Part shown: piece by piece, positions 1 to 36,914 of the stretch
How positions within the stretch are numbered: the first letter of the stretch is position 1
How the letters are laid out: every line of letters begins with the position of its first letter
Assembly (NCBI GenBank): GCA_038247045.1
Contig: JBBRVK010000003.1
Span: 1 to 36,914 of the forward strand
Length of the DNA: 36,914 nucleotides
From: Minisyncoccia bacterium
GTDB lineage: Bacteria > Patescibacteriota > Minisyncoccia > Phycocordibacterales > UBA9973
Direction: 5' to 3'
The notes under the pieces: generated by a model
Database searches by the model: none
What the model was told of the DNA's origin: nothing
What the model saw: only the letters and a program-made list of their open reading frames with translations
Made by a program: the position numbers and the translations under genes

Positions 1-165
1 ACAACTAGGGTCAGATGGAGGACAAGTAGGATCGAGCTCTGTGCCCGGTGAGAAAAATGAGAAAAGATTGAGATAGGAGGATAGTAAAAGTATAAATAAA
101 AATATTGAGAATATTTTAGGCCAGTGTTGATTTAGAAATTGAGGAATGGTTTTTTTTGAGTTCAA
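1..165 (-). CDS. 5' end of a secreted/surface protein (partial, runs off window start)
   Basis: Not in the ORF track. TTG at 165 opens a frame to base 1: MNSKKTIPQFLNQHWPKIFSIFLFILLLSSYLNLFSFFSPGTELDPTCPPSDPSC (basic N-terminus, hydrophobic segment, Cys-pair motif); in-frame TAA upstream at 184-186. Confidence 0.7.
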   Translation of the reverse strand, partial: MNSKKTIPQFLNQHWPKIFSIFLFILLLSSYLNLFSFFSPGTELDPTCPPSDPSC

Positions 166-256
166 AATATTATTGGAAATTAATTATAAATTAAAAATAC
201 ATCTTCGTTGCATTCATAATACACCAAGAGATTAATAAAGCAAACTAATTTTCAAA

Positions 257-889
257 TTATATCATGGAAAAACCTGTAAGGAAAGAAAAGGCAACAAAAA
301 TAATTGGAGCAACTTGACTCCAAAGAAAAATAATAAAGAAAAGTAGAAAAAGCATTCCCCATTTTTCTAAGAAATTTTCTATATATCTAAATTTTGTCGG
401 CAAAAAAGAAAATAAAATTTTTGAACCATCAAGAGGTGGAATTGGAATCAGATTAAAGATAAATAAAACCAAATTTAAAATAACAATAATCCCTGTAATC
501 TTATAAAATGGACTAGAAAGAGGCAAACCTATGAGGGAAGGGAAAAATCTCATCAAAAGACCAAAAATAATAGCAATTATAAGATTGGCAATTATTCCAG
601 CGGCGGCAACTAGTAATGTTCCCTTTCTTCTATCTCTTAGATTGTTTGGATTATATGGAACAGGCTTCGCCCATCCAATAACAAAACCAGCATTCATAAA
701 AACAAGTAGTAGTGGTAAAACCACTGAACCAAATGGATCTAAATGTTTTATTGGGTTTAGAGTAAGTCTACCACTTAGCCTAGCCGTATCATCACCTAAA
801 AGATATGCCATATACCCATGAGCAAATTCATGAACAACTACAGACATAATTAGAACAATTATATAGAAAATTCCATCTACTGGTTGCAT
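257..889 (-). CDS. site-2 protease family (peptidase M50) intramembrane metalloprotease
   Basis: HEFAH zinc motif, NLIPIPPLDG motif, GWAKPVP, several TM helices. Confidence 0.93.
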   Translation of the reverse strand: MQPVDGIFYIIVLIMSVVVHEFAHGYMAYLLGDDTARLSGRLTLNPIKHLDPFGSVVLPLLLVFMNAGFVIGWAKPVPYNPNNLRDRRKGTLLVAAAGIIANLIIAIIFGLLMRFFPSLIGLPLSSPFYKITGIIVILNLVLFIFNLIPIPPLDGSKILFSFLPTKFRYIENFLEKWGMLFLLFFIIFLWSQVAPIIFVAFSFLTGFSMI

Positions 890-1051
890 TTTTATAGAGA
901 CAAACTATGGTTAATTATATATTATAACCACAATTTATTTTGAATTAAGATTAAAAAAATAATTAAACATCATGAAACTTACTATATATCACTATCGCCA
1001 TATCGTCCGGGATTGCTTTTATATAAAGTATATGATAGCATAGTTTCATCT

Positions 1052-1297
1052 ATGGCAAAAGTATGTGATATAACTAAAAAGGGTTCAATTATGGGTGGAG
1101 GATACTCCAACGTAGTTCGTGCAACAAAATTCAATCCAACAGGTATGGTTCGTAAATACCCCAACCTTCAAAAGAAACGTATTTATGTTCCTGAGCTAAA
1201 AAAGTACTTCCCTCTTACTATTTCAACTAAAGCAATCAAAACAATAAATAAACATGGTGCTTATGCCGTCTTAAAAAAAGCTGGAATCATTAAATAA
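1052..1297 (+). CDS. rpmB: 50S ribosomal protein L28
   Basis: MAKVCDITKKG...RKYPNLQKKRIYVPE...LTISTKAIKTINKHG; start moved to ATG 1052 to match the L28 N-terminus. Confidence 0.92.
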   Translation: MAKVCDITKKGSIMGGGYSNVVRATKFNPTGMVRKYPNLQKKRIYVPELKKYFPLTISTKAIKTINKHGAYAVLKKAGIIK

Positions 1298-1327
1298 AAA
1301 TCTCGACATTGGTCGAGATTTTTATTT
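1292..1327. terminator. bidirectional intrinsic terminator
   Basis: aaataaaaatctcgac-attg-gtcgagatttttattt perfect 16-bp inverted repeat between convergent rpmB and the comEC MBL gene. Confidence 0.85.
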
Positions 1328-1359
1328 GCCTAATTAAGCAAAATAATATTACAAAAGGG

Positions 1360-2232
1360 CTATTTTTCGTATATTAGTTTTTCTCCGTCGGTTTCAAAAA
1401 TTATATTACCTTTTAATGAAGTACTTAAATATGGAATATGAAGAGACAGTAGTCTTTTAATAACATCTTCATGTGGATGACCATATCTATTATTCTTATC
1501 AACAGAGATAACAGCAACTTCTGGATTAACTTTTTCTAGCCACAAAACTCCATTTGAAGTATGAGAACCATGATGTCCTAATTTCAAAACATCTGAATGC
1601 AGAGTCGCATCACTCTCATTCCATTCAATTAAGTTTTCTGTATATAAAGTAGCATCCCCTGTTAGCATAAAAGATTTATTTCCATATACTAATCTCCCGA
1701 CAATCGAACCGTCGTTGGAATCAAACTTAGAAATATCTCTATCTGGAAATAAAACATCAAAATAAATATTTTTTTTCTCATCTAAAATTATTTTCATCCC
1801 CCTACGAGCGATTGCTTTATTTATTTTCTTTTTTAAAATTTTATCTTCTAGATTTTCCGAGATTTTAGACGAAGAAATTGCCCCATTTTCAATGATACTT
1901 GTAACTTTATAATTATCTAGTAACAAAGGAAGTCCCCCAATATGATCAAGATCCGAATGAGTTGTTAAAACAACATCAATAGACCTATCTGCGAAAGGCA
2001 TGACCTTAGAGAGACTAGAAAGTAACTTTGCGTCAGGACCACCATCAATAAGCAATTGTTTGCCATTTGGTGCTTCTATGTAAATAGCATCGCCTTGGCC
2101 AACATCGAGAAAGGCTACTTTTAAATAATGACTGGAATGCTCGTATTTATAAAGAGATACCAAAATCCCTACCGTTAAAATAAGTAGAATTATAAGGAAT
2201 AGATATGGTAGGTATTTTCTTATTCTTTCCAT
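1360..2232 (-). CDS. ComEC/Rec2 C-terminal metallo-beta-lactamase-fold domain protein (stand-alone)
   Basis: FLDVGQGDAI, LLIDGG, THSDLDHIGG, LTGDA, LKLGHHGS, NRYGHPH; N-terminal TM anchor. Confidence 0.92.
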   Translation of the reverse strand: MERIRKYLPYLFLIILLILTVGILVSLYKYEHSSHYLKVAFLDVGQGDAIYIEAPNGKQLLIDGGPDAKLLSSLSKVMPFADRSIDVVLTTHSDLDHIGGLPLLLDNYKVTSIIENGAISSSKISENLEDKILKKKINKAIARRGMKIILDEKKNIYFDVLFPDRDISKFDSNDGSIVGRLVYGNKSFMLTGDATLYTENLIEWNESDATLHSDVLKLGHHGSHTSNGVLWLEKVNPEVAVISVDKNNRYGHPHEDVIKRLLSLHIPYLSTSLKGNIIFETDGEKLIYEK

Positions 2233-2388
2233 GCTATACTTTATATATTAACATTAACCGAATTTTTTTCACAAAAATTATCCATAAAAAAGTCCTCGGA
2301 TCTCCTCGCTAAATTATTCTTTTTCAAAGACAGAAGCTCGGCCAGACATTTTTTATTGAAAATCTTTGTTTCAAAAATTATAAAATAT

Positions 2389-2979
2389 ATGGAAGCATTT
2401 ACACCAAAAACATTTGAGCTTGGAGAACTTGTTGGCATAAGCACTAAAAATATAGAAGAGCATTTAAAGCTTTATAAAGGTTATGTAAATAATACAAATA
2501 TAATATTTAATAAATTATCTGAATTAAAAAGTGATCCAGAAAAAAATTCTTATATTTTAGCAGAATTACAACGTCGCCTAGGTTTTGAATTTGGAGGCAT
2601 GCGTAATCATGAATATTATTTTTCATCTTTATCTGGTGGCAAGAAAGAAATAAATAGAGAAGGAATATTGTACAAAAAAATTGTTTTGGAATGGGGTTCT
2701 TATGAAACATTTCTTGAACATTTTAAATTTGTTGCTTTAACTCGAGGAATTGGATGGTCAATACTTTATTTCGATAAAATAAGTGACAAGCTTATAATAT
2801 CTTGGGTAGACGAACAGCACCTAGGACATTTAGTTGGAGCATCTCCTGTACTACTTCTTGATATGTGGGAGCATTCATATTATTTAGATTATATTCCTGC
2901 TGAAAAGAAAAAATATATTGAAAGTTTCTTTACTAATTTAAATTGGGAAGTAATCGAAGAAAATTTTAAAAATGCTTAA
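2389..2979 (+). CDS. Fe/Mn superoxide dismutase family protein
   Basis: EEHLKLYKGYV, NHEYYF, GIGW, LLLDMWEHSYYLDY; likely start ATG 2389. Confidence 0.9.
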   Translation: MEAFTPKTFELGELVGISTKNIEEHLKLYKGYVNNTNIIFNKLSELKSDPEKNSYILAELQRRLGFEFGGMRNHEYYFSSLSGGKKEINREGILYKKIVLEWGSYETFLEHFKFVALTRGIGWSILYFDKISDKLIISWVDEQHLGHLVGASPVLLLDMWEHSYYLDYIPAEKKKYIESFFTNLNWEVIEENFKNA

Positions 2980-2987
2980 TAAAGAAT

Positions 2988-3017
2988 AAAACCTCCCTAT
3001 TATTTTAGAGAGGTTTT
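2988..3017. terminator. bidirectional intrinsic terminator
   Basis: aaaacctc...gaggtttt inverted repeat between convergent sod and cysC. Confidence 0.7.
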
Positions 3018-3041
3018 TGGTTATATACATAAAAAAATTAA

Positions 3042-3578
3042 TTAAATTAAATATTTTTTTTCTAATAGATATTCAATAATTTTATTAATTAAATACTCTA
3101 TTTCTTCATAATGAGCACCCGAAATTTTTATTTCTGGATTTTCTGGTTCTTCGTAAGGATCTGATACCCCTGTAAAATTCTTAATTTTACCCTGCTTGGC
3201 TTTTGAGTACATACCCTTAATATCCCTTTTTTCACATATCTCTATTGGAGTATCAACATATACTTCAATAAAATTATTTATTTCTTTCCTTAATTCAAGG
3301 CGATGTTTTTTATAAGGAGAAATAAATGAGGCAATAGTTATTATTCCGTTTTTACTTAATAATTTAGCCACATATCCTACCCTACGAATATTTTCATCTC
3401 TATCTTCCTTAGAATAACCAAGGTCTTTTGTAAGATCTTCCCGGACAGTATCTCCGTCTAATATTTCTACTTTTAAACCATAAGCTATAAATTTTTCATA
3501 GAGCTTCATTGCTAAAGTTGTCTTCCCTGCTCCAGAAAGCCCAGTAAACCAAACAACAAACCCTTTATTTGTTTCCAT
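3042..3578 (-). CDS. cysC: adenylyl-sulfate (APS) kinase
   Basis: WFTGLSGAGKTT P-loop, LDGDTVR, DRDENIRRVG, FISPY, KGMYSKA, NFTGVSDPYEEP. Confidence 0.95.
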   Translation of the reverse strand: METNKGFVVWFTGLSGAGKTTLAMKLYEKFIAYGLKVEILDGDTVREDLTKDLGYSKEDRDENIRRVGYVAKLLSKNGIITIASFISPYKKHRLELRKEINNFIEVYVDTPIEICEKRDIKGMYSKAKQGKIKNFTGVSDPYEEPENPEIKISGAHYEEIEYLINKIIEYLLEKKYLI

Positions 3579-3782
3579 AATTTTATTTTAATTATTTTAT
3601 AAAAATAAATATTTATGTTTATACTAGCACTAAATTTTCTGAATTACTAATTGTGTTTTTAGACCATATATACCACATATGGTTGATTAATTTTATTTTT
3701 AAATTTAATAGAAGCCAATCTTTTAACGACACCCCAAGATAGAATAAACTCCACTATTAAAATTTTTAACTTATAAAAAATA

Positions 3783-4613
3783 TTATTTGTTAATATTTTT
3801 TATGTTAAGACCAATTCTCTTGTCCCAAAAGTTTAAATTTCCATATTTTTCTGCTTGTTCACCTAAAATAGTTTTCCATTCAGACAATAAAGGTTTTACT
3901 TCATTTCTAATTGTATGCAAATCAGTGAATCCATATATACGATCATCCTCTTTTGTTACTTGTTCTACATTTTTAAAATTATGCAAATAATAATCCTCAC
4001 CCAAAAATTCATAAATTCCTTTCATTGTTTTTTCTGGATTATTTGTCAATTCATCAAAAAAAACAAAATGCATCCTATTCCCAAAACCTCGAAGCAAAGC
4101 ATCTTTAATATTTTCATAAGCCTTACCCACAGGCTGGTTTGGTCTAAGCCATACTTCACATCTTCCCTCAACGGTTTGAAACTTTTCTCTATTTTCTTTT
4201 TCTTGCGGAATCATTCTTAATGCTGATTCTTTCCTCCATATTTTTTCAAAACTTCCTAAAATATCTCTAATATCACGGACTGTGACAAGTATTTTTACCC
4301 TTGAACCAGTTAAGCTTTCAATCATTTCAATATGAGCTGGCCAATCCCGAGATTTTTCAAAAATTATTGATTGTTTAATATCAGAGTAAAAAGAAGGAAG
4401 AATTGATTTAAGTATTCTAAATTTAGGAAGATCATTTGGTAATGACCTTAATTCAGAAATAAATTCCCAATTGTTACGAACAAGTAACATCAAATCTAAA
4501 ACACCCGACGTTCCTGTCGCATGAAATTTTGGATTTTGATTTAAAATATTACACAACAAGGTTGAACCACTTCGTGGCATTCCTGAAACAAAATAAAACT
4601 TTTTATCATTCAT
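3783..4613 (-). CDS. PAPS-dependent sulfotransferase, RaxST-like
   Basis: FVSGMPRSGSTLL 5'-PSB loop, NQNPKFHA, VRDIRDILGSFEK 3'-PB motif, IYEFLG...HNFKNV, LHTIR, NFW; pattern recalls Xanthomonas RaxST. Confidence 0.85.
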   Translation of the reverse strand: MNDKKFYFVSGMPRSGSTLLCNILNQNPKFHATGTSGVLDLMLLVRNNWEFISELRSLPNDLPKFRILKSILPSFYSDIKQSIIFEKSRDWPAHIEMIESLTGSRVKILVTVRDIRDILGSFEKIWRKESALRMIPQEKENREKFQTVEGRCEVWLRPNQPVGKAYENIKDALLRGFGNRMHFVFFDELTNNPEKTMKGIYEFLGEDYYLHNFKNVEQVTKEDDRIYGFTDLHTIRNEVKPLLSEWKTILGEQAEKYGNLNFWDKRIGLNIKNINK

Positions 4614-4726
4614 AATATTACAAATAGTACCACATTAATGCCTTTTTTAAAAAAACTAAAATTGGATGTAATTAAAGAAGATTTTAGATTAGTTTCCATT
4701 GCCTAAATTATAGTGTTTTAAGTTTT

Positions 4727-6025
4727 TTAATTCTTAATTTGCTTTCCAAAAACCCACCAAATTATAAAGATATATAGTATCATTGTTAGCAAAAGCGGAA
4801 AGGATTGGATTGTCATGCTAGTAAAAGATAAAGATGCAAAAAAGTGAATAACTGAAAGTATATAAAGTAATAACAGATGAGCAATATATCCAAAAGGAAT
4901 TGAAAGTATTGGTGAAATAAAACCAACAACTCCAACAATAAAACTAAAAAGCATCGTTATCGGAATAAATAACAATATTAAAATATTGGCAGGTATTGAA
5001 ACTAAAGATAAAACTCCTGTTAAATAAAGGAGTACTGGAAGCACAGAGATTGTAGCCGCAATAGTACTTGCCATTAACTCTCTAATTCCAAAACGTAATG
5101 GCAGAAACTTAACCCACTTTATAACTTTAGGAGTTACAAATAAAATCCCAAAAGTCGCAATAAAAGATAATTGAAAAGACATATCACTAAGGACCCGCAA
5201 ATCAATTGTTATCATTAACAATCCTGCTACAACAAGAGCTCGACCAGCATCATAACGCCGACCTGTCATCCTCCCTAGTAACATTATAACAGCCATGATT
5301 CCAGCACGAATAGCTGTCGGACTTGCTCCGGCCATAATGACGAATAAAATAATAACAACAACTCCAAAAATAATTGAAATAATCTCAGAAAAAATTAAAC
5401 CAAAAACTTTCATTATTCCATCAGCTACAATGGAAACATTGTAACCAGAAAGTGCAACAATATGAATCGTTCCAGTATTAATGAATTCATTTTTCATCTC
5501 ATTATCAAAGCCACCCCGTGCCCCAAGAATTAACCCATTAGCCAAATCACTTTCTGGGACAGGAATAACCCTATTGATATTTTCCATAAATAAACGACGA
5601 AGATTATATAGCCATGATTTTATAATACTTCCGTGACCATGAGAAATAATTTTTATCTCAGCTTTTTTAATTACATAATATATATCCTGATTGGCTAAAT
5701 ATCTTTTATAATTAAATTCTTTACCTGATTGAGTTATAAAATTTTCTGGATTTTCAAGAATTCCCCTTACTTTTATTTCATCACCATAAGACACTTCTGT
5801 GTTTCTATCTATAATAACTAAAATATTTATATCTTTATCTAAAAGCGTGACATTTAAATGCTTGCTACTTAGACGAATATCTGGGTCATCACTTACAATT
5901 CCATCTAATGACACAATCTTCCCTACCGACTCCGTATAATTTTGAGCCTTAGGTATAAAAAATAAAAATCTCACACAAGCGATTGTAATCAAAATAAATA
6001 TTATGATGATTTCTTTTTTAGACAT
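4727..6025 (-). CDS. comEC: ComEC/Rec2 competence protein, OB-fold (DUF4131) + membrane Competence domain
   Basis: GTIHIVALSGYNV, SPTAIRAGIM, SFQLSFIAT, SIPANIL; no MBL domain; likely start ATG 6025. Confidence 0.93.
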   Translation of the reverse strand: MSKKEIIIIFILITIACVRFLFFIPKAQNYTESVGKIVSLDGIVSDDPDIRLSSKHLNVTLLDKDINILVIIDRNTEVSYGDEIKVRGILENPENFITQSGKEFNYKRYLANQDIYYVIKKAEIKIISHGHGSIIKSWLYNLRRLFMENINRVIPVPESDLANGLILGARGGFDNEMKNEFINTGTIHIVALSGYNVSIVADGIMKVFGLIFSEIISIIFGVVVIILFVIMAGASPTAIRAGIMAVIMLLGRMTGRRYDAGRALVVAGLLMITIDLRVLSDMSFQLSFIATFGILFVTPKVIKWVKFLPLRFGIRELMASTIAATISVLPVLLYLTGVLSLVSIPANILILLFIPITMLFSFIVGVVGFISPILSIPFGYIAHLLLLYILSVIHFFASLSFTSMTIQSFPLLLTMILYIFIIWWVFGKQIKN

Positions 6026-6054
6026 ATTCCAAAAAATTAAAAACCACTTCAAAA

Positions 6055-6534
6055 TTATTTGAGGTGGTTTTTTTGTAAACTAGCACAACTTGTAGCAATT
6101 TCATCAGCCTTTTCGTTATGCTCTACACCGGAATGCCCTTTAACTTTTTGCCATTTTAAATCTGCTTTAGACAAACGAGCAAGAGAAATTAATTCTTTCC
6201 AAAGGTCTTGATTTAAAACTGGTTCTTTTTTTGAAGTCCGCCAACCATTTTTCTCCCAATTGAAAACCCAAGAGGTTACTCCCCCTAAAACATAAGCTGA
6301 GTCGGCATGAATTATAATATCACCAGTATGTTTAATTTTTTCTGTATATTTTAAAGCTTCAATCACCGCCATCAATTCCATTCTATTATTGGTCGTATCT
6401 TTTTCATAACCACCAAGTTCTACATAGCTTTCTTTTTCTTTTTCACTGTGGAGAATAACAGTTCCCCAGCCTCCAGGACCAGGATTCCCGAGAGAACTTC
6501 CGTCAGTATAAATTATTATTTCACCTTTTTTCAT
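6055..6534 (-). CDS. rnhA: ribonuclease HI
   Basis: IYTDGSSLGNPGPGGWG, TTNNRMELMA, DSAYV, VLNQDLW, VKGHSG, NEKAD. Confidence 0.96.
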   Translation of the reverse strand: MKKGEIIIYTDGSSLGNPGPGGWGTVILHSEKEKESYVELGGYEKDTTNNRMELMAVIEALKYTEKIKHTGDIIIHADSAYVLGGVTSWVFNWEKNGWRTSKKEPVLNQDLWKELISLARLSKADLKWQKVKGHSGVEHNEKADEIATSCASLQKNHLK

Positions 6535-6584
6535 ATTTATATTTTACCATAAACTTATTTATTTACCTTAATATCTACAATCCC

Positions 6585-6630
6585 AATATTTTACCCAAAA
6601 AGCGCGATCGCGCTGATTGGGTAAAATGTT
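6585..6630. repeat. long inverted repeat with GC-rich palindromic core (terminator or REP-like element)
   Basis: aatattttacccaa-aa-agcgcgatcgcgct-ga-ttgggtaaaatgtt, abutting the recJ stop. Confidence 0.65.
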
Positions 6631-8287
6631 AAATCACATCAATAATTCTTAATCTTAGTTCTGTGCGACCAGCAAAAGTACTCTTTTCAAAATTAGCAAC
6701 AAGATTTATTTTAGCCCCAACATTAAGAGTTTCACCGTAACTATTTCTTGTCTTAAAAAAAACTATTCCCTTTATGGGATAACCCTTACTATTTTTAAAA
6801 CATAATTCTAAATGATTCTTTTCTTTACCAAATTCTTTAACAGCAAATATAGCCAATTCTTTAAATAAAAATTTTGGTTTCGGATTACCAACCCCATAAG
6901 GAGCTAGTTTTTCTATAACAGAATAATTACTACTAGTAACATCATCGATTGAGATAATAGCATCCACCCCATCATCATTCGCTTTCTCTTCCACATCAAA
7001 ATCCTCTCCATATACTTTCAAAATTCTCTCTTCCAGAAAATGTATTTCTTCGTGTGTGACAGAAAAACCTCCAGCTCCAGCATGTCCACCAAAACCAACA
7101 AAACTATTTTGAGGTAGTGCATTCATTATATCTACTAAGTTTGTACTTCCCCAAGAACGACATGAACCACGCAGAATATCACTGCCATCAGAACCCCAAA
7201 CAAAAACTGATTTTTTATATTCATCAACAATTTTTGAAGCAACAATTCCTAAAACTCCAATTCTCCATTTGGGATTACCAATGACTATGACACTCTTATC
7301 TTCTCTACTTTTTAAAATTTTATTAACTTCTTTCATGATTGTCGCAACTGTATATTTCCTTTCATCATTTATCTTTGCCAAATTATCAGCTGCAGATTTA
7401 GCTAAAATAATATCTGTAGTCGAAAGAGCTTCATATGCTATCATAGGGCTCGCCATTCTCGAAGCTGCATTTAATCTAGGGGCTAGAGTAAAAGTAACAT
7501 CTTCTTCGTTTAATTTAGAAATATTAACCCCAGCTTTTCGAAAAATTTCAACCAATCCAGGTCGACGACCTTTTTGTAAAACTTTTAATCCATAAACAGC
7601 AAAGACCCTGTTCTCGTCAAGAAGTGGAACTTGGTCAGACAAAGTTGCAATCCCCACCATATCAAGTAGCCATTTTTCCCAACCAGTATTTATCTTCCAA
7701 TATTCACCATATTTGGATATTAGAGCTTGGATCAATTTAAAACCAACAGCGGCCCCACAGAGCATCTTATCTGGGTAGTTACAACCATCTTGTTTAGAGT
7801 CGATAACAGCGTAAGCCTTTGGCACCCCTTGCATGCTTGGCAAGTGATGATCCGTAATAATTACATTAATTCCAGCACTCTCTGCTTTTATAACTTCATC
7901 AAGAGCTGTTATTCCTAAATCAAAAGTGATGAGAAGTTTTACTTCATCATTTATGAATTCCGTAATTGCATCAGAGTGGAGACCATAGCCTTCATCGTGA
8001 CGATCTGGTATATAGATACTAAAATTTTCATATCCAATTTTTGTAAAAAAATCATGCATAATAACAGCGGCTGGAATCCCATCACAGTCGTAGTCACTAT
8101 AAATAACAATTTTTTCTTTTGCTTCAATTGCTTCAAAAATACGAACAGTGGCAGCCTCCATTCCTTTCATTAAGTATGGATCATACAAATGTTTTTCATA
8201 TGAAGGATTTAAAAATTTATCTCTGTTTTCCTCTCTTATTCCTCTATTCTTGAGAAGTAAGTCCAGTAATTCAACGTTATTTGGCAT
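6629..8287 (-). CDS. recJ: single-stranded-DNA-specific exonuclease RecJ
   Basis: YSDYDCDG, PDRHDEGYG, ITDHH, ATLSDQVPLLDENR, APRLNAASR, GGHAGAGG, LAPYGVGNPKP; likely start ATG 8287. Confidence 0.96.
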   Translation of the reverse strand: MPNNVELLDLLLKNRGIREENRDKFLNPSYEKHLYDPYLMKGMEAATVRIFEAIEAKEKIVIYSDYDCDGIPAAVIMHDFFTKIGYENFSIYIPDRHDEGYGLHSDAITEFINDEVKLLITFDLGITALDEVIKAESAGINVIITDHHLPSMQGVPKAYAVIDSKQDGCNYPDKMLCGAAVGFKLIQALISKYGEYWKINTGWEKWLLDMVGIATLSDQVPLLDENRVFAVYGLKVLQKGRRPGLVEIFRKAGVNISKLNEEDVTFTLAPRLNAASRMASPMIAYEALSTTDIILAKSAADNLAKINDERKYTVATIMKEVNKILKSREDKSVIVIGNPKWRIGVLGIVASKIVDEYKKSVFVWGSDGSDILRGSCRSWGSTNLVDIMNALPQNSFVGFGGHAGAGGFSVTHEEIHFLEERILKVYGEDFDVEEKANDDGVDAIISIDDVTSSNYSVIEKLAPYGVGNPKPKFLFKELAIFAVKEFGKEKNHLELCFKNSKGYPIKGIVFFKTRNSYGETLNVGAKINLVANFEKSTFAGRTELRLRIIDVI

Positions 8288-8315
8288 ACTTATGATTGTA
8301 TCATATAATATAAAT
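8288..8315. promoter_or_regulatory. back-to-back -10 elements for divergent recJ and HIT genes
   Basis: TGATACAAT on minus (8295-8303, 7 nt before recJ ATG) and TATAAT on plus (8304-8309, 6 nt before HIT ATG) in a 28-nt gap. Confidence 0.65.
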
Positions 8316-8627
8316 ATGAATAATAATTGTATTTTTTGTAAAATAGTTGAAGGTAACATAGCCTGTTCAAAAACTTATGAAGATAATAAATTTTTAGCCT
8401 TTTTGGATATCAAACCAGAAACAATGGGTCATGTTTTACTCATACCAAAAGAGCATTACCCCTGGATGCAAGATGCTCCCGATGAAGTAATCAAAGAAAT
8501 ATTTGTCTTAACAAAAAATTTAATGGTTAAGATGAAAGATGAATTAAATTGTGAATTTGTTAAAATTAAAATTATAGGCAAAGATGTCCCTCATTTTCAT
8601 ATACACCTAGTTCCACAGTACAAATAA
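8316..8627 (+). CDS. HIT family (histidine triad) nucleotide hydrolase
   Basis: CIFCKIV, AFLDIKP, GHVLLIPKEH, HFHIHLVP; start ATG 8316. Confidence 0.94.
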   Translation: MNNNCIFCKIVEGNIACSKTYEDNKFLAFLDIKPETMGHVLLIPKEHYPWMQDAPDEVIKEIFVLTKNLMVKMKDELNCEFVKIKIIGKDVPHFHIHLVPQYK

Positions 8628-8671
8628 CAAAAACCCCGCAAACTTCGCTTGCGGGGTTTTTGTTATTTGTA
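8619..8671. terminator. bidirectional intrinsic terminator
   Basis: Perfect 23-bp arms tacaaataacaaaaaccccgcaa / ttgcggggtttttgttatttgta, 7-nt loop, between convergent HIT and pgk. Confidence 0.9.
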
Positions 8672-8672
8672 T

Positions 8673-9794
8673 TTATTTTAAGGCCTTAATTCCAGGCAAG
8701 GTCCCTTTGGCTAGAAAATCAAGAGTAGCCCCTCCTCCCGTTGAAATAAAACCAAGTTTATCTTCAAGTTTTAATTTAGAAATAAGAGCAACGGTATCTC
8801 CACCACCAACTACACTTCCTGCTTTACTTTTAGCAATAAGTTTTAAAATCTTTTCTGTTCCAGCAGAGAAACCACTTTCATATTTTCCAAGTGGACCATT
8901 CCAAAGGATAAAACTCGCTTTTTCAATTAAACCACCTAGTAATTCCACTGTATCCTTACCAATATCAACGATTGACTCTTCAGAAAGAACTTCGTTTGGT
9001 TTAGCAAAACGACTTTTATCTCCCTCAGCGGCGACAACATCTATAGGTAAAATTAAATTAGTGTTTTTTAAGAAAGATTTAATCTGAATATTATTTTCCC
9101 CAACAAGAGAGTGACCTACTTCAAAACCTCTTCCTTTAAAAAAATCATTAGCAAGAGCACCGCCAATAAAAACATGGTCAGCATCGCGAAGAAACTTTTT
9201 AACTAAAGGAATTTTTGTTTCAAATTTTGAACCACCTAATATAAATAAAAATGGGTGTTTTGGATTAAAAGCCTTTGAAAGATTATTTATTTCATCAACT
9301 AACTGTAGGCCAGCATACCCTGGTAAATATTTTGTAATTCCAATAACAGAAGCGTGAGGACGATGAGAAACAGAAAAAGCATCATTAACATAGATATTAC
9401 CATAACGAGAAAGAGCTCGAGCAAAAGATGGAGAATTTTTCTTTTCACCTATTTCACGACGAAGATTTTCGAGCAAAACAATATCTCCACTCTTTAAATT
9501 ATTAACGGTTGTTTCTGTAATATCTGAAAAAATTGGCGTTTCAATAAAATTAAGGTTTGGAATAAACTTTTTAAGCCTTATTGCTACTGGCTTTAAACTC
9601 ATAAGAGCATCATCTCCAATATGAGAAAGAATAATAACAACTGCGCCTTTTTTGTGTAAATATTCAATAGTTGGCAATGAAGCTTTTATCCGAAAATCAT
9701 CCATGATTTTATCATCTTTCATTGGAACATTAAAATCAACACGAACAATGACCCTTTTCCCTTTCAAGTTTTCTATATCTTTAATTGATTTCAT
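8673..9794 (-). CDS. pgk: phosphoglycerate kinase
   Basis: RVDFNVP, LLENLR, YVNDAFSVSHRPHAS, WNGPLG, GGGDT, ISTGGGA. Confidence 0.97.
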   Translation of the reverse strand: MKSIKDIENLKGKRVIVRVDFNVPMKDDKIMDDFRIKASLPTIEYLHKKGAVVIILSHIGDDALMSLKPVAIRLKKFIPNLNFIETPIFSDITETTVNNLKSGDIVLLENLRREIGEKKNSPSFARALSRYGNIYVNDAFSVSHRPHASVIGITKYLPGYAGLQLVDEINNLSKAFNPKHPFLFILGGSKFETKIPLVKKFLRDADHVFIGGALANDFFKGRGFEVGHSLVGENNIQIKSFLKNTNLILPIDVVAAEGDKSRFAKPNEVLSEESIVDIGKDTVELLGGLIEKASFILWNGPLGKYESGFSAGTEKILKLIAKSKAGSVVGGGDTVALISKLKLEDKLGFISTGGGATLDFLAKGTLPGIKALK

Positions 9795-9795
9795 A

Positions 9796-10560
9796 TTATT
9801 TAGATGCTAAATTAGTAATCTCACTAAATTTCTTTACATTCAAACTATCACGACCTACAAGTAGTCCGTCAGCCCCACCCTCTTTTATAAACGATGTGGC
9901 ATTAAGTGGATTTACGGAACCACCATATATAATTCTTAACTCATTAGCTGTTTTGATATCATAAAGATCAGATATTATCTTTTTAATAAAAATTCTTATC
10001 TCTGTAAATTCTAAATGTGTTGCTTCTCTTATTGATCCAGCTCCTATAGCCCAAACTGGTTCATAAGCAATAACAATATTTTTTATTTGTGGTTTTATAA
10101 TACCAGAAAGTCCTTCGATTAATTGTTGTTTAATAAATGACAAATAAAATCCATTTGTGTCTCGATCTTTTTCACCCACACAAAAAATAGGAGTAATTTT
10201 TGACTTTAAGACCATTGCAATCTTTTTATTAACAATATCATTAGTATCTCCAAGAGCTCGACATTCTGAATGCCCAACAATACTGTATTCAACCTTAAAA
10301 TCTTTAAGCATCCCCATTGAGACTTCTCCTGTATGAGACCCCTCCTTAAAAACAGAAACATCCTGAGATCCTAATTTAATCTTTTTAATTTTAAGTTTTT
10401 CGTGAATATAAAGATATGGAAATGGTGGACAAATAACAATTTCAATATTCTTAAAATTCTTTATCAAGGTAGAAATACTCTTAAAAATAATTTCCGCTTC
10501 TTTTTTAGATGGCGGATTCATTTTCCAATTAGCAACAATAAGCTTATTCATAGACTTCAT
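9796..10560 (-). CDS. tpiA: triosephosphate isomerase
   Basis: ANWKMN, VGHSE, AYEPVWAIG, YGGSV, DGLLVG. Confidence 0.97.
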   Translation of the reverse strand: MKSMNKLIVANWKMNPPSKKEAEIIFKSISTLIKNFKNIEIVICPPFPYLYIHEKLKIKKIKLGSQDVSVFKEGSHTGEVSMGMLKDFKVEYSIVGHSECRALGDTNDIVNKKIAMVLKSKITPIFCVGEKDRDTNGFYLSFIKQQLIEGLSGIIKPQIKNIVIAYEPVWAIGAGSIREATHLEFTEIRIFIKKIISDLYDIKTANELRIIYGGSVNPLNATSFIKEGGADGLLVGRDSLNVKKFSEITNLASK

Positions 10561-10604
10561 TTGCCTATTATAACATAAATCTCGTTAATTATCCTCTTAT
10601 TTCT

Positions 10605-10642
10605 AAAATAAGCATATACAATATAGTGTATATGCTTATTTT
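10605..10642 (-). terminator. inverted repeat ending the pilus operon
   Basis: aaaataagcatataca-atatag-tgtatatgcttatttt, perfect 16-bp arms just downstream of the stop at 10652. Confidence 0.75.
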
Positions 10643-10651
10643 TTAAGTTAA

Positions 10652-12115
10652 TTATAATTCATCCCAAGAAAGTGTAGTGTACTTATCAGAGGTTAGGGGA
10701 AAAGATGGAGGTGGACCATATAGTAAATTCGCATCATATATAATAGTACGTGTATCGTAACCAGTACCATTGGTATAAGCAAAACCATATCTATCATTAC
10801 TACCAATCATTCCATACAAGGTCAAAATTGTACGACTACTATAAGGACAGGAACTGCTGTAAAAATGTCTTCCAGCTCGGCCATTATTAGCCATTAATGC
10901 TGCGTCGATACGAAGATTGTCTTCACTTTCCATTCCTACAGTTATATCATTTTGTGAAATAAGGCCAATAATATCTCGTCCATCATAATTAGTATACAAA
11001 AGATCTTTGTTTACAAAAATATTTTTACGAGTACTTGGGTTATCAGGAAATTTCCCAGCAGCAATCGTGATTCGTGCTGTGTTTATTTTTCCATCAACCC
11101 AAACATTGTCTTCTGTAAAAATAAGTCCATTGGCTGGATTATTATAATTATTAATTAATGCTTCTGTCTTTATGCTCCATGTTCCCCATGTTGCATCACC
11201 AGAGCTTGAACTACTTGAACAACTATTGCTTGCCGCAGTGAGACTTGTCACTTTATATAAATCAAAAGTATCATTAACTTTTAAAACAATATGATATCCC
11301 ACAGAACCTGAAGGAGCTAAATAAACACCACTTGCTTGGGCGTTTGTTTTAATTGTTGAAAGATCATTTGTGATACCAGTAAAATCAGACTGAGGCACCG
11401 GAAACTGACGACCAGCAATAAAAACATCCGACCTTGTTGGAACAGGGTTTGTAGGTGGAGCCTCTTGAGAACGGAATGTATTATTAACAACACCACTTGT
11501 GTTTAAATGTGTGTGAACTCCAAATTCACTTCCTCCTGTATGGTCAGGATCATCATAGGTGGAAACTGCACTTGTAACAGCATTATGAGCTAGACCGTCG
11601 AAGCGAATTCCCTTGTTTGAGTGAATTGGTCCGAAAACTTCTGTTCCCTCTCCAAAACGCATAAAATCATTTGCAACTATCGCAAATTTAGCAAAAGAAG
11701 GAATCGCTAATTTTGTTTGAATAGTTCTTTTGACTGAAGGAAAATCAACAACATGTCCTTCTGATTTAATTGTAGCAATTGTTGAACCAACAATGGAAGG
11801 AGTTATAGTCAAAACAAAACTACCAATAATATTTCCATCTTTATCGTAATAATTATGGGTATACGGACCACTCCCATTTGTTCCATCCTTAAAATCTCCC
11901 GGAGCGTGAGCTAAATGCCATCGATAATAATCGATACCAGATTCGGCAATTTGAAAAGCTTGTTCTTTCGCTAAGACTAATCTTGTTAATTTAATACTAT
12001 ATGAAACCCAACCCGCATAAAGTGTGACAAAAGATACAGCCACCATAGAAAAAATTAGTACATTTAATAAAAGAATTCCTCGATTATATTTAATTTTTTT
12101 ATTTAAATTAGTCAT
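10652..12115 (-). CDS. PilX-like minor pilin / pilus assembly protein
   Basis: Class III signal RG|ILLLNVL lacking Glu5 as in PilX/GspK; QAFQIAESGIDY PilX N-terminal motif; beta-rich C-terminal part. Confidence 0.8.
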   Translation of the reverse strand: MTNLNKKIKYNRGILLLNVLIFSMVAVSFVTLYAGWVSYSIKLTRLVLAKEQAFQIAESGIDYYRWHLAHAPGDFKDGTNGSGPYTHNYYDKDGNIIGSFVLTITPSIVGSTIATIKSEGHVVDFPSVKRTIQTKLAIPSFAKFAIVANDFMRFGEGTEVFGPIHSNKGIRFDGLAHNAVTSAVSTYDDPDHTGGSEFGVHTHLNTSGVVNNTFRSQEAPPTNPVPTRSDVFIAGRQFPVPQSDFTGITNDLSTIKTNAQASGVYLAPSGSVGYHIVLKVNDTFDLYKVTSLTAASNSCSSSSSSGDATWGTWSIKTEALINNYNNPANGLIFTEDNVWVDGKINTARITIAAGKFPDNPSTRKNIFVNKDLLYTNYDGRDIIGLISQNDITVGMESEDNLRIDAALMANNGRAGRHFYSSSCPYSSRTILTLYGMIGSNDRYGFAYTNGTGYDTRTIIYDANLLYGPPPSFPLTSDKYTTLSWDEL

Positions 12116-12729
12116 TATAAATTATCTTTTATATTACGTAAACTAATTTGGGTAGTCACAGTAACTGGAGTAGGAGAACGGTTTGGATCAGTATCAATAA
12201 TTAAAGTTATTTTTATAAGGCGAACATCTAAAATATTAATAGGCTGTGTTAGAGCAGCAGTATTTCCATTATAACTAGCATTATAATAATTAAAAATAGG
12301 AGTTCCATTATTTCTTAAATTATGAACAACATCACTCAAGATTTCACTACTTGAGGAATAGACGAGTGGTGCTCCAGATGGAACAATTACCCCTTTTCTC
12401 AAAGTACTGCCAGAGAGAAAATATCGAACTCTCTCTCTTAACCCATCATTGTTAATATCAGCAAAAAATATAAAATTATTATCTTCTGTCGCTTCTAAGG
12501 CGTAAGAACCAAGAGATGATTGTGAGGTTGATCTAATCTCAGAAGCGATTGGCTGAAGAATTTTTTTTGATTCATCGTAAGCACTTAATCCGCCAGAAAA
12601 AATACTTCCATAATAAAAAATATTTCTAGCAAATAAACTTACGAGACCTAGAACTAGAGAAAAAATAGCTAGACTTATAACCATTTCTAGTAAAGTAAAA
12701 CCCTTCTGATTTTTTTTATAATTATACAT
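12115..12729 (-). CDS. type IV minor pilin (PilW/GspJ-like), prepilin N-terminal cleavage/methylation motif
   Basis: QKG|FTLLEMVISLAIFS; C-terminal TQISLRN. Confidence 0.88.
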   Translation of the reverse strand: MYNYKKNQKGFTLLEMVISLAIFSLVLGLVSLFARNIFYYGSIFSGGLSAYDESKKILQPIASEIRSTSQSSLGSYALEATEDNNFIFFADINNDGLRERVRYFLSGSTLRKGVIVPSGAPLVYSSSSEILSDVVHNLRNNGTPIFNYYNASYNGNTAALTQPINILDVRLIKITLIIDTDPNRSPTPVTVTTQISLRNIKDNL

Positions 12730-12730
12730 A

Positions 12731-14536
12731 TTATGGTGAAATAGTCAGCTCTTGTTTAGTCCAAGCACCTGAAATTGTGATCGGCTTTGAAGTATCTTGA
12801 TATCCACTTTTACTAACAGAAACTGTATAAGAACCAAGAGTAAGAGTAGAAAATGAAACCTGCCCCGGAGGAATACACGACGAAGTATAAGTGAAAGAAA
12901 TATCAGAAATTGTTGGGGTATAAGAGGTATCTATTGTTGATAAAAATAATCGATAACGAAGATACCTGTCGCCATTATGTGATGCATTTATATTTTGATT
13001 AGTAGAAGTAAAGTAGGAAGAAGAAGTTCCATCGGGCCCAACAAAATTCCAAGTAGCACTATCGTTATTTGTTGCTATTTGAAACTTAACACTCGAGGTC
13101 CCCGTTTGAGCTGGCTCCGTAGCTGGACTCCAAACAATTTGTCTAAAATTACTAGAGGCACCTGTATCAAAAGTTGAAGAAGTCAGATAACCATTTGAAA
13201 CGTAACTAGAAGAAACTTTTTTCAGATTTAAATTACCAACAGAAGTACTTGTGTCTATATTCCCATCTGAAATTAAATATTTATTATCAACTCCAAATGA
13301 TTCTTGTCCACTACCCCCAGACCAGTCTGTTTGTGTTAAAAATCCTTGGTTTGTTGTTAAAGTTTTTGAATAACTACTTGGACCAGTTAGAGTAACAACA
13401 GCATCTGTGATAGGTAAACCTGTTGACTGATCTCGAATAACAACAAGAAGCCGATTACCGTTTTTAGGAGCCGTAACAATCTGCATATTTTGTGTTGTGT
13501 TTGGATCGATACCAAGAGAAAGCAATGGATTAGTTCCAATAATATCAAAAGTTCCATCTATTCCTAAAAGAGTGTAAGTGTCCCATTCAACACCAGAGAG
13601 AGTTAATTGACCACTACCATTAGTGACAAGCGATGAAGAATATTTATAAGTATCTGGAATTGTTCCAATTAACTTATTACCTTTCATATTAAAGTCAAAG
13701 CCAGGAGTAGCAACACATTGATTATTTACAGTAGAAAAATTAATAGTACTCGTACGATCAATAGTAAAAGATATTTGTGTTACTTGTTGCAAAACAACCG
13801 TAATGTTCGGCTTTGTTGGATTAGGATTACCACTACCGCCTACAGGATAAGTACGGTCAGAGGAATATCCACTTTTTGTAATAGTAATCTGGTATCCATT
13901 TGAAGAAGGTGGAGCATCAACAATCGTCAAGGTTCCATTTATATCAGTTTCCTCGTCTAAATTAATATTAGGGATAATATTATTATTTAAAATATTAACA
14001 TTTGCACCTGGCACTGGTAGACCAGAAGCATCAAAAACTCTTATCACCAGGGCTCCATTTGTTGAAGCTGTTTCAAGGTTTTTTGGAGCAATTTTTGTGG
14101 TGAAAGAAACTGGAGCCATACTACTACCACAAGTCGTACAAGTAATAGTTAATTCCACCATCTTCATATCAGCAGGAGATAAATCATGGGGAATTCCATT
14201 AAAAGTTCCATCAAATGGGTCGTCAATACTTCGAACAACTGTTTCAACTGTGAAAGTTTTATTATCTCGAGTAACTGTTTTAGATTGAGACAAAACACCA
14301 ACGGGTATACCATTTATAGTACCAACATCTTGATATGACAAATTACGTGCAACTTCAAACTGTTCATTAGCAATATTTGTCATTATTCCCTTTGCTCGAA
14401 TTAGGGCCATAACTTTTATAATTCCAGCAAAACCACTATAAATTGCAATTGAAACTGAAATAAAAATAACAATTGAGACCAAAGTTTCAATCAAAGTGAA
14501 TCCTCTAATTTTATTTTTATGCAGAAAAATATTCAT
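12731..14536 (-). CDS. large minor pilin with prepilin motif and carboxypeptidase-regulatory-like beta-sandwich repeats
   Basis: RG|FTLIETLVSIVIF; repeats VRVFDASGLPVPGANV...YQITITKSGY and RDQSTGLPITDAVVTL...YTVSVSKSGY. Confidence 0.85.
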   Translation of the reverse strand: MNIFLHKNKIRGFTLIETLVSIVIFISVSIAIYSGFAGIIKVMALIRAKGIMTNIANEQFEVARNLSYQDVGTINGIPVGVLSQSKTVTRDNKTFTVETVVRSIDDPFDGTFNGIPHDLSPADMKMVELTITCTTCGSSMAPVSFTTKIAPKNLETASTNGALVIRVFDASGLPVPGANVNILNNNIIPNINLDEETDINGTLTIVDAPPSSNGYQITITKSGYSSDRTYPVGGSGNPNPTKPNITVVLQQVTQISFTIDRTSTINFSTVNNQCVATPGFDFNMKGNKLIGTIPDTYKYSSSLVTNGSGQLTLSGVEWDTYTLLGIDGTFDIIGTNPLLSLGIDPNTTQNMQIVTAPKNGNRLLVVIRDQSTGLPITDAVVTLTGPSSYSKTLTTNQGFLTQTDWSGGSGQESFGVDNKYLISDGNIDTSTSVGNLNLKKVSSSYVSNGYLTSSTFDTGASSNFRQIVWSPATEPAQTGTSSVKFQIATNNDSATWNFVGPDGTSSSYFTSTNQNINASHNGDRYLRYRLFLSTIDTSYTPTISDISFTYTSSCIPPGQVSFSTLTLGSYTVSVSKSGYQDTSKPITISGAWTKQELTISP

Positions 14537-14542
14537 ATGTTT

Positions 14543-15757
14543 CTAATTAATATTATCCATAACGGAATACATCGGACTTATCATTGAAATGGCAAAAAAT
14601 CCAACAGCAACACCGATAAAAATCATCAGAACTGGTTCAATAATAACTGAAAGATTTTTTGTCTTTTCATCAACTTCTGCCTCATAAAAAGAAGCAACAT
14701 CCATTAGCATACTCGAAAGCTTCCCCGTTTCCTCGCCAACTTCAATCATCTCTCCAACCATTACTGGATAAAGTTGTGTATTTTCTTTAAAAGAAACTGA
14801 TAAAGGCACACCTTTTTCAATCGAATCAATAGACCTGTGAATTAATTCTTTATAGTGAATATTTTGAAGAACTTCTTCTGTAATAGCAAGAGATTTTGAA
14901 ACATCAACACCCGAGGAAAGAAGAGATGAAAGTGTGCGAGCTGTTCGAGCAGTATTCATCTCTTTAACTAAATCTCCTAGAAATGGAATCTTTAATATTA
15001 ATAAGTCAAAATATCTTTGAGTAATTTTTAATTTAGCAAACATTACCCCTGCTCCAATGATTGAGATAACCATCAAAAAAAATAAAATAAAATGTTGAGA
15101 CAACGAATCAGATATAAAAATAATAAATTTAGTTGAAGCAGGTAATTCTGTACCTAAATCTTTAAATGTTTTAGTTAAGGTTGGAACAACATAAATCATC
15201 ATTAAAACTCCGATGATAAAAATTGCCCCAATAATAACACTTGGATATATTAAAGCTCCTTTAATTTTTTTGTTTAAATCATAAGTTTTTTTAAGAGTCA
15301 TTCCTGTTTCAGAGAGAGTTCTAGGTAAACCACCAGACTCCTCCCCAGAGTGAACCATTGAAACAAAGACCCCAGAAAAAACTTTCGGAAATTTTTTCAT
15401 ACCAGAAGAGAGAGTACCACCTTTGTTTATATCATCAATTAGACTTCTAATGATACTATTTAGTGTTTTATTTGTTGATTGTTTTTCAAGAACTGTTAGG
15501 GCTCGAGTTAAGGGTAAACCAGCAGAAAGCATTCCACTTAGATTATTTGTAAACATTATTTTTTCAGACAAAGAAACTCCTCCAAAAAAATCAAAAGATA
15601 GAAATGGCTTAGATTCTTTTTCAGAAAATTCTTTTATTGATAAAGGAGTACTCCCTCTTTCTCTTATTTCTCGAGCCAAAGTAAAAGTATCAGCAGATTC
15701 TACTATTCCTTCAACAATTTCATTATTTTTATTTTGTTCTTTATATTTAAATTTCAT
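14543..15757 (-). CDS. pilC: type IV pilus inner-membrane platform protein (PilC/GspF family)
   Basis: NLSGMLSAGLPL, GEESGGL, KIKGALIYP, GEETGKL, IIEPVLMI. Confidence 0.93.
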   Translation of the reverse strand: MKFKYKEQNKNNEIVEGIVESADTFTLAREIRERGSTPLSIKEFSEKESKPFLSFDFFGGVSLSEKIMFTNNLSGMLSAGLPLTRALTVLEKQSTNKTLNSIIRSLIDDINKGGTLSSGMKKFPKVFSGVFVSMVHSGEESGGLPRTLSETGMTLKKTYDLNKKIKGALIYPSVIIGAIFIIGVLMMIYVVPTLTKTFKDLGTELPASTKFIIFISDSLSQHFILFFLMVISIIGAGVMFAKLKITQRYFDLLILKIPFLGDLVKEMNTARTARTLSSLLSSGVDVSKSLAITEEVLQNIHYKELIHRSIDSIEKGVPLSVSFKENTQLYPVMVGEMIEVGEETGKLSSMLMDVASFYEAEVDEKTKNLSVIIEPVLMIFIGVAVGFFAISMISPMYSVMDNIN

Positions 15758-15762
15758 CAGAT

Positions 15763-17526
15763 TTATTCAGAGACAACACGCAAAACTTCTTCTGTAGAGG
15801 TTATACCTGAAGCTACTAAAAATATTCCATCTTCTAACATTGTCATCATCCCTTCTTTTTTTGCCATTTTTTCTATTTCATCAGCAGAGGAACTTTTTAA
15901 AATTAATTCTTTAATAGTAGAGCTGACTTCTAACACTTCATGAATCCCCACTCTCCCTTTATAGCCATCAGGTGAATCCTTGTTAGGTTTTGGTTTATAG
16001 AAAGGAATATCTTTCCACTCTGCATCTTCTTTTACTATATTTTCTTTTTTTAAAGCATCTAATACAACCTCTAGATTTACTACTTTTTTAAGGGCTTCAA
16101 TCTCAACATTACTTAGTAGATATTTTTCTTTTTCTTCTGAGAGTTTTCTAACTAAACGTTGAGCAATAACAGTTTTTACTGTTGAAACAATTAGAAATGA
16201 TTCAACCCCCATATCAATCATACGAGGAATTGCCCCAGCGGCAGAATTAGTATGGATAGTGGAGAGGACTAAGTGACCAGTCAAAGAAGCATTAACAGCA
16301 AGTCCTGCCGTTTCTCCATCTCTAATCTCTCCTACCATTATAATGTCAGGATCTTGACGAAGTAAAGTTCTAAGTCCATTAGCAAAAGTTAAACCAATCT
16401 CTGATTTTGTCTGAGTCTGATTAATTCTAGCCATCTGATACTCAATTGGATCTTCCACTGTTGATATATTCACATCTGGTGTATTTAAAATATCCAACAT
16501 TGTATAAAGGGTTGTCGTTTTACCAGAACCTGTTGGCCCTGCGGTTAAAAGCATTCCATTACGCTTCTTCATACCTCGGTGAATTCTCTCTAGTGCTTCA
16601 CCATGAAATCCAAGTCCTTCCAAGGAAAATCCCTTTGCGTTTTCTCTTAAGATTCTTATAACTGTTTTTTCTCCAAAATAAGTTGGTAGAGTTGAAACAC
16701 GAAAAGAAACACCTCCTTGTTCATTAACAATTTTAAATCTACCATCTTGAGGAAGTCTCTTTTCGTCTAATTTCAAATTAGAAAGAACCTTAATGCGAGC
16801 AACAATTCCAGCTGCAGTATCTTTAGGTAGCACCATTGCATCGTGCAAAATACCATCAATACGATATCTAACAACAAGAGACTCTTCACAGGGTTCAATA
16901 TGAACATCAGAAGCACCTTGGAAAATAGCGTGCGAGATAAGAGTATCAACGATTTTAACTATTGGCAGGTCTTCTGCTAACTCTTTTTCTGTTTTATTTC
17001 CTTGATTAATCTTTTCTCCAAAAATAGAATTATCAATTACAGGAGATAAAGTGTTGCTCTCTTTTTTAATAATATCTTCAAAATCCGCTTGTAGACTTTT
17101 TTTATAAAGAGAAAGAGCTTCTTTTATTGAATCAGAGCTTGTCATACGAGGAAGAATTCGTAAGCCAACCTTCTTTTTAATAAAATCAATTACAGGCAAA
17201 TTATCAACATCTAACATCGCAACCTCAAGACCACTCGCTGATTTTTTATAAGCAATAATATTACTATTACGCGCAATTGGTTCAGGAATCAAATTTAAAA
17301 CTTCTGGAGGGATATGTTCCCCCTTCAAACTAACAAAAGGAATGCCAAGCGAAACAGCTTGCATACTATTCCAATCTTTTTCAGTTAATTTTCCATCGCT
17401 CAATAATATTGCTCCTAGTGATTGACCAGTTTCTCTAGCTTTTTTTTGGGACATTGCAATGTCATTTTTACTTACCAAGCCAGAGGTGTTTAGAAGATTT
17501 ATAATTGTCCCTTCGTCTATATGCAT
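15763..17526 (-). CDS. pilB: type IV pilus assembly ATPase (PilB/GspE family)
   Basis: ASDVHIEP, RYRIDG, RLPQDGR, GPTGSGKTTT, TVEDPIEY, LRQDPDIIMVGEIRD, TGHLVLSTIH, GYKGRVGIHE; likely start ATG 17526. Confidence 0.94.
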   Translation of the reverse strand: MHIDEGTIINLLNTSGLVSKNDIAMSQKKARETGQSLGAILLSDGKLTEKDWNSMQAVSLGIPFVSLKGEHIPPEVLNLIPEPIARNSNIIAYKKSASGLEVAMLDVDNLPVIDFIKKKVGLRILPRMTSSDSIKEALSLYKKSLQADFEDIIKKESNTLSPVIDNSIFGEKINQGNKTEKELAEDLPIVKIVDTLISHAIFQGASDVHIEPCEESLVVRYRIDGILHDAMVLPKDTAAGIVARIKVLSNLKLDEKRLPQDGRFKIVNEQGGVSFRVSTLPTYFGEKTVIRILRENAKGFSLEGLGFHGEALERIHRGMKKRNGMLLTAGPTGSGKTTTLYTMLDILNTPDVNISTVEDPIEYQMARINQTQTKSEIGLTFANGLRTLLRQDPDIIMVGEIRDGETAGLAVNASLTGHLVLSTIHTNSAAGAIPRMIDMGVESFLIVSTVKTVIAQRLVRKLSEEKEKYLLSNVEIEALKKVVNLEVVLDALKKENIVKEDAEWKDIPFYKPKPNKDSPDGYKGRVGIHEVLEVSSTIKELILKSSSADEIEKMAKKEGMMTMLEDGIFLVASGITSTEEVLRVVSE

Positions 17527-17596
17527 ATGTTTATTATAACAACAAACGAGGAGCACAAGCAAATGAATATTGATTAATTCGCTTAGTGTCCGAGAA

Positions 17597-17628
17597 CTGT
17601 TGTTCTATGGTAATCCATAGAAAAACAG
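17597..17628. terminator. hairpin downstream of cutA
   Basis: ctgttgttctatgg-taat-ccatagaaaaacag. Confidence 0.55.
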
Positions 17629-17666
17629 AAAATAATCACAAGTAAATCAACAAACTAAATAATATT

Positions 17667-18092
17667 TTATTTAAGTCTTCCAAATTGATAATCTGAACTT
17701 TCTATATCTTTCTTAATCTTATCTTCAGCTTCTGTAATATATTTTTCTTTTTCCTCTAACGTATTATTCACCCAAAGTGAATAAGATAAACTCGTAGCTG
17801 AAGTATTAGTCCTTATAATCATTGGTATATTGTAAGAATGTTGAGATTCAATAAATTTAATAAGCCGATTGCTAACTAATTTTTGTGTTGCAAACATTAG
17901 TAGATACTGACTAGCATCATGAATAACCCCTTGCCATGGATAAACAGAATTCATCAACCAATAATCAGCAGAAACAGCGAGTTTCTCTTCTATCGCCAGC
18001 CGACCTATTGATTTTGCTTCTTCTTGTGAAGAACAAGCTGTATAAACAAAAACAATTCCCTTATCTTTTTTGTCTATTTTATCAAATATCAT
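17667..18092 (-). CDS. cutA: CutA divalent-cation tolerance family protein
   Basis: VYTACSSQEEAKSIGRLAIEEKLA, SVYPWQG, HSYNIPMI, YSLWV. Confidence 0.85.
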   Translation of the reverse strand: MIFDKIDKKDKGIVFVYTACSSQEEAKSIGRLAIEEKLAVSADYWLMNSVYPWQGVIHDASQYLLMFATQKLVSNRLIKFIESQHSYNIPMIIRTNTSATSLSYSLWVNNTLEEKEKYITEAEDKIKKDIESSDYQFGRLK

Positions 18093-18178
18093 AGTTTTAA
18101 ATGTATTAAAATAATAATTACTCGACCAAGTAAAATAATAATGCTTAATAAATATTTTATATTAAAGGATATTCCAGA

Positions 18179-18739
18179 TTATTTTATTTTAGAAAGATAC
18201 TTATAATTTACTAAAATAATAATTATAAAAAGTGAGAGAGTAAGAGCCATTATCGGCATAGTAATATAACCAAATTCATATATATAACGCACAGCACAAG
18301 AAGCTTGGTTAGCATTTGAAACACTAGTCCCTGTGGCACAAGCTAAGCCTTTTGTTCCTCCATTTTCTACATAAATGTTATAGATAGATACTAGTGAACC
18401 TATAATCGCAAAAACTATAGAAAAATCAACGATTGATTTATCTTTCTTATACAATTCCATTGAGAAAAGAATTAATTGTGGGTATAAAAATATTCTTTGA
18501 ATCCAACAAAGCTCACAAGGAGGAAATCCTACAATTTGTGAATAAAACAATGATAAAACAAAAGCCCCTAGAGCAGCTAAAAAACCTAGAACAAATGTAT
18601 ATTTTTTAACAATTAATAAAAATGGGTTTTGTTTTTTCTGAGCTAGTAGTAAATTAATCATTAGTAATAAAATAAAAATCTGAAGAACAATTGTTCCAAG
18701 AGATAAAATTTTATTAACAATTTCTATATATGCTGGCAT
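18179..18739 (-). CDS. disulfide bond formation protein B (DsbB/BdbC family)
   Basis: SLFYSQIVGFPPCELCWIQRIFLYP, second Cys pair, FGYITMPIMAL; likely start ATG 18739. Confidence 0.9.
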   Translation of the reverse strand: MPAYIEIVNKILSLGTIVLQIFILLLMINLLLAQKKQNPFLLIVKKYTFVLGFLAALGAFVLSLFYSQIVGFPPCELCWIQRIFLYPQLILFSMELYKKDKSIVDFSIVFAIIGSLVSIYNIYVENGGTKGLACATGTSVSNANQASCAVRYIYEFGYITMPIMALTLSLFIIIILVNYKYLSKIK

Positions 18740-18740
18740 A

Positions 18741-19304
18741 TTATTGAGGTAAAATAAACTGTATTTGCTCTGCCAAAAAAGTAAGTGGAACCTCCCCCGT
18801 TGCTTGTGCTTCAGCTGGAAATTGCCAAACATTATCTTTTTTAATTGGAGCTGTCGGGCTTTTTATTGAAAACTTATAACCTGGAAATATCCAAACTGAT
18901 CCATATTTAGATGAAGTATTCACACATTCGCCAGAAGGAACAGCTCCTTCTTTTAAGATTGAACAAACTACAGGCTTGTCTATAGATGTTATTTTTATAC
19001 CATTCTTAAAAGTCCATGTTGGGTAACCTTCAATTTTTTTATCTAAACAAATTTGTGTTTGAGTATTATCAGGATTAGAACATTCAATATAAGGAATATA
19101 TTTTTTTGAGGTACCAAATTCTGCTTTTTGGACCTGACAATGAGGACACCAAAAAGCTCCATAGAATTGAGCACCTTCTGCTGTTAAGGCCTTAGCAAAA
19201 CCATCATATTTACTGGGTCCAAAGCTAGACCTATTCAAGTAAATACCTAACCCACCAACCAGTATAACAACAAAAATAATGAATAATATAAATTTAGTTT
19301 TCAT
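18741..19304 (-). CDS. membrane-anchored thioredoxin-like oxidoreductase (type seen fused to bacterial VKOR)
   Basis: N-terminal TM, FYGAFWCPHCQVQKAEFG, YIECS, IEGYPTW. Confidence 0.85.
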   Translation of the reverse strand: MKTKFILFIIFVVILVGGLGIYLNRSSFGPSKYDGFAKALTAEGAQFYGAFWCPHCQVQKAEFGTSKKYIPYIECSNPDNTQTQICLDKKIEGYPTWTFKNGIKITSIDKPVVCSILKEGAVPSGECVNTSSKYGSVWIFPGYKFSIKSPTAPIKKDNVWQFPAEAQATGEVPLTFLAEQIQFILPQ

Positions 19305-19316
19305 AAATATATTATA

Positions 19317-21635
19317 TCAGATAGACAGCCCAAGCCATAGCCAGACAAAATAGTGCTTAATCCCCTGCCAAATATATTCAAATGCTTTATTTATTATATT
19401 TTTCTTTTTTATTACAATAACTTCTTCTATTTTTTCTTTTTGAATTAAATTACTACTATCAATTTCTGGCTTCTCTAAAATAATTTTATTTGTAACTATT
19501 TTTGATTTTATCTTTTCATATTTAATAAAAATATTTTCCTTTATTTCTGGAAGTATAATGACTTCTTTTTCGTTCTCTTTAATTAATTTTAAAGGCTCTT
19601 TATTTTCTAATATTGCTACTTCTGTTTTCACGTTTTGTATAGGAATGTTATTTTCTAATGGTTTAGAAAAATCTTTTAAAATATCACTCCACGATAAATG
19701 AAGTACGGCTGGGATAGCATAAGATGTTGCCCAAACACGAGTATCCTCGTCTGCATCTTTTTCTAAACCACCATCTACATTTTGTCTATCTACTAAATAT
19801 TTTTCAGCTTTTGTTTTATCAAAATTAATGTCTGCAATTTGTAAAACCCAAGAAGTCGAAAAAGAATTTCCAAACCCTCCATCTACTACTGACTGTTGCA
19901 ACATTAAATAATTTTTAGCCTTAGAAATAGCTTCTGACACTCCAGAAATACCACTAAATCCTTTTAATGCTTCAACGCCAGCTGCGGTCATATCAATACT
20001 TCCCCATGAACCATTAATTGTTTGTTTCCCGATTAAATGATTTACATCTTTTATAATTATTTCATCTGCTTCATTATATCCAGCATTAAAAAGAACAATT
20101 AGAGCAAAGATGTCATCATTATCTAATGTTTTATCTCCAAATTGTTGACCATCAAAATTATCAGTAATTTTTTTAATATAATCTATTTTTGTTCCATTAT
20201 AAGGATTTATACCCAATGACATCAAAGACATCGCTCGTCTTTCTATATCAGTAAGGACAGAAGAATCAATATCATTTAATTTTAAATAATTTAAAATATT
20301 AGATTTTAAAAGTGAATTATTACCTGTTGCAATAGCAATAGCCGCCCAATCTGTATACATAGGAGAACCAAATGATCCATTGTTTTGGTGAGCAGACAAA
20401 AAATCTAGAGCATTATCAACAGAAAAAGTTTTTATTATAGGAGTAGAACCAGAACCTCCTCCACTTGAATTTTTTTCTGTGACTTCTATTGTAAAACTAG
20501 CCGATGGAACATATAAAGATTTACTTCCAACTGCATTTAATGAACCAGCTGAATTTAAAACCATAGAACATGTTCCGTCGATAACAGTTTTACAAAATTG
20601 AGTCCCTAGTGTCACAGTTACTTCTGATAATGGACTCCAAATCATATTATAATTGGTATCAAAATTACTTTCTTCTTCTGCTGTAAAACTTATAGTTTCT
20701 CCTACTACCCCTGAAGTCTTTGAAGCAGAAATACGAAGTGGATGAGAATTATATGTTAATAAAAGCTCTTCTCCATTTGATAAATGATGATTATTAAGAG
20801 CAACAGTTCCATAATTTAAATTACTAAACCATCCCCAATAAAAATAATTCACGTTATCACTTGAACTACCTCCCAATTCATCTAGAGTCCCAAGTGTTTT
20901 AGGAAAAGAACTATCTTTCTTAAAAGATGAATCATACCAACTCCAAGTATTTGATAATTTAGATTGCTCAACTGCGCATCTTCCATTAAATGTAATTGGT
21001 GAATTATCTGCAATTGATTCGGCGCAAGGTAAAACTGTTTCAGGTCCATCAAATAAGACAATATCACCAGAATAAACTTTTAAATTTATTGTTGGATTTA
21101 CATTAATATTATAAGTTGCTTTTTTTCCACTAATACTAACAGTTAAAACCTGATTATAAATAGCTACAGAACTATTAAAACCAGTTATATTTTCAGTGTT
21201 AACTGTTTCATTTTTTATACTGTTGTCACTATAGGTTCCTTTTATTGATAAACCGGAGATATCTAATACTTCCCCCACTTTATAATTTATTTTATTTGCA
21301 GGCGCATCTATTAAAATACTTGAAAGAATGATAAGGGCTCTTACTTCAATAACATATTGAATTGTATTTTCTCCAGATGAAACATTTAAGGTTTGTTGAG
21401 AAATTGGATTAGAACTATCAAAACCAGTTATATTTGTTGTTGTGATTGGAACTTCTATACCGTCTTTATTTATTACTATTAACCCAGATATATCTAAAGG
21501 TTCATTAGTCGAATAGATCAACTTACTTGCTGGAATTTTAATTATAAGACCTTCAGCAAAAACATTATTAAAACTAAATAAAACATATCCTATTATAATA
21601 AAACTGATAAATTTTTTAATTAAATTTTTTTTCAT
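19317..21635 (-). CDS. surface protein: signal peptide, two Ig-like repeats, DUF4430-like domain, prenyltransferase/squalene-oxidase-repeat alpha/alpha barrel; putative cobalamin-binding protein
   Basis: Two PxxKxxYxxxExLDISGL...ITGF(D/N)SS repeats; LDELGG...YWGWFSN...LSNGEELLLTY; repeated QxxxGSFG/GSWG/DGGFG motifs; hydrophobic C-terminal tail. Confidence 0.75.
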   Translation of the reverse strand: MKKNLIKKFISFIIIGYVLFSFNNVFAEGLIIKIPASKLIYSTNEPLDISGLIVINKDGIEVPITTTNITGFDSSNPISQQTLNVSSGENTIQYVIEVRALIILSSILIDAPANKINYKVGEVLDISGLSIKGTYSDNSIKNETVNTENITGFNSSVAIYNQVLTVSISGKKATYNINVNPTINLKVYSGDIVLFDGPETVLPCAESIADNSPITFNGRCAVEQSKLSNTWSWYDSSFKKDSSFPKTLGTLDELGGSSSDNVNYFYWGWFSNLNYGTVALNNHHLSNGEELLLTYNSHPLRISASKTSGVVGETISFTAEEESNFDTNYNMIWSPLSEVTVTLGTQFCKTVIDGTCSMVLNSAGSLNAVGSKSLYVPSASFTIEVTEKNSSGGGSGSTPIIKTFSVDNALDFLSAHQNNGSFGSPMYTDWAAIAIATGNNSLLKSNILNYLKLNDIDSSVLTDIERRAMSLMSLGINPYNGTKIDYIKKITDNFDGQQFGDKTLDNDDIFALIVLFNAGYNEADEIIIKDVNHLIGKQTINGSWGSIDMTAAGVEALKGFSGISGVSEAISKAKNYLMLQQSVVDGGFGNSFSTSWVLQIADINFDKTKAEKYLVDRQNVDGGLEKDADEDTRVWATSYAIPAVLHLSWSDILKDFSKPLENNIPIQNVKTEVAILENKEPLKLIKENEKEVIILPEIKENIFIKYEKIKSKIVTNKIILEKPEIDSSNLIQKEKIEEVIVIKKKNIINKAFEYIWQGIKHYFVWLWLGLSI

Positions 21636-21641
21636 ATAATT

Positions 21642-22151
21642 TTATATTCCTTCCTGATTCCATCTAATAATATCGCCTTCTTTTAAAATATACTTTGATA
21701 CCCCCACTTGTGCTTTTTTATCATTTACATAATAAATCCAATACTTACCAGAAGAGCCGGCATTTCCATTTATTTCTTTTATAAAAATTCCTAAGCCAGA
21801 ATTCTCTGTATACTTAAAACTAAATTGGTTATCTTTTAAATTTTCTTTTTCAATTTGCTGCATCGCATCAAAAACAGACGAACCTTCTTTCAACTCTGTT
21901 CCATAGCTTTTATCTTTCACAACTAAAGATATTTTTATATTTTGATAAGTTTCTGGTGATTTTAAATCTTTAATCTTTATCGTATTGGGAGAAGGAATTT
22001 GTTCTTTAATTTTCTCCTCATCCAAAATATAGTTTTGTTCTCTTGGAACAGTTAGAGATATTTCTTTTTCGCGACGAAAATACAAAACACCTAAAAATAT
22101 TAAAATAATTAATCCAGCCCCGATATATCTATATTGTTTTTTATTAATCAT
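21642..22151 (-). CDS. membrane-anchored DUF4430 (transcobalamin C-terminal-like) protein
   Basis: N-terminal TM; GSSVFDAM, GIFIKEING, YWIYYVNDKKAQVGVSKYILKEGDIIRW; start ATG 22151 (the longer ORF call runs into the riboswitch). Confidence 0.87.
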   Translation of the reverse strand: MINKKQYRYIGAGLIILIFLGVLYFRREKEISLTVPREQNYILDEEKIKEQIPSPNTIKIKDLKSPETYQNIKISLVVKDKSYGTELKEGSSVFDAMQQIEKENLKDNQFSFKYTENSGLGIFIKEINGNAGSSGKYWIYYVNDKKAQVGVSKYILKEGDIIRWNQEGI

Positions 22152-22168
22152 ATATTTACTATTAAATA

Positions 22169-22198
22169 ATAAAACCCCCTCCGAGGAGGGGGTTTTAT
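22169..22198 (-). terminator. riboswitch-associated intrinsic terminator
   Basis: Minus strand ataaaaccccctcc-tc-ggagggggttttat followed by a U-rich run, between the aptamer and the DUF4430 ATG. Confidence 0.85.
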
Positions 22199-22217
22199 AT
22201 CTAAAAACTTTAGAGAT

Positions 22218-22343
22218 ATTCTCCTGCTCGGGAAACATCAATGTATTAAGACCGGACTTGTCCCCTTAGGGCATTACCGTTGCGGCACAGTGGAGGAATT
22301 TATCCCGCCTTGGCGGAATGGAACCTCACTTCCAAATACATTA
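22218..22343 (-). ncRNA. cobalamin riboswitch (short, AdoCbl-variant/Cbl-II-like)
   Basis: Minus strand aatgtatt-tGGAAgtgaGGT...AAtTCCtccACtGtgCCGCaACgGTaa-gccctaagggga-cAAGTCcG-gtctt-aatacatt: closing helix aatgtatt/aatacatt, core motifs and B12 box, followed by a P13-like hairpin; lies upstream of DUF4430 genes. Confidence 0.88.
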
Positions 22344-22349
22344 ATTTAA

Positions 22350-22355
22350 ATTGTA
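22350..22355 (-). promoter_or_regulatory. -10 element for the riboswitch transcript
   Basis: TACAAT about 7 nt upstream of the aptamer 5' strand. Confidence 0.5.
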
Positions 22356-22363
22356 AAAAGAAA

Positions 22364-22885
22364 CTAACTAACAAACAAAACTTTTTTATCTAAAACTACT
22401 CTTGCCTCATTTTTTACCATCCATTTTTCAATTACTGGTGAAAGCACTATAGCAAAAGATACATTTCCAAGCAAATGAAGCACTGTGAATGGAATTTGAC
22501 CAGTAATTGAAACTAAAAATGATTGTTCAAAAAATAATGGTCCTATCGTTAGTCCAGTAATACAGTCATAAAAGATAGTAGCGAGCACAGCATACTTAGC
22601 ATAGTTCTTCCAACCAGTACGATTTTTGAAATAATAATGAGACCCTAATCCAAGTATTCCATAAGCCAAAGCTGTTACTAATGTCCAAATACCAAAACCA
22701 GAAGTTATTGAATCAAATAAAACAATACTTAAAAAACCAAAAACAAAAGCCATCACTCCACCATAAATTTTTCCAAGTGGCATAATCGAAGCCATTATAG
22801 GTTCGACATTTGGAGCTCGAAATGGCATGAGTCTAAAGGCCATTACTGAGATAAATGTAATTATGTATTTTGTCCAATTCTTCAT
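22364..22885 (-). CDS. ECF transporter S-component, CbrT/BtuM-like, putative cobalamin transporter
   Basis: 173 aa, about 6 TM helices, RLMPFRAPNVEPIMA, LFD, FYD, PFTVLHLLGN; flanked by nrdJ and a B12 riboswitch. Confidence 0.78.
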   Translation of the reverse strand: MKNWTKYIITFISVMAFRLMPFRAPNVEPIMASIMPLGKIYGGVMAFVFGFLSIVLFDSITSGFGIWTLVTALAYGILGLGSHYYFKNRTGWKNYAKYAVLATIFYDCITGLTIGPLFFEQSFLVSITGQIPFTVLHLLGNVSFAIVLSPVIEKWMVKNEARVVLDKKVLFVS

Positions 22886-22957
22886 ATTGTTATTAGTTTA
22901 AAGCTAAAATAGTTTCAACAAGGCTACTACTTTTTTACTACCTTTTTCTTAATTCTC

Positions 22958-25303
22958 TTAGACTATATCACAAACTCCTGAGACACAAGCAAGCTCTCTC
23001 TTTACTTCTGTTTCATCCTTTATCTCGTATGTCACAATTTTTGAAAAATCAAAATCTGGCATCTTACTAGTAAGCTCTTTGTATGTTTTTTCACTAATAG
23101 CTTCATATGGGGCAAGTTGATAAACATGATTAGATCTTGGAAGAAAAGATAAGCCTCCAACAATATCCCAATTCTGATACAACCAATGAGCAACCTTAAT
23201 CCATTCATTCTCCCCGACAGAAATAGTAACAGAGGGATTATGTTCTGTATAGTTTACCTTAACAACTTTCCAATGTTCTAATTGTTCAATAGCAGTGATA
23301 TCATCTTTACAAATTGCATTCTCTGGGGCTTTCATCGGAAATTCTAAAACAAAAGTATTAGCATTATCTAGAGTCTGACCAACTTCGGGGTGATAAGGAA
23401 CACCCTGATCTTTCATCATTTTAAAGAGTGAATCTGTAGCAGAAATACGAACACGCCTAATATAATAAGGAGCATGACGGGGATGCATACCAGAGGCACA
23501 ATCAACAGTTTGAGAAACTGTCCCAGAAGGTTTTACTGCTGTAATACAAGTAGATTCATTGATTCCAAACCTCTTGGCATATATTTTATTAACACGAATT
23601 GTTTCAAGACGAAGCTTTGACAACATGATTGGGTCACGAGAAAGTTTTGAATCCCACTGTCCTGTAACAGAAACCCCCAACAATCTCTCATCTTCACAAT
23701 TCTCACGCCACTCTTTAGATAAATAACCAAATTTAGTCAAGGTAGCTTGATAAGTTCCAAGAATTGTTGCTACACGAATTTTTCTCATTAGTGATTCTTC
23801 GGTATCTTCGGATCGAGCTACAACCTCTGAAAGATTACAAAACTGTCTTGATCTTAAAATAATTTCACCACATGGATTTGTCCCCATATCCCCGATAAAG
23901 TCAGCTGACTTTTCAATTCTTCGTTTTGGTAATGATTTATATAGTGACCCACGGTTGAAGATTCCTCTTTCACCACTTCCTGACTCCATTAAAGAAATCC
24001 ATTCTTTTAGAAATTCTGTTTCTGTTGGTTTTGTATTATAAACAGCCGAGTTATTTGCTAACATGCGTTGTCCTTCATTTATCCAGAATTGACCATTCTT
24101 AGCATCACGCATATCTTGGTCGTCAAGATCAGATAGTGAAATAAGGGCACTACGACGAACACCACCAGAAACCACACATTCACCTATTTTACAAATAATG
24201 TCATGAGCATCTATATTACGAAGATGACGTCCCTGGCGACGGATAATACGCTCTCTTGTAAATCCAAGTAGGTCTATCAATGGTTTTGGACCAGAACTCT
24301 TCCCTCCCATGATTTTTAGACGAGCTCCAGCGGGCCTGAGAAGAGAAAAATCAAACTCAACATCTTCACCATCAAACCAAATTTTCATACCGTGAACAAA
24401 AGCATCTGCCCAACCCTCTTTTGTATCAGGAACAACAAAAATAGGAAGTTTTTTACCGGTTTGATTTTTTATCTGAGGAAGTGATTGAATGTTTTTACTT
24501 TCAACAGAGAAACCAACACCAGTTCCACACATAGAGATATAAATAATATCTCCAAAGTCTTGAAATTTTGAAGGGGCCACAAAAGAACAATTATAAGCAC
24601 ACACATTTGTTTTATCGGCTGCAGCACCTGCGAACTGTAATAATCTCATTGAGGGCATCGCTTCTTGTTTTAGAATTGACTCTCTCACTTCTTTATATTC
24701 ACTTTCTTTTAAAGAATTACCTAGATTTTTTTTCATAAAATCTACATAACGATCTATAGTCTCAACCCAAGTCTCTCGTCTTCCTTCTTCTTCAATCCAT
24801 TTAGCATAAGTACGGTAATAAACAAATTCTGAAAGTGGATTTCTAAAATATTTTTTACTTTCTTCTGCAAGTTTTTTTACACGGTCAGGAACAACCACAC
24901 TGTGAGATCTTAATCTAGCTCTTTCTTCACGATAAAGAATATAATTTTTAGAAGTCTTTACAAAATCAGCTAGCATTAATTCTTGCTCCACTGAGTCTTG
25001 AACTCCTTCCACTGTTGGGATAAAGTTCTTATATTTCTTGGCTATTTTAACAATTTCCATTAAAACTCGGTTCGCCACCATATCGGCTTCCTTTTGAGAT
25101 CCTTCACCACTTGCAAGCATAGCTTTATTAATAGCACTCGTAACTTTTTCAATATCAAAAGGAACGATGACCCCATCTCTTTTTTGAACGCTTTTAATAA
25201 AACTATTCTTAACTATTTTTTTCTCTATTGCAACTTCAATTTTCGTATCAACGACTTTTTTTATTTCTTTCTTTGCAACAGATACTTTCTTTTTTAAAGG
25301 CAT
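22958..25303 (-). CDS. nrdJ: class II (adenosylcobalamin-dependent) ribonucleotide reductase with N-terminal ATP cone
   Basis: VQKRDG...FDIEKV ATP cone; RTYAKW, MPSMR, YNCSF, GGVRRSALISLS, TNPCGEI, KPSGTVS, C-terminal CVSGVC; no beta subunit gene nearby. Confidence 0.92.
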   Translation of the reverse strand: MPLKKKVSVAKKEIKKVVDTKIEVAIEKKIVKNSFIKSVQKRDGVIVPFDIEKVTSAINKAMLASGEGSQKEADMVANRVLMEIVKIAKKYKNFIPTVEGVQDSVEQELMLADFVKTSKNYILYREERARLRSHSVVVPDRVKKLAEESKKYFRNPLSEFVYYRTYAKWIEEEGRRETWVETIDRYVDFMKKNLGNSLKESEYKEVRESILKQEAMPSMRLLQFAGAAADKTNVCAYNCSFVAPSKFQDFGDIIYISMCGTGVGFSVESKNIQSLPQIKNQTGKKLPIFVVPDTKEGWADAFVHGMKIWFDGEDVEFDFSLLRPAGARLKIMGGKSSGPKPLIDLLGFTRERIIRRQGRHLRNIDAHDIICKIGECVVSGGVRRSALISLSDLDDQDMRDAKNGQFWINEGQRMLANNSAVYNTKPTETEFLKEWISLMESGSGERGIFNRGSLYKSLPKRRIEKSADFIGDMGTNPCGEIILRSRQFCNLSEVVARSEDTEESLMRKIRVATILGTYQATLTKFGYLSKEWRENCEDERLLGVSVTGQWDSKLSRDPIMLSKLRLETIRVNKIYAKRFGINESTCITAVKPSGTVSQTVDCASGMHPRHAPYYIRRVRISATDSLFKMMKDQGVPYHPEVGQTLDNANTFVLEFPMKAPENAICKDDITAIEQLEHWKVVKVNYTEHNPSVTISVGENEWIKVAHWLYQNWDIVGGLSFLPRSNHVYQLAPYEAISEKTYKELTSKMPDFDFSKIVTYEIKDETEVKRELACVSGVCDIV

Positions 25304-25532
25304 AATTTTTTAAAATTAGTTGATAATTTGCCAAATTTCTTTTTGGGTTTATATTATACCCCTGTAACGGGAGGAATAAAAGAAAATTTCAACAAAATCA
25401 ACACTATGTAAAAATGTCAGTGATTCGTCAATATCTCCCTCTCAAAAACGTTCTAGGGTAACGTATTCTGACAATAAATCCTTCAAATATATTAGGTACA
25501 AAAAAATTATAATTTTTAGACAATTTATGATG

Positions 25533-26765
25533 CTAAATGTGAATTGGTCGATAGAATTTACTAAAAACAAAGGCCCCTATTAAAATAAAAATAGTAGCAA
25601 AGATTATAGGAGTCGTTGGTTTTAAAATAACAGCAATAAAACCAGATAATAAGGCAGGAATTGCCTGAGCAAGAGCGGAGACAGAAGCATTAATCCCTAA
25701 TATTTCCCCTCTCTTGTCTGGTGGTGAAACATGAGATAATAAACTGCCTAAATTTGCCATAGCAAGTCCATTAAAGAGCCCCATAAATGGAGGGACGAGT
25801 AGTAGTTGCCAAGCATGATTAGGAAGGAAATAAGCAAGAATAGCCAAACCTGCTCCAAATAAAGAAAATTCAATGACTTTAATTTCTTTGAATCTTTTAG
25901 CAACAATTCTCGTCATAATGGCCTGAGTGAACACCCCCCAGAGACCAATGTAAGCAAAAAGTTCACCTATATTCCCCTGTGAAAAATTAAATTTATTTAT
26001 TAAATAAACCGAGAAAAAAGTTGTGAAAAAAGTAAAACCACCACTATAAAGAAAGTTTGTAAAGAATATTATATTTATGCCTTTCATTCGATAAGCAATT
26101 CCAATGTTATTCAATGATTTACTCCAAGTAATTTTTTCTTCTGATAAATTTTTATTTGTTTCTTTAAGAAACAAGACAATTGAAAAAACATTAAGAATTG
26201 CTAAAATACCAGCAAAAATAAAAGGAGTTGAGGCTGAGAACCAAGACAAAACTGCAGGGTCAGAAAGTTTACCTCCGATATATGGTCCAAAGATAAAACC
26301 TAATCCAAAAGCGGCACCTATCATTCCAAAATTTTTAGCTCTAGTCTCCTTTGTGCTAACATCCCCAATCATTGCTTGAGCTACTGAGATATTACCTCCA
26401 GTTAAACCATCAAAAAATCTTGAAATAAAAAGTAAGGGAATATTTTTAGTTATAATCCCTAGTGCAAAAATAAAATATGATAAAGAAGTACCAATAATAG
26501 ATAATATTAATATTTTTTTTCTACCATATTTATCAGATAATTGTCCTAAAATTGGCGTTGAAAAAAATTGTCCAATTGGATAAACAGCGATCAAAAAACC
26601 TAGCATTAAATACCCTGTTTTAATATCAAAATTAGCTGGTAATACATAAAATTCTGATAAAGGGCTAGCAAAAAGAAGTGGTATCACAGGAATTAAAATA
26701 CCAAAACCAAGCATATCAATGAAGATTGTGAAGAATATAATTGAAATTGTCTTATTCTTAAACAT
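25533..26765 (-). CDS. MFS transporter, TetA/DHA1-like
   Basis: IDMLGFGILIPVIP, GQLSDKYGRK, SRFFDGLTGG, GAAFGLGFIFGPYIGG. Confidence 0.92.
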   Translation of the reverse strand: MFKNKTISIIFFTIFIDMLGFGILIPVIPLLFASPLSEFYVLPANFDIKTGYLMLGFLIAVYPIGQFFSTPILGQLSDKYGRKKILILSIIGTSLSYFIFALGIITKNIPLLFISRFFDGLTGGNISVAQAMIGDVSTKETRAKNFGMIGAAFGLGFIFGPYIGGKLSDPAVLSWFSASTPFIFAGILAILNVFSIVLFLKETNKNLSEEKITWSKSLNNIGIAYRMKGINIIFFTNFLYSGGFTFFTTFFSVYLINKFNFSQGNIGELFAYIGLWGVFTQAIMTRIVAKRFKEIKVIEFSLFGAGLAILAYFLPNHAWQLLLVPPFMGLFNGLAMANLGSLLSHVSPPDKRGEILGINASVSALAQAIPALLSGFIAVILKPTTPIIFATIFILIGAFVFSKFYRPIHI

Positions 26766-26811
26766 ACTATAAATTTACCATAAAATAGATAATTATGTAT
26801 AATACAAAAAT

Positions 26812-27732
26812 ATGACCATAGGAACAATAATTATCACTGTTTTAGGTTTGTGTCTTTTTGAGATTATAAGTAGTATTGATAATGCCGTTATCAATGCTGA
26901 AATATTAGGAACGATGGGTAAAAAAGCCCAAAAATGGTTCCTATTTTGGGGTTTCTTATTTGCTGTTTTTATCGTCCGAGGATTATTACCTTGGGTAATA
27001 ATCTGGGCAACAGTACCCTCTCTTGGACCAATAGGATCTTTTACTGCCGCTTTCTCAAACGACCCAAGTATTCATACTGCTGTTGAAAAATCTGCACCAA
27101 TTTTACTTCTAGGAGGGGGAACTTTCCTAATTTTTCTATTTTTCCATTGGTTATTTTTAGAAACAAAGAATTTTGGGCTACCTGGTGAAAAATTCTTCCA
27201 AAAACATGGAGTCTGGTTCTTCGCAGTTGTTTCAGTAATTTTATCTGTCACTGTTTGGTATGCCCTAAAAATAAATCCAATGCTTGCCTTCGCAGCAGTA
27301 ATAGGATCAACTGCTTTCTTTATTACTCATGGTTTTAAAGAAAATGCTGAAAAAGCAGAGAGGGCTTTAATCTCTGGTGAAAATAAAATGAGTGATATTA
27401 GTAAAATTCTTTATTTAGAAATAATTGATTCAACTTTCTCAATTGATGGAGTATTAGGAGCTTTTGCTTTTACACTATCGGTACCATTAATTTTAATTGG
27501 TAATGGACTTGGAGCCTTTATTCTTCGAAAACTTACAGTCAGTAATATTGATACAATTAAAAAATATGCTTATTTAAAAAACGGAGCTATGTATTCTGTC
27601 TTTGTCCTTGGAATTATTATGTTCCTAGACGCTTTCGGAATTGAAATCCCTGCCTATATTTCTCCGTTGGTCACAATTATAATTATTGGATTTTTCTTTC
27701 TCAAGTCAAAAAAATTATTAACTGAAATATAA
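26812..27732 (+). CDS. DUF475 / TerC-related integral membrane protein
   Basis: EIISSIDNAVINA, YLEIIDSTFSIDGVLGAFA, YLKNGAMYS. Confidence 0.85.
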   Translation: MTIGTIIITVLGLCLFEIISSIDNAVINAEILGTMGKKAQKWFLFWGFLFAVFIVRGLLPWVIIWATVPSLGPIGSFTAAFSNDPSIHTAVEKSAPILLLGGGTFLIFLFFHWLFLETKNFGLPGEKFFQKHGVWFFAVVSVILSVTVWYALKINPMLAFAAVIGSTAFFITHGFKENAEKAERALISGENKMSDISKILYLEIIDSTFSIDGVLGAFAFTLSVPLILIGNGLGAFILRKLTVSNIDTIKKYAYLKNGAMYSVFVLGIIMFLDAFGIEIPAYISPLVTIIIIGFFFLKSKKLLTEI

Positions 27733-27767
27733 TAAAAAACACTTCCATTAATTGGAAGTGTTTTTTA
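27733..27767. terminator. bidirectional intrinsic terminator
   Basis: taaaaaacacttcca-ttaat-tggaagtgtttttta between convergent genes. Confidence 0.87.
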
Positions 27768-29540
27768 AATCTTTAATTTAAAACCACCAGATTGTATATC
27801 CCAAAGTTTTTTATATATACCATTCTTCTTATTAATTAGTTCATCGTGAGTTCCATCTTCTGCAATTTTTCCTGCTGAAATAACAATGATGCGATTCATT
27901 TCACGAATAGTTGATAAACGATGAGCAATAACAATAACTGTCTTCCCTTCAATGAGATTGTGAAGTGCATTCTGAATAACTGACTCAGATTCAGAATCAA
28001 GAGCCGAGGTGGCCTCATCAAGTATAAGAATAGGAGCATTTTTCAATATGGCACGAGCAATAGCTACACGCTGACGCTCTCCACCGGAGAGTTTTATCCC
28101 CCGCTCTCCAACATATGTTTTAAATCCAAGAGGAAGATTATGGATAAAATCATCACAATAGGCCAAACTAGCGGCTTTCATCACTTCTTCATCTGTTGCT
28201 TCACGTCTACCATAACGAATATTTTCCATTAAAGAACGATGGAACAAAACTGGATCCTGAGGCACAAAACCAATCTGTTCTCTTAAATTTTTCTGTGAAA
28301 TTGATGTTATATCAACTCCATCAATCAAAATTCGGCCATCTTGTATATTAAATAATCTCATCAGAAGCCTGACAAAGGTAGACTTCCCTGCTCCTGAGGA
28401 ACCAACGATAGCAATCTTCTCTCCGGCTTCTATTGTTAAGGAAAAATTATCAAAAACTTTTTGATTATTATTTTCATAGACATAATTAATATTATCAAAA
28501 ACAACCTTACCTTGAACATCTTTTATCTCTGTTTCAATATTATCTCCCACACTGTAGGGAGTATTAAGAACGACAGCCATTTCTTGTGCATCAGCAAACC
28601 CATCATAGAAGGTACGCACAATACCTCCAAATCCCCAGAGATTTTCAATTAAACGTATCATATAGTTTTGTAACAAGACAATAACTGGCAATCCGATTAA
28701 ACCAAGCTTCCAATCCCCAAGTGCAATCCAAAAAATAATAAACTCAATAACAACAGAATACAAACTCTGAATGGCTCCTAATGTTTCCCATAAATACCAA
28801 TTTAAAACTGTCGCCCTTTTTTGTTCTCCAATGACAAAACCAACTCTTTCCTTTTCATAATCATGCCCAGCAAAAAGTTGAATTGATGAATGATTACTAA
28901 TAGAATCGGCAAGCGCTCCAGTTGTTTTAGTATCAGATTCAGCCGCAATAATATCATATTTTAATTTATAACGAGTATAAACAAGAGCTGTCAATAAAAA
29001 AATAAAACAAAAGATTGATAAAATGTAGGCATATTTAGGAACCATAGTGTAGATAGCTATAACTGTACCAATAGCTCTAATAAAAAGAGGAAGTCCATCG
29101 CTGACCATTCGATCAGCTAAACGCTCAAAGGCTCGAGCATATTTATTTACTTTCTGAGTTAGTGAACCACCAAAATTATTTGCAAAGAAGGAGTGTGAGT
29201 GTCCTATCATATAGGAGAAGGCTTGTTTACGCAATCCTTCCATTACATTTGCTTGAAAATATGAATTGGTAAAACCAGCAATTCGACGAAAAACCCAACG
29301 AATAATACCTAAAATAAGAATTAAAATAACAATTGATTTTGCTTCATTAATTAAGTTAAAATTATTTTGACTTAAAACATTCCAAAGCTTTAAAAACTGT
29401 AATGGTAGATATATATCTAGAGCTGAGGCAATGACGGTAAAGAAAATAATGGTTAAAAATGAGACTTTAAATCCCCTAATTACTTGCCAAAAGTATTTTA
29501 ATACCAACCCTCTATGTAAATTTGAGTAGTCTTTTTCCAT
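27765..29540 (-). CDS. ABC exporter, fused permease + ATP-binding domain
   Basis: N-terminal TM domain, GSSGAGKST, VPQDP, LSGGERQR, ILDEATSALD, IAHRLST. Confidence 0.95.
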   Translation of the reverse strand: MEKDYSNLHRGLVLKYFWQVIRGFKVSFLTIIFFTVIASALDIYLPLQFLKLWNVLSQNNFNLINEAKSIVILILILGIIRWVFRRIAGFTNSYFQANVMEGLRKQAFSYMIGHSHSFFANNFGGSLTQKVNKYARAFERLADRMVSDGLPLFIRAIGTVIAIYTMVPKYAYILSIFCFIFLLTALVYTRYKLKYDIIAAESDTKTTGALADSISNHSSIQLFAGHDYEKERVGFVIGEQKRATVLNWYLWETLGAIQSLYSVVIEFIIFWIALGDWKLGLIGLPVIVLLQNYMIRLIENLWGFGGIVRTFYDGFADAQEMAVVLNTPYSVGDNIETEIKDVQGKVVFDNINYVYENNNQKVFDNFSLTIEAGEKIAIVGSSGAGKSTFVRLLMRLFNIQDGRILIDGVDITSISQKNLREQIGFVPQDPVLFHRSLMENIRYGRREATDEEVMKAASLAYCDDFIHNLPLGFKTYVGERGIKLSGGERQRVAIARAILKNAPILILDEATSALDSESESVIQNALHNLIEGKTVIVIAHRLSTIREMNRIIVISAGKIAEDGTHDELINKKNGIYKKLWDIQSGGFKLKI

Positions 29541-29607
29541 AAATATTAGATAGATTAAACCCCATCGGTCAACTATAGCAAATATCAGCTAAAATGCGAA
29601 ACTAAGC

Positions 29608-29642
29608 AACACTTCCCACACCGGGTGTGGAAAGTGTTTTTT
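29608..29642. terminator. intrinsic terminator-like hairpin
   Basis: aacacttcccacac-cgg-gtgtggaaagtgtttttt downstream of the GH130 genes. Confidence 0.75.
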
Positions 29643-29657
29643 AATTTTGATAGTTAA

Positions 29658-31598
29658 TTACATTTCGTTGAAGCCTTTTCCTCGAAGTAAGGCATCTAAA
29701 ATTATTGAGAGTTTCATAGTAGCAACTCCGACAACTTTGTCAGCCCCACCATAATAAATAAATAATGTTTTATTTTTTACAACCATACCACAAGGGAAAA
29801 CTACATTATTTACTATCCCATATTTCTCATAGTCTTCACTTGGTGCAAATATTGGGTCCGAACTTCGGGCAAGGACTATTGCAGGATCTTTTAAATCAAG
29901 AAGTAGTGCTCCTACTCGATAAGTAGAATGACTTTTTGAAACTCCATGATAAAGAAGTAGCCATCCATATTTTGTTTTTATAGGAGGGGCGGTGATCCCA
30001 ACCTTTGCACTATCCCAAGTATTCAAACGTGGCCCAATAACCCTAATACACTTATTAACTTTATCTGAATCAAAATCGAGACTATGAAGATAATCGCCAC
30101 ACATTTCATTGTTTACTCGATGTAGTATAAAATATCCATCTTTAAATTTTTCTGGAAAAATACAAGTATCCTTATCATCAAAACCTTCAGGGGTAATTAA
30201 AAATGGCTTACTCCAATTCCACTTTTTAGCCAAAAAATCACCTTCCGAAATATAAGAAACCGCAACCCGAGGAGGATTTGCTCCGTCATAAGCCGTATAG
30301 CACATATATAAGTTCTTCCCTATTTTTGTGATTCGAGGATCTTCGCAACCAGAATTACCATTTGGTATTTTCTTCATTTCAAAATCTTCTCGAGGAAAAT
30401 AAATTGGAGTTTCTAACCTTTCATCAATAGTAAAACCATCACTACTGCTAGCATATCCAATAAAAGAAGTATTATCAGATGAAAGAGTTCGGTATAAAAT
30501 ATGTACTTTACCTTTTAGGTAAATTGCAGCTGGATTAAAAGTCGCTGTTGCTTCCCATTTATTGTTTTCTCTTGGAGAAATTACTGGATTACCAGAAAAA
30601 CGTTTAAATTCCCATTCTTCATTCTTGTCTACATTCATGGTCTTAATAAGATCAAGTAATGATAAATGAGCGACGCAAACAGTCGTATCTGCCGCTCCAT
30701 AATATATAGATAATTTATCCTTATCGATTAGTGCCCCTGTTGGAAAAATTACATTATCAATATAACCAGACATTTCGTAGTTTTCTTCTGGAACTAAAAT
30801 TGGGCCAGCAGTCCGTCCTATAATTTTTGTCGGGTCTTTTAAATCCAGAAGTAATGCTTCAATTCCAAAAATTCTATCTAAATTTTCAGGCCCTTTAAAA
30901 TAATTTTGAATATGTGAATAAACAAGCAACCATCCATATTTAGTATGAAGGGGTGGAGCTCCAACCTCAAGATGATCATAATTATTTCGAGTAAAGTTTA
31001 CAGTATGACTATCTAAATCTTTAAACCATTCACTCCAAAAATTTACATCCCATAATTGTTCTATTTTATCCAATTTAGCAATACATACTTTGGCTGGTGG
31101 CATATCAGTATTGGCAGAAAAAATAACAACAATTTTACCATCGATTCTTTTTGGGAAAAGAGTCATAGCTTTTGCGTTAAAAGGTGTCACCAAATGTCTT
31201 TCCTCAACTTTTTTTAAATCTTTCGAAATAGCAACGGCGACCTTAATACTATCTGGTCCAAAAGGAAATTTAGAAAGTGCAGTATAAAAAGTATAATATT
31301 TACCTTCAAAAAAAGTTACTCTTGGGTCTTCACAGCCACATGCATCCCAAATCTCTTCTGGTTTAATAAATGGGGTTCTGTCTTCAAAATGAATTCCATC
31401 ATCACTGTGGCCAATACCAATTACGGAAGTTTGTTTTTGTTTTTTTAAATTATCAACAGCTGAGATAGCGCGATAAAGACCATATATTTTATTTCCATGC
31501 TTTATTGGACACATATTGAAAGTAGCAAACTCTTCCCAGTAATGACCTTGATTTGGAATTAATATTGGATTTTGTTCTGATCTTTTTGTGACATACAT
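29658..31598 (-). CDS. tandem two-domain GH130 family glycoside phosphorylase/hydrolase
   Basis: Two copies of NP(I/V)...WE..ATFN, GCEDPR(V/I)T, GWLL.Y, NV(I/V)FP.G, IYYG(A/G)AD. Confidence 0.88.
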   Translation of the reverse strand: MYVTKRSEQNPILIPNQGHYWEEFATFNMCPIKHGNKIYGLYRAISAVDNLKKQKQTSVIGIGHSDDGIHFEDRTPFIKPEEIWDACGCEDPRVTFFEGKYYTFYTALSKFPFGPDSIKVAVAISKDLKKVEERHLVTPFNAKAMTLFPKRIDGKIVVIFSANTDMPPAKVCIAKLDKIEQLWDVNFWSEWFKDLDSHTVNFTRNNYDHLEVGAPPLHTKYGWLLVYSHIQNYFKGPENLDRIFGIEALLLDLKDPTKIIGRTAGPILVPEENYEMSGYIDNVIFPTGALIDKDKLSIYYGAADTTVCVAHLSLLDLIKTMNVDKNEEWEFKRFSGNPVISPRENNKWEATATFNPAAIYLKGKVHILYRTLSSDNTSFIGYASSSDGFTIDERLETPIYFPREDFEMKKIPNGNSGCEDPRITKIGKNLYMCYTAYDGANPPRVAVSYISEGDFLAKKWNWSKPFLITPEGFDDKDTCIFPEKFKDGYFILHRVNNEMCGDYLHSLDFDSDKVNKCIRVIGPRLNTWDSAKVGITAPPIKTKYGWLLLYHGVSKSHSTYRVGALLLDLKDPAIVLARSSDPIFAPSEDYEKYGIVNNVVFPCGMVVKNKTLFIYYGGADKVVGVATMKLSIILDALLRGKGFNEM

Positions 31599-31601
31599 AT
31601 A

Positions 31602-32909
31602 TTATATATTTTTGGTATTTTTTAACTTAATAATCTTATCTTCTTTCAGACTCTCAATCAACTCTTTAAGTGAAACAGAAGCAACACAAACAAATTTATC
31701 AGCCCCACCATAATAAACATATAATTTACCTTTTTTAACTACAGCTCCACATGAATATATGACCCCCCATTTATGTCCATTATTTTCATAATTTTCTTCT
31801 GGCTCCATAATTGGATTTTTAGAACGATATAAAATTTTTGTAGGATCTTTTAAATCCAAGATTAATGCCCCCATCCTATATCTATCTGGATTTTTATGAT
31901 CCATTGCATGATAAAGAACCAACCAACCTTCTTTTATCCTAATAGGGGTTGGACCAACTCCGCGGAACCATGAATCCCAACCGCGATTTTTATCTATTGG
32001 TCGAGTATTATTACTTTTTATAAATCTTGTTCCATCAAGCTCATTAAGACTATCAAAATAATTAATTAAAATATCTGGATAAAAACTATGCATAATAGCA
32101 AACTTACCATTTATTTTTTCAGGGAAAAGAACCCAATTTTTATTCATTTCACCAGGAGGTGAAATTAAAACTTCTTTTTTCCAATTCCATCTTTTATTCT
32201 TAAAATCATCTAGTGAAATTGAGGTTAGTGCCATACGAAGAGATCCCCAACCATCAAAAGCAGTATAAATCATATAAAGGGTATCATCAATCAAAGTAAT
32301 ACGAGGGTCTTCGCATCCACCATTTTCTCCACCACCCGACGAATAATTAAGAGGTAACCCTGATTTAATAAAATTATTAAATCTTCGATAAATACAATAA
32401 GTGGGCCTTTCATCGATTGAAAGACCATCAGAACTTGAAGCATAGCCTAAGACAGAAGAATCATCTTCCCCCATTGCTCGGTATATAATATGAATTTTAC
32501 CATCATGCTCAAAAGCCGCAGGATTAAAAGTTGCTTTTGACTCCCAACCATATGCACTTGGAGAAATAATTGGATTATGAGAAACTTTTTTTAATTTAAA
32601 TGGTTTTTCTTCTTTAGCTGAACTTTCTTTTTTTTCAATCTTCTCTTTATTTTTTAATTTAACAGTTTTTTTCTTTAATAAAGAAGTTTTCTTCGTTTTA
32701 GATTTAATTTTAGTTGTTGAAATTTTTCTAATAGGTTTACGTACTAAAACTTTACTAATTTTATCTAAATTAACACCTTGAATAATCTTCTTGGATAAAG
32801 CTTTTTTGTTCAGTGATTCATCTTCCTTTTTACTCATTCCCATTGAAATAGCAACTTTTTTAAAAATAGACTTAATTGAATTTTTGTTTTTTTTATTTAA
32901 AGATGCCAT
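31602..32909 (-). CDS. GH130 family protein with Lys-rich N-terminal extension
   Basis: WESKATFNPAA, GCEDPRIT, NKNWVLFPEKING, GWLVLYH, VYYGGAD. Confidence 0.88.
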   Translation of the reverse strand: MASLNKKNKNSIKSIFKKVAISMGMSKKEDESLNKKALSKKIIQGVNLDKISKVLVRKPIRKISTTKIKSKTKKTSLLKKKTVKLKNKEKIEKKESSAKEEKPFKLKKVSHNPIISPSAYGWESKATFNPAAFEHDGKIHIIYRAMGEDDSSVLGYASSSDGLSIDERPTYCIYRRFNNFIKSGLPLNYSSGGGENGGCEDPRITLIDDTLYMIYTAFDGWGSLRMALTSISLDDFKNKRWNWKKEVLISPPGEMNKNWVLFPEKINGKFAIMHSFYPDILINYFDSLNELDGTRFIKSNNTRPIDKNRGWDSWFRGVGPTPIRIKEGWLVLYHAMDHKNPDRYRMGALILDLKDPTKILYRSKNPIMEPEENYENNGHKWGVIYSCGAVVKKGKLYVYYGGADKFVCVASVSLKELIESLKEDKIIKLKNTKNI

Positions 32910-32914
32910 AAATT

Positions 32915-33271
32915 TTATTTAACCCTACCGTAGATATCTTCATAGCGAATAATATCATTTTCATCAAATTGTCCTATTCCAATCTCAAGAACTTCCATCC
33001 CTTCTTTTCCTGCACTCATTTTATGTTTAACTCCAGATGGAACATATTGTTCACTCCCCCTTTCTGCCTTATGTTCTATGCCGTCAACAAAAAAAGCGCC
33101 ACTACCGTAGACAACGCGCCAAAACTCTGATCTTTTTGCATGACTCTGTAAACTTAAAACTCCATCAGGATTTATTGTAATAATTTTTACCGTAGAGATA
33201 GAATTTTGATTAAACCTTCGAAAGCTACCCCAAGGTCTTTTCTCTTCATATATATTAATAGAATCTTCCAT
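32915..33271 (-). CDS. mannose-6-phosphate isomerase, type II C-terminal cupin domain
   Basis: RPWGSF, LSLQSHAKRSEFW, VLEIGIG, DENDIIRYEDIYGR. Confidence 0.9.
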   Translation of the reverse strand: MEDSINIYEEKRPWGSFRRFNQNSISTVKIITINPDGVLSLQSHAKRSEFWRVVYGSGAFFVDGIEHKAERGSEQYVPSGVKHKMSAGKEGMEVLEIGIGQFDENDIIRYEDIYGRVK

Positions 33272-33319
33272 AAAAATATTATACCATAAATGTATTTTTA
33301 ATTAAATATATTAAACACC

Positions 33320-34093
33320 TTATTCAAGCCAATTTTTTATTATTTTGACAGTTTCTGCTGGTCCAGAAGTTTTAAGACATTCTATTCCTGCCTCATATGG
33401 TGAATAGTCATTTCCGCCAGGGAAAATAGCATCTCCGACAAAAATCATATCAATTTTTTCTATTTCAAGATTGTCTATCAAGCGAATAAGACCCTTAGCC
33501 TTATTAAAACCCTTAGGTAGTATGTCCAGCGAGGTTGTTCCTCCAATGTTTATATCAACTTCTGGCAGTAGTAACTCTAATTCCTTTTTAATTTCCTGAC
33601 GTTTTAATTGGTCTGGATCCCAAATTTTCTTATCCTCTAGTGGAGCATGTTGCCCAAGAGCAGAAAGAGTAATCTGAGTAATTCTATCTTCTATAATCTC
33701 ATCCCCCGCAATAATAGGAACCATATCATATTTACCAGATAAAATTAAATCTTTCAAAACCACAAGAACTTTTAACCTTACTTCTTTAGGCATTTCTTCG
33801 GTGTCTGTTACTTGCCATTCTTTATTTTCAAAATTATACTGAAATCTTCGACTTCCACTAGTCGGCAATAAATACAAATTACTGTATATTAAATCCTGGT
33901 CACTATTTTTTATATTAAAAGAAGGCAAAAACTGTTTTTCGAACTGATGGAATGAACCACCCGAAATAATAACAACCTTCCTCTCTTTAGCTAGAGAAAA
34001 TAAAATATCAGCCATCTCTTCTGACATCTGCTGTTTACTTTCAGCAAGTGTCCCATCTAAGTCAAATGCCACAATTTTTTTTAATAGATTCAT
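33320..34093 (-). CDS. HAD-IIB phosphomannomutase-like protein
   Basis: AFDLDGTL, ISGG, IEDR, IGGTTSLDI, FVGDAIFPGGNDY as in the PMM/Sec53 family. Confidence 0.85.
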   Translation of the reverse strand: MNLLKKIVAFDLDGTLAESKQQMSEEMADILFSLAKERKVVIISGGSFHQFEKQFLPSFNIKNSDQDLIYSNLYLLPTSGSRRFQYNFENKEWQVTDTEEMPKEVRLKVLVVLKDLILSGKYDMVPIIAGDEIIEDRITQITLSALGQHAPLEDKKIWDPDQLKRQEIKKELELLLPEVDINIGGTTSLDILPKGFNKAKGLIRLIDNLEIEKIDMIFVGDAIFPGGNDYSPYEAGIECLKTSGPAETVKIIKNWLE

Positions 34094-34731
34094 TATTTTG
34101 TATTTTTAAATGAAATAAAAGACATATAAATAAAGAAAAAGAACAAGAGAGTATAAGTATAAACATTATTATAATAATCAGGCTGAGTAAATATTTTCCA
34201 AATACTTGCTACTAATGAATTATGGTCAAAAAAGAAATCCCAACTATTAAAACGTAAAAATCGTCCTAAATACATTCCAAAACTAGTAAATAAGATTATA
34301 GTTAAAATAAATATTTCTGTCGTCTTCTTAGAAAATTTCAGAAGTAATATCTTTTCCATATGAAGAAGTGAATAAAGACCCATCAACATAGAAACCCATG
34401 CTGAAGAAAAAAGAAGAAATGAATCAAACATTACCGGTACAGCCCGAATCCGACCAAGGTGGATTAAATCTGTTACTACATATGGGGCATTTGGTAAAAA
34501 TAATAACCATACAATAAAGCTAATTATAAAGAATGGTTTTATTATATTTTCCCTATTGGTACGTAAAAGTAATATTGAGCTAATTAAAAATGGAACAAAA
34601 GCCAAAAATATATTCCAAACAATATAAATAAAAGAGTAATTGCCAAACAAAAGGATTCGAGAAATATTCAAAACAACAGCCAAAACAAGAAGTGTTGTTA
34701 TCTGTTTTGGTATTTTAATTTTTTTTAGCAT
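34093..34731 (-). CDS. DUF1361 membrane protein
   Basis: WNIFLAFVP, WLLFLPNAPYVVTDLIHL, GMYLGRFLRFNSWD. Confidence 0.88.
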   Translation of the reverse strand: MLKKIKIPKQITTLLVLAVVLNISRILLFGNYSFIYIVWNIFLAFVPFLISSILLLRTNRENIIKPFFIISFIVWLLFLPNAPYVVTDLIHLGRIRAVPVMFDSFLLFSSAWVSMLMGLYSLLHMEKILLLKFSKKTTEIFILTIILFTSFGMYLGRFLRFNSWDFFFDHNSLVASIWKIFTQPDYYNNVYTYTLLFFFFIYMSFISFKNTK

Positions 34732-35185
34732 ATTTATTTAAATGTTCAGAATAATCCTTTACCAACTCAGAAGAACTTCTGATCTTTCCCCCTTCGCCAA
34801 CATTAAAAACCATTTGAATTTTTAAATCATTACATAATTTAAATTCTGGAACATTGTCAGCAAAACGATCTCCACCATTAGCAAAAATATCAGGACGAAC
34901 TTTCTCTACCTCAGCACAAACACTCATATCTTCGGTGTCTTTTATATGCCCTGAAATAATAACCTCATCAACACAACTTAAGGCTTCAATTATTTCTTTT
35001 CTTTCCAACTCAGACATAAATTCCTTGCCTTTCTTTTTCCTTAACCAATTATCATTATTTATAACGACAATCAATTTATCACCTAATTTTTTAGCTTCTT
35101 GCATATAACGTATATGACCAATATGAAGTGGATCGAAACCACCACTTATCATTACTATTTTTTTATTTGAGTCTTTATTTTCCAT
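34715..35185 (-). CDS. cytidylyl/adenylyltransferase family protein (HIGH motif)
   Basis: SGGFDPLHIGH, ERKEIIEAL, PDIFANGGDR, KIRSSS. Confidence 0.9.
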   Translation of the reverse strand: MENKDSNKKIVMISGGFDPLHIGHIRYMQEAKKLGDKLIVVINNDNWLRKKKGKEFMSELERKEIIEALSCVDEVIISGHIKDTEDMSVCAEVEKVRPDIFANGGDRFADNVPEFKLCNDLKIQMVFNVGEGGKIRSSSELVKDYSEHLNKYAKKN

Positions 35186-35314
35186 ATTTACAGATATAAC
35201 AAGATGTTATACATTATATTACTAAATAAAATAAAAATAAAGAAACGTTAATTCTTTATTTTAATTATTTAAAACTTTATCCAGGTATTTTCATCATTAA
35301 TTTTAAAAAATAAG

Positions 35315-36913
35315 TTAAATTGCAGAATCGCTACTTTGAACTGCAGGCTGTATAGGATCAACAACAGCTGGAACTAAAATATTAGATTCGGCACCAGTTG
35401 TGGGAGTTTCGATATTTAAAGGATCAATAGCAGGAATTGGGTTATCTAAACTAGAAATAGGATTTAACACATCTCCAGTATTAGTAGTACTTCCTTCGTC
35501 TGGAGTATTAATTACAGCATTTGTTGTATTAACAGGAATTGTAGATTTTGTTACATTTTTATTTACTATTTCAAGGAATTGTTCTTCTGTAACACAGGTA
35601 GTTCCAACACACAAATTCTTTGTCTCTACCTTGTCGGAGTGGATAACACTAGCATATAAATCAACTATTTGATTCTTTGTATCACCTAAAAAAGCGATAA
35701 GGAGTGACCCAAGTGAAGTTGCTGATTTTGTGTCGAGTGATTTTAAATCTTCCACCTTAACATTCATCTCTTGAATTGCTTTTACTAAATATGGGGTAAG
35801 ATTGGAATAACTAATTGATTTAAGATTTACGCCGTTTAAATCTGTACTAACTAAATCAGGAAAAATTTGTTCCATTTCCTGAGCAATAAAACCAGTATGT
35901 CTACTTGCTTCATTATTTTCAGATTCCCAATTATAAGTAACAGGAGAAAGAGCAAGTATTTTTTCTAAAGTACTTTTATTATTATAATCTCTATATAATT
36001 TTTCTAAAGATAGTAAATATTCTGGATTTGTAACACTTGGTATTATCTGTAAAGCTTCACCTTCTAATGTTTTAAAATTCTTCTTTAATCTTAAGTCTGA
36101 AGAACATACAAGGGATGAAGTTGTAGGATTAATATCACAAGTTCCTGTACTATTTTGAAAACGTGATACTATCCCAACCAAACTATTATTCCCAACTTGA
36201 AGAGTATAAGTCGGAACACCCAAGGTACCAATCCCAAGTTTTCCTCCGATATAATTTTTGTTTCCATCATCAACAAACAACCCCCAGTTAGTAGCTGTTC
36301 CAGCTGATTGATTTGCAATATACAAACCATACAGATTTGTAATTGAGCCAGAAGGAACAAAGGCATTTGGAATATAAAGTGAATGTGCATTTGTAATAGA
36401 CCCAGCAGCAAGATTTTGTATTGTTGGAATCATCGCATAAGCATTTGAAACAGTTCCCGTACCTGAGTTCATAGCTTTTGAGAGAATTCCCACAAGTCCA
36501 CCTGAGCCATAGACACCAGTCATATTGGCAGTTCCTTGTTTTGTTGAATCTACTTGTGCTCCATACAAGAAGCCATTGGTATTAGCTGATGGGTCATAAT
36601 AAGATTCCGTAAAAATCCCATACTGAACAGCCGTTGAAGTTGAAGAATTATTGACATACAATTTAGCATTTTCCGTTGTGCTTGAACCTATTTCAATATT
36701 ATGATTTGTAGCATCAACAAAAAGAGTACTCGTATCAACTGTTAAATTGTGAATTCCTAAGTCTACATTTGATGTTCCGCCTGTGTAAGGAATATAAGTT
36801 CCACCTTGTTGATCTAGTTGATATCTTGTTCCTGCATTAGTTGCTGTGAAATATAGGTGCGAGCCGTCGTACTCGACTGCACCGGCTTCGGTTGTTCCGA
36901 GATTTATTCCGGA
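35315..36913 (-). CDS. 3' part of a tail-fibre-like surface protein with peptidase S74 intramolecular chaperone domain (partial)
   Basis: Frame stays open from 36661 to the window edge (SGINLGTTEAGAVEYDGSHLYFT...YIPYTGGTSNVDLG); SDLRLKKN, PVTYNW, GFIAQE, LVKAIQE; Pro/Thr-rich tail. Confidence 0.88.
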   Translation of the reverse strand, partial: SGINLGTTEAGAVEYDGSHLYFTATNAGTRYQLDQQGGTYIPYTGGTSNVDLGIHNLTVDTSTLFVDATNHNIEIGSSTTENAKLYVNNSSTSTAVQYGIFTESYYDPSANTNGFLYGAQVDSTKQGTANMTGVYGSGGLVGILSKAMNSGTGTVSNAYAMIPTIQNLAAGSITNAHSLYIPNAFVPSGSITNLYGLYIANQSAGTATNWGLFVDDGNKNYIGGKLGIGTLGVPTYTLQVGNNSLVGIVSRFQNSTGTCDINPTTSSLVCSSDLRLKKNFKTLEGEALQIIPSVTNPEYLLSLEKLYRDYNNKSTLEKILALSPVTYNWESENNEASRHTGFIAQEMEQIFPDLVSTDLNGVNLKSISYSNLTPYLVKAIQEMNVKVEDLKSLDTKSATSLGSLLIAFLGDTKNQIVDLYASVIHSDKVETKNLCVGTTCVTEEQFLEIVNKNVTKSTIPVNTTNAVINTPDEGSTTNTGDVLNPISSLDNPIPAIDPLNIETPTTGAESNILVPAVVDPIQPAVQSSDSAI

Positions 36914-36914
36914 T

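Follow-up and report, generated by a model that had tools for sequence, protein, structure and literature searches.

The animal cobalamin carriers transcobalamin, intrinsic factor and haptocorrin (PDB 2bb5/2bb6, 2pmv and 4kki/4kkj) are secreted proteins with an alpha6/alpha6 barrel at the N terminus and a beta domain at the C terminus. Bacterial fusions of an SLBB domain with a toroid, in both orders, were described by Burroughs, Balaji, Iyer and Aravind (2007, Biol Direct 2:4, PMC1796856); the available part of that paper reports fusions to Ig domains, operons that encode a further, paralogous SLBB protein, and occurrence in organisms without B12 synthesis, and predicts a role in B12 scavenging. 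Our literature searches found no binding, transport or other biochemical test for any bacterial member of this kind, nothing on bacterial homologues in PMC2667541 or PMC4350170, and nothing relevant on cobalamin and ribonucleotide reductase in Patescibacteria or on cobalamin riboswitches in the Candidate Phyla Radiation. Small permeases of the S-component type include CbrT of Lactobacillus delbrueckii, which is encoded in an nrdJ–cbrS–cbrT–pduO cluster and was shown to transport cobalamin (Santos et al. 2018, eLife, PMC5997447; PDB entry 6FNP is ECF–CbrT), and BtuM, a solitary S-component-type B12 transporter whose host organisms lack an ECF module (Rempel et al. 2018, Nat Commun, PMC6072759). 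In Lactobacillus (Latilactobacillus) sakei, according to the available part of a preprint (10.1101/864751), extracellular transcobalamin beta-like and alpha-like proteins (Lsa1839/Lsa1840) are encoded beside an ECF-type transporter gene.

Here we analyse a 36,914-nt stretch of DNA from a Minisyncoccia bacterium (the window), which encodes a 772-aa protein, P0001 (Table 1). P0001 and the animal carriers share the same two folds and are both secreted, but in P0001 the order of the modules is reversed, a beta-sandwich and a Gly/Ser linker lie between them, Ig domains, a spacer and a probable membrane tether are added, and identity to the carriers is only 7–17%. Like the clade of Burroughs et al., as far as the available text describes it, P0001 is secreted and has an SLBB (DUF4430) domain fused to a toroid that lies C-terminal to it. 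The hosts listed in that text are low-GC Gram-positives, planctomycetes and some euryarchaea, and the operons include CbiO/CbiQ (ECF) genes, whereas the host of P0001 is a Patescibacteria-type organism and a search of 71 genomes with or related to the P0001 family found no EcfT; unlike the operons described there, the P0001 locus combines a single S-component-like gene with a class II ribonucleotide reductase (RNR) gene and a DsbB/thioredoxin (Trx) pair, and has a riboswitch inside the gene row. The locus resembles the L. delbrueckii cluster, in the available account, in that a B12-dependent RNR gene adjoins a small S-component gene; PduO is part of that cluster and is present in the genome of the P0001 host. 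CbrT is reported there to require an ECF module, solitary CbrT having failed to complement E. coli, whereas EcfT was not found in the P0001 host, and the permease in the window bears only a weak likeness to CbrT (profile E 0.072). BtuM offers a precedent for a small importer of the S-component fold, although, unlike the P0001 locus, it has no known extracellular binder. The L. sakei system, as the preprint presents it, is split into two proteins, has a full ECF module and is proposed to take up haem, whereas P0001 is one chain; the available part of the preprint mentions no riboswitch. Reading P0001 as a permuted transcobalamin is thus supported but not new, since SLBB–toroid fusions in both orders had already been described (PMC1796856, in its available part); what is new here is an adenosylcobalamin (AdoCbl) riboswitch with a terminator ahead of the gene pair encoding a DUF4430 protein and P0001.

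Table 1. Features of the P0001 locus, with positions in the window and, for P0001, residue ranges
Feature	Position	Strand	Residues	Basis or description
DsbB/BdbC-type disulfide oxidoreductase	18179..18832	-		PF02600 1.3e-12; NF002849 4.3e-25
Membrane-anchored thioredoxin-like protein (CPHC)	18741..19304	-		12 nt downstream of the P0001 gene
P0001 surface protein	19317..21635	-		signal peptide, 2 Ig-like, SLBB beta-grasp, beta-sandwich, Gly/Ser linker, toroid, spacer, Trp-rich helix
C-terminal amphipathic Trp-rich helix	19320..19400	-	746-772	model helix 747-769
Disordered E/K/I-rich spacer	19401..19667	-	657-745	pLDDT 33-45
Single alpha6/alpha6 toroid, 12 helices	19668..20438	-	400-656	AlphaFold2 model, structure search
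SSGGGSGS linker, flexible	20439..20465	-	391-399	pLDDT <50 at 391-396
Ig/MG/PKD-like beta-sandwich	20466..20744	-	298-390	structure search; PKD E 0.013
Transcobalamin-type SLBB/DUF4430-like beta-grasp	20745..21095	-	181-297	VIA-align structure search, family columns
Two Ig-like (Big_3-type) domains	21096..21533	-	~35-180	Big_3 Pfam match, model strands
Signal peptide, KK...hydrophobic...NNVFA/EG	21555..21635	-	1-27	sequence reading; model helix 5-20
169-aa membrane-anchored stand-alone DUF4430/SLBB partner	21642..22151	-		PF14478 E 8.3e-15
Intrinsic terminator, GC-rich 13-bp stem, U tail (riboswitch expression platform)	22169..22198	-		
AdoCbl riboswitch aptamer, full length	22203..22360	-		RF01482 (clan CL00101), Rfam 47.6 bits
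173-aa ECF S-component-like permease (CbrT-like), upstream of riboswitch	22364..22885	-		PF07155
Class II (AdoCbl-dependent type) RNR with ATP-cone	22958..25303	-		PF21995, PF03477

The earlier note on this DNA, made from the sequence, had read the 772-aa frame as a secreted protein with two Ig-like repeats, a DUF4430-like domain, a further beta domain, a linker, an alpha/alpha barrel, a spacer and a Trp-rich helix. This order was borne out, on the minus strand, which the note had left unstated; many stop codons interrupt the plus-strand frame. The AlphaFold2 model has a mean pLDDT of 83.2, with residues 181–665 mostly above 90. Searched alone against Pfam and NCBIfam, P0001 gave only weak matches, to Big_3 (E 1.9e-4, two stretches), SQHop_cyclase_C (E 0.0099) and TIGR01787 (E 0.0059). 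The N terminus is hydrophobic in 92 of 98 family members. Within the Ig-like pair the model is weak at about 35–100 (pLDDT 45–73) and better at 101–180 (82–94); these domains are a variable accessory, matched as Big_3 in 11/60 and as Bact_surface_Ig-like in 13/60 relatives and missing from many relatives of 580–650 aa, whereas the core 181–665 is conserved and the GGGS of the linker is kept in the family consensus. In the model the E/K/I-rich stretch is disordered over 672–745. The C-terminal helix contains no classical membrane span (Kyte–Doolittle 17-residue maximum 0.66), but is a probable membrane tether: a W..I...F.WLL.KLGF-like ending is common to many relatives, and 36/98 have a true hydrophobic anchor instead. 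We dropped the idea that this ending is a general sorting motif, P0001 alone having it among 1341 open reading frames of the genome. The Ig pair had been called a stalk; this is doubtful, because with the signal peptide cleaved the pair would be the free distal end, and the spacer and C-terminal helix are the likelier tether.

To place the beta domain (181–297), we used a wide VIA-align search covering 48,161 solved chains. The best match was haptocorrin (4kkj_A, 311–409; Z 13.3, rmsd 1.8 over 93 residues), followed by the Ruminococcus gnavus DUF4430 protein 3u7z_B (12.6), intrinsic factor 2pmv_A (12.5) and the transcobalamins 5no0_A (12.3) and 2bb6_A (12.2). These five best matches have rmsd values of 1.8–2.1 over 91–95 aligned residues, and the next fold scored Z 9.2. 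The extra beta-hairpin that the clade carries after its helix is present (model helix 38–44, then strands 49–54 and 68–74); among family columns, Cys204 and Cys220 are conserved and Trp267 is invariant, and the family profile matched haptocorrin 381–431 with E 0.011. P0001 and its fragments had no Pfam match to PF14478 even at E<=10, so the DUF4430-like label rests on the carrier-type fold and on the relatives, 17/60 of which do match PF14478. For the following beta-sandwich (298–390) the best match was the MG1 domain of E. coli alpha2-macroglobulin (Z 9.2), then many generic sandwiches (Z 7–9). The carriers surfaced for the beta domain in the VIA-align wide search only. A profile of SLBB plus sandwich against PDB sequences gave 13 matches at E 0.13–1.3, including cellulosomal scaffoldin, NOMO2 and Ras and no cobalamin carrier; nor was there a carrier among the best 50 Foldseek matches of the corresponding model, which were tandem-Ig receptors (rmsd 10–18 Å) and a few single beta-sandwiches (macroglobulin MG domain, PKD domain, SoxYZ; rmsd 3.6–6.6 Å).

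The barrel is a single toroid whose 12 helices span 406–644 in the model. Structure searches aligned 229 of 267 residues of the intrinsic-factor alpha-domain chain with it (Z 21.0), and gave Z 19.2–19.7 for transcobalamin and 18.9 for haptocorrin. Both carrier modules (Z 12.2–13.3 for the beta domain, 18.9–21.0 for the toroid) occur in the reverse order that the earlier note had suggested. Periodic repeats of the form Q-x-x-DG-x-[FW]G ... D/T-x-[TW]-A run through the toroid, with D429, W430, D463, R466, N506, D507, D508, D548, T550, T594, W596, W635, T637 and Y639 conserved. P0001 itself has no Pfam match to PF01122 (Cobalamin_bind), which 33/60 relatives match locally (profile positions ~203–258 of 317, best E 2.1e-7). 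Likeness to the TED and MG domains of alpha2-macroglobulin and complement is at fold level only; the toroid has no CGEQ-type thioester Cys, and no Cys follows residue 356.

The link to B12 is much stronger than the earlier note had it, owing to the AdoCbl riboswitch and terminator ahead of the gene pair. The match spans the full model (1–149), with E 1.1e-6 over 5.4 kb and 6.5e-8 over 321 nt, and is the only AdoCbl riboswitch match in the genome. Its score falls 2.4 bits short of the RF01482 gathering score of 50 bits, which is why Rfam at the gathering threshold returned nothing over the whole window and the element surfaced with an E-value threshold. The terminator hairpin with its U tail lies 5 nt past the aptamer and 18 nt ahead of the ATG of the 169-aa gene. 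Orthologous sites at three loci score 63.5, 61.1 and 59.9 bits, over the gathering score, and RF00174 reaches 39.9 bits against a cut-off of 31.5. At the same position in relatives the gathering score was reached in 4/9 loci, and of four relative loci searched again with Rfam, two gave 49.3 and 47.6 bits. A sequence profile built from five instances placed a riboswitch-like element upstream in 65 of the 80 related loci; of the remaining 15, 11 have less than 1.2 kb of upstream DNA. The switch is flanked by the S-component gene and the 169-aa DUF4430 gene, the latter lying downstream of it together with the P0001 gene. Judging from the known behaviour of the riboswitch family, the computed RNA element and terminator would directly control this pair; the S-component and RNR genes lie upstream and are therefore outside its control here.

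The neighbouring genes point the same way. The separate 169-aa DUF4430 protein anticipated from the sequence is present, and its correct start codon is the ATG at 22151, because a 199-aa frame starting at TTG would overlap the riboswitch and terminator; such a partner is a separate upstream frame in 70/80 related loci. The 173-aa permease scores 30.4 bits against PF07155 (cut-off 26.7), as do 29/29 orthologues above the cut-off, and its sole PDB sequence match is 6fnp_A (E 0.025). The RNR matches TIGR02505 with E 4.8e-86 and 289.5 bits, below the 340-bit cut-off. Across the 80 related loci, Trx-like genes occur in 39, RNR in 36, DsbB in 36 and S-component genes in 30. Type IV pilus genes lie directly downstream of the P0001 region. 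The host genome (815 kb, 85% complete) encodes two PduO adenosyltransferases and B12-binding-domain proteins; CobS, CbiB, CobA and FecCD were not found in it. Among 31 related genomes, the 7 that hold the P0001 family all hold S-component, RNR and PduO as well, and linkage of the family with class II RNR, CbrT-like S-component and PduO is conserved. EcfT (PF02361) was found in 0/31 related genomes (22 of high quality) and 0/40 family-holding genomes by a search that recovers it in 11/14 well-known genomes, a result that does not prove its absence. The permease and DUF6580 proteins gave no BtuM similarity in PDB sequence searches; phmmer queries of the PDB with two DUF6580 proteins found nothing relevant, and hhalign of the S-component profile with one DUF6580 protein gave a probability of 0.1, that is, no relation. 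The family itself is large: 123 relatives at E<=0.001 among 7999 candidates scored, 3095 matches at E<=0.001 (625 at E<=1e-30) among 1.84 billion cluster representatives, and 339 loci in species-representative genomes. A search of sequencing runs listed 4 DNA entries, from 2 studies, and none of RNA.

Taken alone, neither the fold nor the sequence of the toroid distinguishes a carrier from a terpene cyclase or a prenyltransferase, and P0001 could instead be a secreted enzyme, cyclase-, prenyltransferase- or (alpha/alpha)6 glycosidase-like, whose substrates would be lipids or glycans of the envelope or of a host and whose SLBB domain would be an accessory. Class II terpene cyclases are its best structural and sequence matches (Z 22.2–22.8 and 18–22% identity, against 12–16% for carriers; SHC at E 8.1e-15 with the family profile), SQHop_cyclase_C is matched by 58/60 relatives and PF00432 (protein prenyltransferase beta subunit) by 12/60 (best E 7.4e-5), and a GH76 mannanase whose entry describes an inactive double-Asp variant scores Z 19.6. 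In class II cyclases, however, the active site is formed between two barrels, and P0001 has one toroid of ~257 residues: the cyclase chains are double its length, with only 240–244 residues aligned in chains of 469–623 (244 in those of 469–493, over ranges spanning the whole chain). The DNDD at 505–508 recalls a DxDD motif, and its NDD is invariant or nearly so (95–97 of 97 sequences), but the first Asp is kept in only 19/97; HMMER aligned the SHC DVDDTA elsewhere, weakly (7.0 bits), with repeat 546–551, and the acidic D-x-T-A signature looks structural because it recurs in every repeat. No column in 400–660 reaches 30% Cys, and column 467 alone (R 60, H 38) reaches 30% Cys+His, so a prenyltransferase-type Zn site is absent. 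The earlier note had supposed the barrel to be non-catalytic. With P0001 secreted and the riboswitch and gene context favouring B12, we regard an enzyme as most improbable.

The context also bears on what is bound. If P0001 instead bound haem, a corrinoid precursor or some other tetrapyrrole rather than complete cobalamin, and served iron or haem acquisition, this would accord with the effect on haem uptake of deleting the L. sakei ECF operon, which includes the split transcobalamin-like proteins, and with the haem docked into a homology model, both in the available part of that preprint (10.1101/864751); haptocorrin-type binders are also promiscuous for corrinoids, 4kkj being a cobinamide complex. 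Yet here and in most relatives the cassette would be under the control of an AdoCbl riboswitch, and it is linked to AdoCbl-type RNR and PduO, which makes this very unlikely. Nor do we favour an adhesin, in which Ig domains and toroid would bind a host surface structure or a B12-loaded host protein so that B12 is taken from the host cell. The small genomes of Patescibacteria-type organisms, the variability of the Ig-like domains, the adjacent pilus genes and the suggestion by Burroughs et al., in the available text (PMC1796856), that accessory domains tether to polysaccharide all speak for it; but the conserved core lacks Ig domains in many relatives, and the near-universal features, SLBB partner and riboswitch, fit direct ligand capture, leaving docking quite unlikely.

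Because both carrier folds occur in one protein and a B12-sensing RNA switch stands ahead of its gene, P0001 most likely captures B12, and we consider it probable that it captures corrinoids at the surface of a Patescibacteria-type bacterium that depends on B12 and is auxotrophic for it. At low AdoCbl the riboswitch would leave its terminator unformed, and transcription would proceed into the DUF4430, P0001, Trx-like and DsbB genes. The signal peptide would direct P0001 out of the cell, Cys204–Cys220 may be oxidised by the DsbB/Trx pair made from the same transcript, and the disordered spacer and Trp-rich helix would hold the protein at the membrane. Joined by the beta-sandwich and the flexible linker, beta-grasp and toroid would close on one corrinoid as in transcobalamin, with the chain order reversed. 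The earlier note conjectured that the barrel might also clamp B12 together with the separate DUF4430 protein. The corrinoid could then be handed, possibly via the membrane-anchored SLBB protein, to the CbrT-like S-component, and PduO-type adenosyltransferases would make AdoCbl for the adjacent class II RNR. More tentatively, these bacteria may run a B12 importer of an undescribed type, in which a riboswitch-controlled, tethered transcobalamin-like binder and a second tethered SLBB protein serve a solitary permease without an ECF module; that permease would be an S-component of the PF07155 type or a DUF6580 protein, the two being mutually exclusive.

The genomes of Patescibacteria-type organisms are tiny and lack B12 synthesis, and many of these organisms depend on AdoCbl-type RNR for DNA precursors, which makes B12 acquisition central to their dependence on other microbes. 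The P0001 family is large and tightly tied to the B12 riboswitch, and its function bears on the scavenging prediction of 2007, on the dispute over B12 or haem as ligand of the Lactobacillus system, and on whether S-component-type permeases can cooperate with an extracellular binder when no ECF module is present. If the importer proposed here is real, it would be a binding-protein-dependent S-component system, and DUF6580 would gain a function. The family is also relevant to the proposal that the animal B12 carriers have a bacterial origin.

The ORF encoding the 772-aa surface protein P0001, whose position and length as read in the earlier note are borne out, is, judged by sequence comparison, a genuine conserved gene. 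The plus-strand reading of the same interval has stops throughout, and the scoring of 7999 candidates yielded 123 relatives at E ≤ 0.001, those with a named source being Patescibacteria, Paceibacterota, Nomurabacteria and similar. In a comparison with 1.84 billion cluster representatives, 3095 matched at E ≤ 0.001; tightening the cut-off to 1e-10 and 1e-30 left 1536 and 625. The nearest clusters to the P0001 core in a protein-language-model atlas are from Minisyncoccota (0.92) and Nomuraibacteriota (0.91); DUF4430/toroid clusters of Chloroflexota and Bacillota have lower scores and count as leads only. An alignment of 98 relatives places the conserved core at about residues 181-665, with W267, D429, W430, R466 and P478 invariant in the family. 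The AlphaFold2 model (pLDDT 83.2; core >90) contains all the elements that had been listed from the sequence. The Trp-rich C-terminal ending takes the form W..I...F.WLL.KLGF in many relatives, and in 36 of the 98 a plain hydrophobic anchor replaces it. Because P0001 carries the sole instance among the 1341 ORFs of the genome, the ending is family-specific and not a general sorting signal.

The earlier note had read P0001 as resembling a domain-permuted transcobalamin on an Ig stalk, with a barrel that would be non-catalytic and might also clamp B12 with the separate DUF4430 protein. The permuted order is supported, as the beta-grasp domain precedes the toroid helices in the model. Folded on its own with 35 sequences, the region of residues 181-395 reached a pLDDT of 93.7 and a pTM of 0.86. 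With this model, Foldseek returned tandem-Ig receptors (rmsd 10-18 Å) and a few single beta-sandwich domains (rmsd 3.6-6.6 Å), and a PDB search with a sequence profile of the region turned up no cobalamin carrier. VIA-align, run exhaustively over 48,161 chains, gave five best matches for model residues 1-117 (P0001 181-297): haptocorrin at Z 13.3 (4kkj_A 311-409; rmsd 1.8, 93 aligned), 3u7z_B, a DUF4430 protein, at Z 12.6, intrinsic factor at Z 12.5 (2pmv_A 294-398), and two transcobalamins, the beta domain of the human protein (5no0_A) at Z 12.3 and the bovine protein (2bb6_A 317-413) at Z 12.2. The next match, at Z 9.2, falls in the second domain, a sandwich of generic MG/PKD/Ig type. By sequence, the family profile matches the haptocorrin beta domain at E 0.011 only, and among 60 relatives 33 match Cobalamin_bind and 17 DUF4430. 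The modelled beta domain therefore belongs specifically with those of the carriers.

In the model the toroid has one alpha6/alpha6 barrel, whose size and shape are right for the carriers, but nothing in its predicted fold or its sequence assigns it to them. In a second look at Foldseek's matches with VIA-align, it matched drimenyl-diphosphate synthase (Z 22.5-22.8), squalene-hopene cyclase (Z 22.1-22.2), the intrinsic factor alpha domain (Z 21.0, 229 of 267 chain residues), transcobalamin (Z 18.9-19.7), GH76 mannanase (Z 19.6), prenyltransferase beta subunits (Z 18.7-19.1) and haptocorrin (Z 18.9). The sequence comparisons are just as divided: the family profile matches squalene-hopene cyclase at 8.1e-15, via QW-like repeats, and SQHop_cyclase_C, TED_complement and Prenyltrans are matched by 58, 30 and 12 of the 60 relatives, respectively. 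We considered whether the toroid might be catalytic. In favour, P0001 has a literal D505-N-D-D508, of which N506, D507 and D508 are kept in 95-97 of 97 sequences; D505, however, is present in just 19 of the 97. Against catalysis, the active site of class II cyclases is formed between two barrels, whereas P0001 has one, the cyclase chains being about twice as long (244 of ~470-490 residues aligned). Nor is a Zn site evident: in columns 400-660 none has at least 30% Cys, and only column 467 has at least 30% Cys plus His (R 60, H 38). The thioester Cys is absent from P0001, and the protein is secreted. Moreover, an 'acidic-x-T/W-A' signature opens the inner helix of every repeat and, recurring in this way, looks like a repeat feature lining one mouth of the predicted barrel.

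The gene row bears on the transcobalamin-like reading of P0001. At gathering score, Rfam finds no RNA family in the whole window; at an E-value threshold, it finds an AdoCbl riboswitch 5' of the gene for the partner, a stand-alone DUF4430/SLBB protein, at 47.6 bits (E 1.1e-6), the gathering score being 50. This is the sole such element in the 815-kb genome, and a terminator (13-bp GC-rich hairpin plus U tail) follows it after 5 bases. The placement of the two puts the start of the partner gene at its ATG and not at the TTG of a longer ORF, in agreement with the length first given for the partner. The riboswitch stands inside the gene row, with the genes for the class II ribonucleotide reductase (RNR) and the S-component upstream of it, so that plentiful B12 would turn off the surface-capture genes alone. 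Beyond the row lie type II/IV secretion or pilus genes.

Positions of the features of the window, of other contigs and loci, and of P0001
Feature	Position	Strand	Remark
Class II RNR gene	22958-25303	-	first in gene order
S-component-like gene	22364-22885	-	3' of RNR, 5' of riboswitch
AdoCbl riboswitch RF01482	22203-22360	-	full model 1-149
Terminator	22198-22169	-	then ATG 22151
199-aa TTG-start ORF	21642-22241	-	overlaps riboswitch 3' part and terminator
DUF4430 partner gene	21642-22151	-	169 aa; after riboswitch and terminator
P0001 gene	19317-21635	-	6 nt after DUF4430 gene
Trp-rich ending, IW..IK..F.WLWLGLSI	19320-19400	-	C terminus of P0001
Trx-like gene		-	12 nt after P0001 gene; then DsbB, then CutA
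CutA1 homologue	17667-18092	-	after DsbB
Secretion or pilus genes	12731-17562	-	directly 3' of B12 cluster
T2SSE ATPase	15763-17562	-	
T2SSF	14543-15757	-	
601-aa ORF	12731-14536	-	adjoins T2SSE/T2SSF genes
PduO-type gene	G000:C32:8529-9044		window's genome
PduO-type gene	G000:C4:391-906		window's genome
DUF6580 gene	L043:9132-9662		17 more loci besides L043 and L066
DUF6580 gene	L066:9299-9868		
Small DUF4430-like ORF	L066:8959-9336		125 aa
Hydrophobic N-terminal helix	residues 5-20		AlphaFold2
First beta domain	residues 35-100		AlphaFold2, modelled weakly
Second beta domain	residues 101-180		AlphaFold2
Beta-grasp domain	residues 181-297		AlphaFold2
Beta-sandwich	residues 298-390		AlphaFold2
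SSGGGSGS linker			between beta-sandwich and toroid helices
Twelve toroid helices	residues 406-644		AlphaFold2
Acidic-x-T/W-A signature	residues 427-432, 462-468, 506-511, 547-552, 593-597, 635-640		
Disordered stretch	residues 672-745		AlphaFold2
C-terminal helix	residues 747-769		AlphaFold2

A scan across 185,579 species, each represented by a single genome, gave 339 loci with P0001 relatives, of which the best 80 were kept. When the window's proteins were compared with these 80 of 339 loci by tblastn, the partner proved conserved: a DUF4430 paralogue occurs in 70, in all cases on the same strand and in its own ORF, 75-232 aa long (a contig end truncates the shortest). Other neighbours in the 80 are Trx-like (39), RNR (36), DsbB (36), S-component (30), CutA (11) and MFS (4). 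Directly 5' of the DUF4430 gene, Rfam places an AdoCbl/Cobalamin riboswitch at gathering score in four of nine loci (L004, 63.5 bits; L043, 61.1; L013, 59.9; L008, RF00174, 39.9); on re-searching four of the remaining five, L003 (49.3) and L017 (47.6) fell just below threshold, and none was found in L025 or L037. An nhmmer profile made from the window's element and those of four loci, and so circular for these five, detects an upstream same-strand riboswitch-like element in 65 of the 80 loci, and the element precedes the DUF4430 match in 61 of the 62 loci having both. Of the 15 loci lacking it, 11 have <1.2 kb of upstream DNA, and L032, L055, L056 and L064 have full flanks. Locus L066 has an additional small DUF4430-like ORF (E 1.4e-4) between the P0001 homologue and a DUF6580 gene, which by similarity would be the third SLBB protein of that locus.

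The window's genome encodes two PduO-type cob(I)alamin adenosyltransferases and B12-binding-domain proteins; at 85% completeness, CobA, CobS, CbiB, FecCD and EcfT were not found in it. Among 31 related genomes, which are kin and non-independent, 7 have the P0001 family, 9 the S-component, 22 an RTPR-like RNR and 16 PduO; the other three are present in all 7 genomes with the P0001 family. EcfT (PF02361) was found in none of the 31 (22 high quality) and in none of 40 further P0001-family genomes, 24 of which have an S-component homologue; in a control search on 14 well-known genomes, 11 had EcfT. The only PDB sequence match of the 173-aa, PF07155-type S-component is 6fnp_A (E 0.025; profile E 0.072), which is ECF-CbrT, the L. 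delbrueckii B12 transporter, with its gene in an nrdJ-cbrS-cbrT-pduO cluster (PMC5997447). Just 3' of the P0001 homologue, 19 of the 80 loci encode a DUF6580 (PF20221) membrane protein of ~176-189 aa (matches at E 4e-47 and 8e-42, in loci without the S-component). No homology between DUF6580 and the PF07155-type protein was detected, and the two genes never share a locus among the 80, a mutual exclusion which suggests that one system uses either of two small permeases.

The SLBB superfamily was defined by Burroughs, Balaji, Iyer and Aravind in 2007. According to that paper, the bacterial toroid may precede or follow the SLBB domain, with Ig-fold fusions and often a second extracellular SLBB protein in the same operon, in organisms usually without B12 synthesis; it proposes scavenging of B12 or its precursors as the likely role (PMC1796856). 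The idea of the earlier note is therefore correct, yet was already published as a prediction. In the literature searched, which takes in few subscription journals, we came across no experiment on whether a bacterial member binds B12, nor any link of the Candidate Phyla Radiation to these genes or to a cobalamin riboswitch; the sole functional study located, a preprint on a split L. sakei pair, argues for haem (10.1101/864751).

In the best-supported account of P0001, low AdoCbl would leave the terminator unformed, and the scavenging module would be transcribed: the tethered SLBB protein, P0001 and the DsbB/Trx pair, which would oxidise the conserved Cys204-Cys220 pair. After export, the C-terminal spacer and Trp-rich helix of P0001 would keep it at the membrane, and its beta-grasp domain would close with the toroid on a corrinoid. 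The corrinoid would then pass to the small permease, and PduO would provide AdoCbl for the RNR. This account takes in the observed folds, RNA element and terminator, gene order and the conservation of these. What we infer beyond them is that a corrinoid binds, that the two domains close on it, that it is handed on and that its transport needs no ECF module; for the last, BtuM and some BioY proteins are precedents (PMC6072759, PMC11109136). The observation on P0001 is confirmed and its transcobalamin-like interpretation supported; P0001 adds a new lineage and a new gene context to a kind of protein predicted in 2007.
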